Below are positions 1 to 64,000 of a stretch of DNA of 64,000 nucleotides, one piece after another; position 1 is the first letter of the stretch; each line of letters begins with the position of its first letter. Source of the stretch: a virus; IMG/VR virus record IMGVR_UViG_3300005578_000001, positions 1-64,000 of that record; one strand, given 5' to 3'. Below the pieces are notes generated by a model that made no database searches, was not told the DNA's origin, and worked only from the letters and a program-made list of their open reading frames with translations. The position numbers and the translations under genes were made by a program.

Positions 1-1
1 G

Positions 2-217
2 CCGCCTGATTCGTGGAGTTGGGTGGGTGAGCGTGGACCAGAGTTGGTTAAGGCAGGTCCACGCGGAGCCTCGGTTATGCCCAGTGGCGAATCGACGGCG
101 TTTGCGGGTAGTCACATGACGATGAATGTTTACACAAATGACGCACAGTCGTTTGCCTCGCGTCGCACCCAGACGCAGATTAAACGCGGGCTGAGAAAAA
201 TGCAGGAGGCGGCCTAG
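2..217 (+). CDS. Tape measure protein, C-terminal fragment (5' truncated by window)
   Basis: Frame open from position 2: PPDSWSWVGERGPELV; the VGERGPEL motif is typical of TMP C-termini; precedes the distal tail gene. Confidence 0.75.
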   Translation, partial: PPDSWSWVGERGPELVKAGPRGASVMPSGESTAFAGSHMTMNVYTNDAQSFASRRTQTQIKRGLRKMQEAA

Positions 218-232
218 AAAGGAGCTAAGAAA

Positions 233-871
233 ATTTATCACGACCTGTTATTCCCCGTGGCTGTGCGCTCAATCAGCGCTACACCAAACTGGCCTGTAGA
301 CATCGTTAAGCTTGGCGGTGGAGGCGAGCAGCGCATTCTCCTGCCCACTGACACGAAACGCGAGTACGACGCACGTCACTCTACGATCAATCAGACGCAG
401 GCGAAAGACATAGTTGAGTTCTTCAACGGGCGGCGTGGACAGCTTCACTCGTTCAAGGTCTATGACATCTTCCTACATCAAGCTACTGGAGAACCTTTCG
501 GCACAGGTGGAGGAATAGGATCGACTAATCAACTCATCTATGACGAGGGTGATAGTGCTAATAGTTACATCCGGGAGATCTACTTACCTAAATCCGGCAC
601 AGTTCAAATCTTCGCAGGCGTTACCCTCAAGACCGAGGGGGTGAACTACACGCTCAACTATAACGGCGCGAATGGGGGGTTAGTTACTTGGTTGACTTCT
701 GTATCAGGTCAGACACTCACATGGACCGGGGAGTTTTATATTCCGGTAAGATTTGACGTGGCAAGCTTGCCGGATCTGGAAGCAATTGCGCAATTGAGTA
801 GCACACAGTTCAAGGCCAGTGGACCAACCATTGGAATGACTGAGGTCGATTACCCCTCGGAGTGGATCTAG
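233..871 (+). CDS. DUF2460/TIGR02217-like distal tail protein (start uncertain: ATT233 or GTG257)
   Basis: IYHDLLFP N-terminus, EFFNGRRGQLHSF and GEFYIPVRFD motifs; position after TMP. Confidence 0.8.
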   Translation: MYHDLLFPVAVRSISATPNWPVDIVKLGGGGEQRILLPTDTKREYDARHSTINQTQAKDIVEFFNGRRGQLHSFKVYDIFLHQATGEPFGTGGGIGSTNQLIYDEGDSANSYIREIYLPKSGTVQIFAGVTLKTEGVNYTLNYNGANGGLVTWLTSVSGQTLTWTGEFYIPVRFDVASLPDLEAIAQLSSTQFKASGPTIGMTEVDYPSEWI

Positions 872-1774
872 GTGTCTAATCTCAGGAAACCCGTAAATTA
901 CCAATCTCCCTCAGATGTTACGTCGCTAATCGGCTTTCTCTCGAAGACTGCTATTGACGGCATCTGCACCGGGGCCTACATGGTGAGTGCGATCGGAAAT
1001 ATCATTGTAGCCGTGACAGATCGCAGACGTGGTTTAATAGGCGTACCGGGTTATCCGGGAGTCACCTTCAAGCACACGATCGGACTAACAGCCTCACGAG
1101 TCGAATATCCATCAGGCACAGATGCCGCAAACCTCGAAGCGGATTTCTTTGTGAATAGCGAAGGGTTAACAGAAGCCGACATTGAAGCAGGCAAGTGGGA
1201 TCACGGTTCCTTTACTGTGTTCGTTACTAACGCGAATGCCTTGCACATGGGCCAAATGATTATTGCGCGCGGGTTCTTTGGAAAATTCGAACAACATGAC
1301 GGGATGTTTCGTGTTGAGTTGAAAGGAATCAACGAGGCGTTGAATCAGGTAATCGGGAAAGTTACAGAAGATTTGTGTGACGCGGACTATGGTGATTCCC
1401 GTTGTACGCTCAATCTTGTAGCGCGTGGAGAAGTGAAAACCGGAACCTTAACCAGCGCGACTAATCAATACACGTTTCGAGATACGTCACGAACTGAGGC
1501 GGCTGAGTACTTTGATAACGGACGTGGTTCGTTTACCTCAGGAAACAACAACGGCTTCCCTTTTCATGTTGATTCATGGAATCCGACTACAAAGGAATTC
1601 AGGTTAAGAAAAGCCATGCCCTTTCTCCCTGTTGCGGGCGATACCTATACAGTGAATCGAGGGTGTAAGAAGCGGTTGGTTGATTGTTTGGATCGGGATA
1701 ACGTAATTAACATGCGGGCACCCGGAGTTTACACCCCTACAACAGAAGACTTTTTGAGCGTCCCCAATGCCTGA
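872..1774 (+). CDS. DUF2163/BR0599-like baseplate hub protein
   Basis: DIEAGKWD, CDADYGDSRC, FTSGNNNG and GCKKRLVDC motifs (Fe-S-type Cys pattern) of GTA-like hubs. Confidence 0.85.
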   Translation: MSNLRKPVNYQSPSDVTSLIGFLSKTAIDGICTGAYMVSAIGNIIVAVTDRRRGLIGVPGYPGVTFKHTIGLTASRVEYPSGTDAANLEADFFVNSEGLTEADIEAGKWDHGSFTVFVTNANALHMGQMIIARGFFGKFEQHDGMFRVELKGINEALNQVIGKVTEDLCDADYGDSRCTLNLVARGEVKTGTLTSATNQYTFRDTSRTEAAEYFDNGRGSFTSGNNNGFPFHVDSWNPTTKEFRLRKAMPFLPVAGDTYTVNRGCKKRLVDCLDRDNVINMRAPGVYTPTTEDFLSVPNA

Positions 1775-1791
1775 CACTGAAAGGATTCAAT

Positions 1792-2088
1792 ATGCATTCA
1801 CTGAGCCCGGTCATACCGGACAAAGAAGCTGAGGAGACGATCTACGCTAAAGATCAACCTCAATACATTTCCTTGCCCAGCGTAAAGACACCTGATGGAG
1901 TGGTGTTGACGCGCTGGAGTGTGAACGAGCAGGAAAAGCAACTCATTATTGAGCGGGGCTATATTTACTTATTGGTGAACACGTTCAATACACCGCTACA
2001 ACCCGTAATGTTAACGACAGATGTTCCTGGGGGGATGAACTTTAAGACGGCGTCTTTGGAAGAGTGGCCCACGGAGATTGATGCCTGA
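1792..2088 (+). CDS. Phage hypothetical protein
   Basis: AAAGGA RBS; AKDQPQYISLP...GVVLTRW motif seen in small phage proteins. Confidence 0.6.
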   Translation: MHSLSPVIPDKEAEETIYAKDQPQYISLPSVKTPDGVVLTRWSVNEQEKQLIIERGYIYLLVNTFNTPLQPVMLTTDVPGGMNFKTASLEEWPTEIDA

Positions 2089-2542
2089 GATAAATTTCCA
2101 AGCAATGGTCACAGAAGCCCGTGCTCTTGTCGGAGAGACTCGCTGGCGTCATCAGGGACGTGATCCACGGGTTGGCCTCGATTGTATTGGCCTGCCACGC
2201 TGGTTATACGTGCAGCAGCTTGGCGAATTGCCGGAAGCGCTTGAGGCAGAGTTCAATGCCTATCACCGCAGGCCTGATGGTCAGAAGCTTTTGCAAACTA
2301 TCCGTGACTGGTTTGATGAAGTACCACGTGAGGCAATGCAGGCAGGAGATCTGGTGGTTATCTATGATCGCAGAAACCCACAACACATCGCCGTGGCGTG
2401 TGATAACGAGTTCGTAGTCGAAGCTTACGCAAGTGGACGCAATATGAAGATCGTTTACTGGAAGCTTGGCGTCTGGCGTGAACTGGCAGGAGTGTTCCGC
2501 TATCCGACTGAAAGTGACAAGGCCTTAAAATGGCTGGATTAA
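2078..2542 (+). CDS. NlpC/P60 tail-associated peptidase
   Basis: WRHQGR..GLDCIGL catalytic Cys, GDLVV and PQHIAV catalytic His. Confidence 0.9.
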   Translation: MMPEINFQAMVTEARALVGETRWRHQGRDPRVGLDCIGLPRWLYVQQLGELPEALEAEFNAYHRRPDGQKLLQTIRDWFDEVPREAMQAGDLVVIYDRRNPQHIAVACDNEFVVEAYASGRNMKIVYWKLGVWRELAGVFRYPTESDKALKWLD

Positions 2543-3132
2543 GACTTGGGCTCGTGGATTTTAATCCCGCTTATGGCGGTCAGATCAAGATCCGTCAGCG
2601 CCACGCCGAGACCCTTGCTTTCCGGCGCAACGCCAGCTGCGCGCATGTAAATGTCCTGTACGACTGTAGAGAGTTTCCTGACTTGATGTGGACACCCTCC
2701 GTGGTAACTTTTAGCTTGATGGCAATTAGCGCAAAGCAACTGCAGATCGCCTTTGGGGTAGCCCTGCCGTCGAATGAAATAGCTAAAACTGTTCGCACGG
2801 CCCACTTGAGCACGGTGCTGGTTGCCGTCTTCGTTCGTATGATCGAGATTAAGAAATTTTACTTCTGTTTCACCGCAGCACACACATTTGCCGCCATATG
2901 CGGCAATCATTTCCAAGCGGTTCTGGCGATGCCGCTCTCGTGTTTTTCGGAGTTCATCTTGATAAGAGTCTCCCGTAGGCTTTGCGCCACCATAGCCATT
3001 GGACTTTTTAATCCCTCGGCATGTTTTACAGGGTTCCCTGAAGCCACTCTTACGGCGATTGTCTCTCAAAAAGTATTGAGCATCCGCAGGTTTCTCTGCC
3101 CCGCATTTCCCACAAGTAATGGTTGGTTGCAT
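2539..3132 (-). CDS. HNH homing endonuclease, antisense within the tail operon
   Basis: N-terminal CxxC pairs; YGGKCVCCGE..LNLDH..LQLLCANCHQAK. Confidence 0.8.
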   Translation of the reverse strand: MQPTITCGKCGAEKPADAQYFLRDNRRKSGFREPCKTCRGIKKSNGYGGAKPTGDSYQDELRKTRERHRQNRLEMIAAYGGKCVCCGETEVKFLNLDHTNEDGNQHRAQVGRANSFSYFIRRQGYPKGDLQLLCANCHQAKSYHGGCPHQVRKLSTVVQDIYMRAAGVAPESKGLGVALTDLDLTAISGIKIHEPKS

Positions 3133-3173
3133 GGCGTTATGATAACACCTTACGCCACTAGGAGCATAGCTTA

Positions 3174-6100
3174 ATGTGCGCTCAAGTGGCCATCAGCCTT
3201 GCCGTGGCGGGCGCTACCACCGCAGCCCAGCTTCTCTTTGCGCCTAAGCCTAAGAAGCCTGCGCCGATCGATCGTGGCAAGCTTGATGATGCGCGATTTT
3301 CAATCCCCGCATTAGGCGCGGCGATTCCGAAAGGCTGGGGTACTTTTCGCTGTGCTCCGATCTGGATAGACCACGTTCCCACCATCCACACTGTTCAGGT
3401 TACAGAAGGACAATCAGGCGGCAAGGGGGGCTCGCCAACGCCTCCGACCGCGGATGAACGCAAACACATCTACACAAAGTCGGTGATTGGGGTCTTTCAC
3501 AACGGCCCTATCTTCAAAGGCGTCTCCAAGATGTGGTTTGGCGAGAAGCTTGTCTATAACTCTAATCTCGCCACCAACGAAGCTGATACCGCAACCCTGC
3601 GCGGTGAGGCAGAACATGGAGTACTAAGTGGCGGGGCGTCGGTGGTCACGCAGGCTGAATGCTCAGGTGGGCGTAAGGTAACGGGGATTGGAAGTGGTGG
3701 AGTGTGTGTGATCACTGTGGATGTGCCCACAACCGGAAGCTACGAGATTGCGTGCTTCTACACTTCAACAGTGCAGCGAACCTTTAAGATTCGGGTTAAT
3801 GGCGGGGCGCTCAATGATCTCGTTTGTCCAGCCTCGGGGGGCGCAGGTGAAGTTACCAGCGAGGTTATTACTCTTACTCTTACCGCGGGTGCAAATGCAA
3901 TTCAGTTTGAGAATTCGGGCGCTGCGTGTCCTGACCTTGACCGCATCGACGTAGCCCCAGCGCTCGTGTTCACGCCTGAGGGTGAAGACCCGCGTGGGTT
4001 TACCGGAATTATTCGTCCCGGTCGCTTTGGCCCTGACGATCCTGACTTTGCCTGGCCCGCGACAAATGAACAGCCGACGTTTAGCGAGACAACGGGTGGA
4101 ATGTCTAACGGAGGATTTATTCAGGCAAATCTTTCCGAATGGGGCAATCCGACTATCAGGTTTCACTTAGGCAGTGAACTACAGGAAGCCGATCCAATTA
4201 CTATCGCGTTGCGTGGCCTGAACCTCTCACCCGGCTATCGCGGGCTGGGAATCATAGCCATCGACAATATCCAGTTACAAAACGGGCAAATGCCGAATGT
4301 CACGCTGGAGATCCAACAGGGGGTACGTGAACTACCCGCGATCGTGGCCGATATTTACAAAGAGGTGAATGTCCCGCCTGAGTGGTTGGATTTGAGTGCC
4401 TTAGCCGGAAAGTTACTTGGAGATGAATCGGGCTTTGATCCCGGTACTTATACAGCCATCACGTGGACTGGGCTGAGTAACGCTACCCAAACAGGCGGAG
4501 GTGCGATTACCAAGACTTCGGGCACGAATAATACATGGAATGCTTATGCCAACTCAGGTGATTCCGTTTCAACGGGTACCAACGCCTCAATTCGCTTCAC
4601 CGCGGGTGCAGCGGGTACTTACATGGTGGGGTTTGCTTACACTACGACTCCCGGATCTACTCTTCCACACCCTTACGATCAGGTTCCGTTCGCGGTGGTA
4701 CTGAATAAGAATTCCAACCCCTCGCAGGAGGCCAAGAATTCGATCCAGCTCAGTCTAGGCGGGATCAATAACTCATTCGACGTAGGCATGTGGAGTGCGG
4801 GGGATAAGTTTCAGATCGAGTATCGTAATGGTCGATTCATGGCCTACCAGAATGGGTTAGCCCTAACTGGTTATATCCCTCCGGTTCCTTCTACTTTCCC
4901 GTTGAAGCCATTGTTCACGGGCTATGCGACAGGTGGTGGACCATCGGCAACTTCGTTCGCTACCGGGGCAAATATCGGCACTGAGCCTATCGTCGCCAAT
5001 GGGGGAGGATTGTTTATGGAATCCCCCGCCCCAGCCGCAGAGATGATCGCCGCCCTCATGCTGAGATTTCAATTCACTTTGCCCGAAGTTGACGGAGTAG
5101 TGAAAGCGGTGCTCAATAACGCTACTTCAGATCTGACTATCCCTTACACTGACCTGCGGGCGCACCGGGGCGAACAGCGCCCTCCTGAAGATATGATCAT
5201 CACGCGTGTTGATCCATTACAACTGGCAAAACGTACTACCGTTACTTATTCAGATCCTGCTTACTCCTATCACACGCGCACGCAATCAGAACAGAGATTA
5301 TTCGGCCCACAACAGGGAGCGCATGATGTAACTCTGCCGATGATCGAAACCGCGCAGAATATGAAGAACCTGGCGATTATTATTTCGAATCGCGAGGAGA
5401 TTGAAGGCCAGACGTACAAGTTTACGCTTGGCCCAAAGTACATGCGCATTCATCAGGGTACGGTGTTGACTATCAACGCTCGTTCCGGGGTTACACACAC
5501 AGTCAGGGTGAGAGATCTAGGGCTTGAACTTCCGGCTGGAGTAGTGGACGTAGATGCGGTCAGGCAAGATGCTTCAGTGTTCTCGGCTAACGGAACGCCG
5601 GGTGATATCGGAGTGGAGAGTCCGATTGTGCAAGTGCCGGGTAACACACTTGGAATCTTTCTCGACGCGCCCCTGATACCGCCGGATGATTCGGTGGATT
5701 TACCACAGCCAGTTTTATACATCGCCATGAGCGGTAGAGGCTCAGGTACATGGCCGGGTGGGTTCCTGTTCCGCGAGTTTCCTTTTAACTCCGGCAATTA
5801 TCAATTATTAACCAGCACGGATAAACCAGCCCTGACTGGAATCACTGCCGGGACATTGGGGAACCACGCAGATCTAACCGTGCTCGATACTGTAAACTCA
5901 GTGGCAATAAACTTCTATGGTCTAACCAGTCTGGAAAGCGTTACGGAGGCAGAGTTAATCGCCAACCCGCGCCTCAATCTGGTCGCTATCAAGGGCGCCA
6001 GCGGCGACTTTGAATACTTACAATTCCAGACTGCGACGCCGGGCGTGGCCGTAGCCCCTTATGTCTCGCGTTATACGATCAGTAACCTGTTGCGTGGGCG

Positions 6101-7190
6101 CTTCAATACCGGAACTGCGGTTAGCGATCACACTGGAACAGATGAGGTGGTAATTATGAATAGTGCTGTGATGGGAATCCTGATGTCAACCGCGCTCTTA
6201 GGCGTGAGTTGTAATTATAAATTTGTGACGGTAGGCCAGCAGCCGGATCAGATTACTGAACAGGCGTTCACCTGGCGTGGAATAGCCTTGAAACCTTACC
6301 CACCTGATAGTCTCACTGCGAGTAAGGATTCAAGTGGCGACTGGCATATCTCTGCCGTGGGCCATCCGCGTGAGGCAGAGAAGCCGGAGACATACATCGC
6401 TCGTATTCGCCGCGCTTCCGACGCAATGTTGATGCGGGATATTCCTATTACACCGGGCGTGCGTATGGCCGCGATACTTGATCATATTATTCACGCCAGC
6501 GGCGGCGGGACTTATTCAGGCTCAACACATGCGGCCATCAATCACAATAACGCGACCGGAGAATTAAACCCGACCGCCGCCTATGTAAAGCAGCCCTTTA
6601 CTCTGGGCAGTGAAATCAATGCTCGTCTCACGATAACACCAGCACCAGTGCCATATCTCACAGGTAATGTTAAGCTGAGTTTTGGCCCTTCGGATTTCAC
6701 CGATCCATACGGCACCGTAACAGGCGCGACCCTGACAACCAAAAACGATAACAGTACTACGCTAACACATATTCAGGTATTCGACTGGTCAACCAGCCAG
6801 TTTGCAGCATTTGATTTGCCCACAGTCGGGGGTGTTGTATTCGTGCGTATTGTCTGGTCGGGAACTGAAATCCGCTGGCAGTTTTCAGGTTCTCCAATTA
6901 ACGCGGCGGCTGCGCCTAACGTAATCTTAAAAGATGTTCCGACAGTGGGAGATTCCACGTTCCTTCGCCTATCGATGCTTAACGGCGGGCCCAGTGGCGC
7001 AAGCGCCGTCAAGGTGGAGAACATTACTATCGGCGGGCTGACAACGCCGCAGACGATCTACAGTCTGCCGCAACAGCAAAACGACAATAGCGGCTCCGGT
7101 ATCGCCACCAGTAATCTTGACGTAGAGCTGTGGCAGGTATCACGCTACCCGCCGGACTTCAAAGGCTTCTCAGTAAGGAAAGTTTTCTAG
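3174..7190 (+). CDS. Tail tip / host-specificity protein (J or megatron-like) with inserted carbohydrate-binding-like domains
   Basis: 1338 aa; GAAIPKGWG..APIW N-terminus, PGYRGL, YTISNLLRGRFNT; CBM6/35-like insert EAEHGVLSGGA...PDLDRIDV. Confidence 0.85.
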   Translation: MCAQVAISLAVAGATTAAQLLFAPKPKKPAPIDRGKLDDARFSIPALGAAIPKGWGTFRCAPIWIDHVPTIHTVQVTEGQSGGKGGSPTPPTADERKHIYTKSVIGVFHNGPIFKGVSKMWFGEKLVYNSNLATNEADTATLRGEAEHGVLSGGASVVTQAECSGGRKVTGIGSGGVCVITVDVPTTGSYEIACFYTSTVQRTFKIRVNGGALNDLVCPASGGAGEVTSEVITLTLTAGANAIQFENSGAACPDLDRIDVAPALVFTPEGEDPRGFTGIIRPGRFGPDDPDFAWPATNEQPTFSETTGGMSNGGFIQANLSEWGNPTIRFHLGSELQEADPITIALRGLNLSPGYRGLGIIAIDNIQLQNGQMPNVTLEIQQGVRELPAIVADIYKEVNVPPEWLDLSALAGKLLGDESGFDPGTYTAITWTGLSNATQTGGGAITKTSGTNNTWNAYANSGDSVSTGTNASIRFTAGAAGTYMVGFAYTTTPGSTLPHPYDQVPFAVVLNKNSNPSQEAKNSIQLSLGGINNSFDVGMWSAGDKFQIEYRNGRFMAYQNGLALTGYIPPVPSTFPLKPLFTGYATGGGPSATSFATGANIGTEPIVANGGGLFMESPAPAAEMIAALMLRFQFTLPEVDGVVKAVLNNATSDLTIPYTDLRAHRGEQRPPEDMIITRVDPLQLAKRTTVTYSDPAYSYHTRTQSEQRLFGPQQGAHDVTLPMIETAQNMKNLAIIISNREEIEGQTYKFTLGPKYMRIHQGTVLTINARSGVTHTVRVRDLGLELPAGVVDVDAVRQDASVFSANGTPGDIGVESPIVQVPGNTLGIFLDAPLIPPDDSVDLPQPVLYIAMSGRGSGTWPGGFLFREFPFNSGNYQLLTSTDKPALTGITAGTLGNHADLTVLDTVNSVAINFYGLTSLESVTEAELIANPRLNLVAIKGASGDFEYLQFQTATPGVAVAPYVSRYTISNLLRGRFNTGTAVSDHTGTDEVVIMNSAVMGILMSTALLGVSCNYKFVTVGQQPDQITEQAFTWRGIALKPYPPDSLTASKDSSGDWHISAVGHPREAEKPETYIARIRRASDAMLMRDIPITPGVRMAAILDHIIHASGGGTYSGSTHAAINHNNATGELNPTAAYVKQPFTLGSEINARLTITPAPVPYLTGNVKLSFGPSDFTDPYGTVTGATLTTKNDNSTTLTHIQVFDWSTSQFAAFDLPTVGGVVFVRIVWSGTEIRWQFSGSPINAAAAPNVILKDVPTVGDSTFLRLSMLNGGPSGASAVKVENITIGGLTTPQTIYSLPQQQNDNSGSGIATSNLDVELWQVSRYPPDFKGFSVRKVF

Positions 7191-7193
7191 CCT

Positions 7194-8108
7194 ATGGCTA
7201 ATACGCCAAACAGAAACTATCCGATACCCGATGCTGCGGGCTCAATCTACCCGCAGGTACGAGACCTCGCAATAGCAATTGACGCTGATAATATCCTGTG
7301 GCAGCCGATCCATAAAACACAGGTTGAACTGGATGCCATGCTGCCACCGCTGGAAGGCATTCTGTATTACAACACTGACGCGCATCACCTGCAAATGTTC
7401 GACGGTACAGCGTGGATCGTGTTTGGCGCAGGCGGCGGCGGCGGTATCATCGGCGTGCCACCATCCGCAACGGCATCATGGGCCAGTGATACGGGCGTGA
7501 CCGGATCGCCAGCCTCAGCGTGGGAGTCTATAGACGAATCTGTGACGCTGGCGCAGAGCAGTGGATCGAATCGCCCCGCAGTCACAGGCAGCGTGTTTGG
7601 TTCTACGCAAGGTTTGACGTTCGATGGCTCAAACGACAACCTGACTGTGGCAACACAGGTAATCACCGCTACTGCCGCAGGCACAATCAGCATTGTGTTC
7701 AAGACAGGCGCGAGCGTGGTCGGGCCGATGGTGATGGTCAGCCAGTCGGATTCAGCAGTGGCGAATAATTGGGTGGAGTTCGGCATCAACGCGGACGGCA
7801 GGCTATACATTGAATCGAACGCCAGCGGCACCAAGCACACCGTTGTCGGTTCCACGGTGTTGTTGCCCTCGACGCGCTATGACATGCAACTCGCCTTTGA
7901 TGGCATTGACTACTATATGCAGCTAAATAATGTCGAAGAAAACCCGCTGGAAATCGTGAACATTGGCGTGTTCGCGTGGTTCGGTCGCGTGGCAGGCACA
8001 ACGGCGTTCACGGTCGGCGGAACAATTACCAGCGGCGGGCTACAGCGTCCGTTCGCCGGAGCCGTTGGCGCAATCTACCTGTGGGCCGTGGATCTGACTG
8101 AGGCTTAA
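7194..8108 (+). CDS. Tail fibre / receptor-binding protein with LamG/ConA-like domain
   Basis: MANTPNRNYP N-terminus, GILYYNTD, poly-Gly hinge, LTFDGSND LamG-type start. Confidence 0.7.
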   Translation: MANTPNRNYPIPDAAGSIYPQVRDLAIAIDADNILWQPIHKTQVELDAMLPPLEGILYYNTDAHHLQMFDGTAWIVFGAGGGGGIIGVPPSATASWASDTGVTGSPASAWESIDESVTLAQSSGSNRPAVTGSVFGSTQGLTFDGSNDNLTVATQVITATAAGTISIVFKTGASVVGPMVMVSQSDSAVANNWVEFGINADGRLYIESNASGTKHTVVGSTVLLPSTRYDMQLAFDGIDYYMQLNNVEENPLEIVNIGVFAWFGRVAGTTAFTVGGTITSGGLQRPFAGAVGAIYLWAVDLTEA

Positions 8109-8111
8109 ACT

Positions 8112-9872
8112 ATGGCGCTATTCACTTCATCGAATACGGGTAACTGGTCGAGTGCGGGAACATGGGGAGGGGCGGGGACTCCCGGTGCGGGTGATACCGT
8201 CTCAATCGGCGCGCATACCATCACCGTGGACGTGCCGACCATCATCGGCACCAGCCCAAATAATACCACAACCGCAGTGATCGATATGACCAGCGGCTCC
8301 AGCGTGCTGATTGTCGGATCATCGCTCTCGATTCGCGGCAACGTTGGCATGGTGAGCGGTTCATCGCTGAATATGGTGGCAGGTAGTTCTATCGTATGGG
8401 ATGCGTCGGCGTCTGGTGGCACGCCAGTCTATAAGATTATCAACAGCGGCTTCTGCAAGCTGGTGATCACTGGCACGAATAGTTCGCACTGCACGATGTC
8501 TGCGCCAGTCGGATTCACGTTTCAACTAGAGCAGAGCTATTCGCAACTGGCAATCGCCTACTGTGACTTCACTCGACACGCAGCTTTTACTGGTGATGGA
8601 TTGAAGATGGGCAGCAGCGTAGGTTTCGATGTGCAGCACAATACCTTTACCTCGTGCGGCTTTCTGCAACTTAACTCCACCAACACGAATCAGGATTTCT
8701 TCTTTAATCACAACACGTTCGTCAACAGCGGTGCCGACTGCTTTAAGCTGGCATTGAACGCGGTGCCGACAACTATTAATCCGCGCGAATGTATCGGCAA
8801 TAGCTTCGATACGGCCTTCACTTATTCATCTTATGGCGTTGTCGGGCGCGACAACTATTTCGGCGGCGGCATAGACGGCGTAGGTGATCATCCGTGGGCG
8901 GCGCTGCGTTATAACTGCATCGTCGGTACGCGCGCTGATGGGCAGGTACTTGATGGCGTTGTCGAGCGCAACTATTTCACGTCATTTAGCAACCCTAACC
9001 CACACTTTGTCGAGATTCGCGCGAATGTCCAGAGCTGCATTTTCGGGCAGAACATTATCGAGTCACACGACGCGGACACATCTGATTTTGGTGACATCCT
9101 GCTACCAGTCAACGATCGCTTTACGCCGCCGTTCAAGTGGACCGTTAAAAATAATATTGCTCTGCGTAACAGTTTCGCGCCGACAGGTTCAGGCACCCTA
9201 ATCACGCTATACGCGACTGGCTCAACGGATGTCGTCACCGAGCACCTGCACAACACAGTCAACGTGGACAACCCAGCCACGGGCGCATTCCCGCGGCGCT
9301 CGGCGTTCGCCACCAGCGAGGCCGGGGCTAGTGGCGCAGATAACGTCGCCAAGTTGAAATCAAACCTGGTGTGGGGCACGTCAGCAGGACAGGGCTATCT
9401 GGCAGAACGCGTCAATAACTTTCCAGCTGCGCTCGATGTGATCACCGTAGCGAATGCTGATTATAACTGGACGCACAATCTAAGCGCCGGAAATAACCAG
9501 CGTCACTATCACGACCAGTCAACCGGGGCTCCGCTCTGGAGCGCGGGAGATGCCGTAGCGGCAGGGGTGGATACACATCAGGGCACAGGTGATCCGCAGT
9601 TTTTTGACCGGAATCGAAACATTGCGCAGTGGGCTCAGGATCGCGGCTATGGCTCAACGTACTTTGACGGGCTGGCAGCTATCAAGGCGACGCCCACACG
9701 AACGGCTGATTTAGTCGCTTATGTATTCGCGGGATTCAGGCCGGGCAACTTCGATATGCGCAATGCGGCCCATGATGGTGGGTGTCCCGGTGCGGCTAAC
9801 TTCTACAAGTCAGATCGTACTTTAGCCGAGATTGATGCGCATCGCGCCAGTCTGTCACGGTTTGGTCTCTAA
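8112..9872 (+). CDS. Beta-helix tailspike / depolymerase-like protein with G8-like N-terminus
   Basis: GNWSSAGTW..PGAGDTVSI..HTITVD; repeated HNTF/NYF/NNI parallel beta-helix rungs. Confidence 0.6.
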   Translation: MALFTSSNTGNWSSAGTWGGAGTPGAGDTVSIGAHTITVDVPTIIGTSPNNTTTAVIDMTSGSSVLIVGSSLSIRGNVGMVSGSSLNMVAGSSIVWDASASGGTPVYKIINSGFCKLVITGTNSSHCTMSAPVGFTFQLEQSYSQLAIAYCDFTRHAAFTGDGLKMGSSVGFDVQHNTFTSCGFLQLNSTNTNQDFFFNHNTFVNSGADCFKLALNAVPTTINPRECIGNSFDTAFTYSSYGVVGRDNYFGGGIDGVGDHPWAALRYNCIVGTRADGQVLDGVVERNYFTSFSNPNPHFVEIRANVQSCIFGQNIIESHDADTSDFGDILLPVNDRFTPPFKWTVKNNIALRNSFAPTGSGTLITLYATGSTDVVTEHLHNTVNVDNPATGAFPRRSAFATSEAGASGADNVAKLKSNLVWGTSAGQGYLAERVNNFPAALDVITVANADYNWTHNLSAGNNQRHYHDQSTGAPLWSAGDAVAAGVDTHQGTGDPQFFDRNRNIAQWAQDRGYGSTYFDGLAAIKATPTRTADLVAYVFAGFRPGNFDMRNAAHDGGCPGAANFYKSDRTLAEIDAHRASLSRFGL

Positions 9873-10627
9873 TCTACCGTATTGGGCTGAGCATTGAAAA
9901 ACACCAACGCCCCCAACGGGCGACTAAACCAACGTCCACTAGTGGCGTAAAAGCAACACCACTGTTGCAAATAGTCACACTGTTAAAATGTTACAGGATA
10001 GTGTAAAACAAGAAAGGCTGAGCGGTTAAGCCCAGCCAATCAAGTTTTTTCGCCGCCGTGTCTTGCGGCGCCACAGAATGGAATGAGCAAATACTACCAC
10101 AGATTCCACTCTAATGCGCAAGGTTTTTCGACAGCTAATGAATCCCTGGAAAATCAAGCTGCGCTCGAAGGCGACGAGCGGTCTGACCTGACCGTGCAAA
10201 GGACGGTCACGAACTGCAACACAAACTGGCTTCTCCCGTGGGAGCGGGAGTTTCCTCGCAACGGGCGAGTAATGTATCTCGCTACCCTTTGGGTATCTTC
10301 CGGTCTTACGTCGAGGTAGAGAAATGTGGTGTGACAGGCACAACCCTGTCAATCGTGTATAAAAAGCCAGAGAGTAATAGCGCGGTCTCAGACGATAAAT
10401 AATTCAGAACTTAGACACGGCAATAAGACAAGTGGTCAACCATCGCGGACGGTGCTCTCTTCATTAATATACACCACCACGAAAGGAAAGACCGGGATCT
10501 GTCTACTCCTCACTTAAACAAGTCCCTCAAGGTCTTCCAGAACATCGACCACCCCAGCGAGCGGGCAAAAGATCTCACGGGACGGCGGGAGCTGAGTGCG
10601 TTAGCCGTAGCGCGCAGGAGGTTACGT

Positions 10628-11038
10628 TTAGTCAGGAGTTTCATTTGATTGAGTCTTGACGGTGGCAAGTGCGGCGCGACAGATAGCAAGGGGCAGCGTG
10701 TCGGCATCGGCGTTTCTGCTTGATCTTGCCGTGCCCTTACAGAATGATGCGTAAGGTAGCTTACCTTCATATAGCGTGCAGGCGAATGACCAACCCTGTT
10801 CGCGCATTTTCTCAACCACCTGCATAGCGGCTTTAATTGACTCAGATGGGCACCAACCCCAAAGACTGTTAACATTTTCAGGGTTGCGGACATCGTATTT
10901 TATCTCTATGAATTCACCATTGGCAGTGACCCAATTTATCTGAGGTGGCGAGTAATCATAGTCAACTTGCTCATGCCATCTCATCACGTGCTCAGCAATA
11001 GCCGCGTCTAGCATTCTTCCGCTTAGCTTATTACTCAT
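10628..11038 (-). CDS. Phage ABA-sandwich (BC1872-like) protein
   Basis: LDAAIAEHVM..W, PSESIKAAMQVVEKM, TLPLAICRAAL motifs. Confidence 0.7.
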   Translation of the reverse strand: MSNKLSGRMLDAAIAEHVMRWHEQVDYDYSPPQINWVTANGEFIEIKYDVRNPENVNSLWGWCPSESIKAAMQVVEKMREQGWSFACTLYEGKLPYASFCKGTARSSRNADADTLPLAICRAALATVKTQSNETPD

Positions 11039-11481
11039 AATTTCACCACGTCCCGCTCACTCTGTACCTCTCGTAACGACTTCAACTGCGGCGCAATCCC
11101 ACTCGTCAACCCTGTCAATGCCTCAATCCTTGCGCTCTCTGCTCGATTTGCTAGTCGATGCGCGAGATAGCCATCAATGACGCGCTCGATTGCGGCGGCT
11201 AGTTTCTCGGCTTCTGTGTCACAAGTGGCGTTATCGAGTTGCTCCCAGAGCGGAGAGCGCTTAATTGATTCGTAGGCGAGTTCAGCGATCGAGTCTTTAA
11301 TTTGATGCTTAGCCGGAGGCGGTGTGGTCTGATGACATTCGCAGGGGCAGCCCTCAAAGCGCGAAATCAACTCTATTTCGGCTGTACATTTTTGGTGTTC
11401 TCCTATTTGACAGAACCACCATTTATTATCGGTTAGCCTGCCGGGCTTGCGTTTATTCTCATGTAGTTGTTGGGTGTTCAT
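11035..11481 (-). CDS. Hypothetical protein with Cys/His motif
   Basis: Coupled ORF in the leftward operon; CQIGEHQKC...CPCECH. Confidence 0.55.
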   Translation of the reverse strand: MNTQQLHENKRKPGRLTDNKWWFCQIGEHQKCTAEIELISRFEGCPCECHQTTPPPAKHQIKDSIAELAYESIKRSPLWEQLDNATCDTEAEKLAAAIERVIDGYLAHRLANRAESARIEALTGLTSGIAPQLKSLREVQSERDVVKL

Positions 11482-11711
11482 CACTTGTTCCCCTTTGTCT
11501 TCTTACGACAGAACGGACAGTAGGTGCAGATCATTGCAGGTGGTGGTTTATGTTTGCGCCCACGCGGCGGTTCGTCTATCCAGCGGGTATTGATACTCAG
11601 CAATGACTCCATACGCATCTTTTTATCGAAAATCAATGACGGGGCAAGTTGGTAGTCATGACCCGTATCTCTTAGCTCTCGGTTAATTCTTTCAACGCAA
11701 TCGCAATTCAT
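11481..11711 (-). CDS. Small Zn-binding phage protein
   Basis: MNCDC...YCPFC. Confidence 0.65.
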   Translation of the reverse strand: MNCDCVERINRELRDTGHDYQLAPSLIFDKKMRMESLLSINTRWIDEPPRGRKHKPPPAMICTYCPFCRKKTKGNK

Positions 11712-11932
11712 CTTGCCGCCTTTCTCGTAAATCCGCCCCACTGGTCAATGAAGCCATCGTCAGGTTGAGTAATCTTAGCTTGATCGTATTCCTCTCACTC
11801 GGACCAGCCACAGTCGAAGCAGCCCCACGGTCCATAGAGCCACGCTAAGCCGTTGTGAACTTCATCTCTGCGGCATTTACCGTTACAGCGCGGACACTGC
11901 ATCTCGTTCTCGTCCACTTGTTGGGTGTTCAT
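11708..11932 (-). pseudogene. Zn-ribbon protein gene with an in-frame TGA at 11795-11797
   Basis: Hand translation MNTQQVDENEMQCPRC...GPWGCFDCGWSE*EEYDQ...RKAAR*; ATGA overlaps at both ends. Confidence 0.55.
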
Positions 11933-12081
11933 TTTGATTGCGTCTCCTGCTTCTTGGGCCATCTAGCCGCCCGCGCTTTCTCTAGACTCTTTTTCGAGGC
12001 CGCTCGTTTCTTCTTAGATGTAGCTTTCCCGCCCCGGCGGCCTAGTTCCTGCATGACTTTTTTGATTGTGTCGTTGTTCAT
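11929..12081 (-). CDS. Small basic putative DNA-binding protein (not in ORF track)
   Basis: 50 aa MNNDTIKKVMQELGRRGGKATSKKKRAASKKSLEKARAARW..; GRRGGK motif; ATGA coupling. Confidence 0.65.
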   Translation of the reverse strand: MNNDTIKKVMQELGRRGGKATSKKKRAASKKSLEKARAARWPKKQETQSK

Positions 12082-12101
12082 TATTTATCGAATGTGGTTC
12101 C

Positions 12102-12344
12102 TTAGTAATGGATAGCTTTAAGGCGCTCTATTGCCGCTGCTTCGTCAATCTCGCCCGCGTTAAGCGCATCGCATACCGCTTGGCCCTGCCTTCGCAAAGA
12201 CTCCGATAAGACGCGGCGCTTTCGGCTGTATTCAGCGCGGCCAAAGTGGCGAAGAAACATCGGCGTGAACCCGTCGCCGTAACGCCGGATATAGGGCTGT
12301 AACCCGCCTTCGACTACCTCGTATGTCATCGGTAAAGATTGCAT
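12102..12344 (-). CDS. Hypothetical protein
   Basis: ORF with AAGGA RBS in the leftward operon. Confidence 0.5.
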   Translation of the reverse strand: MQSLPMTYEVVEGGLQPYIRRYGDGFTPMFLRHFGRAEYSRKRRVLSESLRRQGQAVCDALNAGEIDEAAAIERLKAIHY

Positions 12345-12349
12345 GGGGT

Positions 12350-12634
12350 TTATTCCTTATGTCCGCGACGGCAATACTCTCGACACTTTTCAGCAAGTTC
12401 TCCATAGCCGCCCGCCTCATTCCATCGTGCGTTTGATTCACACTGAGCGCAGGTTTCGAACGGGAACTCGCAATAGCAATTACACTTCTCGTCGCTCAAA
12501 AGAGCGCCTTCCATCTTTTCACAGAAACCGCCTTCGTTGTCGCTGTACCTTTCTTCGTGGCCGCACCTTAAGCAGATTCGCGCCGCTACCATGTTGGGCG
12601 GATGTGATCTTTCGAATGATGTATCAAAACCCAT
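12350..12634 (-). CDS. Cys-rich hypothetical protein, likely leaderless
   Basis: ATG 7 nt after a -10 box; CLRCGH. Confidence 0.55.
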   Translation of the reverse strand: MGFDTSFERSHPPNMVAARICLRCGHEERYSDNEGGFCEKMEGALLSDEKCNCYCEFPFETCAQCESNARWNEAGGYGELAEKCREYCRRGHKE

Positions 12635-12641
12635 AATCCCG

Positions 12642-12670
12642 AATATACAGTAAGCCGCTTACTGAGTCAA
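12642..12670 (-). promoter_or_regulatory. Sigma70-type promoter with palindromic operator filling the spacer
   Basis: TTGACT-17-TATATT; the spacer is the palindrome CAGTAAGC-N-GCTTACTG (12648-12664). Confidence 0.75.
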
Positions 12671-12868
12671 GGCTATTCTCAATTATTTCTCCATACTATT
12701 TCGTGCGGCTCAAGAGCTAAATCTCACACCTCCCGCCACAATTCTGTTACACTTTCCCACAAGTGACGCAGATCACTTATTCCTCCTGTTTTGAGGCTGG
12801 GCCTATTTGGGGGCATAAAGACCTGGCCTCGCTTTCCCTCTCTTCATCGATACGAAAGGAATCCCCTA

Positions 12869-15076
12869 ATGGCTATCAGTAGACAGACTGGAATTATTGC
12901 AGCGCTGGTTATATCGCTGGTCCTATTAGTTAGCGGCGTCATCGCGCACGCGGAGGTTGAGGATACCGCAGACATTCCAGCTATTCGCCCTGACGTTCCG
13001 TTAAGCGATTCAGGTCAAATAAATCTTATCCGTAACCTGAACATGGCGGTGAATATCATTGTCGAGCCTCAGGGAGATGCACAAGCGGGAATTAACGCCG
13101 CACCCTGTGGGAGCGCGGTAACGCTGACAGCGGGAACGACATACGCGGCGAATCTAATTCTTCCTAAAAAGGATTGCATAAACTTCATTACCATCCAGTC
13201 ATCGCGAGCGAGTGAGCTAGCGGAAGGGAAGCGAATCGATCCTGCCACCCAAGCCCCGCTCCTTGTCACCCTTGAATCAACTGTCAACGCTGAACCTGTC
13301 ATTCAGACCGCTCTCGGCGCGCATCACTACAAGCTAATTGGCCTACGAGCTAAAACACGCGACACGTCAGTATTCGTCTATGACTTAGTCAGGTTCAGCG
13401 GCAGCGGGCAAACCTCCCCCGATCAAGTGCCGCATCATCTTATCTTGGATCGGGGTTGGATCGAAGGGAACGCGAATCAGGACACGCAACGTGGGTTAAC
13501 TCTCAACTGCGCAGACTGTGGCGTGATCAATTCCCACATCACTAATATCAAAGGCAAGGGCATGGACACGCAGGCCGTGTGCGGGTGGAATGGAACCTTG
13601 CGTGCCTACGTGCTGAACAACTACCTTGAAGCTACAGGTGAGAACGTGATGTGGGGCGGGGCAGATCCGGCACAGGAGTTAATGATTCCCACCAACGTTG
13701 AGGTACGCCGCAACACCATCAGCAAGCGGCTGGAATGGAGAGGGCAGGGTTACACGATCAAGAACCTCATTGAAATGAAGAATTGTATCGGCTGTACGGT
13801 TGATGGGAATATGCTCGTTAATAATTGGGGTAATGAAGGCCAAGCCGGGGCGGCAGTCGTCATCACCGTGCGTAATCAAGACTGTCGTGCCCCGTGGAGT
13901 ACAATTCAAAACGGAAGCTTCACTAACAACTTCGTGAGTAACTCCGACGGCGTATTCAACTTTCTTGGAAAAGATAATGAAGCTGAGCCCACTTATCAAG
14001 ATAGTCCCGGCCATCCGAAGTGCAGCGATCCGGGTGAATCCTACGGCTCAGTGCGTGGAAATGCATTCCTTGTCGCGAATAATGTCTTCGACAAGATCAT
14101 CGGACCATTCATCGTCATCAACGGCTTCTACAGCATCACAGTGGAGAACAATACTGATTTGCAAACCTGCACGCAGGGCTGTAACACTGCTACCTTCTAC
14201 GGTGAGCCCTCGATGAACTACATCCATCGTAACAACGTTCACGATGAGAAAGCTTATGGATTAGCCGGAGACGCAGGGAAGCCGCCGAGCTTCTATGTGC
14301 CGAATGCAATCATGACCGGGAATGTAATTGCGCATCCCTACTCCCCGTGGCCGAGCGGGAATACGACGGTTGAGAGCTTGACTATTACCTCTGACTACCG
14401 CACGCCATACGCAGGCGTCGGGGCGGATATTGATAAATTGTTAGCGGCACAGGCTGGGGGTGGGGTAGCGCCGAGTCCGAGTCCGTCTGTAACTGCCACG
14501 GTTACAATTAGTCCGAGCCCGACTGAAACACCTTCGCCAGTGGTGAGTCCGACGAACACGCCAACCGCGACAGCGACCCCAACGCCAACAGCTACGGCCA
14601 CCGCAACCCCGACAGCAACCGTAACTCCAGTTAACGTCTCCCTAGACAACACTCGACTCCCACCTGCGGGTCAGATTGTCGATTCATTATCAGCGGTCTG
14701 GACGTTGAGTGGGACAACGATGCTGCGCAATGGTTCGGACTCAGGTGGGCGAGGCTCGCTCATCGTCTGGTTTGGGGGACAGGTTTACGCGATTGGCGTC
14801 GATACTAACTGGTGGCACTACACAGGCGGCACGTCATGGGAGCGGGTGAGTGGAGATCCGGCTGGATCCACAACACCCACTCCGACTCCGAGCGCGGTCC
14901 CGACAGCCACGCCCGCGCCAACCAGTACGCCGGCGCCGACAAGTAGCCCCACACCACAGCCGACGCCTACGCCTACGCCTACGCCCGGCATACGCTTCTG
15001 TCCATCAGGAACACGGCCTGTGAATGGATGTGTATGTAGGAATGGGTTTAAGGGGGCTTCTGGGAAATGTCGATAA
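12869..15076 (+). CDS. Secreted right-handed beta-helix (pectin lyase-like) protein with Pro/Thr linkers
   Basis: AAAGGA RBS, signal peptide ending AHA, NNYLEA/RRNTI/DGNML/NNVF rungs, two PT-rich linkers, C-terminal Cys motif. Confidence 0.75.
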   Translation: MAISRQTGIIAALVISLVLLVSGVIAHAEVEDTADIPAIRPDVPLSDSGQINLIRNLNMAVNIIVEPQGDAQAGINAAPCGSAVTLTAGTTYAANLILPKKDCINFITIQSSRASELAEGKRIDPATQAPLLVTLESTVNAEPVIQTALGAHHYKLIGLRAKTRDTSVFVYDLVRFSGSGQTSPDQVPHHLILDRGWIEGNANQDTQRGLTLNCADCGVINSHITNIKGKGMDTQAVCGWNGTLRAYVLNNYLEATGENVMWGGADPAQELMIPTNVEVRRNTISKRLEWRGQGYTIKNLIEMKNCIGCTVDGNMLVNNWGNEGQAGAAVVITVRNQDCRAPWSTIQNGSFTNNFVSNSDGVFNFLGKDNEAEPTYQDSPGHPKCSDPGESYGSVRGNAFLVANNVFDKIIGPFIVINGFYSITVENNTDLQTCTQGCNTATFYGEPSMNYIHRNNVHDEKAYGLAGDAGKPPSFYVPNAIMTGNVIAHPYSPWPSGNTTVESLTITSDYRTPYAGVGADIDKLLAAQAGGGVAPSPSPSVTATVTISPSPTETPSPVVSPTNTPTATATPTPTATATATPTATVTPVNVSLDNTRLPPAGQIVDSLSAVWTLSGTTMLRNGSDSGGRGSLIVWFGGQVYAIGVDTNWWHYTGGTSWERVSGDPAGSTTPTPTPSAVPTATPAPTSTPAPTSSPTPQPTPTPTPTPGIRFCPSGTRPVNGCVCRNGFKGASGKCR
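14465..14630 (+). repeat. Pro/Thr/Ser low-complexity coding repeat (second tract at about 14870-14990)
   Basis: PSPSPS...TPTATATPTPTATATATPT. Confidence 0.8.
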
Positions 15077-15126
15077 TCGCGATAAAACCGTGACAAACTG
15101 GCCCAACGGGAGTAGGATGCAACTTG

Positions 15127-15483
15127 ATGGACAACTTAGCCTCGTTCATTCAAGCAGCGACAGGAGCAGGATTTATAGCCAAGATGGTTGTCGATGGCTT
15201 TCGTATGGCGGTGGATATGCCGAGATGGATGCCAGTGCTGCTCGCGTTCGTTGCGGCCCAAGCTGGCGAATTCCTGCTGCTACTATCCCAGAACGCTACT
15301 TTCACTCGCCAGACGATGGCGCAGGCTGGGTTGATTGGACTAATCGCATGGGGGTTGACCATCGGCGTGACTGAGTTGCAGAAGAAAGCTAACCGCAGCG
15401 AGGAACGAATCGATACGGCTCTCGCAATGCCGGAAGGATCGTCGAAGAACGATCTTGAGAGAGTGATGAAAGGGAACATATGA
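15127..15483 (+). CDS. Holin-like membrane protein
   Basis: Three hydrophobic segments and a charged C-terminus. Confidence 0.55.
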   Translation: MDNLASFIQAATGAGFIAKMVVDGFRMAVDMPRWMPVLLAFVAAQAGEFLLLLSQNATFTRQTMAQAGLIGLIAWGLTIGVTELQKKANRSEERIDTALAMPEGSSKNDLERVMKGNI

Positions 15484-15935
15484 GACTTGCTCGACGACAA
15501 CTAGCACCAATCGCACTGCTCACGTTACTCATTATCACCACGGCTGGATTTAAGGGGTGCCCATCGTCGAACGATCTGGATCGCGGAGCGAAAGCATCAA
15601 ACGAACTTGCGCATGACGTACTACTGGCGAATCGTGTCCTGGTTGAATTTTATACCGCTGGCAAGATCCCACTCGCTGCGAAGGACAAGATTGCCGACAA
15701 GCTTGGTACGATCGGAGACAAGGGCGAGAAGTTCAACGCAACGCTGATCGAGCTTGATAGGAAGTACCCGCAAGGAACAATGCCACCGCAGGATTTGCAG
15801 TTTGTGCGCGACAATCTTGGCGAGTTGCGAAAACTGTACAGCGAAGTGCTGGCAGACCTGCTTCCGTTCAAAGCACAGAAGGCGGTAAGCGCCCTTGATA
15901 AAGACCTGTCCACTATCGAGAAGGTGGTGAAATAG
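15480..15935 (+). CDS. Helical lipoprotein (possible spanin component)
   Basis: Basic N-terminus, hydrophobic stretch, then FKGC lipobox-like Cys; coupled to the holin-like gene. Confidence 0.55.
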   Translation: MRLARRQLAPIALLTLLIITTAGFKGCPSSNDLDRGAKASNELAHDVLLANRVLVEFYTAGKIPLAAKDKIADKLGTIGDKGEKFNATLIELDRKYPQGTMPPQDLQFVRDNLGELRKLYSEVLADLLPFKAQKAVSALDKDLSTIEKVVK

Positions 15936-16184
15936 ATGCTAGATCTCCACGACATCATCAACGGCTTACAGGAAGTATTACCTATTCTTGGCACGCTTAC
16001 AGGGCATCCCGAGATCGGCGTGCTTAGTTCCCGGTTGCTACAATTAGGTGAGGATGAACTACAACGACGTACAGCCATAAGCGGCTTAAGCCGGAGCGAG
16101 GAGCTGGCCGAAGCTGAGCGCACCTACAGGCAGTTTAGAATCGAGAACGAAGCGGCGAAAAAGATGGGCCATGAGAACGAATAA
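15936..16184 (+). CDS. Hypothetical protein
   Basis: Abuts upstream stop; TAATG coupling downstream. Confidence 0.6.
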   Translation: MLDLHDIINGLQEVLPILGTLTGHPEIGVLSSRLLQLGEDELQRRTAISGLSRSEELAEAERTYRQFRIENEAAKKMGHENE

Positions 16185-16444
16185 TGGGCACCGAACTACT
16201 CAACTCTGCCCTCGCTGAGATGTTTCCGCCCAACCTGACGATCTATCGCAAAGGCTGGGTCTGGCAGGGTAGGCCAGTGCAAATCTCTTACGTGCTCGGC
16301 TATGATGAATACGGCTGTCCTTACATGCATGACGAGGCTACAGGATTGCCGCTGGAGATGACGCCGCTGGATACGGAAGAGGATTTGCTTGAGCAGCGTG
16401 AGAAGAGATACTTGAGCAAGGTCGAGGCAGGCGGTAATACGTAG
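16184..16444 (+). CDS. Hypothetical protein
   Basis: TAATG coupling. Confidence 0.55.
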   Translation: MGTELLNSALAEMFPPNLTIYRKGWVWQGRPVQISYVLGYDEYGCPYMHDEATGLPLEMTPLDTEEDLLEQREKRYLSKVEAGGNT

Positions 16445-16629
16445 GACAGGCGTGAAACGACACGTAGCCGAGAAATCTTCCCGAAGGGTCGCTGCTGCTG
16501 AACCGTACCGGAACTAAGAACCTTGCTCAAGTTATTTAACAACAAGGGTGGTCGTAACGGGCTGGTAGCGGCATACCTTAATTGGCCCGGTAGGCAGGAG
16601 CAGGCGGAAGGCTACCTGTCCATAAAGTC

Positions 16630-16974
16630 ATGAATCAGAACTGTGAACACACCGATCATATTCGACTTGGCCCAACCGAGGAAAGCTGGGCGCGGTTTGA
16701 AGAGGAACGCTCGAAAGCGATCGACAACTTCGTTCAGAAAGTTCTTAAAGGAGTCATATCTATGTCAGTGAGATGTAAGTTTGTATGTAGTTTCAAGGAG
16801 GGTCAAAGCGTTCATTTTAGCCCGGTCTATAGTGGTAGCGAGGAAAATAAGAAATTCTTTCAAGCTACGCCGGGCGGACAGATTGCGTTTTACACGGTCA
16901 ACGAATCGGCCCTGAGTCAATTCGAGCAAGGTAAAGAATACTACGTTGACTTTACTCCGGCTGATAGCGAATGA
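16630..16974 (+). CDS. Conserved phage protein (likely internal start MSVRCKF after AAGGAG)
   Basis: VRCKF..PVYSGSEENKKFFQATP.G..FEQGKEYYVDFTPA motif. Confidence 0.65.
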   Translation: MNQNCEHTDHIRLGPTEESWARFEEERSKAIDNFVQKVLKGVISMSVRCKFVCSFKEGQSVHFSPVYSGSEENKKFFQATPGGQIAFYTVNESALSQFEQGKEYYVDFTPADSE

Positions 16975-17066
16975 CCAAGGATCGAATTTGACAATGCCAA
17001 GTAACTTTGAATAGTTGGAGTACTTGTTATCTAGAGTTGATCACCTGAATCTGTAAGGAGACTTGA

Positions 17067-17240
17067 ATGACCGACACATCCTCCGATCCCAACCCCGAAG
17101 GCGCAGGTTACACGCAGATCATTCTCCCGACAGAGATGGTCATCGACATGGGCCGCAAGCTCATGGCGCAGCCCCAGGTTGAGTTTACACAAGAGCAGAA
17201 GAATGAACTGCTGAGCGCGATTATGCGAGCGATTGGTTGA
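17067..17240 (+). CDS. Small hypothetical protein (57 aa, not in track)
   Basis: AAGGAG RBS 6 nt upstream; open frame MTDTSSDPNP...IMRAIG. Confidence 0.6.
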   Translation: MTDTSSDPNPEGAGYTQIILPTEMVIDMGRKLMAQPQVEFTQEQKNELLSAIMRAIG

Positions 17241-17264
17241 TTGTAAACTTAAGAGACTACTGAA

Positions 17265-17876
17265 ATGATTCTCATCTTTCTACTCGCTATATTCTTCCAG
17301 CAACCTGACCATTCTCCCAAGCCCTGTCGGGTTACGGAGGTTGTCGTTGAAGGTGTACGTTCCGACTGTTACGGCTGGCAACCAGCTAGAGACGAGAAAA
17401 TATTTGCTCCGGCGGCGGTGAATGCGCAACTGCGAGTCGGTGACACCTTCTACTTCGTCTGGACGGAGACACGCTGGGTGGCAGAAATACGCTTTCGGCA
17501 AGGTCTATCTGAGCCCGTAGTTTTTGACGTGGTTGTCGTCCAGTTTACCGAGAAGCAGGTTAATCTCGCCTGGGAGTGTCCCGATCGTGCAGGAGAGTTA
17601 TGCAGTGAGATTATTCCCCGTTCCGAATGGGCGCGCGGTAGTTATCGCTACTGGCCCAAGCAGGTCAAACCCGGCCAACTATTGAAAGCAATGTTCTTTG
17701 TCGGCAACCTGAAATCAATTCCCGGTTGTGCGGAGCGAATAGAGGACGCGAAGACCGACTACAGGCAAGGGCTGGAGTTGAGACCGCCAGTAAACTCGTT
17801 GATACCGGGAGATTGCAGTAGGCCGACTTCGCCGTTCATTCGCAACTTGCTGGAGAAGACCGCACTGAAACAGTAA
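17265..17876 (+). CDS. Putative exported protein
   Basis: Hydrophobic N-terminus MILIFLLAIFFQQ; beta-rich; 6 Cys. Confidence 0.55.
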   Translation: MILIFLLAIFFQQPDHSPKPCRVTEVVVEGVRSDCYGWQPARDEKIFAPAAVNAQLRVGDTFYFVWTETRWVAEIRFRQGLSEPVVFDVVVVQFTEKQVNLAWECPDRAGELCSEIIPRSEWARGSYRYWPKQVKPGQLLKAMFFVGNLKSIPGCAERIEDAKTDYRQGLELRPPVNSLIPGDCSRPTSPFIRNLLEKTALKQ

Positions 17877-17882
17877 GAGGAA

Positions 17883-18143
17883 ATGTGTATGCCGCTAACC
17901 TTCAAGTTTGACCCTGAACAGCTAGATAGGCTAATTAGCTCGATCGATAACTTATCTACCAACCTCGCCAAGTGGCAAGCTGGACAAACTGTCGCTATCG
18001 AGCAAGGCTTTGCCAGCCTCGTCTCAACCCTCGGCGGCGACATGAGCGAGGAAGTACAACAACGCATCGACGCGATCGCCAATTCCGTTAAGTCCGTCAA
18101 GGACAAATTGCAAACATCCGTAGATTCACAAAAGGAGACTTAG
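17883..18143 (+). CDS. Small coiled-coil protein
   Basis: GAGG RBS; heptad pattern. Confidence 0.6.
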   Translation: MCMPLTFKFDPEQLDRLISSIDNLSTNLAKWQAGQTVAIEQGFASLVSTLGGDMSEEVQQRIDAIANSVKSVKDKLQTSVDSQKET

Positions 18144-18149
18144 ACCACA

Positions 18150-18383
18150 ATGCCAGCAGATTTTACGACACTTGACACCGAAGTGGGAGAACTAACTTCC
18201 GTAGCTGATTCTGCCGTTGCGCTCATGGACGGCTTTGACCAACGATTGAAGGATGCAATCGCCGCCGACAACCTCAGCGACAACACGAACGTAGCGCGAC
18301 TCTCGGCTGACTTCAGCGCCCAGAAGCAGAAGCTGGCTGACGCGGTGACACGCAATACGCCAGCCGCGCCGACTGAGGGCTAG
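18150..18383 (+). CDS. Small coiled-coil phage protein
   Basis: AAGGAG RBS; TSVADSAVALMDG...LADAVTRNTPA. Confidence 0.65.
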   Translation: MPADFTTLDTEVGELTSVADSAVALMDGFDQRLKDAIAADNLSDNTNVARLSADFSAQKQKLADAVTRNTPAAPTEG

Positions 18384-18402
18384 TTTGCTCGTCCTCCAAT
18401 GA

Positions 18403-18756
18403 ATGCCCGACGAATCTCAGGAGCAACTAATTGGACTTGTCACTCGCGGACTGGCCTCAATCCAAGACCAGCTCCGCGAACGTGACACGCGCTATAACAC
18501 GATGTCCGAGTCGATGATCGGGCTCAAGTTCCAAGTTGAGGTGATGAGTAAGACGCTGAGTAAGCTGGAAGGAGACATTGTCAAGAACTCCACCGATCGG
18601 CTCACCATGCGCGTAGAAGCGCTGGAGAAGTCCGACACTGAGCACAGACGCAAACAGGATGAGAACGTTAAATGGATCAAAGGACTGGCAGCCAGTGTAA
18701 TCATGCTCCTGCTTGGCGTGCTCTTCAACTTCATTCGGATCAGCTTGAAGCAATGA
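18403..18756 (+). CDS. Coiled-coil protein with C-terminal TM helix (XhlA-like architecture)
   Basis: RVEALE coil followed by WIKGLAASVIMLLLGVLF. Confidence 0.6.
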   Translation: MPDESQEQLIGLVTRGLASIQDQLRERDTRYNTMSESMIGLKFQVEVMSKTLSKLEGDIVKNSTDRLTMRVEALEKSDTEHRRKQDENVKWIKGLAASVIMLLLGVLFNFIRISLKQ

Positions 18757-19187
18757 GCGATGATCTTGATAAACTGGTGGCGGTGGTGGACGAACTGGAT
18801 CCAAATACTCTCACCACCAAAGACAGGGAAGAGATTCTCAGGTGGGGCGCGGATAAAATCGGCTTCGTGTTAGTAGATGTAGATGAGCAAAAGATCCTAC
18901 ACGGTACATCAGGAGCAGAGAGTCTCTTTGGCTATGTTACCGACGAGATGACGGACCTGCCACTTATCGAGCTCGTTCCCGAAGGGCTACGGGCCGCGCA
19001 TGTCAAGCACGTGGAGAAATTCGGGGAAGCTATGCAGACGCGCAGCATGGGCCGTCGAGATATGGTGCTGATGGGCCGGGAACGAGATGGCTCAACTTTC
19101 CCGGTAGAGATTAGCCTTTACCCGCGCAAGTTTGGAAAACGAAGACTGTGTCTTGCTAATGTGGTGAGGCTGAGCAAGGAAGTCTAA
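18753..19187 (+). CDS. Stand-alone PAS-domain protein
   Basis: ATGA-coupled start; AESLFGY..EM....LIELVP, R.MG, GRERDGSTFPVEISL are classic PAS/PAC motifs. Confidence 0.85.
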   Translation: MSDDLDKLVAVVDELDPNTLTTKDREEILRWGADKIGFVLVDVDEQKILHGTSGAESLFGYVTDEMTDLPLIELVPEGLRAAHVKHVEKFGEAMQTRSMGRRDMVLMGRERDGSTFPVEISLYPRKFGKRRLCLANVVRLSKEV

Positions 19188-19285
19188 CACCCCCAAATGA
19201 ATCGCAACCGTGATAACTTCGCAAGATCCAAGTGGTACACACCCATGCGTACTACGATCTAATTAAAAGGGAAACAAGGATAAAA

Positions 19286-27492: not shown

Positions 27493-27531
27493 AAAGGCCG
27501 GGAATGCCCAGATCCCGGCCTTTTGGTTTTT
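27493..27531 (+). terminator. Intrinsic terminator
   Basis: AAAGGCCGGGA...TCCCGGCCTTTT followed by a T tract. Confidence 0.8.
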
Positions 27532-27621
27532 GTGATGTTGGTTTACTGTTTAGGCACCTTGTAGGCGGCATGGCCCCACAAACCAGCCGCCCGTCCTTCA
27601 TCGCTTAATGGAGCACGCTTT

Positions 27622-27828
27622 ATGGCACGCATGTTAACGAGTCTTCAATGGTGGGAGATTACCGGCTACTGTGTTGCGCTAGGTCTAGTTGTTTTAGCTG
27701 CTTTAATGGATAAGATCGGCGGGCCGGACTCTGCGTCGGAACGCCTAAGCGGCATAATTGCGACTCTCGGCATCCTCGGATTCCTTGTAGTCTTCACAAT
27801 CGGTTTTGTGCTCAGGTTTGTGATCTAG
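27622..27828 (+). CDS. Small two-TM membrane protein
   Basis: GGAG RBS; two hydrophobic helices. Confidence 0.6.
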   Translation: MARMLTSLQWWEITGYCVALGLVVLAALMDKIGGPDSASERLSGIIATLGILGFLVVFTIGFVLRFVI

Positions 27829-27863
27829 GGACAAGGGCCGTGCCAGATTTTCAATTCCAGATT

Positions 27864-28358
27864 TCAGATTAGGACACTACCCAGTTTCGGTTTCGGCAGT
27901 GACTTCACCGGGGCGAGGTCAATAGCCAGTTCTTTCTTTGCGTCCCGGCCCGCTTGACTGAGCTTAGCAGCTACTCCCATAGCATGATCGTATCGAGCCT
28001 GTCCGATGCCATCTAAGCGCTCACGTGGCACAATAGCCAAGCGCCGGAACGCGCGTCCTGTATGCCGGATTCCCTGTTTGATGTTTCGCTCCGACTCTTT
28101 CAGGCGATCAGCCGGATTGAGAAACTTCAATCCGATTCCATGGATCCACTCACTGTCGATGTCGCGATCGTTGCGGAGTCTGCGCCGCCATGCGTTCACC
28201 ACACCGTAATAGCGATTGGTTTTAGCGGGGATTTTTATTAACGCTTCGAACTCTGAGTGACGGATCACTTGATCTTCATCCGGCGTGGGAAATGCCTCTT
28301 CCAGCTTGCGCACGTCGGGGCCGTAGGGAATGCCATTTACTAACTGAGCAGGTTTCAT
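27864..28358 (-). CDS. Hypothetical protein, last gene of the Cas7-like operon
   Basis: GGAG RBS, ATGA coupling; basic, wHTH-like N-terminal half and helical C-terminal half. Confidence 0.75.
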   Translation of the reverse strand: MKPAQLVNGIPYGPDVRKLEEAFPTPDEDQVIRHSEFEALIKIPAKTNRYYGVVNAWRRRLRNDRDIDSEWIHGIGLKFLNPADRLKESERNIKQGIRHTGRAFRRLAIVPRERLDGIGQARYDHAMGVAAKLSQAGRDAKKELAIDLAPVKSLPKPKLGSVLI

Positions 28359-28525
28359 TTCTTGTTTCTCCGATCCTTCATAAGCTCGGAAATAGATCCT
28401 TTCATTTCCACAGGTTTCTTTCTTCCGGCAAGTTGTTTGTTTACCTGAAGCGAATAGGTCAAAGCGCCCTTATGCTTACCATGCTTCCAGAATGCGCTGG
28501 ATTTCTGTCGCGTTTTGATTCTCAT
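28355..28525 (-). CDS. Small basic ORF directly after the repeat array
   Basis: ATG 10 nt after the last hairpin; stop overlaps the next ATG; no clear RBS. Confidence 0.4.
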   Translation of the reverse strand: MRIKTRQKSSAFWKHGKHKGALTYSLQVNKQLAGRKKPVEMKGSISELMKDRRNKK

Positions 28526-28534
28526 GGCAGTTAT

Positions 28535-28940
28535 ACGCCATTGGCGTCGTTGCTTAACCTGTCCGGGCCTTCCACGCTCCGCAACGCATAGCCGTGGATC
28601 GCTTAGCAATATAGAGCAAACTAATTTCAGGCCATTGGCCCCCATGACGTACCGAGCCCAGTAGGGCCGCGCAATGCACCGCTATAGCAATGCTCCGCGT
28701 TGGGAAAATCTATAATTGCAATAGGCCATAGGCCCCTAGCCATGCACGGCCTTACTACGGTGTGCCGCTCGCAGCCGAGCAACTGCCGGGCGCAGGCTGG
28801 CCCTGCTCTACGCAGAACTCTATATGATTTCAAAATGGACCATTGGTCCCCCCGCGCTGCGTTACCAACCTAGCCGCACAAAGGGCTACAGTGCCGGGCC
28901 GCGCGTCGCCACCCGAGGATAGCTCTGCTATACGGAGCCG
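28535..28940 (-). ncRNA. Four-unit array of NGY-NN pentamer repeats, each unit closed by a CC-WAT-GG hairpin (putative guide RNA array)
   Basis: Hand phasing shows 5-nt periodicity; hairpins at 28837-28849, 28724-28734, 28630-28640, 28535-28547; AT-rich linkers. Confidence 0.8.
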
Positions 28941-28947
28941 AAAACTT

Positions 28948-29607
28948 CTATTCTTCAACGGTTGCCTCAAACATTCCAAACTGCCCCGGCGTAGGGCTTC
29001 CCGGTCGCCAGTTTCCTAACCCCTTGTAGCGACCTGCTAATTCAAGGATCTGTCGGAGAATCTTGACTGTAATCGCCTCATCCATGATGACGATCCGCCC
29101 CTCAGTGGCCCACTGCTCGAAGCGTGGCCGCACTCGTATATGCTTACTTTGACCTACGCGCACGCGCTTGACGAACAACGAGAATCCAAGCTTCCGCACC
29201 CCTTCGATATGTTCGACAAAATGAGCCTTGTCCTTAAGATCGTTGATATCAGACATAGAGATCGTCGCGCCTGAGCCATTAATGAAGAGAGGCCAGTGAA
29301 ACTCAGGGCATAACAAACCGCTTTGCGATTGTGCCTTAAAAGTCTTCTTCCCCGATCCGGTCGGCACCTGAGCCCCGCCTTCCATCAGACAGCGCATGAT
29401 ATATTCACTTGGAATGGTAACGATTTCCCCGTCCGTATTCAGCGAGCCAATCCAGCGAAACGGCGGCGTTCGATCGTCGCCAGCTTTCGACTTCGCTTTA
29501 TTCTCAGGTTCTTTACGCCACTCGTCCATCGCGTCAGACCACTCGATATTATCAGCGTGCATGAGTAGGGGCGTTAAGCCCTTAATGGTAACTTTTACGT
29601 TTAACAT
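28948..29607 (-). CDS. Stand-alone Cas7/RAMP-like protein (Vipr-like)
   Basis: VTIKGLTPLLMH first strand, IPSEYIMRCL, RVRPRFEQW, C-terminal Gly loop AGRYKGLGNWRP....GQFGMF. Confidence 0.75.
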   Translation of the reverse strand: MLNVKVTIKGLTPLLMHADNIEWSDAMDEWRKEPENKAKSKAGDDRTPPFRWIGSLNTDGEIVTIPSEYIMRCLMEGGAQVPTGSGKKTFKAQSQSGLLCPEFHWPLFINGSGATISMSDINDLKDKAHFVEHIEGVRKLGFSLFVKRVRVGQSKHIRVRPRFEQWATEGRIVIMDEAITVKILRQILELAGRYKGLGNWRPGSPTPGQFGMFEATVEE

Positions 29608-29619
29608 AGACCGTTTCCC

Positions 29620-29901
29620 TTAGAGCCCAAAAACCTCACGGGCTTTTTCCAATCGTTGTAGATAGCCGCCATTACGTTTGCCTGCTTTAGAAGCCCAGCG
29701 AAACCGATGGCCGGGGAATACTTCAGCTTGGTCTACCAGTCCCGCTTTAACCAGCTTAGCGGTATGCGCACGTACCGTTCGCGCTGAAATAGCGCCTTCG
29801 ATTTGCTGCGCGATCTCCGAGTTGGTCAGCCACTTACTTTCGTCGCCGCGCAGGACTAAGTAAACTTTTAATTCGTGGATTGAGACTTCGCTTTTCTCCA
29901 T
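29620..29901 (-). CDS. Winged-helix DNA-binding protein, leaderless first gene of the Cas7-like operon
   Basis: WLTNSEIAQQ...ISARTVRAHTAKLVKAGLV; ATG 7 nt after the -10 box. Confidence 0.75.
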   Translation of the reverse strand: MEKSEVSIHELKVYLVLRGDESKWLTNSEIAQQIEGAISARTVRAHTAKLVKAGLVDQAEVFPGHRFRWASKAGKRNGGYLQRLEKAREVFGL

Positions 29902-29908
29902 ACGGCGG

Positions 29909-29937
29909 AGTATGGCATGGTGAGGCGAGGCAGTCAA
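29909..29937 (-). promoter_or_regulatory. Sigma70-type promoter of the Cas7-like operon
   Basis: TTGACT-17-CATACT. Confidence 0.65.
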
Positions 29938-29954
29938 CTATCAATATGACCGTA

Positions 29955-30000
29955 AACAAAAGAGACGCCACCCCACCCGCAGCGTCTCTCTCAATCAGTA
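29955..30000 (-). terminator. Intrinsic terminator, copy 2 of the direct repeat
   Basis: Minus strand GAGAGACGC...GCGTCTC-TTTTGTT after a TGA. Confidence 0.75.
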
Positions 30001-30249
30001 AACCTGATACCACTCACACAAGGGACACATCACTACTCCACAGTTGTACATGAAATCCTTGTGGTAGGCATCGCAGTAGGTAGTGGAGTGACTTTGATAG
30101 CATTGATAAAGCAACGCCTGGTAGTCCTGAAAACAAGTTGACTGGCAGTTAGTGCAGAACTTATCCATACACTTAGCCGGAGGCGCGGAGCTGAAGAATA
30201 CGCTCAAGCTCAAGAGCATGAGCATGGCCATGAGAATTAGTTTGCGCAT
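29995..30249 (-). CDS. Small secreted Cys-rich protein
   Basis: AAAGGA RBS; signal peptide; 9 Cys in about 60 aa. Confidence 0.7.
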   Translation of the reverse strand: MRKLILMAMLMLLSLSVFFSSAPPAKCMDKFCTNCQSTCFQDYQALLYQCYQSHSTTYCDAYHKDFMYNCGVVMCPLCEWYQVY

Positions 30250-30444
30250 TTGAGTTTTCCTTTTGTTAGATGAGTGATTTGCGAGGAGTTAACAGGAAAG
30301 ACGCTACCCGCTGGAAACGTCTCTCCTGCTCTTTTCCCGTTGCTGACCAGTTAGAACCATTAGCTGGAATCAACAACTTGACTTTCCTTTTAACTCGTCC
30401 CTCCTTTCAAGGTTGGATTTGACTACTTCCCTGCTTGATAGAAT

Positions 30445-30816
30445 TTAATCGCTATCACCGTACTCCCATTGACTACGACAGCGCGGGCAAGTCTGGATAC
30501 CTTCAAACCAGTGGAAAGTGTACTCGCCATTGAATGATGTTCCGGTTCGTTCACATTTAAACCAGCCTTCAAAACTACCCCATTCCCAGCTATAGCCGCA
30601 AAACTCACAAGGATCGTAGTGACCCGGATAGCACCACCTAATCCACCATTTCTTAATCGGCGCTCGCTTGCCTGTGCTCCAGTACAACTTACTACCACCA
30701 TGAGCCCAGACCCAGAGCCGTATCTGTAACCAATAGTAACCAAACCAGCGCCAGAACAGAGGGTGATCTGAATGCCATGCAAGTTGATCTTTGTTGTCAG
30801 CTATCGCACTCATCAC
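30445..30816 (-). CDS. Trp-rich Zn-ribbon hypothetical protein
   Basis: CEFCG...CPRC. Confidence 0.5.
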   Translation of the reverse strand: MMSAIADNKDQLAWHSDHPLFWRWFGYYWLQIRLWVWAHGGSKLYWSTGKRAPIKKWWIRWCYPGHYDPCEFCGYSWEWGSFEGWFKCERTGTSFNGEYTFHWFEGIQTCPRCRSQWEYGDSD

Positions 30817-31023
30817 TTTTCCTTTACGTAATCCGGCAAGCTGCGCGAACTATTCGACGCTTCCCGATCCTGTACCTTCGGCATGATCTCTTGGAGTTTT
30901 CGCTGGAGTACAGAAACCGTCAACATTACTTCCTGCCGCTCACTTGCGTTAAGGAACGTGAATGTACTCGTAAAGGGATCGAACACTGAGAGGTTCAGGT
31001 AGAAGCCGAGCAGGAAATCATAC

Positions 31024-31320
31024 TCAGTCTTGGAATTTGTGATCGTGTCCATTTGAATCTCCAAATTGCGCCTTGAGTGTGCGTAGGGTAGCGATTGTTG
31101 CGGTCAGTTTACTTACGTCAACTCTAATCGCTTTCATCTTCTCATACTCCGTCGCAGTAATCTCATAAGTAGTGAAGCGCGCGCCACAGTGCAAGCACTC
31201 ATGCCGCCGTCGCCGGCACTTACCTGAAACTGAGTCGCGCGAGTCCAGTACTGAGCTACTGCCGCGATGACACTTTGGGCAGCCTAGACCGACTGGAAAT
31301 GTGCGGGTAGAACGTTTCAT
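31024..31320 (-). CDS. NrdR-like N-terminal Zn-ribbon protein (no ATP cone)
   Basis: CPKC..SSVLDSR..RRRRHECLHCGARFTTYE. Confidence 0.8.
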   Translation of the reverse strand: MKRSTRTFPVGLGCPKCHRGSSSVLDSRDSVSGKCRRRRHECLHCGARFTTYEITATEYEKMKAIRVDVSKLTATIATLRTLKAQFGDSNGHDHKFQD

Positions 31321-31688
31321 CGGTCAGTACGGATCGTCTTTGTCGAAATCGTAAATATCAAACTCACCATCGCCACATTCGGAACATTGCTCTAGCTCAC
31401 GCCCGTAAAGCTGTCGCCAGATCGGATAATCAGGTGTTGAGCAATTCCGGCAGTACTCGCCGCCGTCGTTAATTACTTCGGAAAGCCATTGACTCATGGG
31501 CCATCATCTCTCCTTTGTATAATCCGGCGTCGTGCGTTTAATTGCCGCGTCCACGTCCAGTAACTTCGCCCCGGTGCCGCTGGTAGTGGTAGCGAGGGGA
31601 AGGCCCTGTTTCTCGGCGTCAGACTGCCACTCAGGCTGTTCCAGCTTATCTAGTACCTCGTCAATTTCGCGGTTGGTGGGAGGGGTGG

Positions 31689-32570
31689 TCATACTGCGAC
31701 CTCCGCTTTGATTGTGGGATAGGGATCATAATTCGACAGTTTTAGATTCTCGTACTTGAACGTCAGTAATCTTGATAACGGCGTCCAGAACGATTCTTCC
31801 GCTTCTTCCCATAGGCTGACAGTCAGTTCCGGCAACGGCTTCGGTGTTCGTGTTAGCTGCTCTCTAACTTGAGAAATGTGATTCTTGTAGATATGTACAT
31901 CACCGAAGCTAATAACCAGATCCTTCGGCTCGTATCGTTTTGTTGCGCGGGCAATCAAAGTAAGTAGAAGCGCGTAACTGGCGATGTTAAAGGGCAGGCC
32001 GAGAAAGCTGTCGATACTACGCGCATAAAGATGAAGCGACATATATTGGTTAGGGTGAACTTTAACCTGCCAGAGAGTGTGACACGGAGGCAGAGCAACG
32101 CGGTCACAGGAATTCGGGTCCCATCCCGAGACAATATGCCTACGAGAGTTTGGATTCTTTTGTAGATCGGTCATTAGTCGCGAGATTTGATCCAGTCCGC
32201 CAACGCGACCGTATTGACGACAGGGATATTCGCCACCAAAGTTACGCCAAAGATAGCCGTACACTGGTCCCAGATCGCCCGCCTGACGCCCAAATTTTGC
32301 ACACTGCTCCTCGGTAGCCCACTCTTGCCAGATGTTAACACCAGACTGCTCTAGTTCATGTTCGTTTGTACTGCCGCGCAGAAACCAGAATAGCTCCTCT
32401 GCAATCCAGCGCAAAGGCAGTTTCTTAGTGGTTAATAGTGGGAATCCTTCACGCAGATCAAAGCGAATCTGTTCCCCGAACAATGAGAGCGTACCGACTC
32501 CGGTTCGATCATCGTGTTGCTCACCGCGGGTGAGAATCTTGTCGAGTAATTCTAAGTATTGTTGCATCAT
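31689..32570 (-). CDS. thyA: Thymidylate synthase
   Basis: DRTGVGT, FPLLTTKK, ELFWFLRG, LGPVYG, SRRH, LPPCH, RSIDSFLGLPFNIASY, GDVHIYKNH. Confidence 0.97.
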   Translation of the reverse strand: MMQQYLELLDKILTRGEQHDDRTGVGTLSLFGEQIRFDLREGFPLLTTKKLPLRWIAEELFWFLRGSTNEHELEQSGVNIWQEWATEEQCAKFGRQAGDLGPVYGYLWRNFGGEYPCRQYGRVGGLDQISRLMTDLQKNPNSRRHIVSGWDPNSCDRVALPPCHTLWQVKVHPNQYMSLHLYARSIDSFLGLPFNIASYALLLTLIARATKRYEPKDLVISFGDVHIYKNHISQVREQLTRTPKPLPELTVSLWEEAEESFWTPLSRLLTFKYENLKLSNYDPYPTIKAEVAV

Positions 32571-32791
32571 CGCTCCTCAATCGCTTGTCGTAGATAGACC
32601 GCAAGATCCAATGCTTCTTCGTAAGCGTCCTGCAATGCATCACGTCCGTTATTCGCCTGCAATGGCGTTCCATAGCGCTCTCGGCCTACGTGATCACGCT
32701 TGTGCATGTCCGCAATGACCAGTTCCCAGATCGGTCGAGAGTTATTGGCTACAGGTTCAGGTTGCGCTTCATTGATCATCCAATCCTCCAC
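32567..32791 (-). CDS. Small all-alpha NTP-pyrophosphohydrolase-like protein
   Basis: GRERYGTPL..DAYEEALDLAVYL; adjacent to thyA. Confidence 0.55.
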   Translation of the reverse strand: MEDWMINEAQPEPVANNSRPIWELVIADMHKRDHVGRERYGTPLQANNGRDALQDAYEEALDLAVYLRQAIEER

Positions 32792-33352
32792 ACTGGTCCA
32801 ACTTTCTCACCCTCACCCCCACACCACTCTTGAGCTAAGCTGCGCTGATGTCGTCGGAGCCGTCGTCACTCTGGTCCAGTAGCTCGATAATCTTATCCAG
32901 CTTATCCATAATCACAGCTAAGATGAAAATTATAATAAGGCTTGTCACCGCCAGCGCTATAACCATCTCTCACTCTCCACTCGTAGCGGCGGTTGCGTTG
33001 CTGAGCCTTAACCTCGCTTCCGTAATCAACGCTAGAATGTTTCCAGTATGTCGCCACGCATCGTTAAGCGCCTCCAACTCAGAATTGCCCTCGCCTAAGA
33101 TGCAGAAGGTTTCGAACCATACTTCGTAGCGATGGTTATCGCCGGGCTGGGCCTGCTCGATATAGATAGCTCCAGCGTCGCCATGAAATTCCTTTGATGA
33201 CTTAGTCACTTGAACCTCCCGCTGCACCTTGCGTTGTGCGACCCGACGCCTGCATTAGCCCACGGATACGGGCTAGCTCTGCAAGCACACCTACCAGTAA
33301 CCCTACGCAAGCCGAGCCATAAAAGATCATCAGGAATAATGCTATACCCATC

Positions 33353-33907
33353 TCAATCACCTCCTGAAACGCTCCGAGCATCTAGCGCACTTTCCATCCC
33401 GTCCCCGGTGCTCGGAATAGAACCAATTGCCGCGCCATTCGTTAACGATGGCTGCGCTGCATCTCGAGCATCGAACTTTCCCGCGACGAACTTGTGATAC
33501 CCTAGGTATCCCATGCTCTTATCGTGGATCGGGTTATCTGCCAGCGCGTCGCAGGGCATGAGTCCGCCGTTATCGTCTACTTCGTAGGTACAACGCGGAG
33601 CTTTGCCAGCGGGTTTAATCTGTTCGGCCAAAGACACTGCCCGTCTCGATCTGGTTGGTTGATAGACGTGGTAGCCGACGCGGTTAGCCTGCGTATGGAC
33701 GGGATGAGTCTTGATATGATCGCAGGCAGCACATTGACCTTTTCGCTCGACCGCTGCCTTCTTCTTTACAGGCTTGGCTTCAGGTTCCGGCTCCGGTACG
33801 CACAGGTCAAGAAACAGCAGGTATTCGTCGGCGCTAAGATTCTCCTGCACGTAATGAACCATACCATTCACTCGTTGAATCGTTTCCGTCAGTGGACTCC
33901 GTGGCAT
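33353..33907 (-). CDS. Hypothetical protein with two Cys/His motifs
   Basis: CAACDH...HPVH...YH and C...NPIH...YH. Confidence 0.55.
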   Translation of the reverse strand: MPRSPLTETIQRVNGMVHYVQENLSADEYLLFLDLCVPEPEPEAKPVKKKAAVERKGQCAACDHIKTHPVHTQANRVGYHVYQPTRSRRAVSLAEQIKPAGKAPRCTYEVDDNGGLMPCDALADNPIHDKSMGYLGYHKFVAGKFDARDAAQPSLTNGAAIGSIPSTGDGMESALDARSVSGGD

Positions 33908-34678
33908 TGTTAATCTCCTTGTTCTCTTTTAAGATTCTCGTTAATCCTTCAACTAGTGCTTCTGCTTGAATATCAGTTAGCGGAATTAGCTCACTACGGC
34001 TGTAAGGATAGATGCCTTTCAGTACTCGACGCCGTCCTTCCCAGTCGTAGACCACGTCAATTCCGTGGCCTGTTTGCATGTGAATTGACATCGCTCGTCT
34101 CCTGTCTCTTTAGTCGTAGCCATTGCAGAAACCGTTCAAACCTCCACTCGTAAGCTGGGAGATCCTCAGCCTCCCCGACTGCCTCATCGATAAACTCCCG
34201 CATCAACTGACGCAGTTCATCCAAATCGATCACAATCCCCTGTCTTGGTCTAACTATACTGAACCTACGCGGGGTCTTTAGTGGCATTACTTCCCCCACC
34301 TCGCATTTACGGGTTGCCGGGTATCGTCGGCGGGGGGTATCTCGGTAAGTTCTGAATGCATCTTCTTGCCGACTCCGATCAGATCATCCGCGTGATGCTT
34401 CAGAGTTTGACGATCCGGTTCGTCGAGATCGGATTCGTAGAGGCAAAGGAACTCAGATAATACTCTGTCCAGTCTACCAATTACTAAATCAAAGTTGTCT
34501 CGATTCATTTCATCTCCTCCGTTCAGTGAGAATTGAACCCTGCCCGCAAACACACTTCCCACTCCCATCCAAATACACATGCCTCGGCTTCAATCCTGCG
34601 CCGCGATCCTCGCATTGCAACTGCGCGATCTTCTCCGCGGTCCACTGGTCAGCCTCCTGCTTAACTTTTCTCTCACCC

Positions 34679-35419
34679 TCATCCATCCAGCAATCCTCCC
34701 TGACGTTCTTTAGCTGCAATCAGGTGGTACATGCTCGGTTGCGCTTCGTTACAGCGACGAGCGGCGATCTCGCAGTATTTCTCCTCAAGTTCGATTCCGA
34801 TTGCTTTGCGGCCTAAGTCTTTAGCGGCGCGGAGGGTGGTGCCGCTACCGAGGTATGGATCGATTATCAGATCGCCCTCTCGGGTTGATACTTGGATTAG
34901 CTGCCCGATAATGTCGACGTCCTTTTCCGTAGGATGTCCAAACTCAGATGATGCGCAGGTTGTGCGTTTTACTTTTGAATAGAACTGAAACGGAGCATCA
35001 TTATTGAAATAGCACTTGCCTGCTTCACGGTAGAACAAAAGGAATTCAATGTCTGAGAGATACTTATTGTTTTTAGTCGGGATAGGGTTAGCTTTCGTAT
35101 AAGCAAGCACGTCCCAACCCCACCCCGACTGACTAAGAAACACCGTGTACTCTGGCAGTAGATCCTTCGAGCAAAAGATATACCCGTGGGCCGACTTCCC
35201 AACCGTCGAAAGAGTGGATATAAACCATTGCGGGTCAAACTCGCTAAGCGGTTTTATGGAACGATAGGTCTCCCTTCTAGCTATCATCCCGCCGCCGCCC
35301 GTGCTTTGCTTGTAAGGCGGATCAGTAAGCAGCAGATCGCATTTCGGCAAAGATGATAGCACTTCGCGGGCATCACCGTGATAGATCGTAATTCCATTTT
35401 CTTCGTAGTACGACCTCAT
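34679..35419 (-). CDS. Orphan N6-adenine/N4-cytosine DNA methyltransferase (beta class)
   Basis: TDPPY, HPTEK, DPYLGSGTT, IGIELEEKYC. Confidence 0.92.
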   Translation of the reverse strand: MRSYYEENGITIYHGDAREVLSSLPKCDLLLTDPPYKQSTGGGGMIARRETYRSIKPLSEFDPQWFISTLSTVGKSAHGYIFCSKDLLPEYTVFLSQSGWGWDVLAYTKANPIPTKNNKYLSDIEFLLFYREAGKCYFNNDAPFQFYSKVKRTTCASSEFGHPTEKDVDIIGQLIQVSTREGDLIIDPYLGSGTTLRAAKDLGRKAIGIELEEKYCEIAARRCNEAQPSMYHLIAAKERQGGLLDG

Positions 35420-36492
35420 GCGTCCGGCCTCAACGTCGCGTGTAGATACCGATGCTCACCTTCACTGAGGAGGAGAATCGAGGTTGCGTCCTTCAGGTGT
35501 AGCTCCGGCGCTTCCACTTGTTCCAGAAACGTTAACAACTGATCCGCGTTCACCTTCACCACCAGCCCCTCTCCATTCAACGTCGGGCAACTCAACGGCA
35601 CTTCTTCGATCGACTCCCCGTCTCCACCGTAGGAGCGCACAGTGAGTGATTCGCGGCTAAACTCCAGGTTCAATCTCCGGCGCACCAGATTCCCCTCACT
35701 CGCCGTCACACAGCACCGTCGAATTGCGTCCCTGACTTCACTGTTCAACCGCACCACATGCGGCGTCTCAGTCGGCACAATCTTTTTCCACGGCGGGAAT
35801 TGACCGAGCAGGAGCCGCGCGTGCATCTTGCGTCCCTCACACCCTACCGTGAGACTGTTTTCACTCACGGTTAGCGTGGCTATCTCCCTATCGTTGAGTA
35901 CCGCGCGCAACACCGGGACCGCCACATTCGGCACGGTGGCTTGAAAGGTGAGATCGCAATCCATGAGGCGTACAATCCCAGCTTGTGTCCCATCAAACGC
36001 CACTACATTCAACTCCCCTTGCTCAGCCTGCAAACACACCCCCTGGGTCGCATACCTGCCTTCCCGCTTGTCCGCGCAAGGGGAGACTCGTGAAATCGCG
36101 TCTGAGAGCCTCTGTGCGTCAACGGAGAGGGTCTGGCCGGACTGGTCATGCGTCACCGGGAAGGCGTCAACCGGGTGAAACGGGAGTCGATGGCGGGAGC
36201 GTCCGGCAATTACTTCGACTCGATTGTCTTTCAGTTCAAACCTCACGCTCTCATCCGAGGTCAGTCGCATGGCCTCTCGCAATGGCGTCAACGGGAGACA
36301 GTACGCCTCCTCTCCCCCACCGGGCACCGTCACGCTCAACGTCGCATCCACGCGCGTCGTCGTCAGTCGCGCCTCACCTTGTGTAGCCTCAACTTTCACA
36401 AAGGCGAGAATCGGCATCGTCGTCTTCACCTCCAGCGCCGAGGCGAGAAGAGCAAGAGCGTCGGCAAGGGGCTTACGGGGGAGGGCGATCAT
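35416..36492 (-). CDS. dnaN: DNA polymerase III beta sliding clamp homolog
   Basis: 358 aa; TTMPIL, FP, RYATQGV, VAFDG, RLLLGQFPPWKKIVP, three-domain pattern. Confidence 0.85.
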   Translation of the reverse strand: MIALPRKPLADALALLASALEVKTTMPILAFVKVEATQGEARLTTTRVDATLSVTVPGGGEEAYCLPLTPLREAMRLTSDESVRFELKDNRVEVIAGRSRHRLPFHPVDAFPVTHDQSGQTLSVDAQRLSDAISRVSPCADKREGRYATQGVCLQAEQGELNVVAFDGTQAGIVRLMDCDLTFQATVPNVAVPVLRAVLNDREIATLTVSENSLTVGCEGRKMHARLLLGQFPPWKKIVPTETPHVVRLNSEVRDAIRRCCVTASEGNLVRRRLNLEFSRESLTVRSYGGDGESIEEVPLSCPTLNGEGLVVKVNADQLLTFLEQVEAPELHLKDATSILLLSEGEHRYLHATLRPDA

Positions 36493-37106
36493 TCGGCGCC
36501 CAGCTTCTCTTCCAGTGTGTCCAGGTCAGCCTTGAAAGTGTCAAGTTGATCTTCTAATTCCTGGGCCTTATCTCGTAATTGATCAATCTCACTTTGCATT
36601 TCAGCACGTATCTCCTCACCGCTCACTTGCTGTTCCTCCGATTGTCGTAAGGCGTTAGCTAAATACGCAATCTTCTCAGCCTCAGTCGTCACCCCCAGAT
36701 ACGAAGGCCAGTGGTCTAACTCGGCGTTGGTGGCTAGTTCGTGTAGGTCCATGATTAGTCTCCCTCGCCACGATCGATCTTATTGTTAGCAGCACTCTCC
36801 GCGCATTTGGGGCATAAGTCGCCGTGCTCGCTATTCATATCCCAACCCCGACGTTGCATGCGCTCGTGAACCACATTGCTTACGTCTACGTTTGCGTGTT
36901 CACCGCAACTATCGCAGTCAACGCCAATATCAACATCTGCATCAATTGCCATCACTCACCACCTTTCTCCAGTGCGGCCATTTGCTGCTCGTAGTCGCCT
37001 TTCAGTCTTGCCGAACAGTCAGCACAGAGCGGCATCCCATCTGCAAGGATTACGGCGGGCTTTGGTATTCTTCTCTCCGTTACGCAGTTTTCACAGTCTA
37101 ATTTCA

Positions 37107-37313
37107 TTATGATTTCTCCAGCTTGTAAGAAGCGAAACGTTTCTTATTCTTCTCAACGATGACGGTGGTTATTGGATAACCCGCCTGTCTTAACTCCAGA
37201 ATCCTTCCTGAGAGTCGGAAGACTCCAAACCTTTCCAACGCCAATAAGGGATCGATCGAGTGGCCCTGTTTGAGCCATGAAAGGATTTCTTCGTTTTGAC
37301 TTTTGGTGTTCAT
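37107..37313 (-). CDS. Small phage winged-HTH protein
   Basis: SQNEEILSWLKQGHSIDPLLALERFGVFRLSGRILELRQAGYPI. Confidence 0.8.
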   Translation of the reverse strand: MNTKSQNEEILSWLKQGHSIDPLLALERFGVFRLSGRILELRQAGYPITTVIVEKNKKRFASYKLEKS

Positions 37314-37388
37314 CTCAACCCCTCGGGGAGAATTGGACCAGCCCTGTTGCGTAACCAGCCCAATTCTCCCACGTAGCCGCCCCCTCGG

Positions 37389-38108
<720 letters not shown>

Positions 38109-38527
38109 ATTAGACCTCGCCCTCGATCATCTCTTGAATGCGCTCAGCCGCCCCTTCAGCTAAACCCTGTGTTTAGGTCGTGGATTCGTTGATTCTAAAA
38201 CCGCTTCTGCTTCATCGATAATGTTTTGGTGCGGGACAACTCCGTTACGGGAGTATTGAATCACACGATCAAGCGCGTCTCGAAGATTGTTACGATCAAT
38301 ACACGCCGCCATCATTTTCGTTCTTAGTGATTCGTTCTGGCGTCTTGTTACCTTATCTACGCCATTTGCCTGCAAATCCATTACCTGAATTTCTAAAGCA
38401 GTAACCTCGAAACATTTATCCCGATAACCTTCCTGAAAGGCCAGGGCGCGACGCTTCCACTGCTCCGCACGCGCGGCTAGTTCGTTTACAAACGACGTTA
38501 ATAACGGATTACATTCAGGGCTGGTAT

Positions 38528-38812
38528 TCATGCCCGCCGTATCCTTTCAAATAATTTTGGTTGCGCAAGCATCTTATTCAATACGTCTGGAGGTATTTTC
38601 CCAGCCAACGCAAACAATTCATCAGCGGCCCCGCGCTCAAGCCCTAATGCCTTGACCATTCGCTCAATCGTGGTTGGCCCCGGCATATGATTAGGAACGT
38701 CGTTCTCAATCCGGGAAAGATAGGCGGCGTCCATCTGGAGCAACGCCGCCAGCTCGCGCTGTGCCAACCCCCCGGACACGCGCAGAGACTTAAGTTTTCT
38801 GCCGAAAGTCAT
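38528..38812 (-). CDS. XRE-family HTH regulator
   Basis: TFGRKLKSLR..QRELA..AYLSRIEN..ELFALAGKIP. Confidence 0.9.
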   Translation of the reverse strand: MTFGRKLKSLRVSGGLAQRELAALLQMDAAYLSRIENDVPNHMPGPTTIERMVKALGLERGAADELFALAGKIPPDVLNKMLAQPKLFERIRRA

Positions 38813-38844
38813 GGATATTGTGTATCACTTTCTAGATAACGATG

Positions 38845-39324
38845 TCAACATATTTCTTGCTCGTAACGTAATTTTTCTTTTTCATGTTCCTGTTTCCACA
38901 GGATAGCCATTAGTTTACGATCTTTCTTCTGTCTGGTTTGGGCGCGAATCATTAAACGATCGTATTCAGCTTGACCTATTTGATTTAGTTTCCATTGACG
39001 GTGAAGTTCTGGATTCCCCCCTAATTCATTATGGCAGTTAAAACAGTGTGCGCTGACGTTAAGAGGATCAAAACGAGTAGACTCTCTATCTCGCGACCAA
39101 AAATGGGAGGCGTGCAAACCCTGCGAGCCTACTTCGTATTGAGTACCGCAGCGTTCGCAACACCAGTTCGCTTTATACCGGATGTATAAAGAAAAGAAAC
39201 GGTCAGCCGGATCAATCTTTATGCCCCTTGATCGTTTACGAGCCTGCGGGGCACGTGAAGAAAAAACCTCTTCATAAGTTTTACTGGCGAACCCTGTTCT
39301 TCGCATGGGAATTGATCGTTTCAT
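38845..39324 (-). CDS. NinG/Rap-like HNH recombination nuclease
   Basis: DRFFSLYIR, CERCG, HASHFWSR..STRFDPLN...C..CH. Confidence 0.8.
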   Translation of the reverse strand: MKRSIPMRRTGFASKTYEEVFSSRAPQARKRSRGIKIDPADRFFSLYIRYKANWCCERCGTQYEVGSQGLHASHFWSRDRESTRFDPLNVSAHCFNCHNELGGNPELHRQWKLNQIGQAEYDRLMIRAQTRQKKDRKLMAILWKQEHEKEKLRYEQEIC

Positions 39325-39530
39325 TCAGGCAACCTAATCCCCCGGTTAATGTTGGGAACACGGGTAATTAACCCGAGGTTTTCCAATCCAACCAGAATAT
39401 CAAAAATACTCGCAGGGGATCTCAGCCCGACAAACTGACCGATTTCTTTGATGGTGGGGGATTCTTTATTTGAAGCAATGTAACCTCTGATAAAATCCAA
39501 GACTTGTTTGTATCTTTTATGTGCTGTCAT
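39321..39530 (-). CDS. LexA-type DNA-binding domain only
   Basis: VLDFIRGYI....SPTIKEIG..VGLRS...L..LENLGLITR....RGI. Confidence 0.85.
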   Translation of the reverse strand: MTAHKRYKQVLDFIRGYIASNKESPTIKEIGQFVGLRSPASIFDILVGLENLGLITRVPNINRGIRLPE

Positions 39531-39541
39531 TTTGCTTTCCC

Positions 39542-40009
39542 TTAAGCGTATTCGTAGCGTTCAACATTCGAATCCTCTAAAGCCGATTTGCACTCAGCCT
39601 CAAGATCGAATAATTCCCGATCGGGCGGAATCTTTGCTTGACGTAACGCCGCGAATATACACACCGGACAGCCGCCCGCCTTTCTTCTGAGCAGCGGTAG
39701 TGCTTCATGTAATGCGGCGTACAAGGGAGACAATGGCTTGTTCTGCCACATCTCTTCGTCGGTGCGGGTATCGGGCATATCTGGATCAGGGAGCAGCGCG
39801 ATTAACTCTTCAAGTGGCGTGTGTTCCGTTTCCAGCACGTCACACATGCGGCAGACGCGGTGTGGGTTATTCGTGCAGTGCTGCTCGTGTATCTTCATCG
39901 CCCCAGCATGACAATTCGCCTTCTTGCAAAAATCGCAGTAGTAGCGCCAGACTCTTTTCTTTCTCATTTGCTTTCCTGTTTGTCTCGCTCTTCCCGTTCC
40001 CCGCCGCAA
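39542..40009 (-). CDS. Zn-finger protein
   Basis: YYCDFCKK...HEQHCTNNP.R.CRMC, CPVC. Confidence 0.6.
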   Translation of the reverse strand: MRRGTGRARQTGKQMRKKRVWRYYCDFCKKANCHAGAMKIHEQHCTNNPHRVCRMCDVLETEHTPLEELIALLPDPDMPDTRTDEEMWQNKPLSPLYAALHEALPLLRRKAGGCPVCIFAALRQAKIPPDRELFDLEAECKSALEDSNVERYEYA

Positions 40010-41803
40010 ATCTGAGAGAGTGATAAGTAATCAGAATCCTGTTCACGAAAAGGATCGCCACAGTTAGCGCATTCTATTAGAATCATTTAGCACTTCCTGT
40101 TTCGGTTAAGCTTTCTTCAACGGTGGACGCTCATAATCCACGTCGCCTTGATACACAACTTTGTCATCAGGTGGCGTATAGAACACAGCCTTAGTGAATC
40201 TCACTTCGACATATCCATCACTGGCTAATTTTTCAGATACGAATTCTCCGGCGTCCAGGCGTCGGCGTTCAATAAAAGATTCAACTCGTTCACGTGGGGT
40301 TTCTCTCATTTTGGTTTTACGCTGGCCGGGATACCGCAGCACTTGGGCCACTTCTTGAGATACTTTTCCATCTCCTTAGCGATCTTTTCTCCGCGCCGTC
40401 CACAGACCGGGCATGAGAGTATGGCTCCGTTCGGAAAACAGAAGCTTACAAACTCCTCGGTTGACTTAAACTTCTGGCGCATGGTCTTTGGCAGGCCAAG
40501 AGTATTAAATCCGATAGGTGAATTCTGCCTCATCGCAGATCGCGCCCTTCGTTTCTCATATGCCGTCGCAATGCTCGAACGTTGACAATAGAATCTTTCT
40601 TTAGGATTCGCTGTAACCACGGCGGGCAATCATCCCGTCGAAGCGAGTAGCAGTCCGATAGTTCGTACCACCACGTATTACCATTCTCAAGAGTTACGGC
40701 AAGCTGGGTTAAGCGGACAGCTTTCATCTGATGCGATTAACCCGTATAGATCATGCCCACTGTCACGCCGAACGCGCACGGGTTTCCCGATCTTAAATTC
40801 AGCGTCCCGCGCTTCTTTAAGCCAGTCGCGATACTTGCAGAATACTTCCAGACGTGATTTTAGAATTTCAGTCGGCAACTTAATTACCGTCCTTTCCATT
40901 TCCGTTAGAATGCCACCGCGTAAAGCGAATACAGGGATCGCCACAGAAGAATTGATTGGCCCAAACTTTCACCATGTAGACTACGTTGCGCGGGTTCTTT
41001 CCCTCAAGCATAAATTCGGTTAAGGTACAACGCCAGATTGCTAACCCTCTTTCGCAACAGCTTACGTTTTCTACTACAAACTGTCTTTGCAGATAGTTGA
41101 GCTGCAAGTGAATGATGTTTTTGAACTCGATTACAGCGGGACAATCGAGATTAACGTCACGTTTTGTTCCTTTAGGTGGCATGGGGAATATATGTTTGTT
41201 AGCGATAGTCTGGTAAGTCTTCCCAGTTTTGTGACACGCCGCATTCGGCTGTATCGGGATGACAGCAAGTATCGGCCACACAGTCACACTCCTGTTGGCA
41301 TTCAGGGCATTTATGTACATCAATTCCCTGAGCCCGCTCAATGTCATCTAGTGAACAACCGGGCGGCAAGTCCCACCTGAAAAGTCCGTTGCGCATTTTC
41401 GTTACCTCTCTTGCTCTTTCGCGGTTTAGTTAAGCAGGCGTACCCGATTACCATCGATGCTGTAACACCCTGAGACCCCCTCAAACCATGCCACAGCGCT
41501 ATGAAACCCCATGACGACCGCGGGCGAAATAATAGTGGTTTCGACTTCCTCGGTGTCCTTACGCAGCATAACCTTTGTACCCACTGGAAACTCGCGATTA
41601 AATTTTGCGACCATATACTCTAACCGTCTTTGGTTTGGTTGATTTCTGACATTTCTTCCCATTTGCTCTCCTCTCTCGTTTTCTGTGCTAGTAATTTCTT
41701 AACTGCGCTTAATCCCTTTTCGTACCGTTCAGTATTCTCGTATCCTAACTTTCGCGCGGTAGTCTTCTGTAGCTGAAAGTCTTTCAGTGTCGAGTTGCGT
41801 TGG

Positions 41804-42244
41804 CTATGTTTCTTCTTTTTCAATCAATATACCCCGTCTTTTCTGCGCTCTTAATCGACAGGAGTGCGCGGTCTTTGCGCGGTGACAAGGGACACAGAGC
41901 GTTTGCATGTTATCCACCTCAAACGGATCACCTCCGTCCGTAATTTCCTTAACATGATCGGCTTCCCAGAGGCTACCGGACATTACTCCGCATACTCGAC
42001 AAACACCCTTGTCACGTCGGAACACCTCTGCTTTTAGTGCTCCGGGGCCAGTGCGAATTCTGACCTGTTTTCCACAAGCTCCGGAGCAAAACGTCCGTCG
42101 CGGTCTAAAAACCAAACCGCAGCACCATCTGCAAAGTGAGTTTCCTGAGAAATCAATACGCTCGGGGAAGTCAGAAGAGCGAAGCCGTCTTAGATTCGCC
42201 ATGTCTTTCTTTCCCGGCGCGCGGTTGCGAGCTGATCTGCCCAT
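41804..42244 (-). CDS. HNH endonuclease
   Basis: CRWC..RRTFCS..C, RDKGVCRVCG, WEADH..GG..NMQTLCVPCH.AKT. Confidence 0.85.
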   Translation of the reverse strand: MGRSARNRAPGKKDMANLRRLRSSDFPERIDFSGNSLCRWCCGLVFRPRRTFCSGACGKQVRIRTGPGALKAEVFRRDKGVCRVCGVMSGSLWEADHVKEITDGGDPFEVDNMQTLCVPCHRAKTAHSCRLRAQKRRGILIEKEET

Positions 42245-42699
42245 TGCTCTCGGGCAAGCTTCGCAATCTCTAATTTACGTTTTGTGCGGACGGCTGAAGG
42301 TTTGGCTTGCCCAGCGAGATAGTCGGCTTCGCGATTGCGCTCGCGTGGTATCCATCGAAGTACGACTTTTGGTAATTGCTGTTTGAGATTTTGTGCTTCT
42401 TTGGCCCACTTGTAATACAGACCACGACGTACTTTCCACTTTCCGTTTAATTGTTGAACAACGAGCTTTGAGTCGCCGTAAATTACCCCTTGAGAGATAT
42501 GATTTTTGAGCAGGAAGCGCAGCACCGCAATCACCCCAGCGTATTCAGCGACATTACATGACATTTCCGGTCCACAGCCGACATAGACAGACTCTTGGAA
42601 TAATGTCTTTCCTTCCTTGTTTCTAACTATAGCCCCATAGGTTGCTTGACCCTTCGGACCACAACCACCATCGAAGTAACTTACAGTCTCGATATCCAT
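42190..42699 (-). CDS. Ribonuclease HI-like protein
   Basis: YFDGG, NVAEY, GDSKLVVQQ, WIPRERNREAD; start reset to ATG42699 after AGGA. Confidence 0.9.
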   Translation of the reverse strand: MDIETVSYFDGGCGPKGQATYGAIVRNKEGKTLFQESVYVGCGPEMSCNVAEYAGVIAVLRFLLKNHISQGVIYGDSKLVVQQLNGKWKVRRGLYYKWAKEAQNLKQQLPKVVLRWIPRERNREADYLAGQAKPSAVRTKRKLEIAKLAREQWADQLATARRERKTWRI

Positions 42700-43193
42700 G
42701 TCTTTCCTATTACAACGCTTAGGGTGGTGAAGCGAAGCGAGGACAGACGGAGCCTTATAGTAACAGGGTGTCTGTCCACGAGAAGTCAACGCCCAGTGAC
42801 GGAGCCAGCTCGCTTCGGACGCGGGTTCTGCGCGGGGTGTGTACGTCCTAGTCGAATCGGACGCACGGCCATGCAATTACATTTAACGTCTTATCCGCGC
42901 ACGCCCATAGCGCTAAAACATGCTACAGCCTCTGCCGAGGATGTTCCGCAAGCGGGTGCCTTAGACGGGATACATTCAAATTGTGATTGTGGATTGAAAT
43001 CCATTATCGACTATACCCAAAACAATCTTATGATAATTTTGCCATTGAAGGCAAGAACTTTTTTTGCTAGGATGTTTTTGGCTTTGGTCACTTCGGATAA
43101 TTGCCTGCCTAAAAACCATGCGACTATATCCAACCGAAGATGAGCCACGGCTGAATGATTTGACCGTCATCAGCCTTTAAGATCCAAGCACGC

Positions 43194-43223
43194 GCCCCGC
43201 CAGTTTAACGACCAGCGGGGCGT
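43194..43223 (-). terminator. Stem-loop downstream of the SSB-like gene
   Basis: CGCCCCGC...GCGGGGCG inverted repeat; weak U tract. Confidence 0.45.
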
Positions 43224-43236
43224 TCGTGTGTCTGGG

Positions 43237-44079
43237 CTAAAACGGTATCAGTGAGTCTAACTTTTCAAGCATTGCCTCACGGAGCGGTTTGGGTAACTTT
43301 TCAATCTCGCCCCAGTTAGTAGTCCCGAAATAGTCCGTCAGAAGTTGCTCTGTCGTAGCTCCGTCTACGGCCTTTGTGTCTGCCAATGCGTTGACTGTTC
43401 GTTTGATATCCCGTAACGGGTCATCTTCCGCGTCGTGACTTTCCAGCCCGTTTGAATCCTGAGCGGGGTGTGAATCCTCTGTCTTGTTCTCCTGAGGGCT
43501 CTGAGCCCCGTTTCTGGCGAAAGCAGCGGCCCCTACTGTCGGGATGACAAACCGGATCATCCGGTCAGTGAGAAAGTCTTCTTGAGCACCGTAATCCCAC
43601 TTCCCGCTGGAACGTTGAATGGGTTCAGGCATTTGACCCGGATTCTCACGGGTATACTTCTGCGGCACTGAAACCCCGTCCTGTTGAGCGTTAAACGCGA
43701 TTGCGTCTTCTTTCTTGTCGTGCCACGCAGAGAACCGAACAGGTTTTGAGTAATCAATCATTTCCGCGATTTTCATAAAGCGGGTGTTTACTCGTGAGTC
43801 AAAAGGGATTTCCAGAACACAATCGGTTCCGTCCGCGTCGATGAAAATATTCCAACCCCGGAACTTTCGCCCGCCGTGCTCCCGATCGTAGCGTTCAATT
43901 TTGTTTATATACCCAGCTACGGCCCGGTAGGGATGGATCCATTTTTTGTAAGGCGTTCCATCGAACACGCCTTCGATCTTTTTGAATCCTTCTCTCTCGA
44001 TTTTGGACTCCTGGATAATTCCACCGTGCTTGATTTTCAGGTAAATACCTTTACCGCCGTCGTATTCCTCTAACGCCAT
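43237..44079 (-). CDS. Putative ssDNA-binding / recombination protein
   Basis: Beta-rich N-terminal domain; ends LDSLIPF (SSB-tail-like); follows an exonuclease. Confidence 0.45.
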   Translation of the reverse strand: MALEEYDGGKGIYLKIKHGGIIQESKIEREGFKKIEGVFDGTPYKKWIHPYRAVAGYINKIERYDREHGGRKFRGWNIFIDADGTDCVLEIPFDSRVNTRFMKIAEMIDYSKPVRFSAWHDKKEDAIAFNAQQDGVSVPQKYTRENPGQMPEPIQRSSGKWDYGAQEDFLTDRMIRFVIPTVGAAAFARNGAQSPQENKTEDSHPAQDSNGLESHDAEDDPLRDIKRTVNALADTKAVDGATTEQLLTDYFGTTNWGEIEKLPKPLREAMLEKLDSLIPF

Positions 44080-44128
44080 GATAGTTTTCCTTTCGTTAAG
44101 GCGAGCTAATTACTTAATCTCGCATTGG

Positions 44129-45082
44129 TTAATAGGGAATAAGCCCCAGCTTTGTTTCAGAAGCGATTTTAATGCTTTCTTTCAGTTGATTGCTGAGACT
44201 TGGTTTAAGTTTTGCCCACTGTGGACAAAATTCCGAAACCGGGCAATACGATTCACAGCGAACCGATCCGCCCGGTCTGTGTTCTAGTTGATATAAATGC
44301 GCGTGACTATCAGCGATATTATTGTCGATCCATCTCTTTGCCTGACTTTCATCGTCGCATAACTTGGTGGCCTTTTTATTTCCTTTTTTCATGATGGCCC
44401 ACTTGACCGGATGCGCCCAACGTTCTTCCTCTGAACATTCGGGCCAGATACCCTCACGATCGGCTCGTTGATGCAAGGCGACTCGTTCATGTAGATAAGC
44501 TCTAACCTGTTCATTGGACCATAACGGAACAGGCTTGATAATTACTTGTCGTTGGGGATAATCGGGTTCTCTTGCGGCCCGTGATCTAGACCAATCCCGG
44601 CCAATAGCAACAATCTGAGCCCTTAAAACTATTTTACCGATCAATCGAAGTAAATAGGCGTAGACATTTACTTGTGCTTCCCATTCGGATTTTAGGTTCT
44701 TATCCTTCATGGCATAGACTGAGGTCAGTTTCCAGTCAGTTAATACTTCACCTTCTAAGGTAAACTCACTGAGATCGTAGTGACCGATAACTTTCCAGCC
44801 TAAAATCTCAGTTGAGAGCGCCTCTTCCGTGGTACAATGATCGAAGTTCTTTGCACTCTTTTCTAGCACGTCATGTAGCAGGGTTCCCATGAGAGAGAAG
44901 ATGCGATCCGCGGCGTCTTCTTCGATGTCGTTATCGTGTCGTTTCATTAAAGCCCGGAGCTGGACGGGCTGGATGACACTGGATACGCGAATAGAATTCG
45001 GATCATCGTCAGACTCGTGACGGGTAGCGGTGACAGCCCTTACGAGCGGGGCGGGCAGGTTGTATTTATTCGTTATTCTCAT
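44129..45082 (-). CDS. PD-(D/E)XK exonuclease (Cas4/RecB-like)
   Basis: GTLLH, GHYD, DWKLT, QVNVY, C-terminal RCESYCPVSEFC. Confidence 0.8.
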   Translation of the reverse strand: MRITNKYNLPAPLVRAVTATRHESDDDPNSIRVSSVIQPVQLRALMKRHDNDIEEDAADRIFSLMGTLLHDVLEKSAKNFDHCTTEEALSTEILGWKVIGHYDLSEFTLEGEVLTDWKLTSVYAMKDKNLKSEWEAQVNVYAYLLRLIGKIVLRAQIVAIGRDWSRSRAAREPDYPQRQVIIKPVPLWSNEQVRAYLHERVALHQRADREGIWPECSEEERWAHPVKWAIMKKGNKKATKLCDDESQAKRWIDNNIADSHAHLYQLEHRPGGSVRCESYCPVSEFCPQWAKLKPSLSNQLKESIKIASETKLGLIPY

Positions 45083-45429
45083 CCGATCCTCCGTCCTTCA
45101 TCAAGCCACCGTAAACGGCTCTGATGAACCGTTAAGAGCGATTCCAGCGCCCGTATTCGTTCTTTAGCGGCGTCTCTGATGGCTTCCGCGATTCTCGCTT
45201 CGCGCATCTGATGTTCAACGATCTGAGTCGTCATTGCGTCCTTAACGGCCACGGTTTCTTTTGGATTATCAGTTGAGATTTTCAAAAGGGCTTTGGCCCA
45301 CGCTACGTCGTAGTCGTTCCGGGCCTCGGCGGCGATCCGGCACAGTGCCTCGAACTCATCTATGACGCCACTCAGGCTATTTGAGAGACGTACTAATTCC
45401 TGTTCGATAGAAACCAGATCGTTCATCAC
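45079..45429 (-). CDS. Coiled-coil protein of the recombination module
   Basis: All-helical; GTGA/ATGA-type coupling. Confidence 0.6.
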   Translation of the reverse strand: MMNDLVSIEQELVRLSNSLSGVIDEFEALCRIAAEARNDYDVAWAKALLKISTDNPKETVAVKDAMTTQIVEHQMREARIAEAIRDAAKERIRALESLLTVHQSRLRWLDEGRRIG

Positions 45430-46532
45430 TTCCCCTCTCCCTTTAGTTGCTCAAGCGCGGCCAGCAACGACTCGTGCGCAGCTTCCAAGTAGCTCCTGGC
45501 CGCAGTCCATGCTGCCTCGTCGGACTCCGGTATCTCGCCTAGCACCTGTGGATGACGATGTTTAACGACCTCGATCGCTTCTCCAATAGTATCGGCGCGG
45601 GCGGTGGCGAGCTTCTGTCGCGCTTCTGCTAACGCTGCCTGCGAGTGGCCTAAGTGAGTCATCAGTCGCCGTATCTCGTCTTTAAGCTGCTCGACTTCCG
45701 CCGTGACGAACGGATACGCAGGACCAACACGGAAGCCAATTCCGTTTGGCACGAACGATTGCGCGTACCACTTTTCGTAATCTTCCTTCGGCATGTCTGG
45801 TGGTAGTTGATCCTCGTACGTGTACCGCACTTCTGGATGCTGTACTGGTAAGTAGTCTATAGGTTGACGTGACTGCTTGCCGTGTCTGAATCCGTTGTTG
45901 TAACCGTCAGCGTGGGATCGATCCAGTAGCGCGGCAATCTCGGTAATCAGTTCTCGTAGATCGCGGAAGTCAGATGCTGGCCCAATCTTAGGAAATCGTT
46001 TCGACGCGTGAACACGCTGATGCCACGCCTCAACGAATTGTCGCGCCTTCTCTTGCGTATCCAGCGCATCGGCTTCTGGTTGCGCTGTGGTTGGTGTGGT
46101 AGTGCTCACCGGATTGCAGTTGCATGGCCTATCAGGGTAGATCCATTTATCGCACTCGACAGTATGGCCCACCGTATCGCCTTCTAGTTGCGCTACCTCG
46201 ATCGCGGGTTCATTGTCTTCGTTGATTATCATTCGTCCGTCATAGTTGATTGAGCCTGACATTTCTTCGATCGTGGGTAGTTGACCACTCATTGTGTAGT
46301 TCGCTGGCCGCCCTACTACGGGAACAGTGGCAGTGATTTCTTCAAGCCTGTCGAGGTTAATAACCCCGCTAACAGCGTCGAGCTGAGCAAGCAGGTAGTC
46401 GATGACCTCGCACGCGAACTCAAACCTTGCCGTTGGGCTGCTCAGGTGCGACCACGGTAAAAGCTTCACCGCCCGTGCTTGCTTAATTGAATCGAGATCA
46501 ATTTTGTCGCTCATGGTATTAGTCTCCTTCAC
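45426..46532 (-). CDS. Mosaic hypothetical protein
   Basis: 368-aa ORF in the leftward early operon. Confidence 0.55.
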   Translation of the reverse strand: MKETNTMSDKIDLDSIKQARAVKLLPWSHLSSPTARFEFACEVIDYLLAQLDAVSGVINLDRLEEITATVPVVGRPANYTMSGQLPTIEEMSGSINYDGRMIINEDNEPAIEVAQLEGDTVGHTVECDKWIYPDRPCNCNPVSTTTPTTAQPEADALDTQEKARQFVEAWHQRVHASKRFPKIGPASDFRDLRELITEIAALLDRSHADGYNNGFRHGKQSRQPIDYLPVQHPEVRYTYEDQLPPDMPKEDYEKWYAQSFVPNGIGFRVGPAYPFVTAEVEQLKDEIRRLMTHLGHSQAALAEARQKLATARADTIGEAIEVVKHRHPQVLGEIPESDEAAWTAARSYLEAAHESLLAALEQLKGEGK

Positions 46533-46992
46533 GATCCCATACGTACAGCACCGTCATGCCCGCGACGAATCCACACGCGCAACTAAGTAAAGCGATTATT
46601 CATCTAACGAATGGACCAAACACCTTATGACACCATTCACAGTATTTATGCCATGCGGTTGACTGAGCGCTGATCTGGATCCAGCACAACTCCAGCCAGC
46701 CGCAACGTGGACATTGCTCGCTAATTCGTTCAGTCATGATGATTCATTGCTTTTCAACTTCGCGCTCGCTTCATATGCGATTGCGTCTGTCGTTCGCAGA
46801 AGTCCGCAATGGTTCGCAGGCAAGTCCGTTCAAATACAAGATCCGCGTTCGGTAAAAACGAATACTGTCGCCAGCGCCCTTCGCCGAGGCTGATGCGTGT
46901 CTGCGTGTTACGCACGGTCCAGATCTTTGTCTTCGGCACTGGTCCGACAATATCGCCAAGCTGAGTGGCTTTAACGAAACGTAGTCGCTTCT

Positions 46993-47532
46993 TCACGTCC
47001 TCTCTCCTTCCCTCTCTGCGCGGGACTTGGCCCAAGCGCGAACTTGATCCATCGCTTCGTCAAGACTCGCGCGCTCCGTTCGCAGCAACTCGAGCGGCAC
47101 AATACTGTTCGCGTAAACTGTGATAGCGACGCCGCCGGTCGTAAGAAAGCTCACGTTGCAGCAATGCGGCGTCAACTCTCGAAGTTCTTTCAGCGCTGCT
47201 TCTACTGTTAATCCTGTCTCAAAGTGGGGAGTGGCGATTATCCGCCTGAGAATCTCGTTTGCCGTAGCTCGCAAGTAGCCCAGCCGGAGTTTGTCGCCGC
47301 CAGCCGCATTCTCTGCTGTCTGTCCGCATTCGTCGATGTAGCCGTTGATGATACCCAGCACGTCCGCTGCTGCGCGGGGAAGATCAGCGTCCGGTAACTT
47401 CGCGGCGCGCAAAGTCATGGCCATGTTCGTTCCGAATTCAACAGTACGTTCGTTAGTTTCCGGCCCGTTTCGTAACGTGTCCTCAATCCATTGTGCGGCC
47501 CACTCAAGGGCGTCGTTGTATGTTTTTGCCAC
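46993..47532 (-). CDS. Hypothetical protein
   Basis: GGAGG RBS with GTG start. Confidence 0.6.
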   Translation of the reverse strand: MAKTYNDALEWAAQWIEDTLRNGPETNERTVEFGTNMAMTLRAAKLPDADLPRAAADVLGIINGYIDECGQTAENAAGGDKLRLGYLRATANEILRRIIATPHFETGLTVEAALKELRELTPHCCNVSFLTTGGVAITVYANSIVPLELLRTERASLDEAMDQVRAWAKSRAEREGERT

Positions 47533-47698
47533 TTAATCCTCCAAGAAGTAATCGTGCGGCGCTTCTCCAGCTCGCAATTCGTACACCGCCCGGCTTCAAT
47601 GTCTGCACTCGTCAGCACCGCGTCGCAAGACCAGCACGCGCCGAGGTTGTAGTCGGAGCGAGGTGCGGTGATGCGGGCGTGGAGTTGAGTGCGGCTGA

Positions 47699-48058
47699 TC
47701 ATAGGTACTTCTCGATTCTGTCGGCGATGTACTCAAATGTTTCGCCACGGTCATTTAACTTTGACGCTGACGCTGAATTACTCGCGATTCCGAGAACGGG
47801 GTTAGGGTCGCCGAGTTCCGCCCACTCCTGTACCGCAAAGGGAAGTTCTGAATCGTCAGCGCCATTGGAGGTTTCAAACCACGCTTTGTTGTGTTCGTTC
47901 CATGAGCCGTCGCCTGTATCTTTACGGTAGACCTCACACAGTACTCCTAGACAACAGAAGCGATCGTCTCCGTTGGAAACCCGTAGCAGCTTTTTGCCTT
48001 GTTCATACTTGCCGCTCCGCAGCGCCTTGATCCACAACTTCTTGATTCGTTTGTTCAT
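47699..48058 (-). CDS. Conserved phage protein
   Basis: WIKALRSGKYEQG..L...FCCLGVLC...LND.G.TF..IAD.IE. Confidence 0.75.
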   Translation of the reverse strand: MNKRIKKLWIKALRSGKYEQGKKLLRVSNGDDRFCCLGVLCEVYRKDTGDGSWNEHNKAWFETSNGADDSELPFAVQEWAELGDPNPVLGIASNSASASKLNDRGETFEYIADRIEKYL

Positions 48059-48104
48059 CTCTGAATCCTCTCCCTCCCGACGCGCAGCATTTCAATCAGA
48101 TTTC

Positions 48105-48401
48105 TCATCTGACATTCGCCTCCGTATCCAGCTTACCCGCATCATACAATCCGATCCGTTCACAGATTCGCATCATCTGATTTGCTATCCCGCGTCTCTC
48201 GTTGATAAGCGCTCCGGCGCAGTGAATCGACTTCCCGGTGGCGCGATACTCGGACTCTTCATTGTCCGCATCAGCGGTCTGATGACAGGGGAATTCATTA
48301 GCGGCGAACTCTCTCAGTCGCGCCAGTTTGAAGCCTCGCTTCATTTGCGGCGTGTTCAGAAACGGACACTGGTTGCACGGCGAAGTCATCGTGTATTTCA
48401 C
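48105..48401 (-). CDS. Cys-rich phage protein
   Basis: PCNQCPF, FPCHQT, HCAGAL. Confidence 0.7.
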   Translation of the reverse strand: MKYTMTSPCNQCPFLNTPQMKRGFKLARLREFAANEFPCHQTADADNEESEYRATGKSIHCAGALINERRGIANQMMRICERIGLYDAGKLDTEANVR

Positions 48402-49520
48402 TCTGTCCCCACTTTCCGTGTGCGTAGTAGCTCTTTCAGGTCAGTGTTCTGCTCCCGCAATGTCTCTGTATGCGCATCAGCCCAGCCTGTCGCGTAGCCC
48501 GTAGAATAATCGTAAAATTGCGGGTCGAAGTTGTACGGGGCGCATTGCAACTCGGCTATCCGTTGACACACCGCATCGACGAAATTACAGCGCTGCTCGT
48601 TGGCGAAATCTTCATCTGCGTTATCGAACCGCCACTCGTGTGTTAGGCTGTCCGAGTGCCGGCAGCCTGCGTCGATCACGTCCATGATGGCCGCACGAAT
48701 TGTCGTCAACGAGGCGAACTTCTTATCGTTCTCCATTGCGGCCAGGATTCGTTGCGCACGGGCCGGATCGAGTCGCTCCGTCAATTTCTCTCCGTCGTTC
48801 AAATCTACTCGGGCTCGTTCCAGCACGGGAGTGGCGAGGGCGATGAACTCAGCTTCATTTAGCCTGCTCGACTGCTCACCCACCCAGCGGCACATACTAC
48901 ATGCGCATAGATTACTGTCGTGAATCATTGCCGTACCTCCTCTTCCACCGTCACTACGTCCGGCCGTTCACGCTCGTCTTCGCCTGTCAACTCTTCCAGT
49001 TGCCGATCGAGTATTTCCTGAATCTCACCACGACTGCGACAACGGATATAGAGGTGCCACGTCCACCACAGGCGGTTACGGCAATCGCCCCAGCGCAGTA
49101 CGCCGAAGTTTCCACCCAACGCCCGGTACATAACCGAGTAACACATGTAGATGACAAGAAACGGCGGCATGATGTCAAAGTGTTTGAAACAGTCACGCGC
49201 GGCTTTGCAACGTTCATTATAAAATTGCTTGTTGGGTGGCTTAATGTTAACTCTCATCCGCGCTCGCCTCCTCGGGTGGTGGGGTTGGTTGCGCTCATCC
49301 CAGCCACGTCTTGATCTGTTCAAGGTAGTAGATCGCCGCATAGATCACGTAGGTCCAGCCGAACACGGCGGCAAGTAACGCCCAGAGGAACGAATGCCAC
49401 AGCTTCCATGAAATAATGAAAGCTACTACGCCGCCCGCTGAAAACATTGTGCAGCCTGCGCCGCTACTTGAATTTGATTTGCTCTCACTCATCTCCTCCC
49501 CTTCCCTTTCGGCCCCGGCT

Positions 49521-49874
49521 TCATCCTTTACACGTTCCGCACGCAAATGCGAACAATGTTGCTAGGTTAATTTCTGCGATAGCCTGATTTTCCTTGTAGA
49601 GCACGATGAACATTTCCGTGAATAGATGCGCCTCTTCCATGTCGATAACAGCCGAACCGATCTCGTTTGATTCTGGCGACAGGCGAGAGCGTAATTCTAG
49701 TTCGCGCTCCGATAAGTGCTTCAATCCCCAGAATCCCGCATTGTCGAAGTTACCGCCGAAAGCTACGGCGTCCAAGTCCTGCTCGTCAGGCTCGTGCCAG
49801 TCGGGCCGGACCTTTAGCTCTTTTGCTAATTCCTGTAGTTGTAGTTGCGTGCGAATCCTTCTGATGTCGCTCAT
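49521..49874 (-). CDS. Hypothetical protein
   Basis: LKVRPDWHEPDEQ..FDNAGFWG..INLATL; ATGA coupling. Confidence 0.6.
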   Translation of the reverse strand: MSDIRRIRTQLQLQELAKELKVRPDWHEPDEQDLDAVAFGGNFDNAGFWGLKHLSERELELRSRLSPESNEIGSAVIDMEEAHLFTEMFIVLYKENQAIAEINLATLFAFACGTCKG

Positions 49875-50005
49875 CTTTTTTCTTTCGGCTCCTCGCGCCA
49901 GTCCATGCGCTTACATCTTGAGCAAACCTTCGGCAACTTCGGTTTACGTGGATGCCAGACATGGCCGCAGCGCTTGCATTCCAACGTGCTTAGTTTCACT
50001 CTCAT
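49871..50005 (-). CDS. 44-aa Zn-ribbon protein, leaderless (not in track)
   Basis: MRVKLSTLECKRCGHVWHPRKPKLPKVCSRCKRMDWREEPKEKR. Confidence 0.75.
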   Translation of the reverse strand: MRVKLSTLECKRCGHVWHPRKPKLPKVCSRCKRMDWREEPKEKR

Positions 50006-50010
50006 ACTGA

Positions 50011-50041
50011 TACGTATAACCTATACGTAGTGAGAAGTCAA
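50011..50041 (-). promoter_or_regulatory. Promoter with palindromic operator
   Basis: TTGACT-17-TATACG; TACGTATA-ACC-TATACGTA (50011-50029). Confidence 0.65.
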
Positions 50042-50983
50042 CAAAATAATTCACTCCTCTCTCACCCACTCCGGCGCAGGGTGGCGAGCAGCTCCTTGAA
50101 CTCGTCCAGACTGCGCCGGGCCTGACCGTTGCCGAGATGCGAAGACTTATTACCTGCGTAGGCATCGACGTACTTCTGTATCGCGGCTACCAGTCGTGGC
50201 ACGGCAGCGTGGTCAGCGACAATCTGCTCGGCAGTTGCTTCGTCCGTCGTAAAAGCCACATAGAAGCCGCGCTCGTCAACGATCTCTCGCTTGCTCTTAT
50301 GGACGCGCCACTCCCTAGTGTCCGGCGCGGGTTGCGTGGCGGGTTGTGTAGCTGGCTGCGGTAATGGCTTGTGATGCGACGGATGTGTATCATCCGCGCC
50401 GCATCTGACGCAGTATTTTCCATAAGGCTCAAATTCGTGGTAAGGCATAGTCGTTTCAGTTGTCATCTCCTGATCCCCTTTCTGAGTTGCGGTCTGATGA
50501 GTTGCGTTAGCAAACGCAATGGTCCGTTAGTTCCATAAACCACGCACGCCAGTATTCAATATGATCACTAGCAGGAAGATCCTTTCTAATCGTCACCGAC
50601 GGAGGGTGGACGTAGACATCGTTACCTAGCACGGTAACAACCCAGCCGTTATTTTTATTCCACTCCTTTTAACTTTCCATCTCAAACTCATCATAGTCAC
50701 CGTGCGCTGCAAACACGCAGGCTCGTTCCATGTAGTAAGGCTCGCCAAAGAACTTGTGTAGAATCGTCTCGGCGACGTCGTAAGCAAACCCCGTATCAAT
50801 CGGATCGCCGTTGAGATACGTATCTCGCAACGTGATCCAGACACCGTGTAGCTCTCGCTTCACGATCCGCCCGTCACGGCCTTGTAATTCAGGAAAGTCG
50901 GGTCCGGCGTAGACTGCGAATTTGTCAACCGTCGTCATCATCCTTCTCCTCTTTCTTTAAGGTGAGCACGAGATTAGTCGCCC

Positions 50984-51358
50984 TTAGCCACCAAACCATG
51001 CCGCTGAAACATTATTGAGCATTGTCGGCCACGAATTGTCCGGTGTATACATCTTTCGCGTCTTTCTGGCCCATGTAATTACCTCACCTGGAGAGTCGAT
51101 CACCGTCTCGTAACTAAAACTCTGATATGGCGTAAGTACCGAACTGTCCGAATCGTGAACCACAACACAAAACGTCGCACCGCGTTTATCAATTCCCATA
51201 AAAGTACAGTCGGATAAGCTGGCGACTTTCTCTGCACGTTCCGCGATCAGGTTCATAGCCTGAAATCTATTTAGACCCTGCTCCCGAGCAAGATCGTTTC
51301 TGAATTGAAAGTTTGGATTCACTGTCTTAATCTCCTCTGTCGTGTTCGTCTCGTTCAT
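50984..51358 (-). CDS. Hypothetical protein
   Basis: ORF in the early leftward operon. Confidence 0.55.
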   Translation of the reverse strand: MNETNTTEEIKTVNPNFQFRNDLAREQGLNRFQAMNLIAERAEKVASLSDCTFMGIDKRGATFCVVVHDSDSSVLTPYQSFSYETVIDSPGEVITWARKTRKMYTPDNSWPTMLNNVSAAWFGG

Positions 51359-51370
51359 AGTGAGTGCATC

Positions 51371-51886
51371 CTACTTGTTGAGTTTTTCAACCGAGCCGCC
51401 ATCGATCCCCTGTTTCCAGTAGCCGTATGTACCATCGTCGCGCAATGTCTCGATGTACCAGCCGTCTGTTTTACCGTAGTGGTTAGCAGTTTTGACATTG
51501 AACTCGCGCCCGTTGATACGAACTCGATCACCGCTCTTAAGATCGAAGTGTTTGACCAAGTTCAGTCCGGCCTTGCGCTTGTCGGCGCACTTGCCACATT
51601 CGCCGTAACCATTCAGAAAGTTAAGTTTCTGACATACCTTGCAATCTTCCATACCCTGCTCGCGCTGACTTGCGGCATCAAATTCATTGAGCGTGTCAAA
51701 GGCAGACTGCGCATCTTCAATAGCTTCACGGACGTTTGCTTTGCCGATCTGCGAGTACGGTTTGTCGTACATCGCGCCCGCAAGTTGCAACAGTTTCTCG
51801 CTGCGTGACATTAAGCGGTTGATTAGATCATTGCGACTGCTCGCGTCTACCATTGATAGGATTTGCTTTGTCGTTTTCGGTTGCAT
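51371..51886 (-). CDS. Hypothetical protein, first gene of the leftward early operon
   Basis: AAGGAG RBS; CKVC/CGKC. Confidence 0.65.
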
Positions 51887-51910
51887 CGTTGTTATTTCTC
51901 CTTGACGCGC

Positions 51911-51983
51911 ATCCTACTCCTGTTATTTCCACCTGTCAAGCAAATAATTACCACTTGACAAAATTATTTTCAGGGTGTAATCT
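51911..51983. promoter_or_regulatory. Divergent promoter pair at the main strand switch
   Basis: Minus: TTGACA-17-TAGGAT (51939-51911); plus: TTGACA-17-TAATCT (51955-51983). Confidence 0.8.
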
Positions 51984-51991
51984 GCGGCTCG

Positions 51992-52189
51992 ATGAAACCC
52001 GTAACGATTACAGAAGCGGCCAAGATCAAAGGCGTGACGCGACAGGCGATCCACGCTGCCATCCGGGCCGACAAGCTCAGAACTGTCATAGTTGACGTGC
52101 CGACGCGCATGGTGGTGCGGCAATCGCTAAACCACTGGCAACCGAATGGCAATATGAAGCGAGCTGGCAGACCGAAGCGAAAGGGGTAA
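51992..52189 (+). CDS. Small HTH DNA-binding protein (Cro/excisionase-like), leaderless
   Basis: VTITEAAKIKGVTRQAIHAAIRADKL...AGRP. Confidence 0.8.
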   Translation: MKPVTITEAAKIKGVTRQAIHAAIRADKLRTVIVDVPTRMVVRQSLNHWQPNGNMKRAGRPKRKG

Positions 52190-53278
52190 AGGAGATGAAT
52201 CTAGCACTGACAACCAATGACGGCGAGATCGTAACCGTAGTCGAAGATATTGAGGATTACGACCTAAGTAAGCAGGTGGCAGCGGTGGAAGTAATTGAAG
52301 CTATTAAGACGGAGCTTGCAAGGAGACGGCATGGGTAAGCGGCGTAGCGCTGTCCATTACACGCCTGTAGACACGTGGTCATGGTGTAAGTTACCGCTTC
52401 CAGTTAACGGAACGGCCAATCTTGAGCACGTAACCTGCAAGCGCTGTATCGCAGCGATGACGCCAGCACAACGAGCGCAGCAACTAACCAACCCACGGGA
52501 GGGAGTACGAGCGAGGCGAGCGATATCTACGCAAGGCAAGTCCAAGATCTCCGCAACTGGTACAAGCTGCGACTGCCAGCCTTCGGCAAGATCGTACTTA
52601 GCGAGGCTGAATACAAAGCCGGAACCGACAGTCTCGAAGGTTTCCACGCAGATCTGGTCAAGGCCGCATTTGTCGAATGGCTGTCAATGCGCAGGTACGA
52701 ACTGAGCTACAATCAGGGTTGTGTAGCGTTCTTTAGCGCGGCGAAGGATTTGGAACTACTGGAGGTTCAGCCATGATCACCACCACCTACAACCTCTGGC
52801 GTAATGGAGGACAGCCATGCACCGACTAACCCTCTCCGACTACGCCCTCGTCATCCTGCTCCTTATTGCCCTGGCGCTCGGTTTGAGCTATGGGTTACAG
52901 CGCTGGTTGACGCAGGTGAGTAGTGAGACGAGTGGGCGAATTGAGCACGCGGGGAGGAGCTATCAATGATCTTTCCAGTTATTACGTTTTTCCTCGCGGT
53001 TGTGGCATTAGTTGGACTCGTTCGATCGGAGTCTTTTGCCGCACAGGCTATATTCGCGTTCTGGGCAGTTCTGCTTACGATCTTGACCGCGCAAGCCTCG
53101 ACCGATGAAGCAATTGAAGAACGGCGTAAGTCAAGAGAAACGGCTTAGAAACAGGCACTGGTAAATAACGCACGGGCCAACAAATCTCAACGGTGACTAA
53201 CACGGATGAAATATTGAAGTAAGAAATTCTTCCGTTCATTGAGTGACTGTAGTACAGTAGGGGATTAGAGGGTCACGT

Positions 53279-53452
53279 ATGATCTCAATTCCACTAATAA
53301 TTTGCTTACTTGGCCTGACTTTTTGGATCATCCTGAGTGCGCCAACCTCGTCACACTGGATCAAGTCTCTACTCGCAGAAGCCTCCAAGTGGTGTTTTAT
53401 TATTGGTTTATTCTGGACTTTAGCGCCTTATGCGGGGAAGGTGTTGTTTTAG
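53279..53452 (+). CDS. 57-aa two-TM membrane protein (not in track)
   Basis: GAGGG RBS; MISIPLIICLLGLTFWIIL...WCFIIGLFWTLA. Confidence 0.55.
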   Translation: MISIPLIICLLGLTFWIILSAPTSSHWIKSLLAEASKWCFIIGLFWTLAPYAGKVLF

Positions 53453-53462
53453 GGCAGTTACC

Positions 53463-53891
53463 GTGAGCACGAATCGCCTTATTGTCGCCGCTTTTGACTG
53501 GACTGAGCAACGCTCTCGTGCCGCGGTCGCCCTAGCTGAAGGGAAGACACAAAAGCAAGTTGCGCAAGAGGTTGAGGCGGGAGAGCGCACAATCCGAGAC
53601 TGGCTGGCTAATCCTGATTTCGCGGCAGAGGTAGATCGGTTATCTTTAATGGTGGGAATTGCGAGTCGGGCTGAACGGCTTCGATTAGCGATGCGTGTTG
53701 TCAGAGAGAGAACCAAAGGTGAGGCGCCGGAAACAGATAGAGACTTGCTAGAATGGCTAAAGTTTGCGCAAAGTGAAACGGACGGAATCAAACTCAGTCT
53801 TACCGCCCAACTTGCCGCCGTCTCTACGACTGAGACACCTGTGGCCGATTCAGGATCAGATCGAGATAGCCTCACGAGCCAGTCAATCTAA
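53463..53891 (+). CDS. Terminase small subunit-like HTH protein
   Basis: LAEGKTQKQVAQEV....RTIRDWLANPDF; directly upstream of TerL. Confidence 0.7.
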   Translation: MSTNRLIVAAFDWTEQRSRAAVALAEGKTQKQVAQEVEAGERTIRDWLANPDFAAEVDRLSLMVGIASRAERLRLAMRVVRERTKGEAPETDRDLLEWLKFAQSETDGIKLSLTAQLAAVSTTETPVADSGSDRDSLTSQSI

Positions 53892-55419
53892 TAGTCCCGT
53901 CCTCGAAAAATATCAATCCCGTCCACAAGCTTACGCCAGAGAAATCCTTGGGGTCTCGCTGACCGAGGATCAGGACGAGATGCTGCAAAGCATCATTGAT
54001 AACCGCTACACTCTCGTCAAAGCTTCTCACGCAATCGGTAAGACGATGACAGCAGCGGTCGCTCTTTCTCACTGGTATGATTGCTGGGCGCGACATATTG
54101 GTTATGTGACCGCGCCAACCTGGGATCAGTCGTTCGGACTCACTTTCAAGCAGTTAAAGTCTCTTCGCCGCGCTAAGAATCTGCCCGGTTTAATCCTTGA
54201 GCGCATAATTAAAGATGCAGATAAGAACCGCGAGGGAGATCATTACGTTCGCGCCCTCAATGCTGAAAAAGGCGAAGGGTTTCAGGGAGAGCACTCGGCC
54301 CCGATCCTGATTGTCATCGAGGAAGGACCAGGCGTTCCAAAATATATCTGGGATGCTATCGGTGGCTTGATGACTACCCCGTCATGTCGAGTTTTCGCTA
54401 TTGGCAATCCAACTGACGAGGCGACCGAGTTTGGGCTCGCTTCTGAGTCGTCGCTCTATCACGCAATGAGCATTTCCGCATTGAACCATCCAAACATTAC
54501 CGCAGAGTTAAAATGCGAGGATGCACCCATTCCTGAAGCCGTCCGTCTCCTATGGCTGAAAGAAATGCTCGAAAAGGAATGTGAGCAAGTCGATTCTCCC
54601 TCAGAAGAATCATTCTTCTTTGTAGCTTTGCCTGAGATTGAAAAAGCCTTACGCGGTCAACCGGCAGACCTAGCCCACCAGTGGCACTACATGCCGACAG
54701 CATACTTTCAGGGTCGCGTGCTGGGCGAATTCCCAACACAGGCTGATCAGCAAGTTATTCCTAAATCCTGGTTAAAGTTTCAACCTGCTCTTACATGGTT
54801 AGGATCTGATTTACCCGAAATTGGTTGCGACGTTGCGCGTTTTGGTGACGATCGCACCACAGTCTTTGTACGTCGCGGGCCATGTCTGCTGAAGGGCAGT
54901 GAAATTCGCAAGATGGACACGGTTGAAGTTGCTACAGCTTGTAAAGATGAAGCGCTCGAAGCTGCACAAAACTATAAACCTGAGGCAACTAAAGAAGAGC
55001 AAGAGAGAATCGCCAAAAGACTCAGAATAAAGATTGACGTTACCGGAGGTTTAGGCGCAGGACCGCGCGACCTCCTTAAAAGTTGGGGTTACAACGCGAT
55101 CTCCGTAAATTCAAGTGAAAAGGCCAAGGACGAGGAGCAATACAAGAATGTGCGCTCTGAATTGTGGTTTGAGATGCGCGAGCGAGCCCGTACTAAGAGA
55201 CTTGACCTCTCACGATTGCGCAAAGACATTCGTGAACGTTTAGAGCGGGAATTTTCGGCTCCGAAGTACAAAGCGCCTGGCAAAAAGGTCGTAGAAGACA
55301 AGGCGCAAATGAAAGCGCGGCTGGGATACTCCCCAGACTTGGCAGACGGAGCAAATCTCACATTCTACGAACCTGCCAAGAGCGGTCAGGTTCAAATAGT
55401 AGGCCGGATACTCGGGTAG
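53764..55419 (+). CDS. terL: Terminase large subunit (start uncertain)
   Basis: Walker A KASHAIGKT, TAPT..Q, Walker B LIVIEE, IGNP, nuclease IGCDVARFGDD and SPDLAD. Confidence 0.92.
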   Translation: MRKVKRTESNSVLPPNLPPSLRLRHLWPIQDQIEIASRASQSNSPVLEKYQSRPQAYAREILGVSLTEDQDEMLQSIIDNRYTLVKASHAIGKTMTAAVALSHWYDCWARHIGYVTAPTWDQSFGLTFKQLKSLRRAKNLPGLILERIIKDADKNREGDHYVRALNAEKGEGFQGEHSAPILIVIEEGPGVPKYIWDAIGGLMTTPSCRVFAIGNPTDEATEFGLASESSLYHAMSISALNHPNITAELKCEDAPIPEAVRLLWLKEMLEKECEQVDSPSEESFFFVALPEIEKALRGQPADLAHQWHYMPTAYFQGRVLGEFPTQADQQVIPKSWLKFQPALTWLGSDLPEIGCDVARFGDDRTTVFVRRGPCLLKGSEIRKMDTVEVATACKDEALEAAQNYKPEATKEEQERIAKRLRIKIDVTGGLGAGPRDLLKSWGYNAISVNSSEKAKDEEQYKNVRSELWFEMRERARTKRLDLSRLRKDIRERLEREFSAPKYKAPGKKVVEDKAQMKARLGYSPDLADGANLTFYEPAKSGQVQIVGRILG

Positions 55420-55439
55420 ATACCTACAGATAATTCTAG

Positions 55440-55468
55440 TTGACGATAAGTAGGAATAGGTGTAGAGT
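55440..55468 (+). promoter_or_regulatory. Moron promoter, leaderless transcript
   Basis: TTGACG-17-TAGAGT with TG extension; ATG 8 nt downstream. Confidence 0.7.
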
Positions 55469-55476
55469 GCACCCCT

Positions 55477-55710
55477 ATGAGAGTCGAGTATGAACTTGAC
55501 CAATGGGAATGGCAGGGCACGACACGCTCGATCGAGATCGATCCTGAAGATTACGCTGGGCTGAGCGCAGATGAAATCAAAACACGGGTCTATAAAGAAA
55601 TCCGGCGAGACGCTGAGCAGAATCTGCACTTTGTTTATGCTGAGGACGACGTTGCCCAAGAGATCATAGAAGCCGCAGAGTCAGAAGACGACGAAGATGA
55701 GGCAGACTAA
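55477..55710 (+). CDS. Very acidic small protein
   Basis: D/E-rich 77 aa. Confidence 0.65.
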   Translation: MRVEYELDQWEWQGTTRSIEIDPEDYAGLSADEIKTRVYKEIRRDAEQNLHFVYAEDDVAQEIIEAAESEDDEDEAD

Positions 55711-55712
55711 AG

Positions 55713-56078
55713 GTGCGCTACCAAAGTAAAACCTACTCTCTCTCAGATGAAGTTGTCTTATGGCTGGAAGGGTTGCGCGCGGATTACGGCTCTATCAACA
55801 AGGGCTTGCTGGCAGTGATGGCGGTGAACGGCAGTGCTGACAAGAACGAGTCTATACAACACTCAGACCCTCGCACGATTCCCGGCATCTCGGTTGGCTT
55901 ACCAGAACAGAAACCGGAAGCTGGAGGATTCAAATGCCGCTGCGTTCACGCCAACTGCGGCAAGAAGTTTATGGCACCGACTCGCTACGCGACTCTTTGC
56001 GATGATTGTAAGGAGAAGGGTCACTTAGGGGTCCCAAAAGACTGTGGCGAGTGCTTGCTGTTACAGGGAGGATTGTGA
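55713..56078 (+). CDS. RHH-like N-terminus plus Zn-finger protein
   Basis: KTYSLSDEV..L; Cys-rich C-terminus. Confidence 0.55.
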   Translation: MRYQSKTYSLSDEVVLWLEGLRADYGSINKGLLAVMAVNGSADKNESIQHSDPRTIPGISVGLPEQKPEAGGFKCRCVHANCGKKFMAPTRYATLCDDCKEKGHLGVPKDCGECLLLQGGL

Positions 56079-56723
56079 GAGTTAAAGGTGAATGGCCCAG
56101 TGACGGTTAAGTATCCTAACTTGAAGCCGATGACCTACTTTAACCCCAACAGCCCAACCTTACGCGAGTTGATCATCGTCCTATTTGTAGGTATAGCGGT
56201 ACTGGTAACAACAAGACTGGAAGAGGCGTGGCGGTTTGTTACAGGAGGAGCCCGATGAATGAAGAACAGAAATCGATGGAAGAGCTACTCGACGAGGCGA
56301 CGGGACACCTTAACGACGCACGGCGACACTTAAATCAACTATTAGATGATCCTGAGCTGGGAAAACTATTTGAGCTACCGGATTGGCTGGCGACTATCGA
56401 GATCGACGGCGAACAGTAAAAAGGTTAAATGCGCGACTCATGGTTAATTATCTATCCTCTCGTTCTCGTAATCGAGGATTGTTACGTGCCTGAATCAGCC
56501 CGCTTAATTCTTGAAGTAGTAAAATACCTTGACGATGAAACCTGCGCGGTAACGCTTAAGCTACGGGCTATGGAAGCAGGTTGGAATCCGAGTCTCAATT
56601 AAGGCGGGATGCGTTACATGCGCCGAACGTCAGACCGACGCATGTATCCGGCTTCTGTTCCTGATACGAGCTGACGCAGGGATTTGTATTATAACTTAAT
56701 CTATAGCCTATTTTGAATCTGAA

Positions 56724-56972
56724 TTGGGTAACAAAGTGAATCTTACCTCCTGTCCTGATTGCGATAAGAGTATCTCACTCTCTGCGGAAACCTGTCCGCA
56801 CTGCGGCAAACTCTTTGCCCGTGAACCGACTGAGGTTACTCCCGGCCCGCGCTGGTCGTGGACAATCTACTGGGGCATAGTGCTGTTTGTGGTGATTCCG
56901 GGAATTATCAGTGCGGTAATTTCCACTCTCATATTCCTGTTGATAGCGGGAGCAGTGGCAGCAAGGAGATGA
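56724..56972 (+). CDS. Zn-ribbon plus TM protein
   Basis: CPDC..IS..A..CPHCG followed by a TM helix. Confidence 0.75.
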   Translation: MGNKVNLTSCPDCDKSISLSAETCPHCGKLFAREPTEVTPGPRWSWTIYWGIVLFVVIPGIISAVISTLIFLLIAGAVAARR

Positions 56973-57068
56973 GTCGCAGGTTGGATTAAACTCGGCTCGC
57001 GTAAAACTTTTCTCGCCTGAAAACCTTTAACTCGTTTATACTGCGCAACAGAAAAGGCCAGCGATGGT

Positions 57069-57494
57069 CTATTTCCTCTGAGAACGATCGAGATAGGTAA
57101 TCGCATTAATAAGACTATCTCGACGGTCTTTGAAACAACCAAGTCCTAAGTTACATTGGGTACACAAGAGCCCGCGTACAAAGCCCGTAGCGTGATCGTG
57201 ATCAACGGCAAACGGCAACTTCCCGCTGCCGTCCCATTCGCGCAACTCGCTACAGATAGCACATCTGCGGCCTTGTATTTCGTAACGACGTTTATATGAG
57301 ATGTAGGTCAACCCGTATTGCTTAAGCCGTTCATCAATGCGGGGGTGAGACGATGACCGCGGGGCGTTTTTCATACCCCGCAATGTGACGTATTCCATGC
57401 AAAAGGTCTTATTTCTGAACAGGTATAGCGGTAAGTTCTTAATGCAGCCGGGGCAAAGTTTCTTAGGTTCCGTGCTAGATGGTGTGGTATCCAT
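57069..57494 (-). CDS. Endonuclease VII-like homing endonuclease, antisense
   Basis: Q.RRCAIC, VDHDHATGFVRGLLCTQCNLGLGCFKD. Confidence 0.9.
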   Translation of the reverse strand: MDTTPSSTEPKKLCPGCIKNLPLYLFRNKTFCMEYVTLRGMKNAPRSSSHPRIDERLKQYGLTYISYKRRYEIQGRRCAICSELREWDGSGKLPFAVDHDHATGFVRGLLCTQCNLGLGCFKDRRDSLINAITYLDRSQRK

Positions 57495-57599
57495 TGGGCG
57501 CGATCTCCTGAATAGATTGCGATTGATGGTAGAACGGTCAGAACGCCTAAACGCTCTGACCGTTCGTATTGTAACACGCTTTCAACGAGCCATTACCTG

Positions 57600-59000
57600 A
57601 TGCCCGATCTCCTGAACGACGCCAATTCCCCAGCCTATCGTAATGCGGCGTGGACGCGCCAGCAGCCAGCCTTAACCCTCGTGCGCGATCTCGCTGGGGG
57701 CACACCTGTTATCCGCGCCAAAGGTGAGACCTATCTCCCTAAAGAAGCAGGTGAGAGTCAGACTGCTTATGACGTGCGCCTCGCTCGCTCACTCCTGTTC
57801 AACACCTTCGTCAAGGTACGGGAAGCCCTTATCGGCATGGCGCTCAAGCGCAACCCTGAGTTACAGGATGACGTACCTGCCCAAATCAAATCCGACATCG
57901 AAGACATCGATCTCGAGGGCAACCATCTCGACGTATTCATTAAAGAATCCTTTCGCGACGTAATCAACGATGGGCACGTGATCTGGTTGATTGACATGCA
58001 GCCGCCGCTTGATCGCTCATTGACCTCGCTTTCATCCACGCCGACCGCGGAAGATGATCAAATCGCGGGCCGTCGCCCTTACTGGGTGAAGTATCGGAAA
58101 GACCAGGCCATCAACTGGAAATCAGATCGCATTAACGGTGAGAAGGTACTTACTAAACTCACCCTTGAAGAATGCGCTACTAAGACCGACGGCGAGTATG
58201 GCGAACAGGAAGTGAAGCGTTATCGTGTACTGACGCTGCCAAAGCTCGCGGAGAAGACTGCCACGAGACCAGCTGTGTATGGCCCGATGGTCTGGGAATT
58301 GTTTGAGAAGCGCACAACCAGCGGGCAGGATAGTTACGATCTGATTGATGGCAACGTTACCGATCTCGATCGTATTCCTATCGTGGTCATCTACGCGCGT
58401 AAGAAAGGGTTACTGGAATCCGATCCACCTTTACTTGATCTCGCTTACCTGAATATTGGTCACTGGCAGCAATGGAGTGATTTGAATTGTCAACTCCGCA
58501 TGTTGGTCCCCATCCTGCACATCAAAGGCGAGATTCTAAACGTTCCTGAGGCGCGGGAAGGTTCACCCAAACCACAATTGAAGATCGGGCCGGGCGTGGC
58601 GGTGCAGACTGATAAGGACGGAGCAGTAGCGTATGTCTCTGCCGACGCTGAAGCTACACAAGGCATGAGCGACAATCTGTCCAGTCTTGAACAGCGCATG
58701 TCAGCAGTCGGGTTATCGATTATCGCTCCTAAGCCTACTCAGCCCGCACAAGCGCCAACCGCTACTGAAAAGGTAATGGACCAGAATGAGCGCGAGTCGG
58801 AACTGGCTTCATGGTTACGAGCATTAAAAGACGGTATTGAGGCTGCATTTCAGGTTCATGCTGAGTATCTGGGCTTGCCGGACGGAGGCTCGATCATTCT
58901 CGGATTCGATGAAGTAGATCCTGAAGCAGTGCAGGCGGTTGAGGCTCCGAAAGGTGGGGTTCAACCGCAACAGGTTCCTGCCCCCACGATGGTACAGTGA
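57600..59000 (+). CDS. Portal protein (DUF4055-like)
   Basis: YLPKE..ES...Y..RL.R...N, RPYW..Y, INW, IPIV, PPLLDLAYLNI.HWQ..SD, TATE. Confidence 0.88.
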   Translation: MPDLLNDANSPAYRNAAWTRQQPALTLVRDLAGGTPVIRAKGETYLPKEAGESQTAYDVRLARSLLFNTFVKVREALIGMALKRNPELQDDVPAQIKSDIEDIDLEGNHLDVFIKESFRDVINDGHVIWLIDMQPPLDRSLTSLSSTPTAEDDQIAGRRPYWVKYRKDQAINWKSDRINGEKVLTKLTLEECATKTDGEYGEQEVKRYRVLTLPKLAEKTATRPAVYGPMVWELFEKRTTSGQDSYDLIDGNVTDLDRIPIVVIYARKKGLLESDPPLLDLAYLNIGHWQQWSDLNCQLRMLVPILHIKGEILNVPEAREGSPKPQLKIGPGVAVQTDKDGAVAYVSADAEATQGMSDNLSSLEQRMSAVGLSIIAPKPTQPAQAPTATEKVMDQNERESELASWLRALKDGIEAAFQVHAEYLGLPDGGSIILGFDEVDPEAVQAVEAPKGGVQPQQVPAPTMVQ

Positions 59001-59443
59001 AGAAAGACAAACCTATATCCTTTCGTCTCTACCCTGAGGGCTCGTTTCTTTATTGCCAAGTAAACATCTGGCCTAACAAGAAAGCAATGCACGCTCATAC
59101 CCGGTTGCCTAATCACAACTACGAAGCCTGCTGTGGGGGCCGCGAGGAGTATGTGGTTAGAAAGAAGAAAAGGACGCGCAAGACAGGCTTGTTCGCGGAG
59201 GCAAATTTCAACAGGCACCGGGTAGGCGTGGAAATCATGTCGCACGAGTTAACCCATGCAGCCTTTGCGTTCGCTGAGCGACGTAAGCTTGATTTGAATG
59301 AGGCTATTGACAAGACTTATATTGAGAACGGCGCGTTAGTCGCAATGCAGCGCGATGGCCCTGAGGAACGATTCTGTTATGCGCTGGGCCAGATGTGCCG
59401 CCAGTTCACTATTAAGTGTTACGAGTTGGGTATTTATCCTTGA
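58997..59443 (+). CDS. Putative zincin metallopeptidase-like protein
   Basis: HELTH...EERFCY; GTGA-coupled to portal. Confidence 0.55.
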   Translation: MKKDKPISFRLYPEGSFLYCQVNIWPNKKAMHAHTRLPNHNYEACCGGREEYVVRKKKRTRKTGLFAEANFNRHRVGVEIMSHELTHAAFAFAERRKLDLNEAIDKTYIENGALVAMQRDGPEERFCYALGQMCRQFTIKCYELGIYP

Positions 59444-59949
59444 GTGTTACCGCGTGCTCGGTTGAATTGCCCAGCCGCTTCATCAACTATCCGATCCATC
59501 AATCCCAGCACTTGTTGGGCTATCTGTCCAGCCAACACGTCCCATTCCTCACCTGAGAGTGACTGGAATGCGCTAGAATGTTTAATGTAATCATAGGCGA
59601 GTTTATTCGCGGCTTCGATTAGTTCCTGTTTAGCTTCAAGGTTCACTGGTTAGTTCTTCTAATAGCCGAGGCAATCCGCAGCGCTGTAGCTTTCGCGTCG
59701 CCAAGTGTGCCGTTGCGCCAGTCAATCATGGAGTCCCGCTCAGCGATTAAGGCGGCGCGCTCATCACGGGCTTTAATGAGTAGCTCAATCGCGTCAAGTG
59801 GACTCGCGTAGATGTGCCACTCGTCCAAGAAGAGTTTCGCTATTTCTCTGGGGGATTTTTCTGTAGTTGTGGTTAGCATGGCAGAGTTATTAGTCGAGAG
59901 TCGCTGTTCCTGAGATGCTTAGCCGAGGTGTTGTCTAAACTCCACGAGT

Positions 59950-60276
59950 TTATGGGTTGTGCTGATTATACGGCCACCAGCGGATAACACTTGCGTAACC
60001 CTCATTGGTCCGCGTACTACCGTCACTATTCAGGTATGTCGGCGGCTCATCGGTGCAGAATGGTGAGTAGAGATAGTTGGTTACGTTACCGCGACGCGAA
60101 GTATAGCGGTGCGAAATACGCAACTTAACTTTTCCGTCTGGGTACTCGGCCCAAACAAGCCGAACTAATCGTAGGCGTTCAAGTAGGCGTTTTAGGCGCG
60201 TTATGAAGTCGTTCCCAATTCGCATAAGTTTCTTCTCAACAGATTCCGGCAGTGTGTCATAACGATCGAGTTCCAT
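59950..60276 (-). CDS. Hypothetical protein
   Basis: GGGAG RBS. Confidence 0.5.
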   Translation of the reverse strand: MELDRYDTLPESVEKKLMRIGNDFITRLKRLLERLRLVRLVWAEYPDGKVKLRISHRYTSRRGNVTNYLYSPFCTDEPPTYLNSDGSTRTNEGYASVIRWWPYNQHNP

Positions 60277-60297
60277 TTCTCGCTCCCTTCAAGGTTT

Positions 60298-60456
60298 TTA
60301 GTGTCCATTAGTAGGTCGCCCCACCTTCAACTCCCCGCGCTTCACGTCCCAATAAGGCGAATGACACTTAGCACACGTCTTTGGTCTCTCCGGTGATCTA
60401 GGCCACCATGATTTATTACAGCGGAGACAGTGGAGTTGCTTGAGTGTTGCGGTCAT
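60298..60456 (-). CDS. 52-aa Zn-ribbon protein, similar to 49871-50005 (not in track)
   Basis: MTATLKQLHCLRCNKSWWPRSPERPKTCAKCHSPYWD...VGRP. Confidence 0.75.
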   Translation of the reverse strand: MTATLKQLHCLRCNKSWWPRSPERPKTCAKCHSPYWDVKRGELKVGRPTNGH

Positions 60457-60723
60457 CTATTCGGCCCTGCCCGTGCAATCATAGAGTAGCGCAAGACCAC
60501 CGATGCGCAACGGCTTGGCGGCCTTTTGGTTAGGCCGTGAATTAACCATCATAACCATTGAACAGTCTAAACAGAACGCTTCCGCGAAAGCTTTAACGCG
60601 ATCGCCGTAAGAGGTAGCAAAACCGCTCATCCTGTGACCCTTAGTCACCGCTTGTTTAAGCGCATCTTTTTCTAGTTTGCGGCGTTCGTCTGCCGCTGTA
60701 CGTGATTTTTTGGTTGTTACCAT
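60457..60723 (-). CDS. Hypothetical protein
   Basis: AAGGAG RBS; GH...CLDC. Confidence 0.6.
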   Translation of the reverse strand: MVTTKKSRTAADERRKLEKDALKQAVTKGHRMSGFATSYGDRVKAFAEAFCLDCSMVMMVNSRPNQKAAKPLRIGGLALLYDCTGRAE

Positions 60724-61081
60724 CGGCTTCTCCTTTGCTATTAGCCCCTCGCCAATTGATACGCATCTTCAGCCGCTCGCACGAGTCCTGTTAACGCCTT
60801 CACTGAGTAGCCTCTATTCACCGCCAACTCAATCAGTCTTTGATGTCGCGCCATTACTTCGTCCACGTCGAACGCCTGAAACTTGGAAGTGCCGCGTTTC
60901 GACTCCACTTTCGGCATCCGCTTCTGCAATAGCGCCATCAGGCGCGTTCTAACCTTCGGCATCGGTCTTTGCGAAACTTCTGCCCCGCATTGGGTACATT
61001 GACCCATCTCGTGGTCGGCAGCGGTAATTCCACCCTTGCATTGTCGGCATATCTCTTGGCGCTTCGCGTTTATCATCATGG

Positions 61082-61312
61082 TCAGGCGGCCTCCTTGTTA
61101 GTTTCTCTTCGGGGCCATTTCGCGGCAAATTCACTCGTGGTCAACACGGCCAAGTCGTCGCCGGGTTCTCCGTCAAAGCACGCACGGCATAGCGCTAATT
61201 CAGACTCGCCTTTGCCCGTTTCGCGGGTAAGGAACGTGCACGCCCTGCACATGTAGCAGCCTGAGCCCCGTCCGAATCTTGATCTGCGTCTCGCTTTGTT
61301 TGTCTTTGTCAT
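61082..61312 (-). CDS. Small Zn-binding protein, leaderless
   Basis: CRAC...CRAC; TTGACA-17-TATTCT ending 9 nt upstream. Confidence 0.6.
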   Translation of the reverse strand: MTKTNKARRRSRFGRGSGCYMCRACTFLTRETGKGESELALCRACFDGEPGDDLAVLTTSEFAAKWPRRETNKEAA

Positions 61313-61373
61313 GGTGAAGACAGAATACTCTAATTCTATCCACGTGTCAACATAATTCTTCTACTTTCTTCTT

Positions 61374-61604
61374 TTACTGCAACACTTTTTCGTAAGCCTT
61401 AATCAGCTTTTCATTCCATTCACGTCTTCCTCTTTCAAGATCCGAGACGTAGGCGGCGCTGAACTCCATCAACTCCGCTACGCGCTGGAGTGACAAGCCT
61501 GCCGTTTCTCTCTTTTCTCTCATAACCTGCCCACGATAGGTAGCATTTTCTCGCTGCCCGGTCCCGTTACAGCGTTCGCACGGTCTCGTCTTTGTTATAC
61601 GCAT
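61374..61604 (-). CDS. XRE regulator with N-terminal CxxCxGxG motif, leaderless
   Basis: CERCNGTG; MREKRETAGLSLQRVAELM.FSAAYVSDLERGRR; TTGACA-18-TACCAT. Confidence 0.8.
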   Translation of the reverse strand: MRITKTRPCERCNGTGQRENATYRGQVMREKRETAGLSLQRVAELMEFSAAYVSDLERGRREWNEKLIKAYEKVLQ

Positions 61605-61811
61605 TGCCACGCATGGTAAGCATATAAAGCTAACATTGTCAAGGGCTTAGCGATAAAAATTGTTTGCAATTTGACCGAATAAGTGTATTCTTTGTTCGAT
61701 GTTGAATCTGAGTCGCCTCAGATCATCAGTTATCTTTGACGCGAAGGCGCAAAGGTTCGGCTTCTGGCCCATGAGCCAAGCGCAAATCAGGGCCACACTC
61801 AACTATGTTAA

Positions 61812-63023
61812 ATGACTCGCAGGCTGATAATCATCGGAGGCCCGCACGTTGGTAAGACAACTCTTGCCCAGCGGTTCAAAGACGAATTTGGAATCTCCAC
61901 GACTCGCCATAGTGATGACGTTAAACATCTTGGCTGGAGTGAATCGAGCGAATTTGCCTCGAAGTGGTTCAGTGAACCGGGCGAGTGGGTAATTGAAGGT
62001 GTGCAGATGGCGCGGGCCCTCAGGAAATGGCTGAAAGCTAATCCTGAAACGCCCTTAGACGCTGATATTCTGATACTTGAAAAGCCCTTTGGCCCACTGT
62101 TGCAAGGCCAGCAGTCGATGGCTAAAGGCGTACAAACGGTTTTCAGGGAAATACAAGGGGATTTAATAAAACGCGGCGCGCGGATTCACAGGTTAAGCAA
62201 TCCGGACGACGCGATTGGCATTATAAATACTTCTCCCGAGCGTGATGCAGAGGAAAACCAGAAAGGTGTGATACCTCGAATGGGCTACAAGAAAACCTTA
62301 ACCAAGGCCGAATGGGAGGCGCTACCGGAAACGGCGCGCCAGGCGCTTACTGAACAGAAGGTCTATGTTGCGGATGGCGAGAATTGGAAGCTTGACGCCG
62401 ACGATTCCGACGATGTGACAAAACTCTCAGCTGCGATCAAAAAAGAGCGTGAGGCTCGGGCGCAGGCAGAGAAAGACCTGAAAGCGGAGCGCGACAAACT
62501 AAGTGGAGTCGATCTTGAACGATACAACCAACTCATCGCGGAGGCTGACGCCAAAGAAACCGACGAGTTGAAGTCCAAAGGCAAGATTGACGAACTTATT
62601 GAGAAACATAACAAGGAAAAGAAGGCCATCAACGACGGCTGGGAAAAGAAATACAACGACCTGACGGCAGATTTCAACACGCTGCGGGTCGATCACAGGC
62701 TTCGTAAGGCTTTCGAAGATGGCGGCGTGATCGCGGATCGCATCGATGATGCGGTTGAGCTAACCAAGAAAGTTGTAAAGCTCACGGATAAAGGCGATCT
62801 CCAGGTGCTTGATGATGATGGCTCCCCAATGGACGCGAGCCTTGACATCTACGCCAAGGAATTGCTGAAAGAGCGCAAGCCGTGGCTTTACGCGGCGAGT
62901 AACGCTGGCGGAACCGGAGCCCAAAACGGCACACATATCTCGCCTTCGGGTGTAGATCTTTCCAAGCTCTCGGCCACAGAGAAGCTGAAGTATGCTAATC
63001 GAGTGGAGGCCGGAGCTACGTAA
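61812..63023 (+). CDS. P-loop kinase-like domain fused in frame to capsid scaffold protein
   Basis: IIIGGPHVGKTT, WVIEG; from MGYKK (62280) a coiled-coil scaffold with KPWLY..S..GG.G; directly before capsid. Confidence 0.75.
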   Translation: MTRRLIIIGGPHVGKTTLAQRFKDEFGISTTRHSDDVKHLGWSESSEFASKWFSEPGEWVIEGVQMARALRKWLKANPETPLDADILILEKPFGPLLQGQQSMAKGVQTVFREIQGDLIKRGARIHRLSNPDDAIGIINTSPERDAEENQKGVIPRMGYKKTLTKAEWEALPETARQALTEQKVYVADGENWKLDADDSDDVTKLSAAIKKEREARAQAEKDLKAERDKLSGVDLERYNQLIAEADAKETDELKSKGKIDELIEKHNKEKKAINDGWEKKYNDLTADFNTLRVDHRLRKAFEDGGVIADRIDDAVELTKKVVKLTDKGDLQVLDDDGSPMDASLDIYAKELLKERKPWLYAASNAGGTGAQNGTHISPSGVDLSKLSATEKLKYANRVEAGAT

Positions 63024-63037
63024 AGGAGTAACACTAA

Positions 63038-63964
63038 ATGGCACTCACGCTCGTGGAAGCTGCCAAGCTTAATTCGGGAGAAGTTAAGCGCAGCGCGATC
63101 ATTGAGTTATTTGCGCAAGGTTCAGACATCTTACGCACCCTTCCTTTTGACACCATCGCCGGAAACGCCCTCCAGTACAATCGTGAGGAAACCCTGCCCG
63201 GCATCGGTTTTCGTGGAGTCAACGAAGCCTACACAGAATCAACGGGCGTGATCAATCCAGTCACCGAACCGCTGGTTATCGCGGGCGGTGATCTTGACGT
63301 TGACGTATTTATTCTTGACACGATGGGGCAGGATCAACGCGCCGTGCAGGAAGCGATGAAGACCAAAGCCCTTGCCCTGCGCTGGTCACAGGCAATCATC
63401 AAAGGTGACTCGACGGTTGACCCGCGCGTGTTTGATGGCCTACAGGTCAGACTGACAGGCTCGCAGAAGATTCAGGCTGGCACTACGGCCAACGGTACGC
63501 CGCTCTCTCTTGCGAAGCTGGACGAAGCCATCGACGCGGTTGATTCACCTACGCACCTGATTATGAATAAGACCATGCGGCGTTTGCTTACTGCTGCTGC
63601 GCGCGCGACTACCGTGAGCGGGTACATTACTTACGGGCAGGATGAATTCGGGCGCTCGATAACGAAGTACAACGATCTCCCGATCCTGATTATCGAGCAG
63701 GATAATGCGGGCAATGAGATCCTACCATTCACTGAGACTGCCACTTCAGGCACCGCGACTGCAACCTCCATCTACGTCGTCTCTTTCATGGAAGGAAAAC
63801 TACAAGGTATTCAGAATAGCGTGATGAGCGTGCGTGATTTGGGCGAGTTGCAAACGCAGCCCGTCAAACGTACTCGCGTGGAGTGGTATGCTGGTATTGC
63901 CCTCTTCCACCCGCGCGCTGCTGCGCGTCTCTGGTCCATCTCAAACGGCGCCGTGACTGCGTAA
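63038..63964 (+). CDS. Major capsid protein
   Basis: AAGGAG RBS; LTLVEAAK, ILRTLPF, FRGVNE, GGDLDVD, FDGL..R, LDEAID, RTRVEWY.G. Confidence 0.9.
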   Translation: MALTLVEAAKLNSGEVKRSAIIELFAQGSDILRTLPFDTIAGNALQYNREETLPGIGFRGVNEAYTESTGVINPVTEPLVIAGGDLDVDVFILDTMGQDQRAVQEAMKTKALALRWSQAIIKGDSTVDPRVFDGLQVRLTGSQKIQAGTTANGTPLSLAKLDEAIDAVDSPTHLIMNKTMRRLLTAAARATTVSGYITYGQDEFGRSITKYNDLPILIIEQDNAGNEILPFTETATSGTATATSIYVVSFMEGKLQGIQNSVMSVRDLGELQTQPVKRTRVEWYAGIALFHPRAAARLWSISNGAVTA

Positions 63965-64000
63965 GACGCTACAAGGAGAATCGATATGACTTATACCGCT

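What the first reader, a model, noticed from the sequence alone, without database searches (positions are those of the whole stretch)
28535..29607. Stand-alone Cas7/RAMP-like gene followed by a hidden array of 5-nt-periodic NGY-NN units: candidate non-CRISPR RNA-guided system
Seen: about 8 nt after the stop of the 219-aa gene, the minus strand phases into triplet+dinucleotide pentamers. Unit A (28940-28850): GGC tc CGT at AGC ag AGC ta TCC tc GGG t GGC ga CGC gc GGC cc GGC ac TGT ag CCC tt TGT gc GGC ta GGT t GGT aa CGC ag CGC gg. Unit B (28813-28735): CGT ag AGC ag GGC ca GCC tg CGC cc GGC agt TGC tc GGC tg CGA gc GGC ac ACC gt AGT aa GGC cg TGC at GGC ta. Unit C (28699-28641): CGC gg AGC at TGC tat AGC gg TGC at TGC gc GGC cc TAC tg GGC tc GGT ac GTC at. 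Unit D (28618-28548): TGC tc TAT at TGC ta AGC ga TCC ac GGC ta TGC gt TGC gg AGC gt GGA a GGC cc GGA ca GGT ta AGC aa. The triplet is mostly N-G-pyrimidine and the dinucleotides vary freely. A period of 5 is not explained by coding. Established: RAMP/Cas7 proteins have an N-terminal G..PL strand and a C-terminal Gly loop, both present here, and polymerise along guide RNA with a fixed step. Inference: each unit is a guide bound by one subunit per pentamer, with GY as scaffold and NN as a discontinuous address. This matches my recollection of recently reported phage VIPR systems (GGY/NN), which should be verified. Here the first base is relaxed to NGY and no cas1/2/3/5/6 is nearby, so it may be a variant acting by repression against competing phages.
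Basis: partly seen in the sequence, partly recalled or inferred. Interest (0 to 1): 0.96.

Follow-up and report, generated by a model that had tools for sequence, protein, structure and literature searches.

The report
Phage VIPR locus with relaxed repeats
This soil phage carries a real VIPR system, a CRISPR-like RNA-guided DNA silencer first described in 2026: a lone Cas7-like protein and four five-base-repeat guide RNAs aimed at transposon and prophage control genes. It is another example of a known kind, with one unusual feature, a loosened repeat motif that goes with a single change in the protein's RNA-reading loop.

Summary
Eight bases after the stop of the 219-aa gene, the minus strand carries four units of 5-nt repeats (xGY-NN). 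This is the strongest period-5 signal in the 81.8-kb genome.

The protein matches the solved SUSP1 Vipr protein by sequence (E 5e-9; profile 7e-16) and folds as a RAMP. 83 of 84 related viral loci carry canonical GGY-NN arrays with the same CCAATGG-type hairpin tail and the same downstream winged-helix gene. This is therefore a VIPR system (bioRxiv 2026), not a new class. This scan has already noted VIPR-type loci in at least 351 other genomes.

Features specific to this locus:
- **Relaxed first base.** G1 is G in about 41% of repeats, against 81-100% in relatives. This coincides with D-to-N at the G-loop residue that reads G1 in SUSP1 (D177). It rests on one lineage with DNA available.
- **Targets under the published 1-nt-skip rule.**
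  - Guide C matches a SWIM-DDE transposase gene in Pyrinomonadaceae genomes (22/24).
  - Guide B matches the HEXXH motif of phage ImmA/IrrE genes (29/32).
  - Guide A matches an XRE gene of an IS1-like transposon (27/36).
  - Guide D has no target.
- **Neighbouring transposon.** A copy of that IS1-like transposon sits next to the locus, and a sister phage's guide matches it at 29/38.

RNA expression and repression are untested.

The parts
29909..29937 (-). Promoter-like site TTGACT-17-CATACT (TG before the -10) in front of the operon
   Evidence: Consensus scan. This is only a pattern match (3 sites found in the region against 2.0 expected).
29620..29901 (-). Small winged-HTH gene (93 aa from the ATG at 29901) directly upstream of vipr and in the same frame. 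It may be a regulator or accessory gene, and it is not conserved in the relatives.
   Evidence: Weak Pfam HTH_24/HTH_20 matches below cut-off. No tblastn match in nine related loci. The sister phage has a different small gene at this position.
28948..29607 (-). vipr: 219-aa RAMP (Cas7-like) protein with G-loop GLGNWRPG. N199 stands in place of the G1-reading Asp.
   Evidence: PDB 36pp_D SUSP1 Vipr, E 5.1e-9; profile E 7.1e-16. PHROG 4652, E 2.9e-20. AF2 pLDDT 90.6. Foldseek hits are all Csm3 / type VII Cas7 / Cas7-11. 974 homologues found. pN 0.087 against pS 0.78 versus the sister phage.
28837..28939 (-). vrRNA A: about 18 xGY-NN repeats (two 1-nt deletions) plus tail GG + GGACC-AAT-GGTCC
   Evidence: homologous to unit 1 of the sister phage. 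Best target is the C-terminal codons of an XRE gene of an IS1-like transposon: 27/36 in L120 and 25/36 in L116 and L119.
28723..28817 (-). vrRNA B: 15-16 repeats (one 1-nt insertion) plus tail hairpin GGCC-TAT-GGCC
   Evidence: 86% identical to unit 2 of the sister phage. Target is the RFTxAHELGH (HEXXH) codons of ImmA/IrrE Peptidase_M78 genes: 29/32 in viral contig L157 and 23/32 in L140.
28629..28704 (-). vrRNA C: 11-12 repeats (one 1-nt insertion) plus tail GG + GGGCC-AAT-GGCCT
   Evidence: Target is a SWIM + DDE_Tnp_1 transposase gene in Pyrinomonadaceae MAGs: 22/24 at two independent copies (L121 = L137; L139 = L149) and 21/24 at a third (L141). Null maximum 18; other skip rules 16-18.
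28535..28613 (-). vrRNA D: about 12 repeats (one short repeat) plus tail CG + ACGCC-AAT-GGCGT. Target not found.
   Evidence: Best matches are within the null range. The exact-pattern scan of viral contigs found nothing.
28355..28525 (-). Possible 56-aa basic ORF between the array and the next gene; its stop overlaps the next gene's start (ATGA). Status uncertain.
   Evidence: Read from the sequence. Absent at this place in the sister phage. No family match for the longer 96-aa reading.
27864..28358 (-). Conserved 164-aa partner gene: winged-helix-like N-terminal domain plus two long helices. Likely the vap (accessory, DNA-binding) gene of this clade.
   Evidence: Found directly after the array in all nine related loci tested (alignment). 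AF2 pLDDT 85 with an H-E-H-H-E-E topology. Foldseek matches are weak (E >= 0.03), mostly to winged-helix/HTH DNA-binding domains. No Pfam, PHROG or PADLOC name.
21618..27882 (.). Neighbouring 6.3-kb IS1-like composite transposon. It is not part of the VIPR system but is related to its targets. It carries the XRE genes 26546-26821 (-) and 27212-27457 (+), which resemble the targets of guide A and of the sister phage's guide 1.
   Evidence: 22-nt inverted repeats, 95% complementary, and a 9-bp direct duplication. About 7.4 kb extra DNA at this place compared with relative G002. Transposase 89% and XRE 94% identical to a Pyrinomonadaceae MAG locus. DDE_Tnp_IS1 match. The sister phage's guide 1 matches 27380-27435 at 29/38.

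Best explanation
The locus is a VIPR (Viral Interference Programmable Repeat) system in a complete 81.8-kb phage of soil Acidobacteriota (probably Pyrinomonadaceae). The operon runs on the minus strand: promoter, small wHTH gene, vipr, four vrRNA genes, then a winged-helix accessory gene. By homology to the SUSP1 system, one Vipr protomer binds each 5-nt repeat. It flips out the xGY triplet and presents the two NN bases. The NN bases of successive repeats pair with double-stranded DNA that reads NN-x-NN-x (one base skipped per repeat), and binding blocks transcription. The recovered targets are wobble-aligned, conserved codons of a SWIM-DDE transposase (guide C), ImmA/IrrE metallopeptidases of prophage-type switches (guide B) and an XRE regulator of an IS1-like transposon (guide A). 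So the phage most likely uses the system to silence mobile elements resident in its host. This subclade differs from described systems in that the first base of the triplet is no longer kept as G. That goes together with Asp-to-Asn at the G-loop residue that hydrogen-bonds G1 in SUSP1 Vipr. The sequence homology, the arrays, the tails and the in-silico target matches are shown here. RNA production, RNP assembly, DNA binding, repression and the causal role of N199 are inferred.
For: (1) Protein. phmmer hit to PDB 36pp_D 'SUSP1 Vipr protein', E 5.1e-9; family profile E 7.1e-16. The equivalents of H17, R138, W178 and R179 are conserved. AF2 pLDDT is 90.6, and all Foldseek hits with E <= 1e-3 are Csm3/Csm5, type VII Cas7 or Cas7-11 RAMPs.
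(2) Family context. 83 of 84 alignable related viral loci have D in the G-loop, and G1 is G in 81-100% of their repeats. Arrays lie directly after vipr, and the conserved 164-aa gene follows in all nine loci tested.
(3) Tail. 'GG + 5-bp hairpin' occurs in all four units. Across 19 distinct tails, 4 of 5 stem pairs change on both sides.
(4) Code. Guide C matches at 22/24 (null maximum 18; skip 0/2/3 give 18/16/17). Guide B matches at 29/32 in L157. The sister phage's guide 1 matches this window's XRE gene at 29/38 (null maximum 25; other skips 22-23). Guide 4 of relative L002 hits the same transposase gene at 20/22. Skipped bases fall on codon third positions, as published.
(5) No significant self-target for the four own guides.
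(6) Function is kept. vipr shows pN 0.087 against a saturated pS of 0.78 versus the sister phage. G2 and Y3 stay conserved while position 1 varies. Unit B and the sister's unit 2 differ at only 3 of 28 NN bases (hand count on the alignment; whole-unit identity 86%).
(7) D199N is the only substitution diagnostic of the subclade at an otherwise invariant residue (88/88 D elsewhere). In SUSP1, D177 reads G1, D177A abolishes silencing, and GGY>AGY guides were among the substitutions that abolish it (papers).
(8) Virus record with terminal repeats, rated 100% complete; no Cas1 match.
Against: There are no expression data: no RNA run holds the locus, so vrRNA production and processing are unshown. 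Guides A and B reach only 72-75% on species-representative bacterial genomes, below the 80% used in print. B's 29/32 was found after selecting on an exact 8-repeat core, and conserved protein motifs inflate matches to homologues. Guide D has no target. Units A-D contain 1-nt indels, which could impair a one-protomer-per-5-nt filament. The link between D-to-N and relaxed G1 rests on one lineage with DNA available (this phage and one sister phage seen in two samples). A second, independent N-bearing protein (P0066) could not be examined. The 164-aa protein's winged-helix assignment rests on weak Foldseek matches. The VIPR type (I-VII) could not be assigned.
Confidence: 0.87

Rival explanations
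1. The locus is a decaying VIPR system. The D-to-N change inactivated guide binding (as D177A does in SUSP1), and the arrays are now drifting. That would explain the lost G1 and the 1-nt indels.
For: D177A abolishes silencing in SUSP1, and GGY>AGY guides were among the substitutions that do so (papers). All four units here carry a 1-nt indel or a short repeat. Guide D has no target, and guides A and B match bacterial genomes at only 72-75%.
Against: Drift would erode G2 and Y3 as fast as G1, yet only position 1 is relaxed. vipr is under strong purifying selection within the N subclade (pN 0.087, pS 0.78), and at least 13 distinct N-bearing proteins at 81-93% identity are intact. The sister phage's unit 1 has 19 in-phase repeats without indels and a 29/38 target match. 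Guide C matches at 22/24 and guide B at 29/32. The indels do not shift the target register.
Confidence: 0.08
2. The system is a working VIPR system, but N199 is not the cause of the relaxed first base. The association is a hitch-hiking coincidence within one lineage, and another feature sets the repeat preference, for example the two thumb-strand changes A149V and K150R.
For: Only one evolutionary event could be examined with DNA. Two further substitutions are equally diagnostic of the subclade. The residue equivalence is by sequence alignment only.
Against: Positions 149 and 150 vary elsewhere in the family while G1 stays G in the loci with DNA. Position 199 is D in 88 of 88 other proteins compared and in 83 of 84 viral loci. 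The equivalent SUSP1 residue directly hydrogen-bonds G1 (paper).
Confidence: 0.3
3. The period-5 tracts are not guide RNAs at all. They would be a chance or compositional feature, a coding region, or a CRISPR-type array.
For: An ORF of 96 aa (28355-28645) and several shorter ones overlap the tracts.
Against: The period-5 signal is the genome-wide maximum. Coding sequence gives period 3, not 5. Homologous arrays follow vipr in nearly every relative. There are no long identical repeats of CRISPR type, no Cas1 match and no Rfam match. The overlapping ORFs have no family match.
Confidence: 0.01

Closest known systems
VIPR systems (Vipr + vap + vrRNA). The reference is the type II system of Escherichia phage SUSP1 and a Pseudomonas fulva prophage (bioRxiv 10.64898/2026.04.26.720920; structures 10.64898/2026.04.26.720927).
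   Same: A lone small RAMP with G-loop and thumb, detectable by sequence against the solved SUSP1 Vipr. Arrays of about 11-18 five-base repeats, each closed by an invariant 3' tail. A predicted DNA-binding accessory gene. A phage genome with no Cas1 match. Targets that obey the 1-nt-skip rule with skipped bases on codon third positions. No self-target.
   Different: The first triplet base is not kept as G (about 41% G against 81-100%). The G-loop Asp that reads G1 is Asn. The tail is a 13-nt hairpin with a CCAATGG-type core instead of the SUSP1 pseudoknot. The gene order is vipr - array - vap rather than vipr - vap - array. The repeats carry occasional 1-nt indels. The host is Acidobacteriota. 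The paper's Methods mention 'YNNNG' repeat variants, so a relaxed G1 as such is already in print. The VIPR type could not be assigned here.
SUSP1 VIPR against the F5 satellite recombinase (bioRxiv 10.64898/2026.10.15.759431).
   Same: A guide sits on conserved, amino-acid-determining codon positions of the mobility enzyme of a competing element, with wobble positions skipped. Here the corresponding sites are a conserved stretch (VVDHAAMPYIPF) inside the DDE_Tnp_1 domain of a transposase and the HEXXH motif of ImmA/IrrE.
   Different: The targets here are insertion-sequence or transposon genes and a prophage-type switch protease, not a satellite's serine recombinase. Nothing is tested experimentally here. 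One transposon of the targeted kind is already inserted next to the VIPR locus.
Class 1 CRISPR-Cas backbone subunits (Cas7 / Csm3 / type VII Cas7).
   Same: RRM-based RAMP fold, glycine-rich loop, thumb, and one subunit per fixed step of guide RNA. These are the top structural matches.
   Different: No CRISPR repeat-spacer array and no Cas1 match. No other cas gene (cas2/3/5/6/8/10/11) was noticed near the locus, but only Cas1 was searched. The step is 5 nt with three bases flipped out, instead of 6 nt with one. The guide is genetically fixed, not acquired.

Membership tests
VIPR system | Vipr protein: a RAMP homologous to described Vipr proteins, with RRM core, G-loop and thumb | tested here: met
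   PDB SUSP1 Vipr E 5.1e-9; profile E 7.1e-16. AF2 pLDDT 90.6, and Foldseek returns only RAMPs at E <= 1e-3.
VIPR system | Residues that hold G2 and Y3 and part of G1 (SUSP1 H17, R138, W178, R179) | tested here: met
   H17, R160, W200 and R201 align to them. R160, W200 and R201 are invariant and H17 is nearly invariant in the family alignment.
VIPR system | G-loop Asp that hydrogen-bonds G1 (SUSP1 D177) | tested here: not met
   N199 here. D in 83 of 84 related viral loci and in 88 of 88 more distant proteins compared.
VIPR system | vrRNA made of tandem GGY/NN (YNNGG) pentamers, or a related consensus | tested here: met
   Four runs of 11-18 xGY-NN pentamers, with a lag-5 signal. The strict GGY form is not met: G1 is G in about 41% of repeats here (hand count of the phasing; caught only one run here) and 32% in the sister phage. 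The 'related consensus' YNNNG named in the paper's Methods is met.
VIPR system | Invariant structured 3' tail after the repeat tract | tested here: met
   GG + 5-bp hairpin in all four units and in relatives, with compensatory changes at 4 of 5 pairs. The relatives' tails were selected for pairing, so the 100% paired figure is by construction. The shape differs from the SUSP1 pseudoknot.
VIPR system | Minimal locus with an accessory (vap) gene, no CRISPR array and no cas genes, mostly in viruses | tested here: met
   A conserved 164-aa winged-helix-like gene follows the array in 9 of 9 loci. The record is a complete virus. No Cas1 match in the genome; other cas families were not searched.
VIPR system | Targets follow the 1-nt-skip rule (NN-x-NN), often wobble-aligned in coding sequence, with no self-target | tested here: met
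   Guide C 22/24, guide B 29/32 and the sister phage's guide 29/38, found only with skip 1. Own guides show no significant self-match. This is in silico only.
VIPR system | vrRNAs are expressed as roughly 100-nt RNAs and co-purify with Vipr; the RNP represses transcription | not testable with these tools
   No RNA run is listed for this DNA; this needs bench work.
VIPR type II (SUSP1 / P. fulva clade) | Placement in the Vipr phylogeny, pseudoknot tail, vap1 | tested here: inconclusive
   Sequence similarity to SUSP1 Vipr is significant but distant (about 60-75 residues aligned). The tail is a simple hairpin. vap1 could not be compared, and the type tables were not available.
CRISPR-Cas class 1 (Cas7 as part of an effector complex) | CRISPR repeat-spacer array and other cas genes at the locus | tested here: not met
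   No such array in the locus. No Rfam family match, CRISPR repeat families included. No Cas1 match.

The most novel reading that the evidence does not exclude
A single Asp-to-Asn switch in the Vipr G-loop has naturally converted a strict GGY-reading protein into one that needs only GY and tolerates linkers of 2-4 nt. This phage lineage uses that looser scaffold mainly to silence host transposons that invade phage genomes. One such transposon has inserted beside the locus, and its XRE copies match the own guide A only at chance level (23/36) and the sister phage's guide at 29/38. If true, the residue is a ready-made handle for relaxing scaffold constraints in engineered VIPR guides, and VIPR would be an anti-transposon defence of phages.
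Probability: 0.35. Interest if true: 0.6.

Novelty: new member of a known kind. Interest (0 to 1): 0.42.

Why it matters
VIPR was described only in 2026 and is being studied as a programmable DNA binder and as a possible ancestor of CRISPR. This locus adds a well-resolved example from soil Acidobacteriota phages. It has a clean natural contrast: sister clades 79-87% identical in Vipr differ in one invariant G-loop residue and in whether the first repeat base is kept. That gives a direct, cheap test of how the scaffold is read. It also extends the recovered target list to transposases and ImmA-type switch proteases, and it shows a transposon of the targeted kind sitting beside the system. As a class it is already known, and this scan has met it many times.

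Tried and rejected
- **Contig look-up closed.** The contigs of the N-bearing proteins P0002-P0014 and of the independent P0066 could not be fetched, so the D/N-versus-G1 test has one lineage only.
- **G-loop pattern scans.** A degenerate DNA pattern for K-G-L-G-N-W-R-P-G found only the sister phage in viral contigs. In metagenome contigs it found the same phage again plus four chance hits.
- **P0066 in viral contigs.** Searching with P0066 gave only D-bearing relatives.
- **blastn against GenBank phages.** The locus gave no match.
- **Family libraries.** Pfam and PADLOC give no name for Vipr or the 164-aa protein. Rfam gives no match in 27800-30100.
- **Own guides against other genomes.** Scanning the own genome and four related phage genomes gave nothing above shuffled-guide controls.
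- **Exact-pattern scans of viral contigs.**
  - The guide A core gave two hits, both chance.
  - The guide D core gave none.
- **XRE genes.** No relatives were found in viral contigs or in four related phages.
- **Vipr in host genomes.** Vipr was not found in five Pyrinomonadaceae genomes that carry the targets.
- **Sequencing runs.** No RNA holder is listed.
- **Six antisense RGY-NN pentamers at 29902-29931.** No tail hairpin follows them and they are not conserved in the sister phage. This was left unresolved.
- **Coding explanation for the tracts.** Considered and rejected: the period is 5 and the overlapping ORFs have no family.
Full report
**What is there**

The window is part of an 81,812-bp virus record with direct terminal repeats, rated 100% complete. 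On the minus strand, a promoter-like site at 29937-29909 is followed by five elements:
- a small winged-HTH gene (29620-29901; weak Pfam matches);
- the 219-aa gene (28948-29607);
- four repeat units (28939-28535);
- a possible 56-aa ORF (28355-28525);
- a 164-aa gene (27864-28358).

**Checking the observation**

A period-5 model phases the four units into xGY-NN pentamers. Units A, B, C and D have about 18, 15-16, 11-12 and 12 repeats. Each unit ends in two bases (GG, or CG in D) plus a 5-bp stem with an AAT or TAT loop.

GY autocorrelation gives z=5.5 at lag 5 and z=4.4 at lag 10 against shuffles. Over the whole genome and both strands, the seven best 400-nt windows for a period-5 GY signal all overlap this array.

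**Identity of the protein**

Pfam has no match. phmmer against PDB chain sequences finds 'SUSP1 Vipr protein' (36pp_D) at E 5.1e-9. A profile of 32 family members raises this to 7.1e-16. PHROG 4652 (no function assigned) matches end to end.

An AlphaFold2 model (pLDDT 90.6) matches only RAMPs in the PDB: Csm3/Csm5, type VII Cas7 and Cas7-11. The family is large, with 974 homologues at E <= 0.001.

The three VIPR preprints define the class as follows:
- a lone Vipr RAMP;
- an accessory vap gene;
- vrRNAs of 9-16 GGY/NN repeats with an invariant 3' tail;
- recognition of double-stranded DNA by the NN bases, with one target base skipped per repeat;
- transcriptional silencing of competing mobile elements.

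**Comparative evidence**

I fetched 86 related viral loci. Nearly all show textbook GGY-NN arrays directly after vipr, closed by the same kind of hairpin. A homologue of the 164-aa gene follows in all nine loci tested.

That protein models as a winged-helix-like domain followed by two long helices. Its structural matches to winged-helix and HTH DNA-binding proteins are only weak. This fits the 'predicted DNA-binding' vap genes in print, but it is not proven.

The tail hairpin keeps pairing through changes on both sides at four of five stem positions. The relatives' tails in that alignment were chosen for being paired, so only the variety of stems counts as evidence, not the 100% pairing.

**What is special here**

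In SUSP1 Vipr, G1 of each GGY is read by H17 and by D177 of the G-loop, and D177A abolishes silencing. GGY>AGY guides were among the substitutions tested, and perturbing the GGY motif abolished silencing.

The alignment puts N199 of this protein at D177, inside an otherwise identical G-x-G-(D/N)-W-R-P motif. The Asn is shared by 13 proteins at 81-93% identity and, independently, by P0066 at 62%. It is D in 83 of 84 related viral loci.

Between the N subclade and its nearest D relatives, only three positions are diagnostic. Position 199 is the only one that is invariant elsewhere.

I counted the first base only in pentamers that satisfy G2 and Y3, so the count is unbiased for position 1:
- every D locus has G1 = G in 81-100% of repeats;
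- the sister phage (L009, the same phage as L091) has 32%;
- this phage has about 41%, by a hand count of the phasing, because indels break the automatic run finder here.

The subclade is not decaying. Versus the sister phage, vipr shows pN 0.087 against a saturated pS of 0.78. The sister's unit 1 is 19 clean in-phase repeats. Unit B and the sister's unit 2 are 86% identical. By my hand count on that alignment, position 1 is the most variable class (4 of 14) and the NN bases differ at only 3 of 28.

The link between Asn and relaxed G1 is therefore specific and mechanistically sensible.

**Targets**

I concatenated the NN bases of each unit with one wildcard between them.

- *Own genome.* None of the four own guides has a match beyond shuffled-guide controls. 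This agrees with the absence of self-targeting in print.
- *The sister phage's guide 1.* It matches 27380-27435 of this window at 29/38 (null mean 22.6, maximum 25; other skip lengths 22-23). The site is the antisense strand of the last codons of an XRE gene (27212-27457), with the skipped bases on codon third positions.
- *Where that XRE gene sits.* It lies inside a 6.3-kb element bounded by 22-nt inverted repeats and a 9-bp duplication. The element carries an IS1-type transposase. Relative G002 has about 7.4 kb less DNA at this place.
- *The element in host genomes.* A scan of species-representative genomes found relatives of the XRE genes almost only in Pyrinomonadaceae and other Acidobacteriota MAGs. 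One locus has a transposase 89% identical and an XRE 94% identical to this element's. This also names the likely host.

On those loci:
- **Guide A** (homologous to the sister's guide 1) matches the same XRE site at 27/36, 25/36 and 25/36. It matches the copy in its own genome at only 23/36.
- **Guide C** matches a SWIM + DDE_Tnp_1 transposase gene at 22/24 in two genomes and 21/24 in a further copy (null maximum 18; other skips 16-18).
- **A canonical guide of relative L002** hits the same transposase gene elsewhere at 20/22.
- **Guide B and the sister's unit 2** match the HEXXH codons of an XRE-ImmA/IrrE gene next to such a transposase, at 23/32 and 22/28.
- **An exact scan for eight repeats of guide B** in viral contigs returned eight loci. 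Most encode R-F-T-x-A-H-E-L-G-H, and one matches the whole guide at 29/32 in a Peptidase_M78 gene that follows an XRE gene.
- **Guide D** has no target.

The 1-nt indels in units A-C do not shift the target register. This suggests the extra or missing base lies in the flipped-out linker.

These matches use the code and the wobble alignment already in print, including a guide on a mobility enzyme's conserved core. Conserved protein motifs inflate matches to homologues. A and B stay below the published 80% line on bacterial representatives. I therefore rank them as follows: guide C is solid, guide B is good, guide A is suggestive, and the idea of a general anti-transposon role is a hypothesis.

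**Comparison and novelty**

The locus meets every testable defining feature of VIPR except two: the G1-reading Asp and the strict G at repeat position 1. The paper's Methods already name 'YNNNG' repeats as an alternative form. I could not assign a VIPR type. The tail is a plain hairpin rather than the SUSP1 pseudoknot, and the gene order differs.

This scan has already noted VIPR-type loci in at least 351 other genomes. So this is a new member of a known kind, with two points worth a specialist's attention:
- the natural Asp/Asn contrast, which can be tested directly by residue swaps;
- the transposon genes among the targets, with a related transposon inserted at the 3' end of the accessory gene.

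**Limits**

- Nothing about RNA, protein binding or repression is shown.
- No RNA run holds this DNA.
- The wHTH gene and the 56-aa ORF are not conserved, and their roles are unknown.
- The six antisense pentamers over the promoter are unexplained.

Noticed in passing
window 21618-27882: A 6.3-kb IS1-like composite transposon with 22-nt inverted repeats (95% complementary) and a 9-bp target duplication. Its right end overlaps the last codons of the VIPR accessory gene. The cargo includes two XRE genes, a HigB/HigA/SecB-like module and an Ntn-type protease pair. Relative G002 has about 7.4 kb less DNA here. The same transposase (89%) and XRE (94%) occur in a Pyrinomonadaceae MAG.
   Followed up: partly
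window 27380-27435 (and 26568-26623): vrRNA 1 of the sister phage (L009; Vipr 87% identical) matches the antisense strand of the resident transposon's XRE gene at 29/38, and its paralogue at 26/38. This phage's own homologous guide A matches the paralogue at only 23/36. The resident copy may be an escape variant, or the guide may have diverged after the insertion.
   Followed up: partly
window 29902-29931 (+ strand): Six clean RGY-NN pentamers lie on the strand opposite to the operon, over its promoter-like site and start region. No tail hairpin follows, and they are not conserved in the sister phage. The meaning is unknown; they could be a remnant, a decoy or chance.
   Followed up: partly
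L002:3996-4050 against L149:2127-2158: A canonical GGY guide of a related phage (Vipr 79% identical) matches the same SWIM-DDE transposase gene that guide C targets, at a different site (20/22). Another L002 guide matches near an XRE locus of a Pyrinomonadaceae chromosome (20/24).
   Followed up: partly
window 28355-28525 (-): A 56-aa lysine/arginine-rich ORF lies between the array and the accessory gene, with an ATGA stop-start overlap. Relative L002 appears instead to encode a CxxC-type zinc-finger peptide at that place (my own reading of the sequence, not checked with a tool).
   Followed up: no
window 28818-28835, 28705-28722, 28614-28628 and L009:3775-3799: The short spacers before the units share an A/T-rich motif ending in AGTTYTG-like bases, conserved between this phage and its sister. 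It could be a processing or start signal for the individual vrRNAs.
   Followed up: no
whole record: The likely host is Pyrinomonadaceae (Acidobacteriota, Blastocatellia). Relatives of the transposon genes and the guide targets occur almost only in MAGs of that family. The DNA comes from a rhizosphere metagenome.
   Followed up: partly

What the first reader, a model, noticed from the sequence alone, without database searches (positions are those of the whole stretch)
28535..28950. Array units are delimited by a covarying CC-WAT-GG mini-hairpin plus a conserved AT-rich linker
Seen on the minus strand: the units end in GGACC-AAT-GGTCC, GGCC-TAT-GGCC, GGCC-AAT-GGCC and ACGCC-AAT-GGCGT. The outer pairs change sequence but stay complementary. 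The linkers that follow are ATTTTGAAATCATATAGAGTT, TATTGCAATTATAGATTTT and TGAAATTAGTTT (consensus TG(A/C)AAT..TAG..TT), and the first unit is preceded by TAGAAGTTTT. Inference: the hairpin is a 3' cap or processing signal and the linker is a cleavage site, functionally like a CRISPR repeat but too degenerate for repeat finders. Unit lengths differ (about 18, 15, 11 and 14 pentamers) and include single-base phase slips.
Basis: partly seen in the sequence, partly recalled or inferred. Interest (0 to 1): 0.7.

Follow-up and report, generated by a model that had tools for sequence, protein, structure and literature searches.

The report
VIPR guide-RNA array with hairpin tails

Summary
On the minus strand, four GC-rich units (104, 92, 75 and 83 nt) each end in a 5-bp stem with a 3-nt loop (CC-WAT-GG core). 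They are separated by linkers that are 81-84% AT.

The gene just upstream (28948-29607, minus) is a Vipr protein. A profile of it matches the solved SUSP1 Vipr at E 3.8e-15, and its predicted fold matches Cas7-type RAMPs. The units are therefore vrRNAs: 12-18 pentamers of a relaxed NGY-NN repeat, followed by a structured 3' tail.

In 163 related loci, 52% of unselected array ends carry a hairpin that starts exactly 7 nt after the last GGY (9% in shuffles), with 40 different stem sequences. A covariance model built only from distant relatives finds all four window tails.

The linkers hold no promoter-like or terminator-like sites. Across the family they vary in length and sequence, so they are most likely removed when an operon transcript is processed. 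That step is inferred.

Unit 2 matches ImmA/IrrE (Peptidase_M78) genes of other phages at 12-13 of 15 dinucleotides under the published 1-nt-skip rule.

This is a new member of a known kind. This scan has already noted VIPR loci in at least 83 other genomes, one of them with simple hairpins between guides. No RNA data exist for this phage.

The parts
29909..29937 (-). Only sigma-70-like promoter near the locus (TTGACT-17-CATACT with TG); likely start of the operon transcript
   Evidence: consensus match only, no transcript data
29620..29937 (-). Winged-helix protein gene (P0004, 105 aa as listed; the true start is probably the internal ATG). Specific to this phage, not a conserved part of the system
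   Evidence: weak HTH hits; no homolog in about 167 related loci
28948..29607 (-). vipr gene (P0001, 219 aa): a single-RRM RAMP protein that binds the pentamer repeats
   Evidence: phmmer to PDB 36pp_D 'SUSP1 Vipr protein' E 5e-9; family profile E 3.8e-15; model pLDDT 84 with top fold hits Csm3/Csm5, type VII Cas7 and Cas7-11; RNA-contact residues H17, R160, W200 and R201 kept, N199 in place of SUSP1 D177
28941..28947 (-). AT-rich spacer (AAGTTTT) between the vipr stop codon and vrRNA 1
28837..28940 (-). vrRNA 1: 18 NGY-NN pentamers (2 slips), terminal GG, then hairpin GGACC-AAT-GGTCC (28849-28837)
   Evidence: model R1 hit 28866-28834, E 0.013
28816..28836 (-). Linker 1, 21 nt, 81% AT, carries TGAAATCATATAG..TT
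   Evidence: an orthologous linker is present in L008
28724..28815 (-). vrRNA 2: 15 pentamers, terminal GG, then hairpin GGCC-TAT-GGCC (28734-28724). Its guide dinucleotides match Peptidase_M78 genes of other phages
   Evidence: R1 hit E 0.011; target matches
28705..28723 (-). Linker 2, 19 nt, 84% AT, carries TGCAATTATAG..TTT
28630..28704 (-). vrRNA 3: 12 pentamers (1 slip), terminal GG, then hairpin GGCC-AAT-GGCC (28640-28630)
   Evidence: R1 best hit in the window, 19.7 bits, E 5e-4
28618..28629 (-). Linker 3, 12 nt, 83% AT, TGAAATTAGTTT
28535..28617 (-). vrRNA 4: 13 pentamers (1 slip), then hairpin ACGCC-AAT-GGCGT (28547-28535). The same tail closes the arrays of L001 and L085 (L008 has loop ATT)
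   Evidence: R1 hit 18.1 bits, E 0.0016
28355..28525 (-). Small basic ORF (P0003, 56 aa) between the array and the accessory gene. Unique to this phage; status as a gene uncertain
   Evidence: no family hits
27864..28358 (-). Conserved accessory gene (P0002, 164 aa), vap-like by position; function unknown
   Evidence: homolog downstream of vipr in 130 related loci; no Pfam, PHROG, NCBIfam or PADLOC hit; none in cultured phages

Best explanation
Region 28535-28947 (minus strand) is the guide-RNA array of a VIPR system (Viral Interference Programmable Repeat). It lies in a complete 81.8-kb phage genome from a rhizosphere metagenome.

Each unit is one vrRNA. It has a tract of 12-18 NGY-NN pentamers, in which the NN dinucleotides carry the targeting information. 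The tract is closed by a terminal GG and a 5-bp/3-nt-loop hairpin that starts where the Y of the next repeat would be.

Vipr protomers (gene 28948-29607) coat the pentamer tract, one repeat each. The hairpin is this clade's version of the vrRNA 3' tail. I infer that it ends and registers the filament, marks the RNA as a cognate guide, and shields the 3' end from exonucleases.

The array is probably read through as part of one operon transcript (wHTH, vipr, array, small ORF, accessory gene). The AT-rich single-stranded linkers would then be cut and trimmed away, most likely by host endonucleases such as RNase E and by 3' exonucleases that stop at the hairpin or the protein.

The mature complexes bind double-stranded DNA of competing phages by the published rule of two paired bases and one skipped base, and silence it. 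Unit 2 is aimed at the HEXXH-coding stretch of ImmA/IrrE-type protease genes.

Shown here: homology, anatomy, family-wide conservation and covariation, and the target match. Inferred: expression, the processing sites and enzymes, capping, and silencing.
For: Identity of the system:
- P0001 matches the solved SUSP1 Vipr and folds as a Cas7-like RAMP.
- The preprints define vrRNAs as a pentamer tract plus a structured 3' tail. They report relaxed repeats (YNNNG), internal degeneracy, and ribozyme-interspersed or staggered arrays.
- In cryo-EM the SUSP1 tail caps the 3' end.

Hairpin as tail:
- All 599 period-5 GGY arrays called in 163 related loci lie on the vipr strand.
- 229 of 438 non-redundant, unselected array ends carry a hairpin of at least 4 bp starting exactly 7 nt after the last GGY. 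Shuffles give 9% and other offsets 3-24% (the 24% is offset 8, a sub-stem of the same hairpins). The 5' arms show 40 different 4-mers.
- In 29 seed tails all five pairs show changes on both sides, and some pairs are G.U, which pair only as RNA.
- Model R1, built without the window or its four nearest relatives, puts all four window tails among its top six hits, at E 5e-4 to 0.013.

Read-through and processing:
- The array has no promoter-like or terminator-like site on the minus strand.
- In relatives the last hairpin lies about 6-15 nt from the Shine-Dalgarno sequence of vipr or of the accessory gene.
- Some linkers in relatives are only 8-13 nt, too short for a promoter.

Function:
- Unit 2 matches four viral contigs at 12-13 of 15 dinucleotides (25-28 of 30 nt). 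The skipped base is always the codon wobble position of [IM]RFTVAHELGH in Peptidase_M78 ORFs.
- The phage itself has no such gene and no self-match.
Against: - No transcript data exist for this phage, so ends, processing and expression are untested.
- The pentamers are unusually degenerate: GGY in 33% of units, G1 in 41%, and 6 phase slips. This could mean decay.
- Only one of the four units found a target. The 8-unit runs of units 1, 3 and 4 gave 2, 5 and 0 hits, and none extended.
- The four unit-2 target hits are homologous to one another, so they count as one event. I estimate about 0.002 chance extensions for the 8 seed hits.
- The region as a whole does not fold better than shuffles (z -0.34), and each hairpin alone is not exceptional for its composition. 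The case for the hairpin rests on position and comparative data, not on energy.
- About half of my 'array ends' lack the hairpin. Many of these are internal breaks or other array types, but I did not sort them all.
Confidence: 0.82

Rival explanations
1. Vipr itself, or the conserved 164-aa accessory protein, recognises the hairpin and cuts at its 3' base, as Cas6 does on CRISPR repeats. On this view host RNases are not the processing enzymes. The hairpin, the following A and the GMAAT motif would together be a dedicated processing signal.
For: - Vipr is a RAMP, like Cas6.
- The layout of guide followed by 3' hairpin is the one Cas6 leaves.
- Loop sequences (AAT, TAT, GTAT) and the closing C-G pair are conserved while inner pairs vary. 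That fits sequence-specific protein contact.
- The base after the hairpin is A in 74% of short linkers.
- The text I could read does not address vrRNA biogenesis in arrays without ribozymes.
Against: - No nuclease activity is reported for Vipr.
- Other VIPR types place hammerhead ribozymes between guides. That argues Vipr does not process its own RNA in general.
- Vipr lacks the second RRM domain and other elaborations of CRISPR RAMPs.
- P0002 has no recognisable nuclease domain.
Confidence: 0.1
2. Each unit is its own transcription unit. The AT-rich linker would be a promoter (TTGAAA and TTGCAA resemble a -35 box, TATAGA a -10 box) and the hairpin a terminator.
For: - Linkers are 81-84% AT and contain TTGAAA/TTGCAA and TATAGA.
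- Hairpin 1 is followed by ATTTT.
Against: - The promoter and terminator scan finds nothing in the array on the minus strand.
- The two hexamer-like elements are 1-4 nt apart, not 16-18 nt.
- Linker 3 is only 12 nt, and linkers in relatives go down to 8-13 nt.
- Only one of the four hairpins has a U-run, and family-wide the next base is usually A.
- Downstream genes in relatives start about 6-15 nt after the last hairpin, so they need read-through.
Confidence: 0.05
3. The array is a decaying relic. The repeats have lost the first G and picked up frame slips because the system no longer works.
For: - GGY is present in only 33% of pentamers, with 6 slips.
- Relatives whose Vipr is 78-79% identical have clean GGY arrays.
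Against: - All four tails are intact and score with the family model.
- G2 and Y3 are kept at 84% and 93%.
- The Vipr variant with N at the G1-reading position defines a clade of at least 13 distinct full-length proteins, 81-93% identical to the window's.
- The sister phage L008 keeps 11 of 14 guide dinucleotides of unit 2.
- Unit 2 still matches a conserved target at 80-87% of its dinucleotides.
- The preprint reports YNNNG-type repeats and internal degeneracy in working families.
Confidence: 0.06
4. The inverted repeats act on DNA, as protein-binding palindromes or recombination sites, and not as RNA hairpins.
For: GGCC-WAT-GGCC is close to a palindrome and scores weakly on the opposite strand too.
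Against: - Strict strand bias: 599 of 599 arrays lie on the vipr strand.
- G.U pairs in stems would be C-A mismatches on the other strand.
- The hairpin keeps a fixed register to the RNA repeat.
- Stem sequences change freely, which does not fit a DNA-binding site.
Confidence: 0.02

Closest known systems
Type II VIPR of Escherichia phage SUSP1 and the Pseudomonas fulva prophage (bioRxiv 10.64898/2026.04.26.720920, 10.64898/2026.04.26.720927, 10.64898/2026.10.15.759431)
   Same: - A small single-RRM RAMP protein (Vipr).
- An array of roughly 75-105-nt RNAs built from pentamer repeats, on the same strand as vipr.
- A structured 3' tail after each tract.
- An adjacent accessory gene.
- Phage-borne.
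- A guide matching a competitor's gene with the skipped base at the wobble position.
   Different: - Vipr is only about 23% identical to the Felixounavirus proteins over its full length.
- The tail is an 11-13-nt hairpin, not a roughly 40-nt pseudoknot.
- The repeat is NGY-NN, with N199 in place of the G1-reading D177.
- The accessory gene has no match in cultured phages, and I could not assign it to vap1-6 or the locus to one of the seven types.
CRISPR repeat hairpins and Cas6 processing (for example types I-E and I-F)
   Same: - A variable guide capped by a small stem-loop that stays at the 3' end.
- An array of guide-plus-hairpin modules beside a RAMP gene.
- Stems that covary.
   Different: - There are no identical direct repeats; Tandem Repeats Finder reports nothing in the array.
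- The hairpins differ in sequence from unit to unit.
- The guides are gapped pentamer codes, not contiguous spacers.
- There is no evidence of a Cas6-type cut.
Hammerhead-interspersed and staggered vrRNA arrays of other VIPR types (figs S18 and S19 of 10.64898/2026.04.26.720920)
   Same: Several guides are encoded in one array and must be separated from a longer RNA.
   Different: No ribozyme: Rfam finds nothing in the window or in 14 related loci. Here the separators are short AT-rich stretches. Staggered GGAAC-type junctions do occur in some relatives.
Type III toxin-antitoxin RNA arrays (ToxI/ToxN); comparison from general knowledge
   Same: Tandem small-RNA units cut out of a precursor at A-rich sites next to a protein partner gene.
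   Different: ToxI units are near-identical repeats cut by the toxin itself. Here the units differ in sequence and length, and no ToxN-like gene is present.

Membership tests
VIPR system | Vipr protein: a RAMP homolog (RRM core, G-loop, thumb) related to SUSP1 Vipr | tested here: met
   PDB 36pp_D at E 5e-9 for the single sequence and 3.8e-15 for the profile, covering both N- and C-terminal parts. AlphaFold model pLDDT 84; top Foldseek hits are Csm3/Csm5, type VII Cas7 and Cas7-11.
VIPR system | Residues that read the GGY motif in SUSP1 (H17, D177, R138, W178, R179) | tested here: inconclusive
   By alignment, H17, R160, W200 and R201 are conserved. D177 is N199 here. Among 146 loci with a readable G-loop motif, 143 have D and only this phage and L008/L084 have N. 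The effect on binding is untested.
VIPR system | vrRNA tract of tandem pentamers (GGY/NN or a related consensus such as YNNNG), 9 or more repeats, on the vipr strand | tested here: met
   58 pentamers in tracts of 18, 15, 12 and 13. G2 84%, Y3 93%, G1 41%. Period-5 signal about 3.5 sd above the window background. The preprint lists YNNNG repeats and internal degeneracy.
VIPR system | Conserved structured 3' tail directly after the repeat tract | tested here: met
   A hairpin follows all four tracts. The same module sits at fixed register in 52% of unselected array ends of relatives, against 9% in shuffles. It is detected by model R1, built from distant relatives only.
VIPR system | Adjacent accessory (vap) gene | tested here: inconclusive
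   P0002 homologs lie downstream of vipr in 130 related loci, so the synteny is met.
VIPR system | Natural targets follow the 1-nt-skip rule, with the skipped base mostly at codon wobble positions | tested here: met
   Unit 2 matches Peptidase_M78 ORFs in L175, L177, L179 and L181 at 12-13 of 15 dinucleotides, with the skip at the wobble position. Units 1, 3 and 4 found no extended match.
VIPR system | vrRNAs are expressed as roughly 100-nt RNAs and co-purify with Vipr | not testable with these tools
   No RNA run holds this sequence.
CRISPR array | Near-identical direct repeats of about 21-48 nt alternating with spacers | tested here: not met
   Tandem Repeats Finder reports nothing in the array. 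The shared element is an 11-13-nt hairpin whose stem differs between units.
Intrinsic terminators / unit promoters | GC stem followed by a U-run; -35 and -10 hexamers 16-18 nt apart | tested here: not met
   No such site on the minus strand within 28535-28947.
tRNA or other Rfam RNA family (including hammerhead ribozymes) | Match to ARAGORN or to an Rfam covariance model | tested here: not met
   ARAGORN finds 0 genes. Rfam finds no match at gathering score in the window and only a chance-level hit outside the array at E 5.2.

The most novel reading that the evidence does not exclude
The mini-hairpin, the following A and the GMAAT-type linker could form a dedicated processing signal read by Vipr itself or by the conserved 164-aa partner. 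That would be a Cas6-like maturation step already present in the single-RRM ancestor-type RAMP.

Separately, the N199 clade could be a natural relaxed-specificity Vipr that reads NGY instead of GGY. That would show how the protein and its repeat code co-evolve.
Probability: 0.1. Interest if true: 0.7.

Novelty: new member of a known kind. Interest (0 to 1): 0.35.

Why it matters
VIPR was published only in 2026. The text I could read details tail structure for one clade only (the SUSP1 pseudoknot) and does not say how guides are released from arrays that lack ribozymes.

This locus and about 160 relatives show three things:
- A large soil and freshwater branch uses a minimal hairpin at a fixed register as the tail.
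- The guides sit inside an operon transcript.
- One sub-clade has lost the first G of the repeat and also carries a D-to-N change at the residue that reads that G.

These are small, testable additions for anyone engineering or annotating VIPR systems. They give a simple tail model for finding vrRNA ends and a candidate specificity switch. They do not define a new kind of system.

Tried and rejected
Leads that gave nothing:
- tRNA or tRNA-like genes: ARAGORN found none.
- Known RNA families, including ribozymes: none in the window, none in 14 related loci, none in the structured linkers of L025.
- Tandem or direct repeats: Tandem Repeats Finder found none in the array.
- Global RNA structure: the 461-nt region folds no better than shuffles on either strand.
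- DNA similarity to cultured phages: none.
- Family scans: no PADLOC defence model matched P0001-P0003, and P0004 gave only weak Csa3/CARF-type hits (E about 1e-3). No NCBIfam model matched P0001-P0003, and P0004 gave only weak hits far below the curated cut-offs.
- RNA evidence: no RNA holder listed.

I could not fetch the arrays of the 80-93% identical relatives P0005-P0017, nor of P0069, the second lineage with N in the G-loop. Viral-contig searches with P0069 and P0012 found no new N-type locus.
I used fixed 8-unit runs instead.

Target searches:
- Units 1, 3 and 4 gave 2, 5 and 0 hits, none extending.
- No self-target for unit 2 in the window, and no Peptidase_M78 gene in the phage.

Other points:
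- Two further model hits in the window, 19426-19450(+) and 29914-29937(+), match only the GGYNN part and have no hairpin. The first lies in a glycine-rich coding end.
- Substitutions between the orthologous unit 2 of the window and of L008 are too few (7 in the triplet positions, 3 in NN) to show different constraint.
Full report
**1. The observation**

Read on the minus strand, 28535-28947 holds four GC-rich units of 104, 92, 75 and 83 nt.
- Each element folds alone into a 5-bp stem with a 3-nt loop at -6.5 to -7.3 kcal/mol. Units 2 and 3 close with a G.U pair.
- The window holds only five such hairpins on both strands. Four lie within 315 nt on one strand, while shuffles give about 3.9 per 128 kb.
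- The linkers read as quoted and are 81-84% AT, against 30-42% in the units.
- The 5-nt periodicity is real: identity at lags 5, 10 and 15 is 0.33-0.34, against 0.25 with sd 0.023 in the rest of the window.

**2. What the locus is**

ARAGORN, Rfam and Tandem Repeats Finder find nothing in the array. The region as a whole folds no better than shuffles.

The key is the gene that ends 7 nt upstream (28948-29607, minus; P0001, 219 aa).
- It has no Pfam family.
- It matches the solved 'SUSP1 Vipr protein' (PDB 36pp) at E 5e-9, and at 3.8e-15 as a 16-sequence profile covering both ends of the protein.
- Its AlphaFold model (pLDDT 84) finds only CRISPR RAMPs of the Cas7 group: Csm3/Csm5, type VII Cas7 and Cas7-11.

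Three 2026 preprints describe VIPR systems. A small phage-borne RAMP (Vipr) polymerises on vrRNAs made of GGY/NN pentamers. The NN pairs read double-stranded DNA with one skipped base per repeat. Each tract is followed by a structured 3' 'tail'.
- The authors also report relaxed repeats (NNNGG, YNNNG, NNNNG), frequent internal degeneracy, staggered arrays and hammerhead-interspersed arrays.

The window is part of a complete 81.8-kb virus record with terminal repeats, from a rhizosphere metagenome. The four units are therefore vrRNAs, and the hairpin is their tail.

**3. Comparative test of the hairpin**

I fetched 163 loci encoding Vipr relatives, 45-87% identical.
- A simple caller for period-5 GGY runs found 599 arrays, all on the vipr strand.
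- I took all 438 non-redundant array ends without selecting for structure. Of these, 229 (52%) carry a hairpin of at least 4 bp whose 5' arm starts exactly 7 nt after the start of the last GGY (GGYNNGG|stem).
- The same test gives 9% on shuffled tails and 3-24% at other offsets. The 24% is offset 8, a sub-stem of the same hairpins.
- The 5' arms show 40 different 4-mers. Loops are mostly AAT, TAT or GTAT.
- On an unselected 110-sequence alignment, pairing and covariation exceed all 500 column shuffles in both the 3-nt-loop and the 4-nt-loop registers.
- In 29 seed tails every one of the five pairs shows changes on both sides, and some pairs are G.U.
- A covariance model was built from those 29 tails, leaving out the window and its four nearest relatives. 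In a filter-free search of the 64-kb window it places all four window tails among its six best hits (19.7, 18.1, 15.3 and 15.0 bits; E 5e-4 to 0.013). It finds no further tail in the whole phage genome.
- Exact counterparts of the window's four hairpins occur in distant loci.

The strand bias, the G.U pairs and the fixed register to the RNA repeat show that this is an RNA element, not a DNA palindrome.

**4. The repeat code here**

G2 and Y3 are kept in 84% and 93% of the pentamers, but G1 in only 41%. That corresponds to the preprint's YNNNG class.

In SUSP1, G1 is read by H17 and D177. Alanine substitution of D177 or R138 abolished silencing. G2 is read by R138 and W178, and Y3 sits in a pocket that includes R179.
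- By alignment, the window protein keeps H17, R160, W200 and R201 but has N199 in place of D177.
- Of 146 loci with a readable G-loop motif, 143 have D, and G1 is present in 91% of their NGY units on average.
- Only this phage and its sister L008 (identical to L084) have N, with G1 at 32-41%.
- Among the protein homologs, N marks a clade of 13 sequences 81-93% identical to the window's, plus one separate protein, P0069.

This is one lineage, so the link is suggestive only.

**5. The linkers**
- The scan for sigma-70-type promoters and intrinsic terminators finds nothing in the array on the minus strand. The only promoter-like site lies upstream of the winged-helix gene, at 29937-29909.
- In relatives, arrays end about 6-15 nt before the Shine-Dalgarno sequence of vipr or of the accessory gene. 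Those genes must therefore be transcribed through the arrays.
- Family-wide, inter-unit linkers range from 8 to 82 nt and fall into two classes. One is short, AT-rich and unstructured, as here. The other is about 45-50 nt, GC-rich and structured.
- In the 57 short linkers the first base after the hairpin is A in 74%. G[AC]AAT occurs in 10, against 2.4 expected from shuffles, often as AGCAATCAT.

So AT-richness and a loose motif are shared well beyond this phage, but the linker is not a conserved element in the way the hairpin is.

I infer that the linkers are the parts removed from an operon transcript. All four units are preceded by RR-UUU. As I recall it, that fits the RNase E preference (R-N-cut-W-U-U). 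That preference is from memory, the host is unknown, and nothing here tests it.

**6. Evidence that the units are working guides**

I applied the published rule (NN, skip one) to in-phase runs of eight pentamers.
- Unit 2 found eight viral contigs. Four of them extend to 12-13 of the 15 dinucleotides (25-28 of 30 nt).
- In all four, the skipped base is the wobble position of codons for [IM]RFTVAHELGH.
- These ORFs are Peptidase_M78 (ImmA/IrrE) proteins. From general knowledge, these are the proteases that inactivate repressors in prophage and ICE switches.
- The chance that any of eight seed hits extends by three exact units is about 0.002. The four hits are homologous, so they count as one event.
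- The phage has no M78 gene and no self-match.
- The same kind of search for units 1, 3 and 4 gave 2, 5 and 0 hits, none extending.
- The sister phage L008 keeps 11 of 14 dinucleotides of unit 2. It lacks the one-base slip at pentamer 7, which places the window's extra base in the flipped-out part of the repeat.

**7. How it most likely works**
- Shown: the protein family, the anatomy, the conservation and covariation of the tail, the lack of internal transcription signals, and one target match.
- Inferred: the operon RNA is made from the promoter at about 29937-29909. Vipr coats each NGY-NN tract. The hairpin, which begins where the next Y would sit, ends and registers the filament and protects the 3' end. 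Nucleases remove the exposed AU-rich linkers. The complexes then silence matching DNA of competitors, including ImmA-type protease genes.

Rivals are scored in their own section: self-processing by Vipr or the accessory protein (about 0.10), unit promoters and terminators (0.05), a decaying array (0.06), and DNA-level palindromes (0.02).

**8. Comparison and novelty**

The locus meets the defining features of VIPR that can be tested by sequence. It is not a CRISPR array, because it has no identical repeats.

Compared with the characterised type II systems:
- Vipr is only about 23% identical.
- The tail is a minimal hairpin.
- The repeat has lost G1.
- The conserved 164-aa partner (in 130 related loci) has no recognisable family.
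- The winged-helix gene and the 56-aa ORF are private to this phage.

This scan has already filed VIPR loci in at least 83 other genomes, including one with 'simple hairpins separating the guides' and several with relaxed NGY repeats.

The finding is correct and well observed. It is a new member of a known kind.

**9. Limits**
- There are no RNA data.
- Collection scans accept exact patterns only.
- My array caller treats internal breaks as ends, which lowers the hairpin fraction.
- I could read the preprints' text and legends but not their figures or data tables. I therefore cannot say whether hairpin tails of this clade are already drawn there, and I could not assign a VIPR type.

Noticed in passing
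window 29011-29013 (codon N199 of the vipr gene); L008, L084: The G-loop reads GLGNWRPG. The Asp that reads the first G of GGY in SUSP1 (D177) is Asn here. 143 of 146 related loci with a readable motif have D and keep G1 (mean 91%). Only this phage and its sister have N, with G1 at 32-41%. N also marks 13 homologs at 81-93% identity and, separately, P0069.
   Followed up: partly
L175 about 5318-5362, L177 about 5769-5813, L179 about 7438-7482, L181 about 13030-13074: Predicted targets of window vrRNA 2: the RFTVAHELGH-coding stretch of Peptidase_M78 (ImmA/IrrE) genes in four other viral contigs. 12-13 of 15 dinucleotides match, with the skipped base at the wobble position.
   Followed up: yes
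L017 2856-2925, L025 842-915, L009 2685-2760, L058 3730-3805, and many of L020-L035: A second class of inter-guide linker. It is about 45-50 nt, GC-rich, with two further stem-loops after the tail hairpin (pattern GCTG..CAGC GGG..CCC GGTG..CACC). Two of the four tested fold well below shuffles (z about -4). No Rfam family matches, hammerhead included, so it may be an undescribed processing or ribozyme-like module.
   Followed up: partly
L069-L076, for example L069 4477-4514 and L073 4217-4254: Arrays in which one tract runs straight into the next through a GAGGAAC-type junction with no hairpin. These are probably the 'staggered' arrays of the preprint.
   Followed up: no
window 29914-29937 (+): Four to five clean GGYNN pentamers on the strand opposite to the operon, overlapping its promoter-like site and the start of the winged-helix ORF. 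There is no tail hairpin. In 163 relatives no array lies on the antisense strand, so this is likely chance or a coding constraint.
   Followed up: partly
window 19426-19450 (+): The tail model hits a GGYNN-like run without a hairpin. It lies in the glycine-rich end of a coding frame and looks like a chance match.
   Followed up: yes
window 28355-28525 (-) and 29620-29937 (-): The 56-aa basic ORF and the winged-helix gene that flank the vipr-array core have no homolog in about 167 related loci. In most relatives a further vrRNA array sits directly upstream of vipr instead.
   Followed up: partly
L008 3646-3885 (identical to L084 3146-3385): The sister phage (Vipr 87% identical) has only two units. 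Its unit-1 tail differs from the window's by two compensatory pair changes. Its unit 2 joins the body of window unit 2 to a tail like that of window unit 4, which suggests a deletion between tails.
   Followed up: partly
window 27300-27863 (-): No vrRNA array follows the accessory gene here, although several relatives (L003, L004, L006, L007, L011) have one at that place. Another first-stage note places a transposon insertion in this area.
   Followed up: no
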